DNA from: an uncultured delta proteobacterium
GTDB taxonomy: Bacteria; Myxococcota_A; Polyangia; Haliangiales; Haliangiaceae
Assembly (NCBI GenBank): GCA_963743525.1
Contig: CAVUQH010000002.1
Location: 299,530 to 363,529 of the forward strand
DNA length: 64,000 bases
Reading direction: 5' to 3'
Shown: positions 1 through 64,000 of the stretch, in pieces
Layout of the letters: every line of letters begins with the position of its first letter
Position numbering within the stretch: position 1 is the stretch's first letter
Program-made: the position numbers and the translations under genes
Notes under the pieces: model-generated
The model's input: only the letters and a program-made list of their open reading frames with translations
The model's database searches: none
What the model was told of the DNA's origin: nothing

Positions 1-564
1 TCGATCGTCATCGCGCTGCTGGGCATCGCCATCGGTGCGGTCCACCTGTCGTTCCACGATCGCTCCGCGGTCAAGGCGCGCAAGGGCCTGGGCATCGTGC
101 TGGCGGTTGCCGGCATCACCGGCGCGGTCACCTCGATCATGACCCCGGACCGCTACCTGCCGTGGATCTACAACGAGCAGGTCGCCTTCCAGCAGGCCAA
201 GGCCGAGGGCAAGGGCGTGATGATCGACTTCGCCGCCAAGTGGTGCGGGCCGTGCAAAGAGCTCGAGCTGACGTTCGGCTCCAGCCAGGTCTACGACCAC
301 ATCATGGCCAACTACGTGCCGCTGCGCTTCGACGTCAGCAACGGCACCGACGCCGACGAGGCCCACCAGGAGAAGTACAAGGCGGCCAATCTGCCGGTCG
401 TGCTGTTCGTCTCCCCCGACGGCAAGGTGCTGGCTCGCATCAACGAGTTCAAGAAGCCGGGCGAGTTCTTGAAAGTCGTGCAACCGGCGACCGAACAGCT
501 GCACTCGGCGAGCAAGACCGCGCGGCTCGACGAGCCGGCCACGGTACCCGGCCAGGGCGGTTGA
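1..564 (+). CDS. DsbD-like thiol:disulfide interchange protein, C-terminal part (TM helices plus thioredoxin domain); 5'-truncated by the window edge
   Basis: Frame is open from base 1 with hydrophobic segments, followed by IDFAAKWCGPC and the LPVVLF cis-Pro region. Confidence 0.8.
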   Translation, partial: SIVIALLGIAIGAVHLSFHDRSAVKARKGLGIVLAVAGITGAVTSIMTPDRYLPWIYNEQVAFQQAKAEGKGVMIDFAAKWCGPCKELELTFGSSQVYDHIMANYVPLRFDVSNGTDADEAHQEKYKAANLPVVLFVSPDGKVLARINEFKKPGEFLKVVQPATEQLHSASKTARLDEPATVPGQGG

Positions 565-1037
565 TGACCCGGCTGGCGCTGGCGTGTGTAGCCCTCGCCC
601 TGGTGGCGAGCTGCACCCGCGCCAGCGACACCGCTGCGCCTGCGCCCGGCAACCGCCAGGCCCACGCCGAAGCGCCCCGCGCGCTGCAGTGGGAGACCGA
701 CGAGCCGGCGGCGCTGGCCCGCGCCAGGCGCGAGGGTCGGCCGCTGGTGATCGACTTTCGCTCGGAGTGGTGCGCGCCGTGCCAGGAGCTGGAGGAGAAG
801 ACTTTCTCCGACGCCGAGGTCGCCCGCCTGCTGGCGACCCGCGCGGTGACCCTGCGCGTGGACGTCACCGATGTGACCGATGCCCACGAGGCGCTGATGC
901 AGAAGTACCGCGTCGAGACCTTGCCGGCGATCATCTTCTTCGACGCGGCCGGCAACGAGCGCGGGCGCATCACCGACTACGCCAGGCCGGCGCAGTTCCT
1001 GGCCCGTGCCCGCGAGCTGCTCGGCCCGGCTACTTGA
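564..1037 (+). CDS. Thioredoxin-family lipoprotein
   Basis: ATG overlaps the upstream TGA; lipobox-like LVASC; IDFRSEWCAPC motif. Confidence 0.85.
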   Translation: MTRLALACVALALVASCTRASDTAAPAPGNRQAHAEAPRALQWETDEPAALARARREGRPLVIDFRSEWCAPCQELEEKTFSDAEVARLLATRAVTLRVDVTDVTDAHEALMQKYRVETLPAIIFFDAAGNERGRITDYARPAQFLARARELLGPAT

Positions 1038-1674
1038 GCTGGAACTCGAAGCGCAGGCCCGCCAGCACCGAGCCCTGCACGCTGGTGTACTGGTTGCTGT
1101 TGTTGTTGGCGATGCCGTTCTTGAACATGTAGCCGGCCTGGATCGGGATGCGCAGGTTGAGCGACACCACCCGATTGAGCCGGTAGCCGAGCGCGAAGCT
1201 GGCCTGGACCAGGAAGCCCTTGTCGGTGACCTGGGCGTTGTCGAGCGGCGGCATCACCTGCTGGCCGGTGCCGACGCCGAAACCGGTGCCGATGCCCAGC
1301 TCGGCGTAGCCGACCTGGTAGACGTCGTCGCCCACGCGCTTGCCCTTTTCCAGGTGACCACCGCGCTGGTCACCGAAGTGCATCTTCAGATCGAAGCCGA
1401 GCATGAACTGCGTCCACGTGCCGAGCAGGCCGCCGCTGCCGAGGTACTGGGAATGCTCGATCCAGCCGTCGACCCACAGCACCTCGGCGCCGACCAGCGC
1501 GCCGTAGGTCGCACCGCTGGTGCCCTTGTGAAAGGCGGCATCCTTGGCATCGCCCGATACCCCGCGGCCCGCGGCACCGCCGCCCTGGGCAGCGGCGTAC
1601 AGGGTCAGGATGTCGGCGCGCGCGGGCGCGGCCAGGGCGCCGAGAACGGCGCAGACCATGACGATTCGCTTCAT
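1030..1674 (-). CDS. Secreted protein, probable small outer-membrane beta-barrel
   Basis: Signal peptide MKRIV...APARA; alternating amphipathic strands; C-terminal LRFEFQLK. Confidence 0.65.
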   Translation of the reverse strand: MKRIVMVCAVLGALAAPARADILTLYAAAQGGGAAGRGVSGDAKDAAFHKGTSGATYGALVGAEVLWVDGWIEHSQYLGSGGLLGTWTQFMLGFDLKMHFGDQRGGHLEKGKRVGDDVYQVGYAELGIGTGFGVGTGQQVMPPLDNAQVTDKGFLVQASFALGYRLNRVVSLNLRIPIQAGYMFKNGIANNNSNQYTSVQGSVLAGLRFEFQLK

Positions 1675-2374
1675 AAGGAGTCTCCCAGGAGCGCGGCCAG
1701 ACGGCGCGCTTCGAATCCTACTAGAACCCGGCCGTGGACGTCGATGACCGGCACCCAATCGGCGGCGACGCCGACTCGCGCCAGCACGCGCGCCATCTCC
1801 TCGGCGCGCGCCGGATCTTCTCGACGTCGACGAACTGATACTTCACCGACCGCTGGTCGAGATAGGCGCGGGTGTCGCGGCAGGCCGCACACCAGCTGGC
1901 GCCGTAGACGGTGACCGTCGGCCGCGCACGGACGCCGCCGAAGAGCCCCTCGACCGCGGGTACGGCGACGCGCGACGCCCGGCCCGGCGGCAGCGCGGCC
2001 AGTGCGCGGGCTTCGAAGTCGATGCGCCGCATGCGGGCGGCGGTGAACCGTCCGTCGGCATCCGGTCGGTTCAGATCGACGACCTGCACCGGAACATCAT
2101 CCCCCGGCGCCGACCGGCGCGCCGTGGGAGGGATCACGCGCACCACCGTGCGCGACCGCAGCGGCACGGCGCCGGCCCCGCGTGCCCGGCGGAAGCGCCC
2201 GCCGAGATCGGCGTACTCGAAGGTGACGTCGTCACCGGTGCCCACGCGCAACAGCGCGTCGACGCCGCCGTCGTCCGCGGTGCCATCGCTCGTGCGTTCG
2301 CGCACGCGGCAGCCGGTCGCCGTGCACAACGCAACCGCGATCACCAGCGGCCGCCATCTCACCGCGCCCCTCAC
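1671..2374 (-). CDS. Glutaredoxin/NrdH-like domain lipoprotein (one frameshift near 1820)
   Basis: VTVYGASWCAAC...FVDVEK continues in another frame as DPARAEEM...VPVIDVHGRVLVGF; adding one G restores the frame. Confidence 0.75.
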
Positions 2375-2395
2375 AGGGATCGATCATAGCGCGGC

Positions 2396-2992
2396 TCAGT
2401 TGATCACCACGAGCTCGGTCGAGTCCTTGGCGCAGAAGGTCGCCGACAGGTCGTAGCGCTGCTGGCACTGCGGGCAGATCTTGGCGATGATCCCGGTCGG
2501 CTTGCGGTCGAGGCCGCGGGTGGTGACCGAGTAGACCGCCACCGCGCACAGCTCGGTGGCGTCGTGCGGGCAGAAGCGAACGCCGGCGTCGTACGAGCGA
2601 CTGCAGCTGGGGCAGACGGTGCCTTCCTTGCGCCGCGGCTCGTGCAGCTCGTGGCGTGGAATCAGCGGGCGGGCATCGTGCGGGCAGTACGACAGGCCGG
2701 TGTCGTACTCGCGCCGGCAGGTGGGGCAGATCATGCTGTCGTCGCGAGCTACTTCCAGCCCGCCGCCGCCGCCGGCGAACGCGCGCGGCAGCTCGCGCGG
2801 CCGGGTGACGTACTCGACTCCCTCGACGTGAACATCGCGCCCCAGCGACACCCGGCGCGGCGTCGGGCCGGGCGTCGGCTCGGACTCTTTCGCGCGGCGG
2901 CGCAGGACCACGCCGAAGACGATCAGGAATCCGAGAATCAGAATCAGCAGCCCGGCGAGCGCGAGCAGCGCGAGCCGCGCGCCCGCAGACAT
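2396..2992 (-). CDS. Membrane-anchored protein with three CPxC-x10-C(P/A)xD zinc-ribbon repeats
   Basis: N-terminal TM helix; CPTC..CPHD, CPSC..CPHD and CPQC..CAKD. Confidence 0.8.
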   Translation of the reverse strand: MSAGARLALLALAGLLILILGFLIVFGVVLRRRAKESEPTPGPTPRRVSLGRDVHVEGVEYVTRPRELPRAFAGGGGGLEVARDDSMICPTCRREYDTGLSYCPHDARPLIPRHELHEPRRKEGTVCPSCSRSYDAGVRFCPHDATELCAVAVYSVTTRGLDRKPTGIIAKICPQCQQRYDLSATFCAKDSTELVVIN

Positions 2993-3170
2993 GGAGCTCG
3001 ATCCGAGCGTTATGCAGGTCCGATCGAAGAGGGAATACGTCACACGCGCCTCGGCCGACCTCGAGAGAGGCTTAGCATACCGCGCCGAGCCCGCCCCGCG
3101 ACTGGAAAGAGCACCCGGCGACTCCCGCGACCCCGTGTGACGAACGCCGGTTTGCGCTATCGTCCGCGCG

Positions 3171-4901
3171 ATGAGCGACCTGGTGATCGGCGGTCGGCGC
3201 TCCGGCTCGGCGCGGCGCAGCATGCGGGCTGCGGCGATCGCCAGTCTTGCGGTCGTCTTCGCGCTCCTGGTCGCTTACATGATCTTTCGCCGCGTCGTGT
3301 CGTACGTGGTGCCAGAGGGGTCGGTGCCGGACACGCCGCTCATGGTTACCGGCACCGAGGGGACACCGTCGCGGCTCGGCTTCGGCGACTCGTCGCTGTC
3401 CTACTCCGGACACATCGCGGTGCTCCGACTTGTGGGGAAGCCTCACACACTGGGCGTCGCCCAGGGTCGACTGCTCGGCGCCAGCGTCGGCGCGGTCGCC
3501 CGCACTCTCGAGCCGGCGGTCGACTACACCGTCTCCCGCTCCGGCCTGTTCGGCGACTCGACCCACTCGACGCGGTTGCGCTGGCGCCAGCGAATGCTCG
3601 ACGACGGCATCCCCGGGCATCAGCTGCTCGACATCGCCGGTGTGGTCCGCGGCGCGCGCAAGAGCACGGGCAGCGCACCGGAGTACGAGTCGTTCCTGCG
3701 CCAGCAAGCCGTGCTCGACGTCGGCACGGCGCCACCGTGGACCGAGGGCCGGCGCTTTCGCACCGTCGCCCGGTCGCTCGGCTTCGTCGCCACGTTGCGC
3801 GGCACCAGTGGCGATCGCCTGCTGGTCGGTCGCAGCTTCGCCTTGCCCGGCGCCGCCGACGAGGGCGCGACCGCCGCCGAGAACTTGACGGTGAGCTTCG
3901 TCCGCGACTCGGGCGGCGAGATCATCCCGTTCGCCTCGATCGGCTGGCCCGGTTTGGTCGGCGTGGTCAGCGGCATCAACGCCGAGGGCATCGCCGTGAT
4001 GGTCCATCCGGCGCGCGCTGCCAACGTACGAGTGACCCGCGAAGCGCAGCCGATTCCCCTGCTCGCCCGCGAGATCCTCGAGCACGCGCGCACCCTCGAC
4101 GACGCCATCGCGGTGCTCCAGCACGGCGACCCGCTGGGCGCGGCAGCGGTGTTGATCGTCGACGGCAACGCGCGCAGCTGGGCGGTGGTCGACGTGACGC
4201 CGGGCGGCGTCGAAGCGCGCCGCGGACAGACCCCACCGGTGGTCACCGGCATCTTGAAAGCCGACGACCTGCAGAGCGATCCGGAGAACGATCGCGCGCA
4301 GCGGATCCGTCCGGCCGCGACCCGGGCCAAGCGGGTCGCGCGGATGTTGCGCGGGGTCATCGCCAGGCCCGAAGACGTGGCCGCGATCCTCCGCGACAGG
4401 CGCGGCGTCGACGACGCGCCGCTGCCGCTCGGTCACCGCGGCGCGGTGCAAGATCTGGCCGCGGTACACACGGCGATCGTCGACGCCTCCGGCATGGTGC
4501 TGTGGGTCAGTGAGGGCCCCGGCGCCAGCGGCCGCTTCCGCGCCTTCGATCTGCGCTACGAGCTGCGCCGCGAGGGCGCGCGCCCTGCCCCGCCGCCCGA
4601 TATCCCCGCCGACGCCGAGCTCGATCCGGGAGACGCCGCGGCGATCCTCGCCGCCCGCGCGGATCTGCGCCAGGCCCGTCACGCCTGGTCGGACGGCACC
4701 CATCGCCGCGCGCGAGAGCTGGTCCAGCGGGCGCTGGCGAGAGCGCCGACCCTGCCCGAGGCGCTGCGCATGGCCGGTGACTACGCGCGCGCCGACGGCG
4801 ACCACGAAGTGGCCGATCAGTTCTACCGGCGCTACCTCGAGGTCGGCCCCGACGACCTGGCCGCCGAAGAAGAGATCAAGGCGCTGCTCAACAACCTGTG
4901 A
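3171..4901 (+). CDS. Peptidase C45/Ntn-hydrolase-like protein with C-terminal TPR-like helices
   Basis: N-terminal TM; LLVGRSF, SIGWPGLVGVVSGINAEGI and REILEHARTLDDA segments typical of the C45 family. Confidence 0.75.
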   Translation: MSDLVIGGRRSGSARRSMRAAAIASLAVVFALLVAYMIFRRVVSYVVPEGSVPDTPLMVTGTEGTPSRLGFGDSSLSYSGHIAVLRLVGKPHTLGVAQGRLLGASVGAVARTLEPAVDYTVSRSGLFGDSTHSTRLRWRQRMLDDGIPGHQLLDIAGVVRGARKSTGSAPEYESFLRQQAVLDVGTAPPWTEGRRFRTVARSLGFVATLRGTSGDRLLVGRSFALPGAADEGATAAENLTVSFVRDSGGEIIPFASIGWPGLVGVVSGINAEGIAVMVHPARAANVRVTREAQPIPLLAREILEHARTLDDAIAVLQHGDPLGAAAVLIVDGNARSWAVVDVTPGGVEARRGQTPPVVTGILKADDLQSDPENDRAQRIRPAATRAKRVARMLRGVIARPEDVAAILRDRRGVDDAPLPLGHRGAVQDLAAVHTAIVDASGMVLWVSEGPGASGRFRAFDLRYELRREGARPAPPPDIPADAELDPGDAAAILAARADLRQARHAWSDGTHRRARELVQRALARAPTLPEALRMAGDYARADGDHEVADQFYRRYLEVGPDDLAAEEEIKALLNNL

Positions 4902-4911
4902 CCGCGCGCGA

Positions 4912-6225
<1,314 letters not shown>

Positions 6226-6256
6226 CCGCCCCCGGTTGGAGTCGATTATTCCCCGA

Positions 6257-6708
<452 letters not shown>

Positions 6709-6730
<22 letters not shown>

Positions 6731-7860
6731 AGCACCAGCGCTCCGACCGCGAGGGCGGCGACTGCCACCAACGTCCATGCTACCAGACCCGGGCGCGAGC
6801 TCTCTTCCAGTCGCGCGCTGGCCGGCCCGCCGGGGGCCTCCTCTGCCGACGCGGGGCCGGCAACCTCGCCGCGGTAAACCGGGTGCTGGCCGGTGGCCGG
6901 AATCGGTGGCGGCCCGGGGTCCTCGGCCAGGCCGGCCTTGGCCGCCAGCCGCCGGGCCACCCACGAGGTCGTGGTCAGGGCGCGGTCGCCCTCCTCGGAC
7001 GGGTCGATCTCGGTGAAGCGGGGCAGGTCTTCCTCGCTGAGCGGCGGGCGCAGCCCCTCACCATCGAAGCGGGCGATGACGGCGGTGACGTTGTCGGGTG
7101 CGCCGGCGGAGTGGGCCAGGCGAATCAGGGTGTCGGCGGCCTCGTCCAGATCCGGGCAGGCCGACAGGGTCGCCCGCAGCTTGTCGTCGTCCACCGGCCC
7201 GTGCAAACCGTCCGAGCAGAGCAGCAGGGCATCGCCGCGGCGGACCTCGACCAGCGAGATCGACGGGTTGACGTCCTCCTTCACCCCCAGCGCCTGCAGG
7301 ATCATGTTGGCGTGCATGGTCTGCTTGGCCTCGCGCGGGGTCATGCGGCCGGAATGCACCAGCGCGGCGGCGATCGACTGATCGCGGGTGACCTGGGTCA
7401 GCGTGGAGCCGCGGTGGATGTAGGCGCGCGAGTCACCGACCTGGGCCAGGATGATCGCGTCGCCGACCAGGCCGGCGGCCGACACCGTGGTGCCCATGCC
7501 GTGGAGCGCGGGATCGCGGCTGCCCTCTTCGTGCACCCGGCGGTTGGCCAGACGCACCGCTCGGCGCAGGATGCGGGCGTAGACCGGCCGCTCGTCGGTG
7601 ACCCGGGCCGCGCGCATCTCGGCCCAGATCACGTCGGCGGCCAGCTTGCTGGCGACCTCGCCACCGGCGGCGCCGCCCATGCCGTCGCAGACGATGAGCA
7701 GCGGTCCGCGGCGAACGATGGTGCGCTTGTCCGGCTCCGCGGCCTCGATCGACTCGCCGGCGTCGAGGTCACCGACCAGGAAGGTGTCCTGGTTGTTCGC
7801 GCGGATCAGACCGACGTCGGTCCGCGCGATCACCTCGACCGATACCGGCGGCCGGTCCAC
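6709..7860 (-). CDS. PP2C-family Ser/Thr protein phosphatase (PrpC/Stp1-like), membrane anchored
   Basis: TDVGLIR, NQD, CDGMGG, VGDSRAY, CSDGL and PDNVT motifs. Confidence 0.93.
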
Positions 7861-7863
7861 CGC

Positions 7864-9078
7864 CTACAAGCCGGGCTCGAAGCGGAAGAGCTGGTCGCCC
7901 ATGCGCAGGTGATCGCCGCGACGCAGCTCCCACGCCCCGGACAGGCGCAGGAACGTACCGTTGGAGCTGTGCAGGTCTTCGATGACGCAGCGCCCGCTCT
8001 GCCAGCGCAGCGCGGCGTGGCGGCGGGACAGGAAGGCGTCGTCGTCGAACACCAGATCGCCCTCCTCGCGGCCGATGACGATCTCGGGGTCGTCGAGGAA
8101 GCGGACGTCGCGGATGCCGCCGTTGGGCAGCATCTGCATCAGCCGTCCCCACGGCTCGCGCGGCGGCGAGCCGAACATGTGCACGCCGTGGCGCACCAGC
8201 GGCGCCGCATCGCGCTCCTCGGCCGACACCTCTTCGAACCGCATCACCTCGCGACCGGCCAGGAAGTAGGCGCCGTCGGCCAGCGGCTCGGGGCCGGACA
8301 GCCGGCGGTAGACGCCGTTGAGGGTGTCGAGCGGCACCACCCGCGGCCCCTTGTCGCTGTGCTCCAGGCGCGCGTGTCGCGGCGCCAGGAAGGTGTCGTC
8401 GTCGAAGCAGATGTCGGCACCCGACCGGCCGACGACCACGAACTCGCCGCGCAGCGGGTAGCTGTCGCCGTCGGTGCCGTCGCGGTTGACCGACACCAGG
8501 GCGCCCCAGGAGACCGACGCCTCGACGTCGGTGGGACGATCCAGGCCGCCCCGTCCTTGCGGCGCCGCCAGGGTCTCGGCCACCGCCTCGCCCGAGGCGA
8601 TGCCGGGCCGGGGAGGTGCTGCGGGCGGCGGTCCGCCCGGCGCTCCGCCAATTTGGCCGCCGACCTGCCCGGCCGAGCCGCCGAACGAGCCGCCGGGTCC
8701 GGGCGCCGCGGCGGGCGGGCGAACCGGGCCGCTGCCGCCGAGGCGGGATCCGCACTGCTGGCAGAAGGCGAAGCCGGTCGGCGTCTGGCCACCGCAGGTG
8801 GGGCACAGCTGCATCCCGCCCGCGCCCGCCGGCGGCGGCGCAGCCTGTGGCGGCGGTGCCACCTGCTGCGGTGCTGGCGCCGAAATCAGGCTGTTACCGC
8901 ACTGGCGACAGAAATTCATGCCCGGAGGGTTCTGCGTTCCGCACTGGGCACAGTGCCCGCTGGACAACCCGGCGCCGCCGCTCGGAGTCTGAGCGGAAGC
9001 ACTGAGGCGCGTGCCACAGTTCAGACAAAAGAGAGACCCTTCTGGACTTTCCCTACTGCAATTCGGGCAGCGAGGCAT
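7864..9078 (-). CDS. Triple zinc-ribbon plus two FHA domain protein
   Basis: Three CxxC-x10-CxxC ribbons, then two FHA motif sets (VGRS..APRHA..TLNGVY; IGRE..SRRHA..SSNGTF). Confidence 0.9.
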   Translation of the reverse strand: MPRCPNCSRESPEGSLFCLNCGTRLSASAQTPSGGAGLSSGHCAQCGTQNPPGMNFCRQCGNSLISAPAPQQVAPPPQAAPPPAGAGGMQLCPTCGGQTPTGFAFCQQCGSRLGGSGPVRPPAAAPGPGGSFGGSAGQVGGQIGGAPGGPPPAAPPRPGIASGEAVAETLAAPQGRGGLDRPTDVEASVSWGALVSVNRDGTDGDSYPLRGEFVVVGRSGADICFDDDTFLAPRHARLEHSDKGPRVVPLDTLNGVYRRLSGPEPLADGAYFLAGREVMRFEEVSAEERDAAPLVRHGVHMFGSPPREPWGRLMQMLPNGGIRDVRFLDDPEIVIGREEGDLVFDDDAFLSRRHAALRWQSGRCVIEDLHSSNGTFLRLSGAWELRRGDHLRMGDQLFRFEPGL

Positions 9079-9182
9079 TGGCCCTCCGGCGCGGCCGCAA
9101 TCGCGTTTGCAACGGGCACGTCACCCTGTTAAACCCCGCCTGCAACGTAGCAAAACCCCGAGAAAAAGGTCAAGCTCCCGCC

Positions 9183-10529
9183 GTGTTCGACTACCCTCGC
9201 GCACCCCTTCGCGGTGCGCTCGCTACCGCCGTATGCGCCCTCGCGCTGACCGGCTGCATGCCGCCGCAGCCGCGCACCGCTCCTTTCCGCGCTCGCCCCG
9301 ATTCGGTCCAGGCCGGCGATCTGCGCGGGCCGTTCACCGGCCGCGTGCTCGACGCCGCCTCGGGCAGCCCGGTCGCCGGCGCCATGGTCTACGCCACCTG
9401 GTCGCTCGATGACGGCCACGGCTCGGCCCAGCCGGCCGGCTACCGCGAGTACGTGACCTCGACCGACGCCTCCGGCCGCTACAAGGTGCCGGGATTCGCC
9501 AAGGTTGGGGCCCCCAACGGCAGCGTGACGCCCGGGGACGCGCGGATCACCGACTTCTACCTGGTCATCTACAAGCGCGGCTTCGTCGGCTACCGCAGCG
9601 ACCGCCGTTTCGACGACCTGGGCCCGCGGATGGACTTCGCGCAGAAGCAGAACAAGGTCCAGCTCGAGCGCTGGCGCCAGGAGTACTCCCATGCCCGCCA
9701 CCTGCGCTATCTGGGCGGCGGCGCCACCCTGGCCGCGCTGACCTCGTGGGAGGTCGACGAGGCCGCCGCCGAGCTGTCCGGCGAGGGCAGCCACACCCGC
9801 ATCGCCAGCGACCTGTTCCCCCAGCGCGGCAGCCGCCGCATCGTCGCCGCCCAGCTGATCGGCGAGGACGACATCAAGCAGGTCACCAAGTACGACGGCA
9901 GCTTCGAAGCCGGGCCGCTGGGTGACGAGCCGGACACCGACGTCTACAGCTCGCAGCACTTCAAGGCGCTGGGCCGGCCGCAGTCGTACGACATCGCCGT
10001 GCGCATGTGGCAGCTGGAGCCGGCCGAGGCCGAGGGCCGCTACTCGGCGCTGGTCGACTCGTTGCCCGACGTTGACGAGCGCAACGAGATCGCGACCCGC
10101 TCCCTGCGGGCCAAGGAGAACAACATCTTCGGCGTCGCGTTCATCGACCGCGAGCGCGGCACGGTGGTGCTGCTGACCTGCGGCGACAGCCAGTGCAAGG
10201 ACGACGAGTCCGCGGTCAAGCTGGCGCGCATCATGTACGACCGGATCGAGCGGAGCGTGCCCAAGCGCGCGGCGAGCGAATTGACGCCGGCGGACAGCGC
10301 GCCGGAAACGACGCCGGCGCCGGCCGAGGCAGCGCCCGCGGCCCCCAAAGACCAGCCCGCGGCCAAGCCGACCGCGCCGACCGAGGCGGCACCGGCGAAG
10401 GACGCGCCGGCCGAGGCGGCACCGGCGAAGGACGCGCCGGCCAGGACCGCACCGCCGGCCACGCCGGCCAAGGCCGCCCCGGCAGATTCCAAACCCGCCC
10501 CCGGAAAGACCGGAGACGACGCGCAATGA
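9183..10529 (+). CDS. Lipoprotein with carboxypeptidase-regulatory-like domain and Ala/Pro-rich tail
   Basis: Lipobox ALTGC; GRVLDAASGSPVAGA..TDASGRY; EAAPAKDAPA repeats. Start codon is uncertain. Confidence 0.7.
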   Translation: MFDYPRAPLRGALATAVCALALTGCMPPQPRTAPFRARPDSVQAGDLRGPFTGRVLDAASGSPVAGAMVYATWSLDDGHGSAQPAGYREYVTSTDASGRYKVPGFAKVGAPNGSVTPGDARITDFYLVIYKRGFVGYRSDRRFDDLGPRMDFAQKQNKVQLERWRQEYSHARHLRYLGGGATLAALTSWEVDEAAAELSGEGSHTRIASDLFPQRGSRRIVAAQLIGEDDIKQVTKYDGSFEAGPLGDEPDTDVYSSQHFKALGRPQSYDIAVRMWQLEPAEAEGRYSALVDSLPDVDERNEIATRSLRAKENNIFGVAFIDRERGTVVLLTCGDSQCKDDESAVKLARIMYDRIERSVPKRAASELTPADSAPETTPAPAEAAPAAPKDQPAAKPTAPTEAAPAKDAPAEAAPAKDAPARTAPPATPAKAAPADSKPAPGKTGDDAQ

Positions 10530-11878
10530 GACGTTTTTTCGCCCTCGCCGTGGCGCTCACGCTGGCCGCGGCTCTGCGCCCCGCCGGCGCCTACGAAGCC
10601 GCCACCACCCACGCCGGGCTCACCGAGCAGGCGGCGATGCACTCCAAGCTGCACGATCGGCTGCGCAAGCAGTTCGGCTACGACCGCGGCCTGCTGCAGC
10701 AGCTGATCATCCCGCCCGCCGACGCGCCGGCGCTGTTCGCCGTGCTGCGGCTGAACAACCCCGCGCACGGCTTCGTCCCCGACGGCCGCGGGCGGCAGTC
10801 GGCTCTGTCGTGGCTGGTCGCCGGCTCGGCCCTGGCCGATAGTCCGGCGGCGTTTGCCGACAACCACTACTTCGATCCGCTGACCGGCAAGGGCTTCGAC
10901 AACCATCCGTCGGCTGTCGACTGGGTGACCGACGCGAAGAACCCGATGGGCGTCACCGGCTTCCTCGCCCAGTACGCCAAGGCGGTGCGGGCCAAGACCC
11001 CGGGCGAGCGCGAGCGCCACCTGGCCGGCGCGCTGCTGGCCGCCGGCGCCGTCCTCCACGTGCTCGAGGACATGGGCTCGCCGTCGCACGTGCGCGACGA
11101 CCACGAAGCGCACTTGCAGCAGGTGGGGCCCGACCGCCACGACGTCGGCTCTCGCTTCGAGCGCATCGCCAGCCTGGCCTATGGCCGGCTGGGCGTGCCC
11201 GAGCCAACCGCCGAGGTGACCCGCGACGACCTGCGCTCGTTCTTCACCGCCAAGGACGGCAAGGGTCTGGCCGACCTCACCAGCCGCGACTACTTCTCCG
11301 CCGACACTCTGCCCCGATCGATCGATCTCGAAGGTCGCGTGGGCAAGGACGAGCTCGGCCGCCTGCTGGCCGCCAGTGTCCGCCGGCCCGCGCCGGTGCC
11401 GCTGCCGCAGCTCGATCTCATCGGCGCGGCGCGCGGCGCGGTGACGCTGACCGGCGAGCGCGGCGAATGCCTGGCCCGCTACCGGGTCGAAAAAGCGCGC
11501 CTGCGCTTCTCCACCGACGACGACTGTGCGCTCGAGCAGCTGGCGCTGCTCCTGCCGCGCACCGGCGCCTACGCCACCGGCCTGCTCGACTACCTGTTCC
11601 GCGGCCAGCTGGTGGTCTACGCCAAGCCGAGCGGCGTGTCGGCCGCGGTCGCTGGCGCCGCTGCCGGCGCCGGCACGCTGGAGCTGTTCTGGGACGACGC
11701 CAGCGGCGTGCGCACGTCGCTGGGCTCCATCAAGGTCAGCGGCGCGAGCCGCGGCAAGCAGCTGGGCAAGGTCGGCCAGGCCCCGCCCAAGGCGGTGCGC
11801 GTGGTCGCCCTGTTCGAGGGCGTGGACGCCAAGGGCCAGCCGCTGGTCGCCACCGGTCAGCTCGCGCTGAAGCAGTAG
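10526..11878 (+). CDS. Secreted protein with phospholipase C/P1-nuclease-like Zn motifs
   Basis: Signal peptide, then YEAATTH, DNHYFDP and GAVLHVLEDMGSPSHVRDD; ATG overlaps the upstream stop. Confidence 0.6.
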   Translation: MRRFFALAVALTLAAALRPAGAYEAATTHAGLTEQAAMHSKLHDRLRKQFGYDRGLLQQLIIPPADAPALFAVLRLNNPAHGFVPDGRGRQSALSWLVAGSALADSPAAFADNHYFDPLTGKGFDNHPSAVDWVTDAKNPMGVTGFLAQYAKAVRAKTPGERERHLAGALLAAGAVLHVLEDMGSPSHVRDDHEAHLQQVGPDRHDVGSRFERIASLAYGRLGVPEPTAEVTRDDLRSFFTAKDGKGLADLTSRDYFSADTLPRSIDLEGRVGKDELGRLLAASVRRPAPVPLPQLDLIGAARGAVTLTGERGECLARYRVEKARLRFSTDDDCALEQLALLLPRTGAYATGLLDYLFRGQLVVYAKPSGVSAAVAGAAAGAGTLELFWDDASGVRTSLGSIKVSGASRGKQLGKVGQAPPKAVRVVALFEGVDAKGQPLVATGQLALKQ

Positions 11879-12799
11879 CTAGCCGATACGCCGGGCCAGC
11901 TCGAGCACGGCCACGTCGCGCGGCGCCAGTGCGCGCGCCAGCGCGACGTGCTCGCGCGCGGCCTCGAGCTCGCCATCCTCGAGCGACTGCGCCGCCGCCT
12001 CGCGGTGGACGGCGACCAGCTCCGGCGCCCGTGACAGCGCCCGATCGGCGGCCTCGGCGCGGGACGCCTCGTCGTTCATCACCGCCGCCAGCCGGGCTGC
12101 GTGGGCCCAAAAGAACGGCGAGTGCTCGTACGCCGGGTTGGCTGCGGCGGCCTCCCTCATGTCGCTGACCGCAGCCGGCAGATCGCCCAGCCGCTCGGCG
12201 ATACGCGCCATGTCGAACCAGGCCCAGGAAAAGGCCGGCCGCCGCGCCAGCAGCTCTTCCAGCTCGTCGCGCGCGCGATCGAGCTTGCCGTCGCGGACCA
12301 GCGCCCGCGCCAGGCGCCAGCGCGGAGCCGGGGCGCCCTTGTCGCGGTTCAGGATCTCCTCTTCGACCCGGATCGCGGCGGCCGGCACCAGGTCGCCATC
12401 CTCGTCGAAGACGCCGTCGCGGAACTCGCCCTCGTCGTCGATCAACACCGCCTGACCCAGGACCCAGCCGAACAACCAGCGGTCGAGTGCGCTGCCCTCT
12501 TCCATCCACTCGCCGCTGTCCTGCTCCATCCGCCAGACCGCGCCGGTGTCGCGGTCGACGGCGAGGTCGTCGCCCTCGACCTCGCCGATCATCCACCGGC
12601 TGCCGTCGACCACCGCCTCCCGCGACGACACCAGCACCAGCGCGCCGTGGAACAGCTCGCCGCCGTCGAAGACGTGCCACACCGCGCGCAGCCCGCTGGG
12701 CAGCGCGGAGTCGAGCACCGCCTGCGGGGACTCCACGCGGTGGACCCCGTCGGCGTAGCGCGCCAATCGCTCGCGAACCCGTGTGGCCGCGTCGCTCAC
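11879..12799 (-). CDS. SMI1/KNR4-like N-terminal domain plus TPR repeats
   Basis: LPSGLRAVWHVFDGGELF resembles the SUKH/SMI1 core; TPR-like helices follow. Confidence 0.65.
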   Translation of the reverse strand: MSDAATRVRERLARYADGVHRVESPQAVLDSALPSGLRAVWHVFDGGELFHGALVLVSSREAVVDGSRWMIGEVEGDDLAVDRDTGAVWRMEQDSGEWMEEGSALDRWLFGWVLGQAVLIDDEGEFRDGVFDEDGDLVPAAAIRVEEEILNRDKGAPAPRWRLARALVRDGKLDRARDELEELLARRPAFSWAWFDMARIAERLGDLPAAVSDMREAAAANPAYEHSPFFWAHAARLAAVMNDEASRAEAADRALSRAPELVAVHREAAAQSLEDGELEAAREHVALARALAPRDVAVLELARRIG

Positions 12800-12805
12800 G
12801 ACGAC

Positions 12806-14845
<2,040 letters not shown>

Positions 14846-14957
14846 GGCCCGGCCCTCGAGGTGCGGTTGCGGTTCGGCGCCCGCTGGCGCAGTCCCCCTC
14901 TAAACGGGCTGAAACGTTACTAAATCAGCGGAGAACTGGTCAAGCTCGCGCGCCCGC

Positions 14958-15134
14958 TTACAGAACGGTCGTCAACGTGGGCCCCGGACCGGGCCCCGGA
15001 GGCTGCGGCTGGGCGCGCTGGGACGGCCACAGCGCGCGCTCGATGGAAGGGCCCCAGATCGCGGCCACCCCGACCCCCGCGATGAGGATCAAAGAGCCAA
15101 TGATCACGATGTCGTGCCACCAACTGCGCCGCAT
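14958..15134 (-). CDS. Small single-TM protein, Flp-pilin-like
   Basis: 58 aa; IVIIGSLILIAGVGVAAIWGPSIERALW; directly upstream of and co-oriented with the CpaF-like gene. Confidence 0.5.
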   Translation of the reverse strand: MRRSWWHDIVIIGSLILIAGVGVAAIWGPSIERALWPSQRAQPQPPGPGPGPTLTTVL

Positions 15135-15183
15135 GTGCCCGCCCGCTTGAACAAAGCGTAGCACGGGCCCGTCGACCCGGGGC

Positions 15184-15780
15184 ATGATGTCCTCTATGCA
15201 CGGAGCCCGCGCCGCCCGCCGGCTGGTCGTGGCCACCTGCGCCCTGGCGCTGGCCCACGCCGCCCCGGCCGAGGCCAAGAAGAAGGACAAGTACTACTAC
15301 GAGGTCCACGACGTCTCCCTGGCCAAGGGAATCCCCGACGCGATCTCGACCGCCGTGGCCAAACAACTGGCCGAGCGGATCGCCGCCAACCCCGAGCTGC
15401 TGGCCCAGCTCGACGGCGCGCCCGACCCCGAGAAGACGCCCAAGAAGTTCAAGCGTTACTTGAAGATAAAGCACCTTCGTGCTTTCAAGGTCAACGTCGA
15501 GGTGACCGCCTACAGCCACGAGCTCGAGCCGATGCCCGAGCCGCGCCGCGGCCAGTACCTGACCGTGTCGATCGATCTCCACGCCTTTGGCGAGACCATT
15601 CCCGACCGGGTGATGGCGTTCACCGGCAACGGCAGCGCCACCGTCAAGCTGGAGATCGGACGCAAGGTCAGGGATCGCGACTCCGAGGCCGCCAACCACG
15701 ACGCCATCGAGATGGCCATCGACAAGGCGCTGGCCGAGTCGATCAGCAAGCTGCGCAAGGGACCCAAAGCAAAAAAATAG
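15184..15780 (+). CDS. Hypothetical secreted protein
   Basis: Signal peptide ending APAEA; strong GC3 codon bias. Confidence 0.75.
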   Translation: MMSSMHGARAARRLVVATCALALAHAAPAEAKKKDKYYYEVHDVSLAKGIPDAISTAVAKQLAERIAANPELLAQLDGAPDPEKTPKKFKRYLKIKHLRAFKVNVEVTAYSHELEPMPEPRRGQYLTVSIDLHAFGETIPDRVMAFTGNGSATVKLEIGRKVRDRDSEAANHDAIEMAIDKALAESISKLRKGPKAKK

Positions 15781-15818
15781 GTCGGGCCCCGCGCGGCGCC
15801 GGCCGCGGGGCCCCGCCG

Positions 15819-16730
15819 GTGCGCGCCGTCGCGCTCGGCCTCTATCCCGGCACTGCCGATGGCGACTACGACCGGATGGTCAACGAGATCGCCGCGGTCG
15901 GCGCGACGCACGTCGCCCTGGTGGTCAGCTGGGCGCAGCACGACGTGCGCTCCGTGCGCATCGGATCGCGCCGGGACCAGACCGTCCCCGACGCCCTGGT
16001 CCAGCGGCTGGCCGACCGCGCCCGCGACCGCGGCCTCGCCGTCATCCTGTTCCCCATCCTGATCCTCGACCGCAACCGCCCCGGCGAGTGGCGTGGCACC
16101 CTGCGCCCGACCGACCCGGCCGTCTGGTGGCGCCAGTACGAGGCGTTCATCCTCCACTACGCCGACCTCGCCGCCGCCACCAGGGCCGATGTGCTGTTCG
16201 TCGGCAGCGAGCTGGGCTCGACCGAGGGCTGGCGCGAGCGCTGGCAGCACCTGGTTGGCCAGGCCAAGCGGCGCTTCACCGGCCGCATTGCCTACAGCGC
16301 CAACTGGGACCACTACCAGAAGGTCAGCTTCTGGCGCCGGCTGGACATCCTCGGGGTCACCGGCTACTTCGAGCTGACCCGCGACCACGACGCGAGAGTG
16401 CCCGAGCTGATGCGCGCCTGGGCCGTCGCGCGAAAGGCGCTGCTGGCCTTCGCCGCCGCGCGGCCCGGCCCTGCCCTGTGGCTATCCGAGGTCGGCTACG
16501 TCAGCCGCGACGGCGCCGCCACCCGACCCTGGGACTACACGCTGTCGGCCAAGATCGACCTCGAGGAGCAGCGACGCTGCTACGAGGCGCTGCGGCGAAC
16601 CTGGACCGGCACCACCGAGTTGGGCGGCGTGGTCATCTGGAACTGGCTGGGCACCGGCGGCCCCCGCGACGGCGGCTACACCCCGCGAGGCAAACCCGCC
16701 GAGCGCGAGCTGCGAACCTGGTTCCGCTAG
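15819..16730 (+). CDS. Glycoside hydrolase family 113 (TIM barrel)
   Basis: GEWRG, VGSEL, YSANWD, GVTGYF and SEVGY motifs; the N-terminus may be incomplete. Confidence 0.85.
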   Translation: MRAVALGLYPGTADGDYDRMVNEIAAVGATHVALVVSWAQHDVRSVRIGSRRDQTVPDALVQRLADRARDRGLAVILFPILILDRNRPGEWRGTLRPTDPAVWWRQYEAFILHYADLAAATRADVLFVGSELGSTEGWRERWQHLVGQAKRRFTGRIAYSANWDHYQKVSFWRRLDILGVTGYFELTRDHDARVPELMRAWAVARKALLAFAAARPGPALWLSEVGYVSRDGAATRPWDYTLSAKIDLEEQRRCYEALRRTWTGTTELGGVVIWNWLGTGGPRDGGYTPRGKPAERELRTWFR

Positions 16731-16781
16731 CCGGACGCACCCGAGCGAGGGCGAGACGTACTCGCCCCCGCCCCGGCCCGC

Positions 16782-17099
16782 TCACCGAATCAGCACGAAC
16801 AACGTCGCCGTCACCCGGTCGAAGCGATCCATCAGCCCCGCGTCCAGCGCCTCCACATAGCCCATCGCCTCCGCGACCCGCAAATTCGCCACCGTCTCCC
16901 GCGCCGAGCCCAATGCACTGTCGTACCGCGCCCGCCGCGTACCGCCCCGACTGCCCTCGCCCTCGGCCAGATTCAACACGATCGACATCGCCGACCGCCG
17001 CAATTGCCTGGCCTGGTCCTTGTCGTACGTCTCGATCTGCCCGGCCAGCCCCCTGACGTCACGAACCAACTCGATGCAAACAGCCTGAATACGAAGCAT
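16782..17099 (-). CDS. Four-helix-bundle protein (23S rRNA intervening-sequence protein family)
   Basis: QLRRSAMSIVLNLAEG...ALGSARET motifs; GGAGAGGA RBS upstream. Confidence 0.9.
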   Translation of the reverse strand: MLRIQAVCIELVRDVRGLAGQIETYDKDQARQLRRSAMSIVLNLAEGEGSRGGTRRARYDSALGSARETVANLRVAEAMGYVEALDAGLMDRFDRVTATLFVLIR

Positions 17100-17149
17100 C
17101 CGATCCTCTCCTTGCGAAAGTGAGGCATCCCCACCCGCCCAGCGCGCAG

Positions 17150-17206
17150 GCGGGGTCAAGAGCGCGAAGCGGCGCGCGCTCCGCGCGCGCGAACTCTTGA
17201 CGCCGC
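17150..17206. repeat. Inverted repeat/hairpin GCGGGGTCAAGAG...CTCTTGACGCCGC
   Basis: 13-bp arms with one mismatch enclosing a GC-rich loop. Confidence 0.7.
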
Positions 17207-17306
17207 CGAGCACTGGGCGACGATCGAAACTCACGAGCGCGAGCCAGCCCCACCACCGCGGGGAAGCGAGCCGCAACCCCGCAACCCCGCGGCCCCGGTC
17301 CCAGCC

Positions 17307-17812
17307 CCGGAGACGGACCCAGACCCACACGCGGAGACGGACCCGGAGACGGACCCAGACCCGGACCCGGACCCGGACCCGGACCCGGACCCGGACCCGG
17401 ACCCGGACCCGGACCCGGACCCGGACCCGGACCCGGACACGGACACGGACCCGGACCCGGACCCGGACCCGGACCCGGACCCGGACCCGGACCCGGACCC
17501 GGACCCGGACCCGGACCCGGACCCGGACCCGGACCCGGACACGGACCCGGACCCGGACACGGACCCGGACCCGGACCCGGACCCGGACCCGGACACGGAC
17601 CCGGACACGCCCCCGGACGCGGACACGGACGCGGCCCCGGACACGGACACGGACACGCCCCCGGACGCGGACACGGACACGCCCCCGGACACGGACACGG
17701 ACACGGACACGGACACGGACACGGACCCGGACACGCCCCCGGACGCGGCCCCGGACACGGACACCGGCGCGGACCCGGCCCCGGACGCGGAGACGCGCCC
17801 CCGCCCCCGCCC
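17307..17812. repeat. Hexanucleotide tandem array (CCGGAC/ACGGAC)n, roughly 80 units, degenerate at both ends
   Basis: Directly visible; the near-perfect core is about 17359-17595. Confidence 0.97.
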
Positions 17813-19003
17813 CTACTCGACCAGCTTACCCATCCGCTGCCACTGCTGCCCGCCGGCATACGACGGCCGCGTGGACCACCAGATGAACAACGCCTTGCCC
17901 TTGATGTTCTCGATCGGCACCGGGCCCCAGATCCGCGAGTCGCTCGACTGATCGCGGTTGTCGCCCATGACGAACACGTGATCGGGCGGAACCACGTACT
18001 CCATCTCGCGCTGGCACTTCCCCGGCGCAGCCCGCTCGTTCACCTCCACCAGCTGCCCCTCGGCAGCGCGCGTCTGCGCCGGCGTGCGGCCCGGCTCGTC
18101 GGCGCCACGACAGCTGGGCTGGATGAAGGTCTCGCCCGCGCGGTTGACCCGGCGCCACCGGGTCGAGCTGTCGGGAAAGTCGTGCGGCCCGGGATCATCT
18201 CGCTTGGGTGACCGGACCGGGTCGTAGTAGGTGGTGTACGTGGCGTCGCCGTGGTGCTCGATCCATTTGCTGCAGCGACAGCTGGCCCACTGGTCGCCGG
18301 GCTTGGCCTTCGGGCACAGCAGCGACCCGTCGCGCGCCTGCTTGCCCACGCCCTGGGCGATCACCTCGCCCTGCTCCTCGAAGTCCCAATAGGCGCACGG
18401 GCTGGGGTCCAGCGTCTGCTGCACCTCTTCGCCGTTGACGAACAGCGTGTCGCAGCGGATCTCCACGTGGTCACCAGGCAGCGCCACGATCCGCTTGATG
18501 AAGTCCTTCTCCGGCTCGCACGGGTAGACGAACACCGCCACCTCACCGCGCCGCGGCTTGCGCCAGTCGAAGATCTTGGTGTTGGTGAACGGCACCCGCA
18601 CGCCGTAGAGGAACTTGTTGACGAAGATGTGGTCGCCGATCTGCATGGTCGGCACCATGCTGCCGGACGGAATCTTGAACGCCTCGATGACGAAGGCGCG
18701 CAGGAGCAGCGCGATCATCACCGCCATGCCGATCGACTCGGCGTACTCGCGCAAGGTCAACTTGCGGGCGAACGACAGGTGTTCGTCGACCAGCTCGTCG
18801 AGGACGACCATGTTGGCGCGCAGCGCATCGCCGTCGCCCTCGTCCGCCGCGGTCGCCACCGCGTTCAGCCGCGCGCTCATGCCCTCGGCGATCGAGGTCG
18901 GCAGCCGGTCGCGGTGCCGGCGCAGACCGCGGCGAGCCTCGCGCGCGAGAGCCCTGGCTTCGCGGCGAACCTGGCGGTCCATCCTGGCAGCAGAAATCGC
19001 CAT
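17813..19003 (-). CDS. lepB: Signal peptidase I, copy 2
   Basis: IPSGSMVPT (catalytic Ser), DFIKR (catalytic Lys) and GDNRDQSSDSR motifs. Confidence 0.92.
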   Translation of the reverse strand: MAISAARMDRQVRREARALAREARRGLRRHRDRLPTSIAEGMSARLNAVATAADEGDGDALRANMVVLDELVDEHLSFARKLTLREYAESIGMAVMIALLLRAFVIEAFKIPSGSMVPTMQIGDHIFVNKFLYGVRVPFTNTKIFDWRKPRRGEVAVFVYPCEPEKDFIKRIVALPGDHVEIRCDTLFVNGEEVQQTLDPSPCAYWDFEEQGEVIAQGVGKQARDGSLLCPKAKPGDQWASCRCSKWIEHHGDATYTTYYDPVRSPKRDDPGPHDFPDSSTRWRRVNRAGETFIQPSCRGADEPGRTPAQTRAAEGQLVEVNERAAPGKCQREMEYVVPPDHVFVMGDNRDQSSDSRIWGPVPIENIKGKALFIWWSTRPSYAGGQQWQRMGKLVE

Positions 19004-19007
19004 CTCG

Positions 19008-20408
19008 TCAGCGCACGATTTTGCCCACGCGTTGCCACAAGACGCCACCCGCGCGGGCCGGCTTCTGCGACCACCAGATGAATAGCGCCTTGCCCTTGAT
19101 GTTCTCGATCGGCACCGAGCCCCACTTGCGCGAGTCCTTGGAGTTCTCCCGGTTGTCGCCCATGGCGAAGACGTCGCCGTCCGGAACCACATAGGCGACC
19201 TTGGGACCACACGGTCCCGCCCCCGGCGCATCGGCCGGAGCAAGCTTCAGGTGGGCGCGGGCGGCGTAGCGCTCGTCGGCTGTGATGTCACCGTCGGACG
19301 CCTTGCAGGTGGCCGGGTCCGGGAGCCACGACAGCACGTCGGCGGCCGACAGGCAGTCGGCGATGCGGCACCACGGCTCGGCGCGGTATTTCTCCGACAG
19401 CTCGTGGGCCAGTGCCGCCGGCGACTCGCCCTGCAGTACCCGCCGCACCGCCGCCATCTTGTCCGGCCCGGACGGCTCGACCGGGGTCCCGTCGGGCGCC
19501 AGCGCGTCGGCCATCCCCGGTCGCGGCAGCGACGGGAAGTCGTTCTCGCCGTAGTACAGCTGTTCCTCGCCGTGGCCCGGCCGCGACGGCAGATACGACC
19601 AGTAGGTTGCCCCCGTCCGCGGCTGCGCGCGCCGCTCCTCGCGCACCGGGCGGTCGGCGTCGTAGTAGACCAGGTCGGTCCGGCCCGACGGCAGATGCTC
19701 GGTGTACGCCGCCGCCGGACACAGGCCCCAGTGGTCGCTGTGACCGTAGTACTGGCACTTGGGGTCCCAGCCGTTGGCGTTGAAATCCCAGTAGGTGACG
19801 TGCGGGTCGGCCAGCGTGGTGTTGACCGGCTTGCCGTTGACCCACAGCTCGTCGCAGCGGACCTCGACGGTGTCGCCGGCGACCGCAACCACCCGCTTGA
19901 TGTAGTCCTTGTCCGGATCGCACGGGTAGCGGAAGACGATGACGTCGCCCCGCTCCGGCTGGTGCCAGTCGAAGATCTTCTTGTCCGAGAACGGCAGCCG
20001 CAGGCCGTAGACCAGCTTGTTGACGAACAGGTGGTCACCGACCTCCATGGTCGGATACATCGACCCGGACGGGATCTTGAACGCCTCCAGCACGAAGGCG
20101 CGCAACATCAGCGCGATGATCACCGCGGCGCCGATCGACTCGACGTACTCGCGCATCGGCGACTTGCGGGTGAACGCCAGGTGCTCGTCGACCAGCTCGT
20201 CGAGACCGACCAGCTCGGTGCGCAGGACGTCGCCGTCACCGCCGGTGCGCGCCGCATCCAGGGCGTCGGCGCCCAGGCGCAGCTGGTCGCGGATCCCCGG
20301 CGGCACCCGGTCGCCGTGGCCGCGCAGCCCGCGACGCGCCTCCTTGGCCAGCGCGCGGGCCTCGCGCTCTACGCGGCGGGCGATGCGGCTGGCGGGCATG
20401 ACGGCCAT
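19008..20408 (-). CDS. lepB: Signal peptidase I, copy 1
   Basis: IPSGSMYPT, DYIKR and GDNRENSKDSR motifs; lies directly after lepA. Confidence 0.92.
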   Translation of the reverse strand: MAVMPASRIARRVEREARALAKEARRGLRGHGDRVPPGIRDQLRLGADALDAARTGGDGDVLRTELVGLDELVDEHLAFTRKSPMREYVESIGAAVIIALMLRAFVLEAFKIPSGSMYPTMEVGDHLFVNKLVYGLRLPFSDKKIFDWHQPERGDVIVFRYPCDPDKDYIKRVVAVAGDTVEVRCDELWVNGKPVNTTLADPHVTYWDFNANGWDPKCQYYGHSDHWGLCPAAAYTEHLPSGRTDLVYYDADRPVREERRAQPRTGATYWSYLPSRPGHGEEQLYYGENDFPSLPRPGMADALAPDGTPVEPSGPDKMAAVRRVLQGESPAALAHELSEKYRAEPWCRIADCLSAADVLSWLPDPATCKASDGDITADERYAARAHLKLAPADAPGAGPCGPKVAYVVPDGDVFAMGDNRENSKDSRKWGSVPIENIKGKALFIWWSQKPARAGGVLWQRVGKIVR

Positions 20409-20419
20409 GGATCGGCTAC

Positions 20420-22219
<1,800 letters not shown>

Positions 22220-22283
22220 GGGGGCGCTGCTGTCTACCATACTCGCGGGCGCCGCACTCGCGGACGGCGCGCCTGCGCAGGAT

Positions 22284-22475
22284 TCATTCGGGGCGGCGCT
22301 CGAACGGCAGCGGGGCCTGGCCGGGCAGGAGATCGGCGTACTTCTCCAGCACGAGGTCGATTCCCTGGCGGATGTACTCGGCCATGGGCACCTTGGTCCG
22401 CTCGTTGAGCTGCTTGAGCAGAGCGTCCTGCTCCGGTGTGATGTACACCGTCGTGGAGACCTTCTTCCGCGACAT
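22284..22475 (-). CDS. Ribbon-helix-helix DNA-binding protein
   Basis: 63 aa; STTVYI beta-strand followed by two helices ([13 protein letters not shown]). Confidence 0.85.
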
Positions 22476-22483
22476 TTGCCGTT

Positions 22484-22512
22484 ACCATACGTGGCACTAC
22501 GTGCGCGGTCAA
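22484..22512 (-). promoter_or_regulatory. sigma70-type promoter of the RHH-lepA-lepB operon
   Basis: TTGACC-N17-TATGGT ending 8 nt before the ATG. Confidence 0.7.
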
Positions 22513-22592
22513 TGTGACCGGCGCCAAGCCTGCTCGGTCCCGTGATCCGCTCCGCTTGCACGCGCCCCCGGGTGCGGCTACGCTCTTGAACC

Positions 22593-23379
22593 ATGGGAAA
22601 TCACTTGGCCTCGTCCGCCCGCGGTCGGCTCATCGCAGTGGCGCTGGGCGCCCTGGCGTTGGCACCCGCGGCGTGCGGCGGCAAGAGCAAGCAGGTTCAG
22701 AACCCGTCCGAGGTCAAGGGCGACACCTCGCGCCCAGGTACCGGAGGTCGATCCCAGCCTGTGTGAGGCCGAGGGCAAGGACGTCGAGAGCTACGACCTC
22801 AACGGCGACGACAAGCCCGACGTGTGGAAGCTGTTCAAGCTCGAGAAGGACAGCACCGGCGGCACCTCGCGCATCCTCACCTGCAAGCAGGCCGACCTCA
22901 ACTTCGACGGCAAGAAGGACTACGTGGTCGCCTTCAACGACCAGGGCGGCATCCTGTTCGAGAAGTTCGACTTCGACTTCCAGAAGGGCTTCGACGCCTT
23001 CTACAAGTACGAGGAGATTGAGGGCGAGAAGGCCAAGAGCGCCCTCTACGAGGTCCAGCGCGACTCGAACTTCGACGGCAAGTACGACATCGTCGAGAAG
23101 TACGACACCAAGACCGGGCAGCTCACCGAGGTCCAGCGCGACACCAACGGCGACCTCAAGCCGGACGTGTGGGAGCAGTACGAAAAGGGCGAGCTGGTCG
23201 CCATCCTCTACGACGACGAGCCGTACGACGGCAAGGTCGACCGGCGCGAGGAGATCAAGAAGGAAGAGGACGACAAGAAGCCGGCCGACGCGACCAAGGT
23301 CCCGGCCGGCCAGGACGCGGCCGCGCCCGCAGAGGGCAGCGACAGCGCCGCCGCCGGCGACCAGCCGGCGTCCAAGTAG
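22593..23379 (+). CDS. Lipoprotein with DxNxDGxxD Ca-binding-type repeats (CglD-like); frameshift near 22730
   Basis: ATG 22593 gives the lipobox PAAC-GG; another frame carries [27 protein letters not shown] and DTNGDLKPD. Confidence 0.7.
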
Positions 23380-23745
23380 CTACGGCGCGCTGGTTCCCTC
23401 GCGCCCGTACCGATCTTCCAGTCTGACCACGTCGTCGAGCTCCGGCGTCGACACCTCGACGATGTCGGTGTCCTCGAGCGCGGTCATCCGGTGGCGCAGC
23501 CCCGGCGTGACGTGGAACGGCACCCGCGGCTCGAGCACCGTCTTCTGCGGCGCCTCGCCCTCGCCGTAATGCTCGAACTCGATCCGCCCCGAGAGGACCA
23601 TGATCGTCTCCTCTTTGACCTCGTGGTACTGCAGCGACAGGCTCTCACCCGCCTTGATGTGCAGGATCTTGCCCACGTAGCGGTCGGTCCTGGCCCAGAT
23701 CAGCTCGTGGCCCCAGGGCTTGTTGACAGTCATCGGCTCGCTCAT
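23380..23745 (-). CDS. Cupin domain protein (mannose-6-phosphate isomerase type II-like)
   Basis: KPWG, SLSLQYHEVKEET, PGLRHRM and EVSTPELDDVVRLEDRYGR motifs. Confidence 0.88.
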   Translation of the reverse strand: MSEPMTVNKPWGHELIWARTDRYVGKILHIKAGESLSLQYHEVKEETIMVLSGRIEFEHYGEGEAPQKTVLEPRVPFHVTPGLRHRMTALEDTDIVEVSTPELDDVVRLEDRYGREGTSAP

Positions 23746-23772
23746 TGCCCGCACCATACTAGCGCCCCAAAC

Positions 23773-23859
23773 CGGGGTCAGATCCAACTAATGAAACTTA
23801 GGCGCCAAGGATTTCGGGCGGGTGCGGAGCGCAAGTTTCAAAAGTTGGATCTGACCCCG
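23773..23859. mobile_element. 87-bp MITE/REP-like element with terminal inverted repeats
   Basis: CGGGGTCAGATCCAACT...AGTTGGATCTGACCCCG is a perfect 17-bp IR, extendable to ~27 bp with 2 mismatches; AT-richer than its flanks. Confidence 0.65.
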
Positions 23860-25386
23860 CTATAGGCTGAAGCGTTTGTTGCCCATGAGCAGCTTGAACG
23901 CGCGCAGCATCAGGCGATAGGTCTTGCGCGAGTACGGGTAGTACCAGAGCTCCTTCTTGGCCGCGAAGCGATCGACGTTGACGTGGCGAATCTCGCACAG
24001 GTCGCGCAGACCGATGACCGAGTGGGTGCGGCCGAAGCCGCTCATCTTCACGCCGCCCCACGGGGTCTCCGGGCAGCCGTAGGTGTTGAGCACGTCGTTG
24101 ATCATCACCGTGCCGGCCTCGACCTGCCGGGCCATCCGCTTGCCCTTTTCGCGGTCCTTGGTGAAGACGTAGGCGAGGAGGCCCAGGTGCGAGTCGTTGG
24201 CCAGCTCCACCGCCTCGGCCTCGGAGGCGACGCGCATGATCGGCACGACCGGGCCGAAGATCTCCTTGCGCATCACGTCCATCTGCTGGCTGCAGTTGGT
24301 CAGCACCGTGGGCGGATAGAACAGCCCCGGGCCGCCCGGGCGCGCGCCGCCGGTGCGAACCACGGCGCCCGAAGAAACCGCCGACTGGACCAGGCCGTCG
24401 ACGTTGTCGATCTGCCGGTCCCAGGTCATGGCGCCGACGTCGACCTCACCCGAGGATGGGTCGCCCTGGCGCAGGCTGTCGACGTTGCGAACGATCCGCT
24501 CGACCAGCTCGTCGTGCACCGACTCGTGGGCGTAGACGCGCTCGACCGAGCAGCAGATCTGGCCCGAGTTGGCGAAGCCGCCCCAGGTGATGGCCGCCGC
24601 CGCGCGCTCGAGGTCGGCGTCGGCGCAGACGATCGCCGGCGCCTTGCCGCCGAGCTCCATGGTGCACGGGATCAGCCGCTCGCCACATGCCGCGGCGACC
24701 TTCTGCCCGGTGGCGACCGAGCCGGTGAAGACGCAGTACTGGATGCCGCTGTCGATCAGCGCGGCACCGGTCTTGCCGCGGCCGGTGACCACCTGGAACA
24801 GCTCCGGCGGCAGTCCGGCCGCCAGGTAGACCTCCCGCGACTCCAGGCCGATCAGCGGCGTGATCTCCGACGGCTTGAGCACCACGCCATTGCCGGCGAT
24901 CAGCGCCATGATCACCTCGCCCATCGGAATCGAGAACGGGAAGTTCCACGGCGCGATGATGCCGACCACGCCGCGCGGCACGTAGTGGATGGTGCTGCTG
25001 CGGTGCTTGAGCAGATGCAGGCCGATCCGTTCCGGCGCCAGCATGCGCGGCGCGTGCTTGCAGAAATAGTTGGTCAGATCGGCGACCAGACCGACCTCGG
25101 TGTTGAGCGCCTCGACCGGCGTCTTGCCGCCCTCGGCGACGATCAGATCGATCATCTTCTCTGCCCGCTTCATCAGCTCGACGCTGAAGCGGCGCACCCG
25201 GCGGCAACGCTCCTCGACGTCCAGCTTGCCCCAGTCGCGCTGGGCCGCGCGGGCGCGAGCTACTGCGGCATGAACCTCCTCGGCGCCCATATCGGGAACG
25301 TCGCCCAGCGGTACGCCGGTAGCGGGGTTGATGCTGACGATCCGATTCGAGGCGATGTTCGGCGTGGCGGCCTGCGCAGATCCCAT
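23860..25386 (-). CDS. Aldehyde dehydrogenase family protein
   Basis: PWNFP, KPSE, FTGS, MELGGK, NSGQICC and EIFGP motifs. Confidence 0.95.
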   Translation of the reverse strand: MGSAQAATPNIASNRIVSINPATGVPLGDVPDMGAEEVHAAVARARAAQRDWGKLDVEERCRRVRRFSVELMKRAEKMIDLIVAEGGKTPVEALNTEVGLVADLTNYFCKHAPRMLAPERIGLHLLKHRSSTIHYVPRGVVGIIAPWNFPFSIPMGEVIMALIAGNGVVLKPSEITPLIGLESREVYLAAGLPPELFQVVTGRGKTGAALIDSGIQYCVFTGSVATGQKVAAACGERLIPCTMELGGKAPAIVCADADLERAAAAITWGGFANSGQICCSVERVYAHESVHDELVERIVRNVDSLRQGDPSSGEVDVGAMTWDRQIDNVDGLVQSAVSSGAVVRTGGARPGGPGLFYPPTVLTNCSQQMDVMRKEIFGPVVPIMRVASEAEAVELANDSHLGLLAYVFTKDREKGKRMARQVEAGTVMINDVLNTYGCPETPWGGVKMSGFGRTHSVIGLRDLCEIRHVNVDRFAAKKELWYYPYSRKTYRLMLRAFKLLMGNKRFSL

Positions 25387-25392
25387 GGCGGG

Positions 25393-25421
25393 AGCCTACG
25401 GGCGGTGACACCACGCGTCAA
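25393..25421 (-). promoter_or_regulatory. sigma70-type promoter, probably giving a leaderless mRNA
   Basis: TTGACG-N17-TAGGCT, 6 nt before ATG 25386. Confidence 0.65.
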
Positions 25422-25432
25422 TCGGGAGCGAA

Positions 25433-25723
25433 TCAGTACGGATGGTGATGCCCGTTGGGCCCGGACATGTGCGGGTGCGGGTGCGGGTGGTGGTGGTGCC
25501 CGCCGCTTGGATGTGGGTGCGGTCCGTGGGGATGCTCGTGCGGTGGGTGCCGCGGCTTGGACCGGCGGTGGTGCTTCTTCACCGCCGTGGCCGCCGGCTT
25601 CTTCTTCGACTTCTCCACCCGCCAGGTGTGATGCGACTTCGCGCTCGACTGCGAACAGGCCACGGCCAACGCCGCCACGAGGATGATCAGCACGGCGCCG
25701 AGGATCGACTGCCGCAGCGTCAC
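25433..25723 (-). CDS. Small His/Pro-rich lipoprotein
   Basis: GTG overlaps the upstream TGA; lipobox LAVAC; tail HPPHEHPHGPHPHPSGGHHHHPHPHPH. Confidence 0.75.
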   Translation of the reverse strand: MTLRQSILGAVLIILVAALAVACSQSSAKSHHTWRVEKSKKKPAATAVKKHHRRSKPRHPPHEHPHGPHPHPSGGHHHHPHPHPHMSGPNGHHHPY

Positions 25724-27402
25724 CGTTTCTTCTCCTCGGCCATCCGCCGCTTCAGCGCCTCGAGCTCGGCGTCGACGCCGCTCTTCTTCTTGCGCTTCTT
25801 GCGCTTGCTCGAAGGCGCCTTGCCGGTGGCCGTGGAGGTTCCACCGCCCTTCTTGATCCGCCGCAGCTCGTCTTCGATCGAAGGGCCCTTGCGCGGCGGC
25901 GGCTCCGGCTTCCAGCTCGGGTCGACCTTGGGCGCCGACGCCGCGGCGACCTTGGCGTTCATCTCGGCCTGCTCGAGCTGCTTGAGCTCGGACTGGATCT
26001 CGCCCATGTCGCGCAGCGCCGCGTGCATGCGCTCGCGCTCGACCTCGGCCCGCTCGGACGCCTGCCGCGACAGCTCGGGGTCGCCCTTCTCGTCGGCCTT
26101 GAGCCGGCGCTGGTCCCACTTCTCGGCCGCCTCGCGGGAGGCGAACATGGTCCGCGACACCTGCTTCATGCGCGTGTCGAGCTCGGCGCGCAGGCGGGCG
26201 AAGTCGCTCAGGTCGGGAATGCCCTGCGCCGGCGGCGGCGACGACGGCGCCCCGGCGAAGCCGCCCAGATCTTCCAGCTCACCGGCCGGCGCCGTGGCCC
26301 GCGCTGCGGCAGCGGCGGCAGAAGCGGCGGCGCTGACCCGCGCGCTGGTCTCGGCGCGGGCGGCAGCCAGCCGCTCGTCCATCACTGCGTGCTTCTGCTC
26401 GCCGACGATCGCCACCACGTCGGCGGCGTTGGCCACGCCATCGGTGCCGATCAGCGAGTCGCTGCGCGCGCCCACGCGCAGCACCGCCTCCAGCGCCGAC
26501 GAGATCAGCAGCGCGTTCTGCGCCTGCACGCCGATGTGCCGCTGCTCCAGCGCCTTGGCCCGACTGATGGCGCCGGCGTCGTCGGGCATGAAACTGACGA
26601 AGCGCGCGCCAACCGCCAGTGCCCGCGCCACCGCCTGCGCGCTGGGTCGGGCGACCACCACGTCGGCGGCGCGCCAGTAGTGCGCGGCATCCTGGCTGCG
26701 ACCGAACAGCTTGGCCTTCATGCCCAGGGTCGGCACCTGGCGGCGCAGCGCCGTGGCAGCCTCGTGATCGTTGCCGGCGTCGAACAGGTAGACCGGCTCG
26801 GACTCGGTCAGCGACAGCTGCAGCGCGATCTGCGACGTCTCCTCGTAACCGAGGCCGGCCACCTCGACGACGATGACCGGCACGTCGGGCAGCTTGAAGC
26901 GCGAGCGCAGCGACGCCCGCGACAGCCGGCCGGCGACGGCGTACGGGTGGGGACAGAACGGACCCATGGTCATGATCCGCTCGCCGTCGATGCCGTGATC
27001 GGCCAGCGCGACTGCGGCCTCGTCGTCGACCACGAGGAAGCGATCGACGTCGGTGGCCGACCAGTCGCGCGCCGGCGCGAGCTCGTCGATCACCGCGACC
27101 ACCGGCACCGGCTTGTTGGCGCCGTCGCGGGCCACGGTCAGCGCCTGCGCGGCACCCGGATCGAACGCGACGATGACGTCGGGCGGGTTGCTCTCGAGCT
27201 CCTTCATCAGTCGGCGCTCGGACAGCTCGCCGGTCAACGCGCGCATCATCCGCTCGACCGCGCCCTGTGAACGCGACCCGGCGCGGCCGACGTCGATCGC
27301 CCGCACGCGCATCTCGGTCACCTCGAGCGCGGCCAGCATCGGCGTGACCACCGCCGGCGACGAGCCGACGCTGGTGACCAGCAGCACCCGCGGCGCGCTC
27401 AC
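25720..27402 (-). CDS. Degenerate GT-B (MGDG/DAG glucosyltransferase-like) domain fused to a PspA/IM30-like coiled coil
   Basis: PPDVIVAFDP, AADVVVARP..ARALAVG; C-terminal AEKWDQRRLKADEKGDPELSRQA and DAELEALKRRM. Confidence 0.65.
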   Translation of the reverse strand: MSAPRVLLVTSVGSSPAVVTPMLAALEVTEMRVRAIDVGRAGSRSQGAVERMMRALTGELSERRLMKELESNPPDVIVAFDPGAAQALTVARDGANKPVPVVAVIDELAPARDWSATDVDRFLVVDDEAAVALADHGIDGERIMTMGPFCPHPYAVAGRLSRASLRSRFKLPDVPVIVVEVAGLGYEETSQIALQLSLTESEPVYLFDAGNDHEAATALRRQVPTLGMKAKLFGRSQDAAHYWRAADVVVARPSAQAVARALAVGARFVSFMPDDAGAISRAKALEQRHIGVQAQNALLISSALEAVLRVGARSDSLIGTDGVANAADVVAIVGEQKHAVMDERLAAARAETSARVSAAASAAAAAARATAPAGELEDLGGFAGAPSSPPPAQGIPDLSDFARLRAELDTRMKQVSRTMFASREAAEKWDQRRLKADEKGDPELSRQASERAEVERERMHAALRDMGEIQSELKQLEQAEMNAKVAAASAPKVDPSWKPEPPPRKGPSIEDELRRIKKGGGTSTATGKAPSSKRKKRKKKSGVDAELEALKRRMAEEKKR

Positions 27403-28376
27403 CCGTAGACCTCCGGGTTGAGCACGGTCGGCGGCCGCTCGCCGGCAAGGGCGCGGCGGACCGCGTTGGCACAGATTTCCCCCATGCGTCGTCTCGCAGT
27501 ATACGTAGCCGATCCGGCGTGTGGGGCCAAGACCGCGCGAGAGCTGCCGAGCAGCGCCGGATGGACCGCCGGCTCGTTCTCGAACACGTCGATGCCGGCG
27601 CCGGCCAGCCGCCCGGCGGCCAGGGCCGCGCCCAGAGCGGCCTCGTCCACGCACGGCCCGCGGGCAGTGTTGACCAGCACGGCGGTCGGCTTCATCTGCG
27701 CCAGGGCCGCGGCGTCGATGAGGTGGCGGGTCCGGTCGGTGAGCGGGCAGTGCAGCGACACGAAGTCGGCGCGGGCCAGCAGCTGATCCAGCGGCACCCG
27801 GGCGACACCGGGCGGGTCGCCGGCATGATCGCGCTCCGAGGCCAGCGCCAGCACCTGCATGCCGAAGCCGGCGGCGCGGTGAGCCACCGCCCGGCCGATC
27901 CTGCCCAGACCGATGATGCCCAGGGTGGCCCCGCTCACGCTGACGCCGAGGTGCTGCCCCGGCTCCCAGCCGGTCCAGCTGCCACCGCGCACCAGGGCGT
28001 CGCCCTCGACGACCCGGCGCGCGGCCGCCAGCAGCAAGGTGAAGGCGAAGTCGGCGGTGGCGTCGGTCAGCACGTCGGGCGTGTTGGTCACCGCGACGCC
28101 GCGCGCGGTGCAGGCGGCGACGTCAACGTTGTCGTAGCCGACCGCGAAGTTGGCGACGACGCGCAGGCGCGGCGCCACGGCCAGCAGCTCGTCGTCGATT
28201 CGATCGGTGAGCAGGCAGATCAGGCCGTCGGCACCGGCGACCGCGGCCAGCAACTCCGCCCGCGACAGGTGGCCCCGGGCCGGCTCGACGTAGCTCACGC
28301 CGGGGCCGAGGATCGGCGCCACCTCCAGCGGCAGCGCCGCCGACGCGACCACGTGCGCGTCCGAGCCCGGCAACAC
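27399..28376 (-). CDS. D-glycerate dehydrogenase/glyoxylate reductase (D-2-hydroxyacid dehydrogenase)
   Basis: AVGYDNVD, NTPDVLT, GLGRIG, NTARG, DVFENEP and PHAGS motifs. Confidence 0.92.
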   Translation of the reverse strand: MLPGSDAHVVASAALPLEVAPILGPGVSYVEPARGHLSRAELLAAVAGADGLICLLTDRIDDELLAVAPRLRVVANFAVGYDNVDVAACTARGVAVTNTPDVLTDATADFAFTLLLAAARRVVEGDALVRGGSWTGWEPGQHLGVSVSGATLGIIGLGRIGRAVAHRAAGFGMQVLALASERDHAGDPPGVARVPLDQLLARADFVSLHCPLTDRTRHLIDAAALAQMKPTAVLVNTARGPCVDEAALGAALAAGRLAGAGIDVFENEPAVHPALLGSSRAVLAPHAGSATYTARRRMGEICANAVRRALAGERPPTVLNPEVYG

Positions 28377-28421
28377 GCTGTGAACGTACCACGGTCGGGC
28401 GGCGTGCTATATAAGGTGGCC

Positions 28422-29384
28422 GTGACGGCCCGCCGGCTCCTCTGCCCCGCCCTCGTCGTGGTCGCGTTGGCCGCCGGCGACGCGCGGGCCCAGGCTCCCG
28501 GCTGGCTGGCCGCCGTCACCTGCGACCTGGGTAGCGATCCCGGCGACGCCCCGCGCGCCCGCGCGGACGAAGCGCAGCTGACCGAGCTGCGCGATTTCGG
28601 CTACAGCCTGCGGCTGGTCGGCAACAAGTCGCACACCCGCTTCCCCACCTACAGCTACGTCGCCTTCACCTTTGACGACGGGCCGTCGTACAAGACCACG
28701 CCGCTGGTGATGGCCGCGCTGGAGAAGTACGACATCCCGGCGACCTTCTTCGTCAACGCGGTGCACATCGTCGGCACGTCGCGCGGCGCCGAGAACAACC
28801 GCCGGACCCTGCGCGACGCCGTGCGCCGCGGCTTCCACATCGGCAACCACACCTTCCACCACAAGAACCTGGCCCACGCCCGACCGGCGTTCTTCCAGCA
28901 CGAGATCGAGCAGAGCGCCGACGCCATCGAGCAGGTGATCGGCTACCGCCCGTACCTGGTCCGCTTCCCCTACGGCGTCAGGACCCCGCCGCTGCGCGAC
29001 TACCTCGACCAGGAGGGCTACGTCGAGGTGCGCTGGAACATCGACTCGGACGACTTCAAGATCCACGACCGGACCCGGCTGCGGCAGGGGGTGATCCAGC
29101 AGATCATCGACTGGAACGGCGGCGTGGTGCTGTTCCACGATCCCAAGCCGTGGACCGCCGCCGAGATCGGCCACATCTTCGACGATCTCGAGGCGGAGAA
29201 CTGCCGCCGCCTCAAGACCTCGGAACCACTGCTACTTCCCGTCTCGCTGCACTATTTCGCTCGCGAGCGAAATGGTAATCCACGCCCCGTTCCGGAGGCC
29301 GTTCGGGCCCGCACGCAGCACTACATCGAAGCGTTGCCGACCCGGTGCAAAGCCCGCATTGACAAAAGTAGGTCGAGCCAATAG
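28422..29384 (+). CDS. Secreted polysaccharide deacetylase (NodB/CE4)
   Basis: TFDDGP, HTFHH, RFPYG and LFHD motifs; signal peptide. Confidence 0.9.
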   Translation: MTARRLLCPALVVVALAAGDARAQAPGWLAAVTCDLGSDPGDAPRARADEAQLTELRDFGYSLRLVGNKSHTRFPTYSYVAFTFDDGPSYKTTPLVMAALEKYDIPATFFVNAVHIVGTSRGAENNRRTLRDAVRRGFHIGNHTFHHKNLAHARPAFFQHEIEQSADAIEQVIGYRPYLVRFPYGVRTPPLRDYLDQEGYVEVRWNIDSDDFKIHDRTRLRQGVIQQIIDWNGGVVLFHDPKPWTAAEIGHIFDDLEAENCRRLKTSEPLLLPVSLHYFARERNGNPRPVPEAVRARTQHYIEALPTRCKARIDKSRSSQ

Positions 29385-29387
29385 CTT
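29359..29387 (+). promoter_or_regulatory. sigma70-type promoter
   Basis: TTGACA-N17-TAGCTT upstream of ATG 29439. Confidence 0.65.
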
Positions 29388-29438
29388 CCGCGCGGTTTTC
29401 CAACGGGGCCCCTGGTGGGCCAGGGGGTATGGGCGGAG

Positions 29439-32297
29439 ATGAATTGCCGCGCCTGCGATAGTCCAAACCGGCCGGGATCGCGCTACTGCCAGCGCTGCTC
29501 GGCGCCGCTGCCGGCATCCTGCTACGGATGCGGGGCGCCGGTGCGCTTGGACGGCGAGCTGTGCTCGGCGTGCCGCACCGACCGGGTGCCCGAGGTCGAC
29601 GCCGACGATCTGTTCCCCGATCGCGACGACGCCGACGTCACCATGATCACCACGGTGCCGTACGAGCTGCGCCCCGCCTACACCGGGCACGAGAGCCAGC
29701 TCGGCACCCTGGTCGAGGCGTTCCAGCGCAGCCGCGACAAGAACGAGCTTTCGTTCCTGGTGCTGATCGGCGAGCCGGGCATGGGCAAGAGCCGCACGGT
29801 CAAGGAGCTGGCCCGCCGGCTCAAGCGCGAAGACGGCGACACCCGCTTCCTCATCGGCTCCAGCGATCAGGCCGACACCGCTTACGCCGCCTTCACCCAG
29901 ATCATGTCCGGGCGTTTCGGCATCATGCCGGGCGACCCGGCCGACGAGGCGCGCGAGAAGATCATCGCCGGCGTCTCCGAAGTACTGCCCGCCGCGCGGG
30001 TCACCGAGGTGTCGCACCTCCTCGCCCACCTGATGCGCATGCCGTTCCCCAACAGCCCGGTCGTCGGGCCGCTGGTGGAGACGCCGCAGCAGCTCGAGGC
30101 GCGCACCTTCATCGCCGTGCGCCGGTTCCTGGCCGCCGACGCCGACGCCGGTCCGCTGGTGCTCTGCTTCGAGAACCTCGAGCAGGCCGGCGCCGAGGCG
30201 ATCAACCTGCTCCACTACCTGGCCGCCGGCCTGGCGTCGTCGCCGGTGATGGTGCTGGGCACCGCGCGCCAGACCGTCTTCGACCGGCACAAGAGCTTCG
30301 GCGAGGGCGACACGCAGCTGCAGCGGGTCGACATCGGCGCGCTGACCGAGGCCGAAGCAACCAGCCTGCTGCGCGAGCTGTGCAAGCCGCTCGACAACGT
30401 GCCGGCGCGCCTCATCGAGCACGCCAAGGTGCTGGCCGACTCGCCGCGGGCGCTGTTCGAGCTGATCCGCCTGCTCTTGGAGAGCGACGTCATCGTCCGC
30501 TCCGGCAGCATGTCGTGGCGGGTCAACGACGCCAAGCTGCAGTCGATGACCCTGCCGCGCAGCTACGACGACGTGGTCGCCGCCCGTCTGGCGGTGATGA
30601 ACGAGACCGAGCGCTCGCTCATCCAGCAGGCGTCCGTGGTCGGCGAGGTCTTCTGGCTCGACGCCGTGGTCGCACTGGCGCGCGTGGCGTCGCTCGAGAC
30701 CGACGATCCGGACGGCCCGACGCTGGCCGACATCGCCAGCGCCGGCGACCACACCCGCGTGGCCGTCGCGCAGACGCTGGCCAAGCTGGTCGAGCGCGAG
30801 TGGCTGATCGAAGTGCGCCAGTCGAGCCTGCCCGGCGAGCGCGAGTACCGGTTCGCCTACCCCAACCTGTGGGGCCTGGTCTATCAGGGCATCGGCGACG
30901 CCGAGCGGCGGCTGTCGCACATGACCGTCGCCCACTGGCTGGAGCTGCGTCCCGAGGGACGCGGTCCGGCGGCGCAGGAAGAGGTCGCGCAGCACCTGGA
31001 AGAGGCAGGCGACACCGTGGCTGCCGCAGCCCGTTACCGCCGGTCGGCGCAGGCGGCGCGCAACCGCTTCCTCAACGACAAGGCGATCCGTCTGTACGCC
31101 CGGGCGCTGTCGTGTCTGGGCGGCCACGATCTGGCCGCGCGCATCCACCTGTGGCACGACCTCGGCTCGGTCTACGAGCTCAAGGGCGATTTCGAGCCGG
31201 CGCTGGGCGCGTTCGAGCGCATGCTGCGACTGGCCTGGATCGGCGCGTCGCGCAACAAGGCGGCGGTCGCGTTCAACAAGATGGGCCGGGTGTGGCGGCG
31301 CAAGGGCGACATGAAGCTCGCCCTCGAGTACCTGCAGCGCGGCGCCGAGATGTTCGAGCAGTGCGGTGACGCCCGCGGCATCGCCGGCTCGCACGACGAC
31401 ATCGGCCGCGTGCTCTACCTGATGGGCCGCTACGACGAGGCGTTCGAGCAGGTGACCAAGGGCCTGCAGCGCCGCGGCAAGGGCGGCGACAAGCGGTCGA
31501 TCGCGCAGTCGCTGTCCAACCTGGGCAACATCCAGAAGGACCGCGGTCGCTTCGCCGAGTCGTCCAACTGCCACCAGGAAGCGCTCGAGCTGCGCCGGCA
31601 GATCGGCGATCGGGCCGGCGTCATCACCTCGTACAACAACCTGGCGGTGCTGGCGTTCGAGCTGGGCAACTACGCCAGCGCGCGCAGCGGCTGGCTGGAG
31701 GCGCTGAGCGAAGCCGAGAGCATCGGCGCCCTGCCCCTGCAAGCGCTGGCGCTGTGCAACCTGGGCGAGCTGGCGCGCATCGAGAGCCACCACGACGAGG
31801 CCCGCCGCCGGCTCGAGGACGCCCTCGAGATCGCCGACGAGATCGACGAGGTGCAGCTGCAGGTCGAGGCCACACGCAACCTGGCGTTGCTCGACCAGGA
31901 GCTGGGCAACGGCGACCGCGCGCGCGACCTGGCGCTGGACGCCCACCAGCTGGCGGCCACCGCCGGCCTGCGCGACAGCGAGGGCCGGGCCCTCTTGACC
32001 CTGGGCGCCGTCTTCTCGGCCAGCCTGTTCGACGCCGACGCGACCATCGTGTCGCCCGAAGCCCAGGCGGACCACCGCCCGCGCGCCGAGGAGTACTTCG
32101 AGCGCGGCGTCGAGCTGCTGCGCAAGATCGGCAACGAGTCAGAGCTGGCCCGCGGCCTCGAGCAGTACGGCCGCTACAAGATCGAGCGCGGCGAGATCGG
32201 CGCCGGCAAGGATCTCCTGCGCGAGGCGCTGCTGATCTTCAGCCGCCTGGGCATGCCCCACGGCCAGGAAGTCGAGAAGGTTCTCCAGGCCGTCTGA
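29439..32297 (+). CDS. Double zinc ribbon + AAA (STAND-like) ATPase + TPR protein
   Basis: Four N-terminal CxxC pairs; Walker A GEPGMGKS; ASVVGEVF; many TPRs (SLSNLGNI, SYNNLAV). Confidence 0.9.
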   Translation: MNCRACDSPNRPGSRYCQRCSAPLPASCYGCGAPVRLDGELCSACRTDRVPEVDADDLFPDRDDADVTMITTVPYELRPAYTGHESQLGTLVEAFQRSRDKNELSFLVLIGEPGMGKSRTVKELARRLKREDGDTRFLIGSSDQADTAYAAFTQIMSGRFGIMPGDPADEAREKIIAGVSEVLPAARVTEVSHLLAHLMRMPFPNSPVVGPLVETPQQLEARTFIAVRRFLAADADAGPLVLCFENLEQAGAEAINLLHYLAAGLASSPVMVLGTARQTVFDRHKSFGEGDTQLQRVDIGALTEAEATSLLRELCKPLDNVPARLIEHAKVLADSPRALFELIRLLLESDVIVRSGSMSWRVNDAKLQSMTLPRSYDDVVAARLAVMNETERSLIQQASVVGEVFWLDAVVALARVASLETDDPDGPTLADIASAGDHTRVAVAQTLAKLVEREWLIEVRQSSLPGEREYRFAYPNLWGLVYQGIGDAERRLSHMTVAHWLELRPEGRGPAAQEEVAQHLEEAGDTVAAAARYRRSAQAARNRFLNDKAIRLYARALSCLGGHDLAARIHLWHDLGSVYELKGDFEPALGAFERMLRLAWIGASRNKAAVAFNKMGRVWRRKGDMKLALEYLQRGAEMFEQCGDARGIAGSHDDIGRVLYLMGRYDEAFEQVTKGLQRRGKGGDKRSIAQSLSNLGNIQKDRGRFAESSNCHQEALELRRQIGDRAGVITSYNNLAVLAFELGNYASARSGWLEALSEAESIGALPLQALALCNLGELARIESHHDEARRRLEDALEIADEIDEVQLQVEATRNLALLDQELGNGDRARDLALDAHQLAATAGLRDSEGRALLTLGAVFSASLFDADATIVSPEAQADHRPRAEEYFERGVELLRKIGNESELARGLEQYGRYKIERGEIGAGKDLLREALLIFSRLGMPHGQEVEKVLQAV

Positions 32298-32323
32298 CCG
32301 GGCCGGGAGCGCGGGTCGGCGTT

Positions 32324-33745
32324 CTAGGTGGTGCCCTTCTTGTGGCGCTGGCGATAGGAGTAGGGGCGGCGCTTGGACTTGTCGTCGTCCTTGCTCTCCA
32401 CCTCTTTCTTCTCGCCGTTGCCCGCGCCCGCGGGCGCTTCGGCCACCGGCGTCTCCACCGGGGCGGCCGGATTCTCGTTCTCGCGGAACTCGATCTTCTC
32501 CAGCGGGTTCTCGGCGACCTGCACCTGATCGCTGGGCTCGAGCACGTCGGTCAGCCCGTCCATGGTGTGCAGGTCATCGAGGATGTCGTCGACGCTGGTG
32601 TAGCGCTCGGTCCGCGAGTCGCGGGTCATGCAATCGAAGATGTCGTCGATGCCCTTGGGCAGCCGGGCGTTGACCTCGGTCGGCATCAGGCAGCGACGGC
32701 CGGGCAGCTTCCGCGTGAGCAGCTCGTAGAAGATGATGCCCATGGCGTAGATGTCGGCCTGCGGCCCGGCACCCGAGGCGTCGGTGTACAGCTCCGGCGC
32801 CATGTAGGCGATGTTGCCCATGCCGACGTAGACCTGCCGCGACCGCGCCGAGGCGTCGCGCTCGACGATGCGGGTGAAGCCGAAGTCGCTGATCTTCAGG
32901 TTGCCGTAGGCGTCGATCAGCAGGTTCTCGGGCTTGAGCCCGCGGTGGATGACCCGCTGGGTGTGGGCGGCGCGCAGGGCGTGCAGCGCCTGCAACAGGT
33001 AGCGCAGCGCCAGCGACACCGGAATGTGCTCGGCGTCGGCGATGAGCCGCCGGGTCAACCCGTTGGGCGACAGCTCGGTGACCACGTACGGGAACTCGCG
33101 CTCGAGGTTGACGTCGTGGATCGGCAGGATGTTGGGATGGGCCAGGCTGGCCCACGCCCGAACCACGTCGGTGAAGCGGCGCACGATCTCGCCGCGCTGT
33201 GAGTCGCTGAAGAAGCCGAACAGCTCGCGGACTTCTTTCAGCGCCACCTCGCGGTTGAGCGGCACCTGGCGGGCCCGATAGACCGTGCCGACGCCGCCCG
33301 AGCCGATGGTCGCCAGCTTCTCGTAACGGGAGTCGAGAAGCTCGGACGAGTTTTGGATTTCCCCGCCAACAGTGGCGGTCGCGCGCCCTCCGGAAGACAA
33401 CGGCGCGCTCAGGGATTGATGCTCGGACCTACGCTTGGCCCGGGCGTTCTTGAAGTGTTGCACCGCGCGCTCGGTGAGCTCGGTGAGGTTGCCGCCGTTG
33501 ACAATCTTTTCCCCCTCGGCCGTCACTTCCAGCGTCTCGGTGCCGCGGTCGTGCGCCAGGTAACCCGCGCTGGTCAGGAACGAGATGTATTCCGAGAACG
33601 GAATCGACACTGCTCCCTCGCACACGCGGCGGATGTCGTCATACCGATTCTGGCGCCCGTACCGCGCCTCGGCCATGACGTTGGCGAGGATGAAGCGGGA
33701 CTCCTCGCACAGAACTTCTTTGGTGACCTTGGTCCGCCCCTCCAT
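32324..33745 (-). CDS. Ser/Thr kinase-like protein (HRG catalytic loop) with N-terminal winged-helix-like domain
   Basis: GSGGVG, VALK, HRGLKPEN, DFG and APE motifs. Confidence 0.88.
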   Translation of the reverse strand: MEGRTKVTKEVLCEESRFILANVMAEARYGRQNRYDDIRRVCEGAVSIPFSEYISFLTSAGYLAHDRGTETLEVTAEGEKIVNGGNLTELTERAVQHFKNARAKRRSEHQSLSAPLSSGGRATATVGGEIQNSSELLDSRYEKLATIGSGGVGTVYRARQVPLNREVALKEVRELFGFFSDSQRGEIVRRFTDVVRAWASLAHPNILPIHDVNLEREFPYVVTELSPNGLTRRLIADAEHIPVSLALRYLLQALHALRAAHTQRVIHRGLKPENLLIDAYGNLKISDFGFTRIVERDASARSRQVYVGMGNIAYMAPELYTDASGAGPQADIYAMGIIFYELLTRKLPGRRCLMPTEVNARLPKGIDDIFDCMTRDSRTERYTSVDDILDDLHTMDGLTDVLEPSDQVQVAENPLEKIEFRENENPAAPVETPVAEAPAGAGNGEKKEVESKDDDKSKRRPYSYRQRHKKGTT

Positions 33746-33778
33746 GCGCGGAAATTGTAGATTTTCCAGCAGGCCCAA

Positions 33779-34222
33779 TCAAACTACCGGCGCTTTTTCA
33801 CGCGCCGGAGGTGGTCCTTCCCGGACCAGACGGTCGATCAGGGGGGCGTCAGCGGGCAAAACGTCGTACTGCGCCAGCTCGGGCGGCAGGCACCACGCGA
33901 GGTCCGCGACCTCGACCGGGCGCGCGGTCTGACCCGCCGCCAGGGTGCATCGGTAGACCAGCATCACCAGCTCGAAATCCGGGTAGCGGTGGTAGAGAAC
34001 CTCCCAGATCCCGCCTACCTGGACCACTGCGCCGATCTCTTCCCGCAGCTCGCGAGCCAGCGCCTCGACGGGGCTCTCGCCCGGCTCGACCTTGCCGCCG
34101 GGCAGCTCCCACTGGAGGGCCAGCGACTGGTCGGCCCGGCGCTGGGTCAGGAGGACCCGATCGCCGTCGACCACCAGGCCGGCGACCACCAGGAGGCGCG
34201 GAACCGTGCTCTCATTCTCCAT
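33779..34222 (-). CDS. NUDIX hydrolase, MutT/NudG-like
   Basis: Nudix box GGKVEPGESPVEALARELREEIG. Confidence 0.92.
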   Translation of the reverse strand: MENESTVPRLLVVAGLVVDGDRVLLTQRRADQSLALQWELPGGKVEPGESPVEALARELREEIGAVVQVGGIWEVLYHRYPDFELVMLVYRCTLAAGQTARPVEVADLAWCLPPELAQYDVLPADAPLIDRLVREGPPPAREKAPVV

Positions 34223-34254
34223 GGTTACCGGCGGAGCTTAGCCCGGCTCGGACG

Positions 34255-34283
34255 TTGACAGCACCCGGTCCGGCGCCTAGATT
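34255..34283 (+). promoter_or_regulatory. sigma70-type promoter
   Basis: TTGACA-N17-TAGATT, 12 nt before ATG 34296. Confidence 0.7.
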
Positions 34284-34295
34284 CCCCGAGCGCCA

Positions 34296-34811
34296 ATGAA
34301 GCTTTACGCAGGTAAAATCGACACGATCGCGGGCGAGGTCATCACTCGGCTGGTCAACGACGGGGACATCGAGGTGTCCGACCGTCACGAGGCCGAGCTC
34401 GACGTCGCCTCGGTGCTCAAGGAGTACCTGCGCGTCAACCGCGAGCTCACCGAGCGCGCCAAGGACATCCTCGAGATCCGCGGCCTGGGCTACAGCGCCC
34501 TCGGCCGGACCAAGCGGTCGCTGGCCGAGCAGAAGGACTTCGGCCTGGGCGAGGAGGGGATCAACTGGATCGTCACCCAGACCCTCGAGCTGTTCATGCA
34601 GTCGGCCCACATCGAGGAGATCTTCGCCGAGGACATCGCCCTGCGGCGCAAGATGAAAGAGATCCTCCAGCGGCACATGGCGGTCGACGAGGAGCTCGAC
34701 CGCGAGGTCCGCCAGCGCATCCGCAATCTCGAGGAAGGCACCAGCGCCTGGGACATCGAGTACAACCGGGTGATGGACCAGATGAAGAAGAAGCACGGGA
34801 TCGGCGAGTAG
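34296..34811 (+). CDS. DUF507-family protein
   Basis: MKLYAGKI start, duplicated helical halves, EELDREVR..EGTSAWDIEY. Confidence 0.75.
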   Translation: MKLYAGKIDTIAGEVITRLVNDGDIEVSDRHEAELDVASVLKEYLRVNRELTERAKDILEIRGLGYSALGRTKRSLAEQKDFGLGEEGINWIVTQTLELFMQSAHIEEIFAEDIALRRKMKEILQRHMAVDEELDREVRQRIRNLEEGTSAWDIEYNRVMDQMKKKHGIGE

Positions 34812-35010
34812 CGCCGGGCCCGCTGCGGCGTGCGAGCCCGGATCATTCACGGGAGTCGCACGCCCTCACCGAGTCCTTGGCCCCGCGGCGCGATTTTCGC
34901 CCTTGCGAATACAACCAGTATTCGCAGCGGTCGAGAAATCAGGCCGCGAAACCAATTCCTTCGGCGATCATCGCGCGCCCCCGCAAATGATCCGGGCTAA
35001 CCTTCCTGGC

Positions 35011-35856
35011 ATGCCGCCCTTCCGCCGATTCGATGGCCGCGTGGCGCGCGGCGTCCCGGCCTACCGGCGCATGATTCCGTTCCTCATGCGCGGCAAGAAC
35101 GAGTCCGCGGTGCTGTTCGAGCAGACCGTGGACCTGTCGCGCACGCTGCCGTGGCTGGAGCAGCGCAACCGCGGCGCCGACGATCACGCGACCTTCTTCC
35201 ACCTGCTCCTGGCGGCGCTCGGCCGGGTGCTGCACGAGCGGCCGCGGCTCAACCGGTTCGTGTCGGGGCGGCGGCTGCACGACCGCGACGGCGTCTACAT
35301 CTCGTTCGCGGCCAAGAAGCGGATGGACGACGACGCGCCGCTGTCGGTGGTCAAGCGCCGCTTCGCCCGGGACGAGTCGTTCGACGACGTGGTCGCGGCG
35401 CTGCACGGCGGCATCGACGAGGCGCGGTCGAACCGCGAGTCGTCGGTCGATCGGGAAGTCGGCCTGCTGTTGCGCTTGCCGGCGCCGATCCTCGACGGCG
35501 CGGTCCGCCTGGTGCGCGCGCTCGACGCGGTCAACCTGGCCCCGCGCGCCCTGCTCGAGCACGACCCGATGTACACCAGCGTGTTCGTCGCCAACCTGGG
35601 CAGCCTGCGGATCGACGCCGCGTATCACCACCTGTACGAGTACGGCAACTGCCCACTGTTCTGCACCCTCGGGCGCATCGAGCAGATGCCGATGGTGGTC
35701 GGCGATGGACGGGTCGAGGCCCGCTGGGGGGTGAAGCTCAAGTTCACCTACGACGAGCGGATCGAGGACGGTCACTACGCGGCCCAGGCGATCGCGCGCC
35801 TGTGTGACTACCTCGAAGAGCCGGCCGGTTGGGCCGGGGGCGAGATCCCCGGCTGA
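35011..35856 (+). CDS. Stand-alone 2-oxoacid dehydrogenase E2-like acyltransferase catalytic domain
   Basis: RPRLNRF, SVFVANLGS and TYDERIEDG motifs; no lipoyl domain. Confidence 0.8.
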   Translation: MPPFRRFDGRVARGVPAYRRMIPFLMRGKNESAVLFEQTVDLSRTLPWLEQRNRGADDHATFFHLLLAALGRVLHERPRLNRFVSGRRLHDRDGVYISFAAKKRMDDDAPLSVVKRRFARDESFDDVVAALHGGIDEARSNRESSVDREVGLLLRLPAPILDGAVRLVRALDAVNLAPRALLEHDPMYTSVFVANLGSLRIDAAYHHLYEYGNCPLFCTLGRIEQMPMVVGDGRVEARWGVKLKFTYDERIEDGHYAAQAIARLCDYLEEPAGWAGGEIPG

Positions 35857-36020
35857 TCCGCGCCCCGGCGCCGGAATGATTGGGCAGTTCGATCGAATTC
35901 CGCAGTGGTGGCGCGGGGTTTTGTGGGCCGTGCGTGTCCCCCCCCGGGGCGGGGCGGTGGGTCCCAGGGCAGTGGGCTGCGGGTTGCACCAAGTGTGCGG
36001 ATCATTGGGGGTGGCCCGCG

Positions 36021-36036
36021 TGGCACGCGGGTTGCT
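36021..36036 (+). promoter_or_regulatory. sigma54 -24/-12 promoter
   Basis: TGGCACGCGGGTTGCT matches TGGCACG-N4-TTGCW. Confidence 0.75.
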
Positions 36037-36075
36037 CACCATAGATCGTAGTGAACGACAGCCGGGGGTAGGAGC

Positions 36076-37542
36076 ATGATGTACCGCTATGGCGACGCGA
36101 CGCCGTTTCCGTTCGACGACAACTTCATAGAGACGATCGTCGCGGCGACCGAGGCGTGCGTGGGGCTGTTTCTGGCGGACATGGAGGCCGAGGAGCGCCG
36201 CCGCAAGGTGGACCAGATCCGCACGCACGCCGACGAGGAGCTCAAGCGCCTGGCGGTGCTGGGGCGGGCGGTCAACGCCAGCATCCGCCCGATGCTGCCG
36301 TCGGCCAAGGCCGAGCGGACCAGCGAAGCGACCGCGCAGCGGATCCAGCAGTTGACCGATGCGGCCGTGCGCCAGGCGACGATCGGCGTCGAGCGGCGAC
36401 GCGACGCAGCGATTCGCGCGGCCATGGGCAACGACGTCGCCGAGATGGTGGTCGAGTCGCTGGCCAAGCTGCTGGTCGCCCACCAGCTGCCGAAGACGAA
36501 GTGGCTGATCCGGTGGGTGTACGACGCCGCCCAGGGAACGCCGGCGGTGGTGCTGCGCGCGCTCAACGCGGCCTGCGACCTGACTGCGGAGTTCACCTGC
36601 GCCCTGCCCGACGCCCACACCTGGTCGGGACCAGTGCGCGTCGGCGACCTGACGCCGCATCTCGAGATCGAGCTGCAGCGCGAGCCGACCCTGCTCCGGC
36701 GCAAGAGCGTCGGCAGCCAGCGGCTGCACAAGTACTACATCGTCGAGGCCGAGCACTCGCCCGACCGCAGCGCGTTCGAGCTGCGCCGCTACCACAACAA
36801 GCCGTCCGACGGCTTCCGGGTGGTCATGCGCGAGGAAGACCAGGCGTTGCCGCGGATCACCCGCATTGCCGCCGACGGCAGCAAGACCGGCAACACGCTG
36901 ACCATCTCCGGCGACGCCGCCGTGGCGCTGGACGCCCTGTGGCAACAGATCGAAAAGGGCCTGCACGACCTCCGCCGTCACCGCGACGCGCTGGTCAGCG
37001 GCGCGTTCGAAGAGCGCGGGCTGGAGTTGACCGAAGAGCCGGCGCAGGTGGCCGAGGCGCTCCTCGGCACCATCGCCCCGGTGGTGCGCGAGATGCGCCT
37101 GCGCAGCCGCGTGCCCGGCGAGCTGATCCTCAAGCGCGACACCGGCGACGGCCGCCGCGAGGAGCTGTTCGTGCCCCGCGCCCAGCTCGAGGCCAAGTTC
37201 GCCCCGCTGCCGGAGCGCTACCAGCGAGTGTTCGAGTCGGTCGGGCTGTCGTCGGAAGCGACCACCGAGTTCGTCGGCCGCGAGTTCCCGCTGGCGGTCC
37301 CGCGCGGCCCCGAGCAGGCGCCGCGCCGCCGCCGGGCCACGCCGGCCCACGCCGCGCCGCCGCCGCCACCGCGTCCGCCGACCATGTCGAGCTTGCCGGA
37401 CCTGCCGATGCCACCGGTGAGCGGATCGATCGACGACGACGATGACGACGAGCCGACGGTGTTGCCGGCGCCGGCCATCCCGGCCGAGCGCTCAGGTCGG
37501 ATCGCCCGAGTCGACACCGACGCGATCACCGCGACGGCGTGA
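36076..37542 (+). CDS. Hypothetical protein (helical N-terminus, Pro/Asp-rich tail)
   Basis: 488-aa ORF with AGGAG RBS and GC3 bias. Confidence 0.8.
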   Translation: MMYRYGDATPFPFDDNFIETIVAATEACVGLFLADMEAEERRRKVDQIRTHADEELKRLAVLGRAVNASIRPMLPSAKAERTSEATAQRIQQLTDAAVRQATIGVERRRDAAIRAAMGNDVAEMVVESLAKLLVAHQLPKTKWLIRWVYDAAQGTPAVVLRALNAACDLTAEFTCALPDAHTWSGPVRVGDLTPHLEIELQREPTLLRRKSVGSQRLHKYYIVEAEHSPDRSAFELRRYHNKPSDGFRVVMREEDQALPRITRIAADGSKTGNTLTISGDAAVALDALWQQIEKGLHDLRRHRDALVSGAFEERGLELTEEPAQVAEALLGTIAPVVREMRLRSRVPGELILKRDTGDGRREELFVPRAQLEAKFAPLPERYQRVFESVGLSSEATTEFVGREFPLAVPRGPEQAPRRRRATPAHAAPPPPPRPPTMSSLPDLPMPPVSGSIDDDDDDEPTVLPAPAIPAERSGRIARVDTDAITATA

Positions 37543-38285
37543 GCGCCTCGCGGACCTCGGTGGCGACCATCTCGGCGAGCAGCGCCAGTAGCTCGTCGCC
37601 CTCCGCCGCCGTCGCCTCGGCCGGGGCGCCGGCGTAGGCATCGGCCATGCCCATCTCGGCGAAGTTGACGATACCGGCGCCGAGCTTCTCCGACAGGCTG
37701 ATTGGCACCTCGGGCAGCGCCGCCCGCGCCCGGTCGTCGACCAGCTCGGGCCGGGTGGCCATGACGATCGACGTCTCGTAGCGGCCGGCGTGGCAGGCGC
37801 CGCTCTTGAACTCGGCGCTCAGCGTGCGCGCCCAGCGCCGGGTCAGCGGACAGGCCACCGACGCCCGCCCGGCCCCGAGGCCGGCGATCGCCGCGCGCAC
37901 CGCGCGGTCGTGCTCCGGCTCGAGGTGATTGTTGACCAGGCAGACGTGATCGACTCCGGTGGCCAGATAGCCGCTGACCACCGAGTGGAGGAACAGGGTC
38001 AGCGCCTCGCCCGGCACCGACACCGCGCCGGCGAACCTGGCCGCGCAGTGGGTGACGCCGTACGGCACCGCCGGCGCGATGCGCGCGATCACGCCACCCT
38101 GTTCCAGCGCCGCCGCCGCGCGCTCGGCCGCGGCCACCGAGATGATCGTGTCGGCCGCCAGCGTCATGTGCGGGCCGTGCGGCTCGACCGAGCCGACCGG
38201 CAGAAGCGATCGCCAGCGGCCGCGCGTCGGCGACCAGCGCCGCGAAGCTGCGGGTGTTCTCGGCCTCCAGGGCGAAGCGGCTCAT
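37526..38285 (-). CDS. Creatininase/amidohydrolase family protein (frameshift near 38210)
   Basis: LPVGSVEPHGPH, ADT, VNNH and HAGRYETS motifs. Confidence 0.85.
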
Positions 38286-39965
38286 TCGCTCGGGTTCTCC
38301 CCCGCCGCCTCGCGCTCGCGCAGCAGCTTCTTGTTGACCTTGCCGCGGTCGTTGCGCGGCAGGTCGTCGACGAAGATCACCCAGCGCGGGTACTTGTGCT
38401 TGGACAGCCGCGAGCGAACGTGTTCCTTGAGCTCGTCGCGCAGCACGGCACCGCCGTCGGACAGCCGGGTGCGCGCGGTCTCGGCGACCATGACGAACGC
38501 CTTGGGCTTGTCCAGCCCGTCGGAATCCGACGCGGGAATCACCGCCGCCAGGGTCACCGCCTCGTGGGCGATGAGGCACTCCTCGACCTCGAGCGGCGCC
38601 ACCCAGATGCCTCCGGACTTGAACAGGTCGTCGGCGCGGCCCTGGAAGTAGAGGTAGCCGGCCTCGTCGACCGAGAACAGATCGCCGGTGCAGCACCAGT
38701 GGCCGTGGAAGGTGCTCCAGCTCTTGTCGCGGTCCTCGAAGTAGCCCAGCGCCACGCTGTCGCCGCGCACCCACAAGACGCCGACCTCGCCGGGCGCCAC
38801 CGGCGCCGCGCCCGGTCCGTCGGCGCCCTGGGGCAGGACCCGCAGCTCGTAGCCGTCGACGACCCGGCCCAGCGAGCCGGCGACGGATGTCGCCCGGCCG
38901 GTTGGAGCAGTAGATGTGGAACATCTCGGCCGAGCCGATGCCGTCGTAGACGTCGCAGCCGAAGCGGCGCGGTGAAGCGCTCGCAGCAGCGCCGGCGGCA
39001 GCGCCTCGCCCGCGGACAGGTGGAAGCGCACGCACGACATGTCCAGGCGCGGCTCGCCGGCCGCCGCGCGGGCGTCGTCGTAGTCGAGCAGCTTGCCCAG
39101 CATGGTCGGCACGTTGGTCACCACCGTCGGCCGGTACATCTCGATCGCCGCGGCCAGGGTCTCCGGCGGTCGGCCGCTCGGAGAACAGGCCGACGGTGGC
39201 GCCGACGGCGAACGGGAACCACAGGTTGGTGCCGGTGGCGTAGCCGAAGAACAGCCGCGGCACGCTGACGGTGACGTCGCCGCGGCGGTAGCCGACGGTC
39301 TGCTTGGCGTAGACCTCGGTGTTGAAGGCGAAGTCGCGATGGGTGTGCATCGCCGCCTTGGGCCGACCGGTCGAGCCGGAGGTGAACAGCCACACGCACT
39401 GGTCGTCGCGGCGGGTGACCGGCAGCGCGGCCTGCGAGGTGCGGCCCCGATCGATCGCCTCGGTCAGCGCCAGCGTCTCCCACCGGCGGCCGGCCAGCTC
39501 CGGCGGCACCACCACCGGCGCCTCCGGGTCTTCGCCGGTCGCGGTCTCGGGCACCAGCAGCACCGCGCGCAGCTCGGGCACCCGCTCGAAGGTGTCGGCC
39601 AGCGCGACCGCCACCGACGGCGTCGTCACCACCGCCGCGGCGCGCACGTACTCGACCACGTAGGCCAGGTCCGGCTCCGGCGCCACCGGGTTGCCCATGG
39701 TCACGGTGGCGCCGCTGGCCAGGGTGGCGAAGATCGACCAGGCGAACGGCGGCGTGTCGGGCAGCACGGTGTAGACCCGCTGCTCGCGGGCGACACCGGC
39801 GTCGACCAGGTAGCGGGCCAGCGCGGTGGACCGCTCGGCGACGTCGCCGTAGCTCCAGGCCCGCGTCGCCGTAGCGAATCGCGGCGGTGTCGGCCAGGCC
39901 CTCGTTCAAGCGATCGAACAGCCAGTAGTCGGCCAGGTTGAAGTGGTCGGGGAACCGGGTCGTCG

Positions 39966-39969
<4 letters not shown>
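38282..39969 (-). CDS. Benzoate/aminobenzoate-CoA ligase family protein (several frameshifts)
   Basis: FTSGSTGRPK, LFFGYATG, DGIGSAEMFHI, TGD and GRADD motifs spread across frames. Confidence 0.85.
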
Positions 39970-41105
<1,136 letters not shown>

Positions 41106-41111
41106 GTCCGG

Positions 41112-41930
41112 CTACTCCTTGGCCACGTCGGCGCCGACGAAGCGCGGATCGCGCTTCTCCTTGAACGCCTCGTGGGCCTCGCGGAAGTCCGGGTACTGCA
41201 TGCAGATCGCCTGCGCCTGGGCCTCGGCCTCGAGCGCCGCGTCCAGCGTCATGCCGTGCTCGGACTCGATCATCTGCTTGGTCATGGTGTGGGCCAGCGC
41301 CGGCCCGCGCGACAGCTCCAGCGCCCACTCGCGCGCCAGCCCGAGCGCCGCCTCGCCGTCCGGCTCGATGCGGTTGACCAGGCCGATGCGCAGCGCGTGC
41401 TCGGCGTCGATGATGCGGCCCATGAACAACAGCTCGCTGGCGTTGCCCAGCCCGACCAGCCGCGGCAACAGGTAGGCGGCGCCCATGTCGGCGCCGCACA
41501 GGCCGACGCGGGGGAAGATGAAGCCGAAGCGGGCATTGGCGGCGGCGATGCGCAGGTCGCAGGCAGCCGCGATCACCGCGCCGGCGCCGACCGCCACGCC
41601 GTTGACCGCGGCGATCACCGGGCGGCGGACGTCGCGGATGGTGCCGATCAACCGCCCGGTGGTGCGGGTGAAGTCGAGCAGCCCCTTCATGTCGCGGCCG
41701 AGCAGGCGCTTGATGATGTCGTCCTGGTCGCCGCCGGAGCAGAAGCCGCGGCCGCGCCCGGTGATGACGATGGCGCGCACCTCGTCGGCGTGGTTGAGGG
41801 CCTCGAAGGTGTCGGCCAGCTCCTGGTAGATCTCGAAGGTCAGCGAGTTGAGGCGCTCGGGGCGGTCGAGGGTGATCTCGGCGACGCCGCGGGTGACCTC
41901 CATGGCAAACGTGGTGGGCGACGGATACAT
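41112..41930 (-). CDS. Enoyl-CoA hydratase/isomerase
   Basis: FCSGGD, AAVNGVAVGAG and GADMG motifs. Confidence 0.92.
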   Translation of the reverse strand: MYPSPTTFAMEVTRGVAEITLDRPERLNSLTFEIYQELADTFEALNHADEVRAIVITGRGRGFCSGGDQDDIIKRLLGRDMKGLLDFTRTTGRLIGTIRDVRRPVIAAVNGVAVGAGAVIAAACDLRIAAANARFGFIFPRVGLCGADMGAAYLLPRLVGLGNASELLFMGRIIDAEHALRIGLVNRIEPDGEAALGLAREWALELSRGPALAHTMTKQMIESEHGMTLDAALEAEAQAQAICMQYPDFREAHEAFKEKRDPRFVGADVAKE

Positions 41931-41932
41931 GC

Positions 41933-42340
41933 TCACTCCTGCAGCAGCGAGGCGACGGCCTCGATTTCGACCATGGCGTCGGGATGGACCAGCTCGTTGA
42001 CGCCGACCAGCGCCATCGCCGGGTAGTGCTTGCCGAACCGCTCGCGCCAGATCGGCCCCAGCTCGGCGGCGGCGTTGCGGTACGCCGCCACGTCGGTGAC
42101 GTAGATGGTCATCTTGACCACATCGGTGGCAAAGCCGCCGGCGGCGACGACCACGTCGACGACGTTGTCGAGAGCGCGGGCGAACTGGGCGACGAAGGCC
42201 GTGTCGGCGAAGGTGCCGTCCTTCTCCCAGCCGATCTGCCCGGCGATGTACAGGGTGCGCCCGCTGGTGACCACGCCGTTGGCGTAGCCGCGCGCGGGGG
42301 GAAAGTGTTCGGGGTGGATGACCGTGTGGCGCTCGCTCAT
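41933..42340 (-). CDS. RidA/YjgF family protein
   Basis: GYANG, LYIAGQIG, PAMALVGV and VEIEA motifs. Confidence 0.92.
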   Translation of the reverse strand: MSERHTVIHPEHFPPARGYANGVVTSGRTLYIAGQIGWEKDGTFADTAFVAQFARALDNVVDVVVAAGGFATDVVKMTIYVTDVAAYRNAAAELGPIWRERFGKHYPAMALVGVNELVHPDAMVEIEAVASLLQE

Positions 42341-43104
42341 TTGAGAATCGCTCCTCCGTCGATGACGATGGCCTGGCCGTGGATGCTGCGCGCGGCCGGC
42401 TCACACAACGTGGAAACCAGGTGGGCGACCTCGTCCGGCTGGATGACCCGGCCCTGCGGGCTCATCCTGGCCAGCGACGCCGCGGCGTCTTCGCTCGAGC
42501 GACCGGTCTTTGCCGAGATGCGGCTGACCGCCTCCTCGAACATCCGCGTCTCGACCCAGCCGGGGCAGACGGCGTTGACGGTGACGCCGGTGGGCGCCAG
42601 ATCGATCGCCAGCGCCCGGGTCATGCCGACCATGGCGTGCTTGGACGCGCAGTAGGCGGTGCTGTAGCGGTAGCCGGAGACGCCGGCGTTGGACGCCAGG
42701 TTGACCACCCGCCCCCAGCCGGCCTCGATCATCGGCGGCACCAGCGCGCGGATCAGCCGGAACGCCGCGGTGCAGTTGATCTCCATCATCCGGTCCCAGG
42801 CCTCGTCGGTGACCTTGCCCAGCGGCGCGCTCTCGGCGATGCCGGCGTTGTTGACCAGGATGTCAACCCGGCCCAGCGCGCCCGGCAGCGCGGCGATCAG
42901 CGCGTCAACCGACGCGCGATCGGTGAAGTCGGCGGCCAGCGCGACGCCGTCCAGCGCCGTGGCGACCGCTTCGATCTCCGGCCTGGTGCGTCCGGTGACG
43001 CCGACCGTTGCGCCCATCGCGGCCAGCCGGGCTGCGATCGCCGCGCCGATGCCGCGACCACCGCCGGTGACCAGCGCGACCTTCCCCTCCAGGGACTCCG
43101 CCAT
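42337..43104 (-). CDS. Short-chain dehydrogenase/reductase
   Basis: TGGGRGIG, NNAG and YCASK motifs. Confidence 0.95.
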   Translation of the reverse strand: MAESLEGKVALVTGGGRGIGAAIAARLAAMGATVGVTGRTRPEIEAVATALDGVALAADFTDRASVDALIAALPGALGRVDILVNNAGIAESAPLGKVTDEAWDRMMEINCTAAFRLIRALVPPMIEAGWGRVVNLASNAGVSGYRYSTAYCASKHAMVGMTRALAIDLAPTGVTVNAVCPGWVETRMFEEAVSRISAKTGRSSEDAAASLARMSPQGRVIQPDEVAHLVSTLCEPAARSIHGQAIVIDGGAILK

Positions 43105-43157
43105 GGCCGCGGTTTAGCACGAAACGCGGGGCGTTTCGCCCGGCCAGGGAGGCGGAA

Positions 43158-44320
43158 CTAGCGCGTGGCCGGAGCCGGTGCGGGAGCCAGGCAGGGATCG
43201 GCGGGCATCGCCGCGATCCAGTCGCGGATGAGGGCGACGCCCTCCTCGTGCACGACGTGGCGGCCGAGCTCCGGCATCATCACCGCCGGGTCGGTGCTGT
43301 CGATGCGATAGACCAGGATCGAATGGTCCGGATCGCCGGGCACGATGTCGTACTGCAGGCCGCCGGAGCCGGGACCGGCGGCGACCGGGGTCTTGCAGAT
43401 GCCGAAGTCGTACGGCGTGACCTGCGCCGAGCGCAGATCCAGGCCGCTCACCCGGGCGGCGCCGCCGGGGTTGTGGCAGTGGGCGCAGTTGATGTCGAGC
43501 CAGGCGCGGGCGCGCTGCGTCGACGGTGCCGGTGGTGTCGTCGTCGAACACCGCGTCGCGCGGTGCGTCAGCCGGGTCGGCGGGCGCGCCGGTCAGCATG
43601 CCCAGGTCGGCGAAGTGGGTCAGCTGGTTCTCCGGCCCCGCGCCGTAGTCGAAGTCGCGGTTGATGTGCCGCGCCTTGGGACCGATCGGACCGAGCACGT
43701 CGACCTGCTCCTCGTGGCACTGCTTGCACTGGTTCTTGTTGGGAACGACGTAGTCGACCTGGCGCTGACTGCCGTCGGTGTGGATCCAGCTGATGTGCTC
43801 CTGCGCGCCGGCCACCGACAGCCGGGCGTCGGTCTGGTCGTCGTTCCACACGTACGGCAGCCCTTCCCAGCCGCCGTCGCGGTGGATCAGCAGCCGGGTC
43901 TCGATGTGCCGGATCGGTCCGTCCGGCTGGCGCATGTCGTCCGGGATACGAGAAGGTCTTGAGGATCACCGCGCCCTCGGGCAGCGAGAACGAGTCGGTG
44001 TCGTCGTAGGTCATCGTCTCGCCGTCGGCCAGATAGATGAACCGGCTCTTCCACGCGTAGTCCGAGAACAGCGGCGTGTTGAGGTCGTACGGCACGACGC
44101 GATCGTTGGCGGTCAGCGTCGCCAGGTCGTCGCCGACGAAGAAGCGGTAGCTCGACAGCCACCGGCACGGGTCGGCGGCCGGGTCGAAGCTGACCCCGTC
44201 GCCGGCGGCGATGGCGCAGACCTCGGCGTTGGCATCGCCGGCATCGGGGGCGCCGTTGCCGCCGCCCTCACACGCGGCGAACAGCCCCAGCGCCGCCGCC
44301 AGCACCGCCCCCGCGCGCAT
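43158..44320 (-). CDS. Diheme c-type cytochrome lipoprotein (SO2930/HNE_0200-like); frameshifts near 43945 and 43515
   Basis: Lipobox FAAC; LNTPLFSDYA, ETRLL, CKQCH, INCAHCH and MPELGR motifs. Confidence 0.8.
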
Positions 44321-45583
44321 CAGTTGCTCCCGGGCAGGACCACCTCCGGCAGGGCCGGATGGCTGCAGTCGTGCGCCGCCAGGTCGAGGCTGACGCTGGC
44401 GTAGTCGTTGGGCACGTCGAGGCTGGCGTAGTCGGCGTCGCCGTTGTTCTGGATGCAGGTCTTGTAGTCCGCGGGCAGCTGGCCGCTCACCGCCAGGTCG
44501 GGATCGACGTAGCCATCCTCGACGATGTCCGGCACCACGATCGGCGCCGGCATGATGGTGGTCAGCGCCTGCACCACCAGGAAGCCGAGCCCGCCCATCG
44601 GCTCGTCGCCGCCGCCGCTGAAGCTGTTGTCGTGGATGTAGATGGTGTCGCTGTACGGATCGTAGTTGGTGTCGGCGTAGTCGAGCATCAGCGTCAGGTA
44701 GCTGATGATGCCCAGGTTGACCGTGCCGTTGTCGCGGATGCGATTGCCGAAGATCTCGACGCTGTGGCCGGCCATGACGGCGATGCCGGTGCCGCGCGGG
44801 ACGTTGCCGACGATGTTGCCGGCCGGCGCGAAGTTGTCGGTGCTGTTGTCGTAGATATCGTTGTCGAAGATGCGGCAGCGGTCGCCGCGCTCGCGCTGCA
44901 GGCCCGGCAGGTTGAACACCAGCACGCCGCCGGTGTTGTTGGTCGCGGTGTTGCCGTGGACGTCGGCGTCGCTGGTGTTCTCGATCTCGATGCCGGCGAC
45001 GTTGTTCTCGGCGCGGCTGTCGCGGACGATGACGTACTGCGACTGGCCGACGTAGATGCCGGAGTCGGAGGCGCCCACGGCGACGCAGCCGTCGATCAGC
45101 ACGTGCTGGCACTGCACCGGGTACAGGCCGTAGCCGCCGTTGCCCGGGTCGGGGCCATTGGTCCACTCGGCTCGCGTGCGGCGGAAGGTCACGCCGTCGG
45201 CGCCCTCGACCTTGATGGCGTCGCCGACGGTGTCCTCGACCGCGATGTCTTCGATGGTGAAGTTGTCGGCGGTGACCAGGATCCCCTCGGCGCCGTCGGT
45301 CTGGTTCGCGAAGCTGAGGACGGTCTTGTCCATGCCGCGGCCGCGGATGGTCACGCCGGCGACGTCGAGGGACAGCCCCAGCGTCAGGTCGAAGGTGCCC
45401 TTGTTGAACAGGATGATGTCGCCAGAGGCGGCGTTGATCAGCGCCTCTTGCGCCTGGGTCTGCGCCTCCGGCCCGGGGTCGATCTCGATGCACGGACCGT
45501 TGGGCCCCTCGCACGGCTGGGCACCGTCCCCACAACCGACGGCCACCAGGGCCACGGCAGCACGCAACGTAAACTGATTTCAT
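44320..45583 (-). CDS. Parallel beta-helix repeat lipoprotein (possible frameshift near the start)
   Basis: GASDSGIYVGQS, NNVAGIEIENT and NNTGGVLVF repeats; usual partner of the adjacent cytochrome. Confidence 0.88.
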
Positions 45584-45677
45584 GTTCACCACTCCCGACC
45601 TGAACGTCCATCGCACGGCTAGGCGCGGTGCGTCAATAGCTCTGTTCTGAACCGGCGTAGCCTGTTAGAAGGATGAC

Positions 45678-46667
45678 ATGAGCACCCTGATCCACCCCGC
45701 TGACGCCCTCTTCGGCGGTGAGAGGCCGTTCCCCGTCATCCCCTCCTGCGAGCACTTTGCCGGGTCGGAAAAGCTGATCGGCAAGGCGTTCGGGTTGCAG
45801 GAAAAGCTCGGTCCCATCTTCGACATCACGATGGACTGCGAGGACGGGGCTCCGGCCGGGCGCGAGAAGGAGCACGCCGAGATGGTCGTGGCGATGCAGA
45901 AGTCGGACGCCAACCAGCACAAGATGGCCGGCATCCGCATCCACGATTACACCCATGCGGCGTGGAAGCAGGATGTCGACATCGTGGTGCCGGGCGCCGG
46001 CGACGTCGCCGCATACATCACCATCCCCAAGCCGACCGCGGCGTCCCAGGTGGCCGAGATGATCGGCTACATCCAGAAGGTCGCCAGGGACGCGGGCATC
46101 ACCCGCGAGATTCCCATCCACGTGCTCATCGAGACCCACGGCGCCCTGCGCGAGTGCGAGACGATCGCCGCCCTGCCCTGGCTGCAGGTGCTCGACTTCG
46201 GCCTGATGGACTTCATCAGCGGCCACCACGGCGCGGTGCCGGCGTCGGCGATGCGCTCGCCGGGCCAGTTCGACCACAAGCTGGTGGCGCGGGCCAAGGC
46301 CAACGTGGTCGCCGCCGCGCTGGCCAACGGCGTCATCCCGGCGCACAACGTCACCCTCGATCTGAAGAACGTCTACCAGACCTACGACGACGCCCGCCGG
46401 GCCAACCAGGAGTTCGGCTTCCTGCGCATGTGGTCGATCTATCCCGCGCAGGTCAAGCCGATCGTCAACGCCATGGCGCCGGACTTCTCCGAGGTCACCA
46501 CCGGCTGCGAGATCCTGCTGGCCGCGCAGCAGGCGAGCTGGGGTCCGATCCAGCACGCCGGCGAGCTGCACGACCGCGCGACCTATCGCTACTACTGGGA
46601 GCTGATCCAGCGCGCCCACCTGTCGGGGCAGTCGCTGCCGGCCGAGGTGCGAGGCTGGCTCAAGTAG
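45678..46667 (+). CDS. HpcH/HpaI aldolase / citrate lyase beta-like protein
   Basis: DCEDGA, IPK, LIETHGAL, DFGLMDF and WSIYPAQ motifs. Confidence 0.88.
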   Translation: MSTLIHPADALFGGERPFPVIPSCEHFAGSEKLIGKAFGLQEKLGPIFDITMDCEDGAPAGREKEHAEMVVAMQKSDANQHKMAGIRIHDYTHAAWKQDVDIVVPGAGDVAAYITIPKPTAASQVAEMIGYIQKVARDAGITREIPIHVLIETHGALRECETIAALPWLQVLDFGLMDFISGHHGAVPASAMRSPGQFDHKLVARAKANVVAAALANGVIPAHNVTLDLKNVYQTYDDARRANQEFGFLRMWSIYPAQVKPIVNAMAPDFSEVTTGCEILLAAQQASWGPIQHAGELHDRATYRYYWELIQRAHLSGQSLPAEVRGWLK

Positions 46668-46670
46668 TCG

Positions 46671-47279
46671 CTAGACGACGCCGGCCTTCTTCTTCATGCT
46701 CTCGAGCAGCTCGGCGTAGCTGGTGCTCTTGACCACTTCGGCGATCTCGCGCGTGTAGCGGGTCACCAGGTCCTCGCGGTTGCGCTCGCGCGCATCCTCG
46801 AGGCTCTTGTACAGCATGATGAACGCCCGCTCGGCGTTGACGAAATACTCGACCACCGCGATGACGGCGCGCGCGGTCGAGGTCGCGATCGACCGCGACG
46901 CGTCGGCGAACGAGAACAGCTTGCCCTCGGAGTTGCGCACCTCGATGACCACCTCGCCCACCGAGTCGGCGCCGCTCGACCGGCTCTTGGTGTCGAGACG
47001 GGCGATGACGTGGAAGTTGGCCAGCTCGATGGTCTCGAGCGACTGGTATTCGATGGCGTAGCGGCCCATGAGCGCGCTCATGAGGGCATCGACCATGCCG
47101 CAGCCCTCGCCTTCGACGGTCTGCTGGTTGCCCTGGGTATCGACCGTGTCGACCCGGACCTTGCTGGTCTCGGTATCGAGCGTCTCCTCGAGGGTCAGCT
47201 TGAGGATGCTGAGCTCCAGATAGTTGTTGCCGAGCACGCGACGGATGAGATCGCTGTTGAGCTGAGGGCGCTTGGTCAC
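46671..47279 (-). CDS. Stand-alone protein resembling the LeuA/CimA allosteric domain
   Basis: EGEGCGMVDALMSAL, LANFHV, GADSVGEVVIEV and ASRSIATSTARA segments. Confidence 0.6.
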   Translation of the reverse strand: MTKRPQLNSDLIRRVLGNNYLELSILKLTLEETLDTETSKVRVDTVDTQGNQQTVEGEGCGMVDALMSALMGRYAIEYQSLETIELANFHVIARLDTKSRSSGADSVGEVVIEVRNSEGKLFSFADASRSIATSTARAVIAVVEYFVNAERAFIMLYKSLEDARERNREDLVTRYTREIAEVVKSTSYAELLESMKKKAGVV

Positions 47280-47347
47280 GTATCGATCATACCTCAGCGC
47301 GCGTGACCGCGCCTCCCCGTCATCCAGCCTCTGCTACCATTCGCGAC

Positions 47348-48440
47348 GTGTCGGTTTCACGCTGCGTCGAGATCCTGGCCGAGCTGATCGGCTTCCCCAC
47401 CCAGAACCCGACGGGCGACGAGGTCGCGCTGTGCGAACGGCTGGCCGTCTTGCTCGACGAGCGCGGCGCCGATCAGTCCGAGGTCGTCGAGGTGCCGCGC
47501 GATGCCGGGCGCTCCGGCTACGTCTACGCGCGATTCGGCGAGCCGCGCCTGCTGGTCAACGTCCACGTCGACACTGTGCCGCCCAACACCGGCTGGAGCC
47601 GCGATCCGCACCGAGCCGAAGTCACTGACGACCGTGTCATCGGACTGGGCTCGGCCGACACCAAGGGCGCCATCGCCTGCGTCCTGCGCGCGCTCGAGGC
47701 CGCCCGGCCGGACGGTGTCGGAGTCCTGTTCAGTGGCGACGAGGAGCTGGGCACCGGCGTCGTGCCGGTCTTCCTCGCCTCCGAGCGCGCCGCCGGCATC
47801 GAGCGGGCGATCGTGTGCGAGCCCACCGGTCGCGCCGCCGGCACCCGCCACCGCGGCGTCGGCGCCTACCGCGCCCGCTACCGCGGCCTCGGCGGACACT
47901 CCTCCGGCGCCGATCACATGCCCAAGCCGGTCGTGACCATGGCCAGGCTGGCGCTCGAGCTCGACGAGATGAGCCGCCGCTGGCTGAGCGAAGGCCCCGA
48001 CGACATGAAGGGCCTGTGCACCAACGTGGCGTCGCTCGACGGCGGTGTGGCGTTCAACGTCGTCCCCGACGCGGCCAGCCTGACCTGGTCGGTGCGGCCC
48101 CCGCCCGGCTTCGACGCGGGCCGCTTCGCCGCCGAGCAGGCCGAGGCGGCACGGCGCGTCGACCCGGCGATCGAGATCGAGCAGGTGCTCGACCACCTGC
48201 CGTTCCAGACCCGCGACGTCGAGCCGTTCCGCGCCCTCCTGGGCGACCGGGTCAGCGGCTTCACCGGGCTGCAGTTCTGGACCGAGGCCGCGGTGCTGTC
48301 GCAGGCCGGCATCGACGCCGTGGTGCTGGGCCCCGGATCGAATCGAGCAAGCACACACTGCCGACGAGTGGGTCTCCCTCGACGACCTGGCCTGGGCCGA
48401 GGAGCTGTTCACCCACGTGTTCGCGAGCACCCGCGCATGA
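47348..48440 (+). CDS. argE: Acetylornithine deacetylase (M20 family); frameshift near 48340
   Basis: HVDTVP, GSADTKG, DEE and CEPT motifs; C-terminal IEQAHTADEWV in a shifted frame ending at TGA 48440. Confidence 0.85.
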
Positions 48441-49563
48441 AACCGGACGAGGTCGTCCTCCGCTTCCTCGAGAGCACCGCGCGCCCGGCGGAGGCGGCGC
48501 AGTACCTGTCGCTGTTTCGCGCCGAGCGGCCGGAGAGCTTCGCCACCCTGGCGGTCTCCGACACCGTCATGCGCGAGGACGGCGGCGCCCTGGTCACCGA
48601 CCTGCGCTACCTGTCGCGCCTCGGACTGACCCCGGTGGTGGTGCTCGGCCTGCTGTCGCCCGCCTGCGCCGAGGCCGACGCCGAGCGCCTGCGCGATCGC
48701 CTGGCCGGCGACGTCGGCGTCGACGTGGTGGCGCCGGAACGCGCGCAAGAGATGGCCCGCGCCGGTCGAATTCCCATCGTGCCGCTGGCCGCACCGGCCG
48801 ACACGGACGCCCGCTGGGCGGTGTTCGGCGACATGGTCGACGCGCTGGCGGCGCGCAAGGTGATCTTCGTCGGCCGCCACCCGGGGCTGGTGCCCGAAGG
48901 ACGTCGGCCGCCGTCGATCGTCAACATCACCACCGAGCTCGATGCGCTACTGGTGCCCGGCGTGCTGCCGCCCGGACAGACCGCGCTGCTGGCGCAGGCG
49001 GCGAAGCTACTCGAGCGGGGCACGCGCCGGCGAACCGCGTCGGTGACCTCGCCACTGGAGCTCCTGCGCGAGCTGTTCACCGAGCGCGGCGCCGGAACTC
49101 TGTTGCGACTGGGCTCGCGCGTGCACCGCTTCGCCGCCTACGCCGACGTCGACCGCGAGCGACTGGTCGCGCTGGTCGAAGGCGCTTTCGACCGCCGACT
49201 GCTGCCCGGCTTCTTCGACCGCGCGCCCGACGCGATCTACCTCGCCGACGACTACCGCGGCGCCGCCATCATCGAGCAGACACCGCTGGGCGGCTATCTG
49301 AGCAAGTTCGCCGTCGGTCTGGCGGCCCGCGGCGAGGGCGTGGCCCGCGACCTGTGGCGGGTGATGGAGGCCGACTACCCGCGGCTGTTCTGGCGCTCGC
49401 GAACCGACAACCCGATCGCCAGCTGGTACGCCCAGCACTGCGACGGCCTCCAGCGGGGCCCCGACTGGTGCGTCTTCTGGCGAGGCGTTGACACCGACGA
49501 GATCCCGCAGATCGTGGCCCACGCCCGGGCCGCGCAGGTCGATCTCGGCCCACTCCCGTGTAG
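48437..49563 (+). CDS. N-acetylglutamate synthase/kinase-type protein (AAK-like domain plus DUF619/NAT domain); 3' end uncertain
   Basis: RELFTERGAGTL, YLSKFAV..RGEG, LFWRSRTDNPIASWY; the open frame runs on to 49735 over the opposite-strand gene. Confidence 0.8.
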
Positions 49564-49604
49564 GTGGCCCTGGGGGCTAGACCCCCACCTGAGGACAGCT
49601 CTCC

Positions 49605-50208
49605 CTACTCGTCGTCGGGGGTATCGCCCGGCATCCCCTGGGTGCGCTTCTTCAGATCGAGGATCGACATGGACGCCTCCATGTCAGTGTCCAGGTCCGG
49701 GGCGTCGTCCTCGTGCCAGGTCAGGTTCTGCATGACCCGGATGACGCACTGCTCCATGGTGGGGTTGTTCCACTCGCTGGAGACAAAGGTCACATCCGAG
49801 GTGGTGGCCGTCCCGTTGTGGACGTGGAGCTTGTAGTTGATGTGGACCCGCTCGAACTTGCCTGGCTCGCCGTGGTAGCAGTCCGAGGCCGCCTTCATGA
49901 CGTGCTGCGGGACATCCCCGCCAACGAACAGCGACTCGCGGTGAACCTGCTGTGCGTGAGCCAGGCGCTCCTCCTCCGTCATGTTGGCGACGTTCCGGAG
50001 TGGCTGGCTCGGTGGCTGCCGGGGAATGCCTGGGCAGCGGAACCCGCGGACCCGGCACCGGATGGGGTGCCGCCGGCTGCGCGGACGCAGCCGGGGCTAC
50101 CGCCCTCGGTGTGTCAGGTGTAGGTGGATCGGAGTTGATCTCCCACAACAACGCCACGATGGCGATGGCGACTCCGGCTCCCAGCGCGACGAGGGCCCAG
50201 CGGGTCAT
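49605..50208 (-). CDS. Membrane-anchored protein with AgmX/PglI (TonB-C-like) C-terminal domain; frameshift near 49995
   Basis: TM helix, Pro-rich linker, DCY...SSEWNNPTMEQCVIRVM. Confidence 0.6.
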
Positions 50209-50434
50209 CTCCAGCTCCCGTGATACCGGGGTGCGCCGCCCCAGGCAAGGGGACAGTTCCGCCGAGGTCACACGATTGCACGCCTATTACAAGGTGATGT
50301 CATCAAACACGGGGTAACCCCGTCTTCTGACAGGCTGCTCCCCACGGGTGACCTCGGGTCCCCCCTCCCCATGTGGGACTCTGTCCCCCCACAGATCTCG
50401 GCTGTAACAGCCCTGAAATACAGCATAGGCCCTC

Positions 50435-50450
50435 CGGCACACCCGTTGCA
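50435..50450 (+). promoter_or_regulatory. sigma54 -24/-12 promoter candidate
   Basis: CGGCACACCCGTTGCA with GG-N10-GC spacing, 72 nt before ATG 50523. Confidence 0.6.
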
Positions 50451-50522
50451 CAAAGAACCCTCGTCACTGCACCAGCTCACTCTCCCCACCCATCGCCGGG
50501 TTCCACAGGAGGCAAGGGAAAC

Positions 50523-52316
50523 ATGACCCCCAATCTTCGCAGCATGATGCTCTCGGGTATCGCCCTGCTGCTCGCCGTTCCGGCGGCGCAAGCAGCAAGC
50601 ACTCACTCGGACGTCCAGACTCTCCTCATTCGGAACGGCGAGAACGCCGGTATCACCCGGCGCGGATCCGACGGTCGCGACCGTCCGCTTCAGGATGCCT
50701 ACCCGGGCTCCGAGCACTCGGCGCTGATGCAGCGCGACGACGGCACCATCATGATCTTCACGATGGCGACCTACGAGATCAACGGCCAGCTGCCCAACCA
50801 TCGCATGCAGATGCTGTGTGCCGAGATCAACTTCGACTCGATGGCCGGCCCGCAGGTTTCGACCCTCAAGTACGTCACCAACCTCAACGGCAACCGCTAC
50901 CGTAACGCGAACCACATCCGCGTGACCAAGGTCTTCGGCATGCCGCTGGTGACCTTCAACTACGCGCCTGACAATCGCGCTCGTGCCTACCAGCAGGTGT
51001 TCGGCCCCGGCTGCACCCCGCTGTCGGACATGACCGAAATCATGCGCAGGAACAACGACGACTGCTCGGAGACCGACGCCGAGTCAGGCCGAAATCATCG
51101 TCAAGCAGGACGGCGACACCGCGTACCTGGCCTCGGTCCACGGCTGCAACGGCAACGGCACGCGACGATGCGTGGATGGCCGGCACCTCGGTCACCAAGC
51201 TGGCCGACGGCACCTTCAACATCAAGAAGATGTGGGCGCTCTCAATCGAGCCCAAGGAAGAGCGCATCGCGCCTGAAGATCATCCCGACGACGATCGCGA
51301 ACATGGTCGTCGCGTGCGGTACCGCGGGCAACACCCAGCCGCCCAACAAGGGCGTCCGCTGCTACGGCGTCAACTACGACACCAACGGCGAGCAGGGCGA
51401 GAACGCCAACTCGCGCCTGATGTGGCGCCAGTACATCGCCGAGCGCGATGGCGAGACCTACTACACCAACATGCGCGCCGCTCCGATCCTCGACTCGACC
51501 GGCGCCCCGACCAACATGGCGATCGCCGACTACCAGATGCTGACCCAGCGCCGCCGCCGCGGTAAGGGCACCGCGCAGCTCAAGGCTGTCGCCCTCACCT
51601 TCAAGGCCGACGGCGTGGACGTCATGAACGTCGCGCAGGACAACCTGTTCCCGGCCTCGGACGCCACCCACGCGTCGATCTGCCAGACCCAGTACGGCAC
51701 CACCGGCCAGGAGCAGTCGGTCGCGATGCTCATCTCGAGCTCGGTCAACGGCGCGACTGGCGCGTTCGGCACCGGCGAGTTCGTCAAGTACGACCCGACG
51801 ACCCGCATGATCAACCCGATCCAGAAGGTCGGTCTCAAGGCCGCCATCGACAACGCCTGGCTGCCCAACATCTACGGCGGCAACCCCAACACCCAGGGCC
51901 GTAACTTCGTCAGCTGCTTCAGCGGCATCAAGAACCCGGGCTACCACGTGACCGGCGGCTACATGAGCGACGTCAAGAACTTCGTCGCCGTCCCGGCCAA
52001 CACCCGCCGCATGCGCGAAGGCGCCACCATCGCCGAGGACAAGCTTGCCCTCGAGCTGGTGCTGGTCCCGACCGTCATCGACGAGCCGGCCTCGACCGAC
52101 CCGACCGACCCGGGCACCACGGATCCCACCGATCCGAACAACAACCCCGACAACCCCACCACCCCGACCGACCCGACCAATCCGACCGACCCCGGCAACA
52201 ACAGCGGTAGCGGCGTCGGCGGCGTCGGCGGTTGCAGCACGGGCGCCTCGGGTGGCGCTGGCTCGCTGGCCTTCCTCGGCCTCGCGCTCCTTGCCATCCG
52301 TCGTCGTCGCAACTAA
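50523..52316 (+). CDS. Secreted MYXO-CTERM surface protein (compensating frameshifts at 51085-51270)
   Basis: Signal peptide; DPT-rich linker; C-terminal GGCSTG..LAFLGLALLAIRRRRN. Confidence 0.85.
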   Translation: MTPNLRSMMLSGIALLLAVPAAQAASTHSDVQTLLIRNGENAGITRRGSDGRDRPLQDAYPGSEHSALMQRDDGTIMIFTMATYEINGQLPNHRMQMLCAEINFDSMAGPQVSTLKYVTNLNGNRYRNANHIRVTKVFGMPLVTFNYAPDNRARAYQQVFGPGCTPLSDMTEIMRRNNDDCSETDAESGRNHRQAGRRHRVPGLGPRLQRQRHATMRGWPAPRSPSWPTAPSTSRRCGRSQSSPRKSASRLKIIPTTIANMVVACGTAGNTQPPNKGVRCYGVNYDTNGEQGENANSRLMWRQYIAERDGETYYTNMRAAPILDSTGAPTNMAIADYQMLTQRRRRGKGTAQLKAVALTFKADGVDVMNVAQDNLFPASDATHASICQTQYGTTGQEQSVAMLISSSVNGATGAFGTGEFVKYDPTTRMINPIQKVGLKAAIDNAWLPNIYGGNPNTQGRNFVSCFSGIKNPGYHVTGGYMSDVKNFVAVPANTRRMREGATIAEDKLALELVLVPTVIDEPASTDPTDPGTTDPTDPNNNPDNPTTPTDPTNPTDPGNNSGSGVGGVGGCSTGASGGAGSLAFLGLALLAIRRRRN

Positions 52317-52355
52317 CCCTCCCCCAACCATCCCGAACTACGGAGACCACCGACC

Positions 52356-53267
52356 ATGAAGAAGCAGAATCTAATCGCTGTCCTCGCGGCGATGATGCTG
52401 GCGGCCTCCACGGGGTGCATTGGTGGACTGGACTCGGTCAATCCCCCTGGGACCCCGGACCCGACCCCGGATCCGAATCCCAACCCGAACCCGAATCCCG
52501 ACCCCCAACCGACTGCTGCTCAGCAGCTGTTCGACACCAACGTGAAGCCTCTTCTCACCAGCTGCGGCGACGCAGCGTGCCACGGCGGCACCGGGACTTA
52601 TCCCCTTAAGTTTCTCGGTACCGACGCCACCACCTGGTACGACACCATCACGGCAGAGCAGTCTTTGACCGGCGGATTCGAGCCCACGCTCGCCTCCCTG
52701 ATCATCAAGCTGTCCGAGCCGCACCACGACCTCCCGGCGTGGACCGACACCCAGTCGGCCGCGATCACCGAGTGGCTCCTGCAAGAGCGTGTTGACCGCA
52801 ACCTCGACCCGATCGACCCCGGCACCGGAGATCCTCCGCCGCCGACGGACTCGGTCGCCGCCCTGGCCGCCTGGTCGGGCTGCATGACCAAGTCCAACTG
52901 GGACAACGCCCAGATGGGCGAGTGGGCGAACAAGCGGACCAACAACGGCGAGCAGTGCTCTCAGTGCCACGATCAGGGTGCGTACCGCTTCAACACCAAC
53001 AACGACAACGACACCATGTTCCAGATGAACCAGTACCAGCTGTTCATCATCAGCTTCTTCACTGTGGAGACGGAGCTGGACGGAACCGTCAAGGTCATCC
53101 CGGCGATGGACAAGATCATGCGTATGGGCAACGGCTCGACCCTGCACCAGCGCTTCAACGTCGATCCCAATGACCAGTACTTCCAGTACCTGCAGAACTT
53201 CTACGACCTGACGAACGCCACCATGGCGGCAGGTCAGTGCGGCCCCGCACAGTTCCCGCAGCCCTAG
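52356..53267 (+). CDS. Putative diheme cytochrome c lipoprotein, paralogue 1
   Basis: Lipobox STGC; CGDAACH (CX4CH) and CSQCH. Confidence 0.75.
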   Translation: MKKQNLIAVLAAMMLAASTGCIGGLDSVNPPGTPDPTPDPNPNPNPNPDPQPTAAQQLFDTNVKPLLTSCGDAACHGGTGTYPLKFLGTDATTWYDTITAEQSLTGGFEPTLASLIIKLSEPHHDLPAWTDTQSAAITEWLLQERVDRNLDPIDPGTGDPPPPTDSVAALAAWSGCMTKSNWDNAQMGEWANKRTNNGEQCSQCHDQGAYRFNTNNDNDTMFQMNQYQLFIISFFTVETELDGTVKVIPAMDKIMRMGNGSTLHQRFNVDPNDQYFQYLQNFYDLTNATMAAGQCGPAQFPQP

Positions 53268-53278
53268 AAGTAACCCCA

Positions 53279-53308
53279 CTCGCCGCGGCCACGGTCGCGG
53301 CGAGTTTT
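53279..53308 (+). terminator. Intergenic hairpin with T-tract
   Basis: CTCGCCGCGGCC-AC-GGTCGCGGCGAG-TTTT. Confidence 0.55.
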
Positions 53309-53387
53309 CCCTTCCCTCCCCCTCAGTCCCGCCGCCTCCGGGCGGCGGGACCCCTGCCGGCCCCCCGAGAACAGCACCACCACCACC

Positions 53388-54248
53388 ATGAAAACGCGCA
53401 GCCTCATCGCAGTACTCGGCACGTTCCTTCTGGCGGCTTCGGCCGGTTGCTCCGGCATCCTCGATCCCGGCAGCGACCCCGGCATCACCCCGCCGGGCGG
53501 CCCCGACGCCGGCACCGGCGGCGGCGGCAGCGCTGCCAAACAGCTGTTCGAGACCAACGTCAAGCCACTCCTCAGCAACTGCAACGACGCCGCCTGTCAC
53601 GCCGGCCCGGGCACCTACCCGCCCAAGTTCCTCGGCACCGGTGGCGACACCACCTGGTACGACTCGGTCGTCGCTACCCCCGAGGTCACCGGCAACTTCG
53701 ACCCCTCGCTGGCCAGCCTGATCTCGCATCTGGCGACCACTCACGAGGGCAACCCGCCCTGGACCGCCGCGCAGAAGACCGACATCACCAACTGGATGCT
53801 GGCCGAGCGCGACGAGCGCGGCCTCGACGATCCCAACAACACGCCCCCCGGCGATCCGCTTGCCGAGTGGTCGGGTTGCATGACGCTCGACAACTGGAAC
53901 GCCGCCGGAATGGGCGACTGGGCGCAGAAGCCCGCCGAGGGCGGCACCGTCTGCTCCTCGTGCCACGGCGCGGGCCTCAAGCAGTTCGACACGAACACCG
54001 ACAGTGACACCATGTTCGCGCGCAACCGCTACGAGGTCTTCATCACCGGCTTCTTCACCGTGAGCAACGGTCAGGTCATGCCGGCCTACGACAAGATCAC
54101 CACGAAGTCGAACGGCGACAACAACCACCCGACCTTCCAGTCGGGCACCGCCGACCCGTACTACCAGAAGCTGCAGAACTTCTACGACCTCACCATGGCT
54201 GCGAAGAACGCCGGAACCTGTGGACCGGCGGAGTTCCCGGCTCCGTAG
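53388..54248 (+). CDS. Putative diheme cytochrome c lipoprotein, paralogue 2
   Basis: Lipobox SAGC; CNDAACH and CSSCH; collinear with paralogue 1. Confidence 0.75.
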   Translation: MKTRSLIAVLGTFLLAASAGCSGILDPGSDPGITPPGGPDAGTGGGGSAAKQLFETNVKPLLSNCNDAACHAGPGTYPPKFLGTGGDTTWYDSVVATPEVTGNFDPSLASLISHLATTHEGNPPWTAAQKTDITNWMLAERDERGLDDPNNTPPGDPLAEWSGCMTLDNWNAAGMGDWAQKPAEGGTVCSSCHGAGLKQFDTNTDSDTMFARNRYEVFITGFFTVSNGQVMPAYDKITTKSNGDNNHPTFQSGTADPYYQKLQNFYDLTMAAKNAGTCGPAEFPAP

Positions 54249-54273
54249 AAGTCCCCGAGACTCGACTCTCTTC

Positions 54274-54313
54274 GACGGCGCTGCTTTCCCCCGCAGCGCC
54301 GTCTCTTCATTTT
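54274..54313 (+). terminator. Probable intrinsic terminator
   Basis: GACGGCGCTGC...GCAGCGCCGTC followed by TCTTCATTTT. Confidence 0.55.
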
Positions 54314-54318
54314 CGGCT

Positions 54319-57289
54319 ATGAAGGTCCCGACAATGGAAGTACCCGAGAAGAAGACAGCTCCCGACGAGACTCTGACTCTCCCCGAAGAGACCTCCACCA
54401 GCGAGCCCGCCCCACTCCCTCAAGGCGACCGAAGCCGCTACGTGCTGCTGCACGAACACGCGCGCGGAGGCCTCGGCCGTGTGCTCCTCGCCCGAGACCA
54501 GGCGCTGGATCGACAGGTCGCGGTCAAGATCTCGATCTCGGACAGCCCGCGGGCGCAGGCTCGGTTCGCCCAGGAGGCCCGTATCACGGCGCGCCTCCAG
54601 CATCCCGGCATCGTGCCCGTCCACGACGCGGGCATCTGGTCGAACGGTCAGCCGTACTGCGCGATGAAGTTCATCGCCGGGCGCTCGCTCCGCGATCTGC
54701 TCCGCGAGCTCCATGACGACTTCGAGGGACGCCTGGCTCTCTTGCCGAAGATCGCAGCGGTCGCGGAGGCCCTGGCCTATGCCCATGACCAGGGGATCGT
54801 TCATCGCGACATCAAGCCTTCCAACATCATGGTCGGCGACTTCGGCGAAACCATCATCGTCGACTGGGGCATCGCCGTCGACCTGTCCGAGCGCGCAGGA
54901 ACGACCAGCGGACCGAGACTGGGCTCTGCCGCTGGCACGCCGAGGCTACATGGCGCCGGAGCAAGAGCGTGGTGAGCCGGTCGACGCTCGCGCCGACGTC
55001 TTTGCCCTCGGCGTCGTCCTCTACGAGACGCTGAGCGGCCGGAAGCCGGCCCAGCTCGGCAAACCGTCAACGTCCGCGATGTCGAGCCGCGAATTCCCCG
55101 CGAGCTCGAGGCGATCATCGGCAAGGCCACGGCCGAGGCCCGGCCAACGCTATCCGACGCGGGCGAGCTCGACGCGACCTCCGCGCCTACCTCGATGGCC
55201 AGCTGGTCCGCGCGCATCGCTACAGCTGGCGCCAGCGTGTTCGCAGACGCGCCCGTAAGCACAGCGCTTGTCGGCGCTTGATCCTGGCGTGCCGGCACCA
55301 GTCATCGGTGTGCTCCGCGCGAGCGCGGCCGAATGTGAGTCTCCGACGAGCTCGCGGGCGTCGGGATACGACCTGGTCCCACTTCTCGTTGTGGGGCTGG
55401 CCGTGGTGGCGCTGCTGGGAATCCACCGCGCGGGCAATGCAGGACCAAACTGTGAGGTTCCCGATTCCGAGATGGCGAATGTCTGGGACGCGGGGACCCG
55501 AGCTCGGCTCGAGACCGCTCTTGCAGGGCTGTCCCCGCCCGATGGTCAGCAGGCGTTCACGCGAATCGCCCGCGAGCTGGATCGCAAGCGTGGCCAGTGG
55601 ATGGAGATGCGCGCGGGCCGTTTGCGAAGCAAGCCACGTCCGTGGCACGGAGCCGAACGGGTCTTCGTTCGGCGGATGGAATGCCTGGATCGCCGCCGGG
55701 GCGAGATGGCGGCACTGACCGCCGTTTGGTCGCGCCGGCGCCCGACACGCGACCGGCAGAACTGATCTCTGCCGTACTTCGCCTTCCCTCGATCTCCGCA
55801 TGCGCAGACACCGCGTCGCTCCAGGCCACGTCTCCGCCGCCCGAGGATCCTCAGCTTCGCCAGCGTGTCCATGAATTCTGCGCGCGAAGCTGGACGATGC
55901 AAAGACCCTGAGCGCGCTGGCGCGCGACAAGGAGGCGATGGCCGCCGATCCGACGCGCTCTGAAACCGGTACGCGAGCTCGGACTACCCCCCGCTGCTGG
56001 CGGACTTGCTGCGAACCTACGGTTCGTCCTGGAGACCTGCGGCCGACCAGCAGGGCGCGCACGATGCCTGGCAGGAGGCGGCACTCGAGGCGGCACGCGG
56101 CGGCAACCCGATTATCGGTCGCCCAGATCCAGACGCAACTGCTCATATTCGTCGTTGACGAGCTCCGAGAGCCGAAGCTAGCGGCGGCGATTCAGCCGCT
56201 CGCGGCGGCCAGCGCCGCCCTGGTGCCAAATGACGTGAGAACGCAGGCAAATTGGCATCAGGCACTTGGGCGTGGTCGCCTGGCGCAAACACGACTACGA
56301 GCAAGCGATCTCCGAGTACAAGACCGCCCTGTCCATGGTCAACAGCTCAAGGATCCCAGTGTCACGATGACGTGGCTTCCCTGCTCAACGATCTAGGCAT
56401 GTCCTACCGCGGCAACGGCGACTCGACGAGGCGGAACATGCCTACCAGCGCGCGCTGCAGATGTACACAGACACTACGGTGCCAAGCACCCCAACGTTCT
56501 GTTCGTGCTCAACAACCTGGGAATCCTCGAGGAGAGCCGCGGCCACTACGACAGGGCGCTCGCCTACTACCAGAAGGCGCTCGCTCAAGCGGGCCGTTCT
56601 CGGCGAGAACCATCCGAGCGTGCGCATATACCCTGTCGAGCATCGGGGTTGTGTACGAAAAAACCGGCGACGCCGAGAACGGATACCGCTACCTGAAGCA
56701 GCCCTGGACATTCGCATCAAAGCCTACGGGGAAGACCACCCCAGGGTCGCCGCGGATCTCGACAACCTGGGGACAGCACTGATGGTCAAGAACGACATCG
56801 CGGGGGCGAGAGAGATGTTCCAGCGCTCCTACGATCTCCACCGCAAACACACAGAGGCGAACGACATTCGCCTCGCGAGTTCGCTGAACAATCTCGGGCT
56901 CGCTGACCGCGGCCTTGGCCAACTACGGCGCGGCGATCCGCGAGTGCCGCAAGGCGCTCGACATACGCCTGCGGGTGCTGAAACCGACGGCGCACGAAGT
57001 TGCGCAGACACGTCTATGCCTGGGCCGCGCACAGATGGAATCCGGTGGCGCGCACGCGGCTGTCGAGCAGCTGTCCCTCGGTCTCAAGGCATACGAAAAG
57101 ACCGAGCACGATCCCGGCACAGTTGAATCGAGCGCGATTCGATCTCGCGCGCGCGATCCTCAAGTCGGGAGGCTCCCGCGACAAGGCGCTCGAGCTCGCA
57201 CACCAGGCGCGCAAGGCGATTGTCGCCGCCGACGACAGCTCCGAGCTCGTCGGCGACATCGATGCCTGGTTGAAGAAGCATGCGCGCTG
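54319..57289 (+). pseudogene. Ser/Thr kinase + TM + TPR protein, heavily frameshifted
   Basis: [20 protein letters not shown] and YMAPEQ, plus TPRs (LNNLG, GEDHP) scattered across frames. Confidence 0.75.
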
Positions 57290-57418
57290 ACACCGGCGGC
57301 GTGCGGGCAAGAGAAAGCCGGCGCCGCAGGAGGGGACTGCGGCGCCGGCTGAGGGAAAGAGCGACGGCCTGGCGGGATGGGGAGGGAGGAGGAGCGCTGG
57401 CCGTCGCGAAACGTGATC

Positions 57419-57960
57419 CTACAGCTGACTCTTCGACCAGAGCTCGTAGTCGCCCTGGCCCTCGAGGACGAGGTCGCGCTCGTGCGGCTTCAGCAGGATG
57501 TACTGGGTGCCATCGTCGGAGAACATGGCGAAGTTGGCCTCGCAATCACCCGGGCCTCCCTGGGTGATCTTCATGTTGACGTTCATGTTGGCCGGGATCG
57601 TCGTCCCAGGTGTAGTCGTAGCCGGCCTCGTCGGGCAGCTCGGTGACCGTGAAATGATAGGCGGCGTTGATCGGCACGTCGGTGCAGTCGCCCATGTCGG
57701 CGACCGTTACGTTCACGGTCCACTCTCCGGTGGGGATACAGCCCGCATCGGCGGCTGGCGGCGTGCCGGGCGGGGTCAGGCTGCCGCTGGTCGCCAGCGT
57801 AGCCGAGCAGACGAGATCCGCTTCGCCATTGACGTTGACGCCGCCATCGCCGTTGCTGTTCCGGGCCGGGATTGACGCCGTCGAGCGCACACCCGCCGCC
57901 GGCGAACGCGGCGATCACGGCGGCAAACACGAAGGTAACCAGTCTGGAGCTACGAGCCAT
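57419..57960 (-). CDS. Hypothetical Cys-containing lipoprotein (two frameshifts)
   Basis: Lipobox GGGC; fragments join to end ...LEGQGDYELWSKSQL*. Confidence 0.55.
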
Positions 57961-58139
57961 GATGCCGATGGGTGGAGCAACTTGCAGGCCATCTCCTGTC
58001 CTTGTGATTTCGCGCAGCTGGGGACTGAGGGATGGAGCCTCCGCCCCCGCGCCAGGGCCCCCAGACCCCGCGGCCACCGGGCTAAGAGGCCGAGATCACG
58101 TCCGTCGCCCCTGGAACAGGGAGTGCAAATCCCCACCCC

Positions 58140-59239
58140 ATGCTTCGCTCCGCCGGCCTTCTCATCGCCATCGCCGCCATCGCCTTCCCGGGCTGTTCGC
58201 GGCACGAGAAGTCATCTGAACCGGCCCCGGCCAAGACCGCAGGCTCCGGCCAAGACCGAGGCAGCCGCCGCGCCCACCGCCCAGGCCAACGCCGGCGACG
58301 GTGTGGTGGACAGCCGATGGTCGTCATCGCAACCTCCAGGACTGGAACCCTGCCGAGTTCAAGGGCAAGACGCGGCCGCCGGTGGAAGGATCCCGCCGTC
58401 TATGTCGACGGGCGGGAAGTCGGCGTGCTCTGGTTCGGCGAGCTGCCGCGATCGCTGAAGCCAACCTGGATCGAACGGACGTGGAAGGAGCTCGACTTCA
58501 AGCCCGGCGACAAGGGCCCCCGCACGCGCACGATCAAGGTGCGACGCTACCGGCTCGACCACTATCTCGAGGCGGTCGGCGTTGACATCAGCAAGGTCAA
58601 GCGCGTCCAGATCTACGGTGGCAAGGGCAACGTCTCGGACATCTCCGGCGCGCAGTTCCGCAAGTTCCGCAAGACGATCATGTTCGGCTTCGGTCGCCTC
58701 ACCTCGGGCAAGGCGATTCCCTACTACCCCGAGGGACTGAAGCTGCGACCAGATGTTCGACCGCATGGTTGGCGTCGCCGTCTACATCGACAAGGCGCCG
58801 CCCAAGCTCGACAAGGACGACTACCCGCTGGGCGCCGACGGCGAGCGCACCGCCGACATTCCCTACTTCGGGAAGCCGATCCGCGGCGGCATTCGCGTCT
58901 ACAAGAACGACGTGCTGGCCACGACGATCAAGCGCAAGCACCTCGATCCCAAGGCGGCGTACGCGGTGCACAAGGACAACGGCGAGCTCTGGTACGACCT
59001 GGTGCCGGCGCTCGAGTCGCTCGGGGTCAAGATGTCCGACGTGGTCGACGCCGAGGTCGTGTTCGACGAGCGGCGGGTCAAGATCATCCACCGCGACGAG
59101 CTGCTGAAGCGGCAGTTCATCGCCACGTCGCAGAACCGCGGCGCGATTCGAGCTGGACGACGGCACGGTGGTCGAGGCGCTCACGCTGTACACCAAGAAG
59201 CTGCCCGGGCCGATGCCGCCGATCTCGGATGACGAGTAG
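58140..59239 (+). CDS. Hypothetical lipoprotein with an internal duplication (several frameshifts)
   Basis: Lipobox FPGC; GC3-biased fragments join to end ...PISDDE*. Confidence 0.65.
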
Positions 59240-59288
59240 GCGGCCCCGACGCCCCGCGCGGATGGCCAAAACGGGCTAGAGTTGTTCC

Positions 59289-60509
59289 GTGCCCAAAGCC
59301 ACCCTCGACCCGCGGCTGCGCGCGCTGTATCTGATCGCGGTCGCGATCGGGGTGTTCCTGGTCCACACGTGGTGGATCGTCGGCACCGTCGCGGCGATTC
59401 AGGCGGTGTTGTGGATGGCGGTGGGGCTGGGCGTTCCGCGACTGCTCCGCCAGCTGCGCAAGCTGGCGCTGTTCCTCGGCTTCATCCTGGCCTGTTTCGC
59501 GCTGGTCACGAACGATCCGGCGACGGACCGCTGGCGGACGCTGGTCATTCCGGTTCTCCACTGGGGCATCGACATCAACCTGTCGGGCGCGCTGGTCGGC
59601 CTGACCATGGTCATGCGCGTGTTGTCGGTGGTGCTGGCCTCGCAGGTGATCCGCGCCGGCGACCCCAAGGCGCTGGCCGCCGGCCTCGGTCGCCTGGGCG
59701 TGCCGCGGACGGTGTCGCTGTCGATCGACGCGGTGCTGGCGTTGCTGGGCGAGCGCGGCCGGCGCGGCGGCGGCGGCGGCGGTGGCGGCACCGGCGGCGG
59801 CGGTGGTGGCGGTCGTGGGCGCGGCGATGGCGGCGGGGACGGCAAGGCCGAGGGCGGTGGCTTCTGGGCCGGGCTGCGGCGGCTGGCCCGCGGCGACGTG
59901 TCGCTCATCGCCGCCAGCCTGCGCCGGCAGATGGCCCGCGCCGAGGAGCACGTGGTCGCCCAGGGCGAGACCGAGGGCCGGCGCGCGCGCGACGTCGCCG
60001 TCATCTCCGGCATCGCCCTGACCATGCTGGGCATCAAGGCGCTCAAGCTGCTGCCCGGGCTGCCGTTCGCGCCCGGGCACAAGGGCGTCATCCTCATCCC
60101 GCTGTACATCGTCGCCGGGCGCCTGACCAAGTCCCGCGCAGGCGCCACGCTCACCGGTCTGACCATGGGCTCCTGCGCCTTTCTCCTGGGCGATGGGCGC
60201 TACGGCATCTTCGAAATCTTCAAGCACGTGGCCCCGGGCGTGGTGGTGGACCTGGGCATGCCGATCATGCGCGGGCGCCGGGCCATCTGGGCCTGGTCGC
60301 TGTTCGGCCTGGTCATCGCCCTGGGGCGCTTCGCCACCATCGCCTGCATCGCACTGGCAGTGCAGGCACCGGCGGTGGTGTACGCCTTCCTCCTCCCCGG
60401 TCTGGCCATCCACGCCACGTTCGGCGTGCTTTCGGGTATCGTTACCGCTCCCTTGATTCGCGCGCTGCCGCAAGACGATGAAGAAAACGCAGCCACGGAG
60501 GCAGAATGA
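59289..60509 (+). CDS. ECF-transporter-like membrane protein (EcfT/CbiQ-like N-half, Gly linker, S-component-like C-half)
   Basis: LDPRLR start and multiple TMs; poly-Gly linker; APGHKGV..GATLTGLTMG and further TMs. Confidence 0.7.
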   Translation: MPKATLDPRLRALYLIAVAIGVFLVHTWWIVGTVAAIQAVLWMAVGLGVPRLLRQLRKLALFLGFILACFALVTNDPATDRWRTLVIPVLHWGIDINLSGALVGLTMVMRVLSVVLASQVIRAGDPKALAAGLGRLGVPRTVSLSIDAVLALLGERGRRGGGGGGGGTGGGGGGGRGRGDGGGDGKAEGGGFWAGLRRLARGDVSLIAASLRRQMARAEEHVVAQGETEGRRARDVAVISGIALTMLGIKALKLLPGLPFAPGHKGVILIPLYIVAGRLTKSRAGATLTGLTMGSCAFLLGDGRYGIFEIFKHVAPGVVVDLGMPIMRGRRAIWAWSLFGLVIALGRFATIACIALAVQAPAVVYAFLLPGLAIHATFGVLSGIVTAPLIRALPQDDEENAATEAE

Positions 60510-61348
60510 GTAAGCTCGTGACCGGCGACGGTCGAACCCACGTCAAGTCGTCCCTGATGCGGGAGTCGCTGCAAAACCGCGACGTCCTGTCCGGCACCGA
60601 CAGCGACTACGACTTCCAAATCTTTCCCGACGTCGCCCTGATCAGCGTCGGCGGGCAGAGCATCTTCGACCGCGGTCGAGAGGCGCTGGTTCCCCTGGCC
60701 GAAGAGATCGCAGCGGTGCGCGAGAACCACCGCATCGTGGTCGGCGTCGGCGGCGGCACCCGCGTGCGTCACACCGCGTCGATCGCCCTCGATCTGGGCC
60801 TGCCGGTCGGCGGCGTGGCCCAGCTGGTCGGCTCGATGGAGGAGCTCAACGCCATCGTGCTCAACGCGCTGCTGTCGAAGCACAACTCGATGCCGATGCA
60901 GCGCGACCACTTCTGGGAGCTGCCGCTCTATCTCAACGCCGGCATGATCCCGATCTGCATCTCGATCCCGCCGTACCACCTGTGGGAGCCGCCGCCCGAG
61001 CACGGCCACCTGCCGGCCCACGGCTCGGACTTCGGCCTGTTCCAGATGGCCGAGGTGTTGGCGTTCAAGCAGCTGATCTTCGTCAAGGACGAGGACGGGC
61101 TGTACGACAAGGATCCCAAGAAGCACGACGACGCCAAGCTCATCCGCCACGCCACGCTGGCCGAGCTGACCGACGACGCCGGCCACTGCAAGCTCGAGGA
61201 GAGCATCCTCGACAAGCAGCTGTTCTGGGCCTGGAACCACGCGCGCAACATCAAGCGCATCCAGATCGTCAACGGCCTGGTGCCGGGCGAGCTCACCAAG
61301 GCTCTCGACGGTCAGGACAACGGCACCGTCATCGTCAAGGAGGACTGA
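60506..61348 (+). CDS. mosA: Molybdenum storage protein alpha-like subunit (amino-acid-kinase/UMP-kinase fold)
   Basis: HVKSSLMRESLQNRD, DRG..LVPL, LDLGLPVG, PPYHLWE and NGLVPGELTKAL motifs. Confidence 0.75.
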   Translation: MSKLVTGDGRTHVKSSLMRESLQNRDVLSGTDSDYDFQIFPDVALISVGGQSIFDRGREALVPLAEEIAAVRENHRIVVGVGGGTRVRHTASIALDLGLPVGGVAQLVGSMEELNAIVLNALLSKHNSMPMQRDHFWELPLYLNAGMIPICISIPPYHLWEPPPEHGHLPAHGSDFGLFQMAEVLAFKQLIFVKDEDGLYDKDPKKHDDAKLIRHATLAELTDDAGHCKLEESILDKQLFWAWNHARNIKRIQIVNGLVPGELTKALDGQDNGTVIVKED

Positions 61349-61350
61349 AC

Positions 61351-62163
61351 GTGGCCGAGCGCAAGACCATTGCCAGCGCCCTGCAGGGCGACAGCCTCAC
61401 CGACACCGACGCCAGCGCCATCGACTACAAGGGCGTCGCCGTCATGCCCGACGTGCGGGTGATCAAGATCGGCGGACAGTCGGTGATGGACCGCGGCCGC
61501 GCGGCCCTGTTCCCGATCATCGAAGAGCTGGTGGCCGCCCGCAAAGAGGGCATCCCGATGCTGCTCCTGGCCGGCGGCGGCACCCGCGCCCGGCACATCT
61601 ACGCCATCGCCTCGGAGCTGGAGCTGCCCACCGGCGTCCTGGCCGCCGTGGGCAAGTACGTGCCGATGCAGAACGCCCGCATGCTGCAGATGCTGCTGGC
61701 CAAGCACGGCGGCGTGTTCATCCTGCCGGACGACTTCGAGAAGCTGCCGCTGTACATCAACATGGGCTGCGTGCCGATCATGGCCGGCATGCCGCCGTTC
61801 GGCTACTGGGAGAAGCGCGGCGACACCGGCGGCCGCATCCCGCCGCACCGCACCGACGCGGGCGTGTTCCTGTCGGCCGAGTTCCTCGGCTGCAAGCGGG
61901 CGATCTTCATCAAGGACGAGCACGGGATGTACACCGACGATCCGAAGAAGAACCCGGACGCCACGCACATCCCGCGCATCAGCGCCACCGAGCTGCTCCA
62001 GCGCGACCTGCCCGACCTGATCCTCGAGCGGGTCTGCATCGAGTACCTCACCCGCTCGCGCTGGGTGAAGGAGCTGCAGGTGGTCAACGGACTGGTCCCC
62101 GGCGAGGTGACCCGGGCGATGCGCGGCGAGGACGTCGGCACCATCGTCTATCACGAAGGCTGA
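61351..62163 (+). CDS. mosB: Molybdenum storage protein beta-like subunit
   Basis: SLTD, VIKIGGQSVMDRGRAA, GTRARHIY, GMPP, IPPHRTDAGVFL and IPRIS motifs. Confidence 0.8.
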   Translation: MAERKTIASALQGDSLTDTDASAIDYKGVAVMPDVRVIKIGGQSVMDRGRAALFPIIEELVAARKEGIPMLLLAGGGTRARHIYAIASELELPTGVLAAVGKYVPMQNARMLQMLLAKHGGVFILPDDFEKLPLYINMGCVPIMAGMPPFGYWEKRGDTGGRIPPHRTDAGVFLSAEFLGCKRAIFIKDEHGMYTDDPKKNPDATHIPRISATELLQRDLPDLILERVCIEYLTRSRWVKELQVVNGLVPGEVTRAMRGEDVGTIVYHEG

Positions 62164-62180
62164 GCCGTCTCCCCGAGGCA

Positions 62181-62227
62181 AACGAAAAGCGGCTCCGAGC
62201 TCATGGCCCGGAGCCGCTTCTGGTTTC
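62181..62227. terminator. Bidirectional terminator between convergent genes
   Basis: AAGCGGCTCCG...CGGAGCCGCTT hairpin with A/T-rich flanks. Confidence 0.7.
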
Positions 62228-62242
62228 GAATCGAGCCGAGGC

Positions 62243-62836
62243 TCAGTTCTTGGTCGCGCCAGCGGCCGGGTCGGCCGGCTTGGCGCTGTCGCCGTCGCCG
62301 TCGCCGTCGCCCTTGCCGGTGTCGCCGGCTTCCATCTTCTTCATCCGGGCGTCGACCTCGGTCTTGATGGCGGCGACATCACCGCCCGCCTTCGGCTTCA
62401 TCGTCACCTTGATGCCCGTGTCGGTGTCCTCGAAGGTGGAGTCGCTGTCCTTGATGAACGCCGGGCACGGCCCAGCCTGGCCACCGGTGCCTTCGCCGGT
62501 GTGCTCGACCTTGTCGCCGGCCTTGCCCTGCTGAGCGGCCAGCACCTTGGCGCGCGCCTGGATCTCCTTGACCGCGTCACCCTCGGCGCTGACGGTCACG
62601 ACGACGGCTCCGTCGGCCTCGCTGACCTCGGTCTTGGCGCCTTCGACCGTGTTCGGGCAGTTCTTCTGCTTGTTGGGCATGGTCGAGGCCTCGGGCTTCG
62701 CGGGCTCTGGCGCCTTCTGCGCCGGCTCGGTCGGCGTGGGCGCCGGGGCCGGGGTCTCGGTCTTGTTCTCGTCCTTCTTCTTGCAGGCACCGCTCATGGC
62801 GATGGCGAAGATGGAGATCGCAAACAGCGTACGCAT
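62243..62836 (-). CDS. Hypothetical lipoprotein
   Basis: Lipobox SGAC-KKK; GGAGG RBS; two CP-containing repeats. Confidence 0.8.
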   Translation of the reverse strand: MRTLFAISIFAIAMSGACKKKDENKTETPAPAPTPTEPAQKAPEPAKPEASTMPNKQKNCPNTVEGAKTEVSEADGAVVVTVSAEGDAVKEIQARAKVLAAQQGKAGDKVEHTGEGTGGQAGPCPAFIKDSDSTFEDTDTGIKVTMKPKAGGDVAAIKTEVDARMKKMEAGDTGKGDGDGDGDSAKPADPAAGATKN

Positions 62837-62941
62837 CGTAGTGGAGCCTCCCTAAATGGCTAGTTGAGGCGTCGAGGCTATCACGGTGGGCGAGAACGTG
62901 TGGGCGGCCGCGCGGCGCCCGGGATCGGCTATCCTCGCCCC

Positions 62942-63325
62942 GTGCTCGCCCGCACCCTGCCCCTGCTCCTGGCCGTCGCCCTGCTCGCGACGATGCCGGG
63001 CCGTGCCGGCGCCGGCAGCAAGCCGTCGGCGGACACCCTGGGCCTGGGCGTTCCCGGTGGCTCCCGCGTGGTCGCCGTCCAGACCTGGCGCTCCGGGCGG
63101 AGCTTTCGCAAGACGGTTCAGTACTACCAGAAGCTCCTGTCTCGCCGCGGAATCGCCCGCGACGAGCTGCCCGTCTACCGCTATCGGGGGGTGGTCGTCG
63201 CCCGCTTCCTGGCCACCGATCCGGCGGCTCGATGGGCGGCGATCCACGTGTCAGAGGCGCGGGGCGAGACCCGAATCTACCTCCTGCCGGCCAAGCCCCT
63301 TGACCCCGCCGAAAAGCCAAGGTAA
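62942..63325 (+). CDS. Small hypothetical secreted protein
   Basis: Signal-peptide-like N-terminus; TATCCT 6 nt before the GTG. Confidence 0.6.
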   Translation: MLARTLPLLLAVALLATMPGRAGAGSKPSADTLGLGVPGGSRVVAVQTWRSGRSFRKTVQYYQKLLSRRGIARDELPVYRYRGVVVARFLATDPAARWAAIHVSEARGETRIYLLPAKPLDPAEKPR

Positions 63326-63353
63326 AGGAATTCTCCCCTGTTCGGGGACCCAC

Positions 63354-63427
63354 TCGGGGATCGTCTAACGGCAGGACGGCAGACTCTGGATCTGTCTATC
63401 TAGGTTCGAATCCTAGTCCCCGAACCA
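63354..63427 (+). tRNA. tRNA-Gln (CTG)
   Basis: Cloverleaf with anticodon loop CTCTGGA, GGTTCGAATCC T-arm and encoded CCA. Confidence 0.95.
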
Positions 63428-63459
63428 CCCCAGACATCCCAACCAAGGAAACGATTCAC

Positions 63460-63531
<72 letters not shown>

Positions 63532-64000
63532 CCCAAAGAAGCTCCGGTTCGTCCGCCGGAGCTTTGTTTTTTTCGGCTCGACCTTACCCCACCGGGACCG
63601 GGCCGCCGCAGGCGGCCCGCCCGCGCTGGGCGCGGGGCGAACCCTCCGGGTTCGACTTCGCAGCGCCCTCCCGCGCGAGCGCGGGGACGCTGCTTCGTCG
63701 CCGCGGCTGCAAAATTCCGCTCCGCGGAATTTCTGCAGCCAGCGGTCGAGTCCCGGTTCGGTCACCCCAAGAAGCTCCGGTTCGTCCGCCGGAGCTTTGT
63801 TTTTTTCGGCTCGACCTTACCCCACCGGGACCGGGCCGCCGCAGGCGGCCCGCCCGCGCTGTGCGCGGGTCGAACCCTCCGGGTTCGACTTCGCAGCGCC
63901 CTCCCGCGCGAGCGCGGGGACGCTGCTTCGTCGCCGCGGCTGCAAAATTCCGCTCCGCGGAATTTCTGCAGCCAGCGGTCGAGTCCCGGTTGGGTCACCA
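63532..64000 (+). repeat. Two near-identical 233-bp tandem tRNA-linked repeats (may continue past the window)
   Basis: Units 63532-63764 and 63765-63997; each starts with a terminator hairpin and ends with a copy of the tRNA-Glu 3' end. Confidence 0.95.

Follow-up and report, generated by a model that had tools for sequence, protein, structure and literature searches.

A predicted ATPase-less EcfT-S fusion protein linked to a MoSto-like pair in a Haliangiaceae genome and in distant bacteria

The window, a 64,000-nt stretch of a contig from an uncultured Haliangiaceae bacterium, contained a three-gene operon (mem, m1 and m2; Table 1) encoding a previously undescribed membrane protein, predicted to join EcfT-like and S-component-like parts without an ATPase, and a pair resembling the molybdenum storage protein (MoSto) to which it is tied across distant bacteria. 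The operon is very probably involved in the handling of molybdenum or tungsten. The tight coupling claimed in the original prediction was found exactly, with an ATGA overlap between the mem and m1 ORFs (60506-60509) and a gap of 2 nt between m1 and m2 (61349-61350). The closing terminator stood in part: the hairpin at 62187-62219 was stable on both strands (z = -3.5 on the plus and -4.6 on the minus strand, with 0/200 shuffles equally stable), but its better U-tract lay on the minus strand and it was not among the sites listed by the terminator consensus scan. Its sequence suggests that it is likely a bidirectional terminator common to the operon and the convergent gene. The frameshifted lipoprotein gene lip4 ends shortly before mem on the same strand, and the transcription unit is probably longer than mem-m1-m2. 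Within positions 48000-64000, no Rfam Moco riboswitch was found, two tRNAs being the only Rfam matches. The nearest named loci were those of Kofleriaceae and Haliangium, in agreement with the myxobacterial origin proposed earlier.

Table 1. Features of the operon and its surroundings; positions are counted from the first nucleotide of the window.
Feature	Position	Strand	Description	Details
f7/f19 family gene	49638-49916 (matched part)	-	membrane-anchored	
myxo3	50523-52316	+	MYXO-CTERM surface protein	~600 aa
cyt2a	52356-53267	+	lipoprotein, two c-type haem-like motifs	Cx4CH, CxxCH; conserved Met/His
cyt2b	53388-54248	+	tandem paralogue of cyt2a	52% identical
lip8	57425-57961	-	conserved Cys-containing exported protein	frameshifted here
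lip4	58140-59238	+	lipoprotein, two sulfite-oxidase/PruR-like domains, frameshifted	HMM hits; 50 nt upstream of mem
mem	59289-60509	+	predicted fusion of EcfT-like scaffold and ECF S-component-like domain, no ATPase	GTG start, 406 aa
m1	60506-61348	+	MoSto-like subunit without ATP-site lysine (S47)	280 aa
m2	61351-62163	+	MoSto beta-like subunit	GTG start, 270 aa
GC-rich hairpin	62187-62219	no strand		fold stability against shuffles
lip5	62243-62836	-	convergent lipoprotein	invariant CP motifs and His
f9	62864-63325	+	small conserved exported protein	

The likeness of m1 and m2 to the MosA and MosB subunits of Azotobacter vinelandii MoSto (PDB 2ogx, 4f6t, 6gu5, 6ris), also tandem AAK-fold paralogues, was upheld. 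Against the PDB, m1 matched MoSto beta (E = 1e-59), MoSto alpha (6e-42) and UMP kinase (2e-7), and m2 matched MoSto beta (1e-72) and UMP kinase (4e-8), with 47% identity to Azospirillum MosB. Both scored below the UMP kinase (PyrH) family cut-offs (54-57 bits vs 158 for the archaeal model, 26-30 vs 244 for the bacterial one). On these sequence comparisons, they are a MoSto-type pair of adjacent AAK-fold paralogues and not UMP kinases. The alpha and beta labels given to them are loose: both were closer to the beta subunit, and a phylogenetic tree grouped m1 with m2 (support 88/86), with the AU test leaving m1+alpha unrejected (p = 0.18), so that an independent duplication of m1 and m2 would be a tentative reading. 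It is extremely improbable that m1 and m2 are kinases for an organic substrate in a unit unrelated to Mo/W; the AAK fold, the remodelled cavity ligands and the NCBI label 'uridine kinase' on some MoSto homologues would fit such a role, but a true pyrH lies elsewhere in the genome (contig C8), E-values were 50-65 orders better to MoSto, and modABC, tupABC and TOBE genes are repeatedly adjacent in distant taxa.

The m2 protein retained K39, R81, M147, R167 and K188, invariant in 45/45 alignment rows and equivalent to beta K42, R83, M149, R168 and K189, which we take to be the ATP and pumping residues; 6ris_B has Ser at the K42 position. In m1, an alpha-like N-terminal arm, an invariant H158 and E112/E113 were present, and S47 replaces the ATP-site lysine that Azotobacter alpha keeps. 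Of the six alpha positions presumed to ligate polyoxomolybdate in the cavity (H114, E129, H130, H140, H156, H157), m1 kept the H156 equivalent only, and at the position of beta D108, presumably a ligand as well, m2 has Met and m1 has Glu; other invariant His/Glu/Asp residues were present. With these ligands mostly replaced, the stored material may differ from that of MoSto, whose clusters are held by His/Glu ligation (PMC6294228). Overall, m1 and m2 probably assemble into a cage that stores molybdate/tungstate at the expense of ATP; MoSto itself is an (alpha-beta)3 cage that takes up about 100 Mo with ATP.

The mem protein, earlier called ECF-like, is predicted to be, more exactly, an EcfT-S fusion. 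It matched the Pfam CbiQ profile over aa 5-144 (E = 4.6e-8), up to profile position 140 of 216, and its AF2 model (pLDDT 88, pTM 0.86) comprised a T part (aa 1-~225), interrupted by Gly-rich sequence at ~160-190, and an S domain (aa ~229-399) with the six-helix S-component fold. Residues 229-399 aligned to ThiT with a VIA Z-score of 14.5 (162 residues, rmsd 2.9), S components filled the first 14 rows, the S-component fold being matched with Z 12-14.5, and mem aligned to EcfT with a Z-score of 9.2 (rmsd 3.3, 130 aligned). The PDB sequence search with mem returned Gly-linker noise only, every Foldseek E-value was above 0.001, and the Atlas search with the S domain gave only 0.90 leads. With ECF transporters (EcfAA'T and S components; ThiT, FolT, PanT, CbiMQO), mem shares the S fold, the EcfT membrane domain and a small-xxx-small motif in S helix 1 (A237xxxG241), position 241 being G/A/S in 87 and position 237 A/G/S in 70 of the 95 divergent members over which conservation was counted. 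It differs from them in carrying T and S in one chain, which leaves no S exchange, and in its Mo/W gene context and basic pocket, whose residues were conserved across these members (K/R250 in 94, K265 in 93, R/K304 in 88, R347 in 89); D321 was found in 95/95. To our knowledge, no oxyanion is among the known ECF substrates.

A further difference concerns the motor. A Gly-rich insert (median 28 aa; >25% Gly in 63/95 members) breaks the coupling helix, the xRG at 200-202 was kept in part (R201 in 45/95, G202 in 68/95), and no second Ala-Arg-Gly motif was found in the model or the 95 members, so that the two coupling helices of EcfT are not intact. In the 97%-complete genome, the one EcfA model searched gave a best score of 164 bits against a cut-off of 315, and mem was the sole CbiQ match. 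Among 23 neighbouring ABC ATPases tested near mem genes, 21 were best matched by ModC/WtpC and none had an ECF ATPase in its top five matches. The frequent adjacency of modC, one ModC-mem fusion (P0195, from a single contig) and the partial xRG would suit an ordinary active ECF-type importer using ModC/TupC or another ABC ATPase, but this reading is improbable given the early end of the CbiQ match, the Gly-rich insert, the missing second motif and, in this genome, the 80 kb between modBC and mem; ModC, moreover, is known to dock on helices of the ModB type. That mem instead senses molybdate and regulates the cage, moving nothing itself, is similarly improbable: mem has no motor and the S fold is common to receptors (available part of PMC11109136), but the AxxxA-type motif, missing in receptors, is kept as A/GxxxG/A, and no signalling domain occurred in the fusions found.

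The linkage of the membrane gene to the mos pair was borne out by a neighbourhood survey and is far above chance. A strong mem match was obtained in 27 relatives: the pair lay directly downstream in 21, and the other six comprised one mos remnant, two cases of mos elsewhere on the same contig and three contig edges. The genomes G031 and G035 keep mem next to the lipoprotein module, with mos 85-108 kb off. Across 251 genomes of the phylum, mem occurred in nine, all within the 15 having mos. The protein family comprised 272 cluster representatives, strains of Bradyrhizobium are among the carriers of mem, and in distant bacteria mem was almost always accompanied by mos and/or mod/tup genes: 80 metagenome loci contained mos in 47 cases, mod/tup in 37, the myxobacterial module in 10 and none of these in 11 (10 of which were shorter than 4.1 kb), and after clustering at 70% identity mos was present in 22/31 groups and mod/tup in 17/31. 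Three mem-m1 fusion proteins, 37-43% alike, each came from a single contig. The fusions P0186, P0195 and P0308 were set aside as evidence, being single sequences and possible read-through. The plasmid search gave no mem match. The mos genes were present in 34/61 relatives, their divergent subfamily being common among non-diazotrophic Haliangiales, and 40 of 41 related genomes with mos gave no mem match; these 41 had been chosen for having no mem beside mos and were mostly Kofleriaceae MAGs of unstated completeness. The cage therefore seems not to need mem, which appears accessory to the store.

The earlier proposal of a non-canonical transporter in place of canonical uptake was abandoned. The genome possessed modA and, 20 kb before the window, modBC; ModB was above the cut-off in 24/27 mem-positive relatives, and mem often lay in one operon with modABC or tupABC, TOBE genes also recurring beside mem/mos loci in distant taxa. 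Because this genome and most mem carriers have mod genes, mem is no ModABC substitute. It would share the likely substrate of ModABC/TupABC/WtpABC, but its fold is unrelated and it has no binding protein or ABC ATPase. TupA was not found in the genome; one PBP_like_2 match lay beside two permeases, an arrangement that in our reading resembles a phosphate transporter. In line with the absence of nif genes noted earlier for the window, no nifH was found in the genome, which did contain moaA and seven molybdopterin-family matches.

Tentatively, with slightly less than an even chance of being right, we propose a sink-driven, ATPase-less entry of Mo/W into the cage. The basic S pocket (K250, K265, R304, R347) would bind molybdate or tungstate outside, and the covalently tethered S domain would use the degenerate T scaffold as its support and tip inward with no EcfA involved, a step modelled on solitary S components, which can do likewise. 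On the inner side of the membrane, mem would pass the oxyanion to the cage, and m2 would use ATP to pump it into (m1m2)3; as pumping would keep the free anion low, storage would drive uptake. The likely docking subunit would be m1, devoid of the ATP-site lysine. The complex prediction for mem, m1 and m2 scored 0.00, which decides neither way. Transport without the ECF module is reported for the solitary S components BtuM and BioY in the accessible part of PMC11109136, and the available text of PMC7755397 describes solitary FolT2 as unable to transport alone. Unlike BtuM and BioY, mem has kept a T scaffold, and its gene is linked, or in some cases fused, to that of a cytoplasmic store that uses ATP. 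The route would be a second, storage-dedicated one beside ModABC/TupABC, not a replacement, and the stored Mo would serve Moco enzymes rather than nitrogenase. The presence of ModABC next to mem at many loci calls for an explanation of why a second importer is kept.

Flux direction is not readable from sequence. A reverse role is unlikely, in which mem anchors the cage to the membrane and works outward or as a release valve, unloading stored Mo or exporting excess tungstate or molybdate, with ModABC doing all uptake. The constant co-presence of ModABC/TupABC, the mem-m1 fusions, the broken coupling helices and the dispensability of mem in one clade are compatible with release, for which the available part of PMC6448029, on MoSto, mentions only dependence on pH and independence of ATP. 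Against it, S components are high-affinity import receptors in the portions available of PMC7755397 and PMC11109136, and the conserved pocket of the model would lie in loops facing outward in known S components.

A larger myxobacterial module, overlooked in the original prediction, surrounds the core (Table 1); the disrupted kinase-TPR gene that separates cyt2b from lip8 was left outside it. Pfam and NCBIfam gave no family name for lip4, lip5, lip8, f6, f7 or f9, the lip4, lip5 and cyt2 profiles had no match in the PDB, and the Atlas search with myxo3 gave no usable match (best 0.83). The lip5 gene was present in 45/80 mos loci. Some extra bases of the lip4 and lip8 frameshifts were missing from independent sequencing runs and lip4 is intact in the relative G001; the lip4 frameshift probably reflects assembly errors. 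In the AF2 model of the lip4 homologue L057, the top ten VIA rows were all SUOX/PruR (Z 5.5-7.9, rmsd 3.7-6; 7.5 for the PruR fold), and every Foldseek E-value for lip4 was above 0.001. Rows suggesting a superantigen relative reflected the shared beta-grasp fold and were rejected. The best fold match of the lip4 domains is thus to PruR, in which the SUOX-like fold carries an Asn/Tyr/Trp pterin cleft, and to SUOX enzymes (SoxCD, SorAB, YedY), and, as with SoxCD, a two-haem cytochrome is nearby; lip4 differs in its two tandem domains, its lipid anchor, the lack of a Mo-ligating Cys (the lipobox Cys is the sole invariant Cys) and the lack of a sequence-level match.

This fold raises the quite unlikely alternative of an organic, Mo-containing substrate salvaged from prey or soil (a molybdopterin/Moco fragment, pterin or metallophore complex), bound outside by lip4 and imported by mem, the freed Mo being stored. 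PruR is a periplasmic pterin binder in the accessible part of PMC11194511, the S components matched by mem structurally bind folate and other cofactors, its basic residues could bind phosphate, and lip4, directly upstream, tracks mos (8/8 carriers in 251 genomes, 30/33 in 61 relatives). On the other hand, the lip4 fold scores are middling, the gene is missing from most non-myxobacterial mem loci (any module gene in 10/80) and present in the clade without mem, and, with moaA in the genome, Moco is made by the cell itself. Under sink-driven entry, the lip4/myxo3/cyt2 module of myxobacteria would capture or mobilise Mo outside, the weakest step of the scheme. In its fullest and somewhat unlikely form, an ECF-derived transporter would have lost its ABC motor and be powered by the cage, m1 docking on the T-S protein and m2 ATP hydrolysis drawing molybdate out of the pocket in the membrane directly into a mineral store. 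In predatory myxobacteria, Mo for this store would be mobilised by the surface protein, two-haem cytochromes and cofactor-fold lipoprotein, with minerals or the cofactors of prey as its source.

Work on MoSto has concerned a single diazotroph, in which the cage is free in the cytoplasm and is loaded independently of uptake, according to the available part of PMC6448029, and MosAB is called rare in that of PMC13144720; the Azospirillum diazotroph locus viewed had neither the membrane partner nor the lipoprotein module. Our literature search, with subscription journals largely outside it, found no paper on a MoSto membrane partner or an ECF molybdate protein. The association of mem with a MoSto-like pair points to a fourth way of handling Mo/W that can be tested, and it provides a pared-down natural model of motorless substrate movement by S components. 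The altered internal ligands of the cage are of interest for polyoxometalate chemistry, and the system might supply a component for engineering the provision of Mo to nitrogenase. If the fullest form of the scheme holds, mem would be the first S component specific for an oxyanion, and its transport would be powered by the very store that it fills.

The unit of mem (a predicted EcfT-S fusion) and the MoSto-like subunits m1 and m2 was re-found at its predicted positions on contig C2, with the ATGA overlap and the 2-nt gap, in a genome of 8.55 Mb (97% complete) whose closest named loci were Kofleriaceae/Haliangium MAGs. The predicted terminator stood only in part: a stable hairpin (z -3.5) lies downstream, but its better U-tract is on the minus strand, and it is therefore probably shared with the convergent gene.

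Features of the mem-m1-m2 region and of related loci
Feature	Position	Strand	Remark
mem	59289-60509	+	EcfT-S fusion (predicted)
m1	60506-61348	+	MoSto-like subunit
m2	61351-62163	+	MoSto-like subunit
Module families	49.6-63.3 kb		all except f6
Ser/Thr kinase-TPR gene	54322-57290		split over several frames
tRNA gene	63354-63424
tRNA gene	63460-63531
Tandem repeat (roughly 233 bp)	63538-64000		starts with a terminator-like hairpin, ends in a tRNA 3' end copy
Two modA flanking response regulator and histidine kinase (L031, L032)	G000:C13:140001-143519		separate from modBC on C2
f6 (exported)	L049:8776-9489		overlaps m2 end only in mem-less clade; about 30 other loci

Against solved structures, m1 and m2 matched MoSto beta (1e-59 and 1e-72) and alpha chains (6e-42 and 3e-43) far better than UMP kinases (2e-7 and 4e-8). 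Both scored far under the PyrH cut-offs, and the true pyrH lies on contig C8; the MoSto assignment was thus upheld, leaving an almost negligible likelihood that the pair are non-Mo kinases. The equivalents of beta K42, R83, M149, R168 and K189, presumably the ATP/pumping set, were retained in m2 and invariant in 45/45 homologues. In m1, the N-terminal arm is alpha-like and the ATP-site lysine position is Ser, as in PDB variant 6ris_B, with Lys in no member of the m1 clade. Despite this resemblance the pair failed the cavity-ligand test: of the six alpha cavity positions that, with beta D108, are presumably the MoSto cluster ligands, the H156 equivalent alone was kept, the D108 equivalent in m2 is Met, and different His, Glu and Asp residues are invariant instead. 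The m1 clade joined the m2 clade (IQ-TREE, 29 rows, support 88/86), while grouping m1 with alpha was not rejected (p-AU 0.18). From their sequences, m1 and m2 represent a divergent subfamily that would work like MoSto, with a putative cage chemistry.

Of 61 relatives, 34 had the mos pair (m1/m2 type); among 251 phylum genomes, 15 did. No nifH over cut-off was found in the 61 relatives; several NifH-like matches under it in same-class genomes (G050, G055, G056) are probably BchL/ChlL or NifH-like reductases. The genome possessed moaA and seven molybdopterin-family matches. Distant loci placed the pair beside modABC, tupABC or TOBE genes, which therefore anchors it to Mo/W. Candidate tungsten-specialised versions (L245, L250, L247) had three mos paralogues, or TupA/WtpC-like genes adjoining mem. 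HTH-TOBE (ModE-like) regulators lay within other mem/mos/mod loci (L213, L215, L222), as did an EF-hand exported protein. In earlier work, mosAB was noted in a nitrite oxidiser (bioRxiv 10.1101/317552) and MosAB described as rare, with Myxococcota unmentioned in the main text (PMC13144720). Annotation underestimates the number of MoSto homologues, since MosB of L125 (NC_013859.1) and of nine other Azospirillum plasmids carries the label uridine (monophosphate) kinase.

Linkage of the membrane gene to mosAB was confirmed in other genomes. The pair lay directly downstream in 21 of 27 relatives with a strong mem match, the others having a remnant (1), the pair elsewhere on the contig (2) or a contig end (3), and all nine mem-positive genomes among the 251 were within the 15 mos carriers. 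The 80 best of 189 metagenome mem loci (GC 42-74%) included 47 with mos, 37 with mod/tup, 10 with the myxobacterial module and 11 with none of them, 10 of the last being shorter than 4.1 kb; grouped at 70% identity, mos occurred in 22 of 31 groups, mod/tup in 17 and nothing in 3. These counts are not statistical tests because kin are not independent. ModC/WtpC was the best match for 21 of 23 classified neighbouring ATPases (18 of 28 metagenome ones and five from genomes), and 13 of 15 binding proteins exceeded the ModA cut-off, with one TupA-like. In three proteins (P0161, P0306, P0307), which are 37-43% alike and each come from a single contig, mem is joined to a subunit of the m1 type; these fusions, with the linkage, suggest that mem may bind m1. 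A single sequence, maybe read-through, joins mem to a multicopper-oxidase-like protein (P0308). Classical MoSto is also a partner of mem; four loci (L253, L278, L279, L282) carried mem, modABC, a WD40 beta-propeller gene and an Azotobacter-type alpha/beta pair.

The reading that mem stands in for ModABC was not borne out. The genome encoded two modA and modBC, and ModB exceeded its cut-off in 24 of the 27 relatives that carry mem. When the 80 best of 183 genomic mos loci were examined, mem adjoined mos in only 27, and 40 of 41 whole genomes searched from the other 53 had no mem match. Thus mem is no ModABC replacement and appears to need mos, whereas mos seems not to need mem. The modA-flanked regulator and kinase are a possible molybdate-sensing two-component system.

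Gene clustering around the same 80 mos loci defined an exported module accompanying mos in varying order and orientation: lip4 (43/80, tblastn), lip5 (45/80), lip8, a MYXO-CTERM protein, a two-haem cytochrome lipoprotein, f7, f9 and f6, the last only where mem is missing and often followed by a GH114-like lipoprotein gene. No full-length second copies of the window's module genes were found elsewhere in the genome. Other families within this order and class also have the core. Eight of 251 phylum genomes had lip4, all mos-positive; the 61 relatives comprised 30 with both, three with lip4 only, four with mos only and 24 with neither. Inherited gene order could explain part of this clustering, while the rearrangements and matching presence pattern argue for function. 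Single-base insertions in the window's lip4 and lip8 were absent from a same-genus genome and, in several places, from independent runs, and are therefore probably assembly errors; with myxo3 (MYXO-CTERM) and the broken kinase-TPR gene, they suggest an indel-rich assembly here. The tRNA-adjacent repeat is possibly an integration-site remnant or an array running off the window. The modelled intact lip4 homologue had two domains, its ten best matches all being sulfite-oxidase or PruR (middling Z 5.5-7.9, next 4.7), and lip4 showed no conserved Mo-ligating Cys. PruR is described as a periplasmic pterin binder with a sulfite-oxidase-like fold (PMC11194511). Cofactor or chelate salvage through mem is unlikely.

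The ECF-like nature of mem held for its folds: in the AF2 model (pLDDT 88), aa 229-399 resembled S components, which filled the first 14 rows (ThiT, Z 14.5), and aa 1-141 resembled the EcfT membrane domain (Z 9.2). However, it falls outside ECF transporters as defined, having no ATPases and a degenerate T. The Pfam CbiQ match (aa 5-144), the genome's sole one, ends at profile position 140 of 216, the coupling helix is interrupted by a disordered Gly-rich insert between the T-like and S-like parts, one xRG motif is partly retained and the second absent, and no EcfA over cut-off was found in the genome. Borrowing of an ABC ATPase is improbable. The family (272 representatives at 50% identity) extends, by source names, to Bradyrhizobium, Nevskiaceae and Alcanivorax. 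Among 95 divergent members, helix 1 of the S domain kept a small-xxx-small motif, and K/R250, K265, R/K304, R347 and D321 were conserved at 88-95/95; they may make up a basic pocket well matched to anion binding. A sensing role for mem is improbable. Solitary S components are reported to be capable of transport (PMC11109136), though FolT2 on its own is not (PMC7755397).

The operon is real, conserved and built from known parts; no description of a MoSto membrane partner or exported module was found in the literature searched, which was largely open access. Release or export of Mo/W by mem is somewhat unlikely, and sink-driven entry into the m1/m2 cage is tentatively favoured. In this scheme molybdate or tungstate would bind in the S pocket. 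The fused T scaffold would allow the S domain to tip towards the inside in the absence of EcfA, and the cage, docked there, would take up the anion at the cost of m2's ATP. ModABC is repressed at high Mo, and such a store-linked route would suit luxury uptake under that repression.
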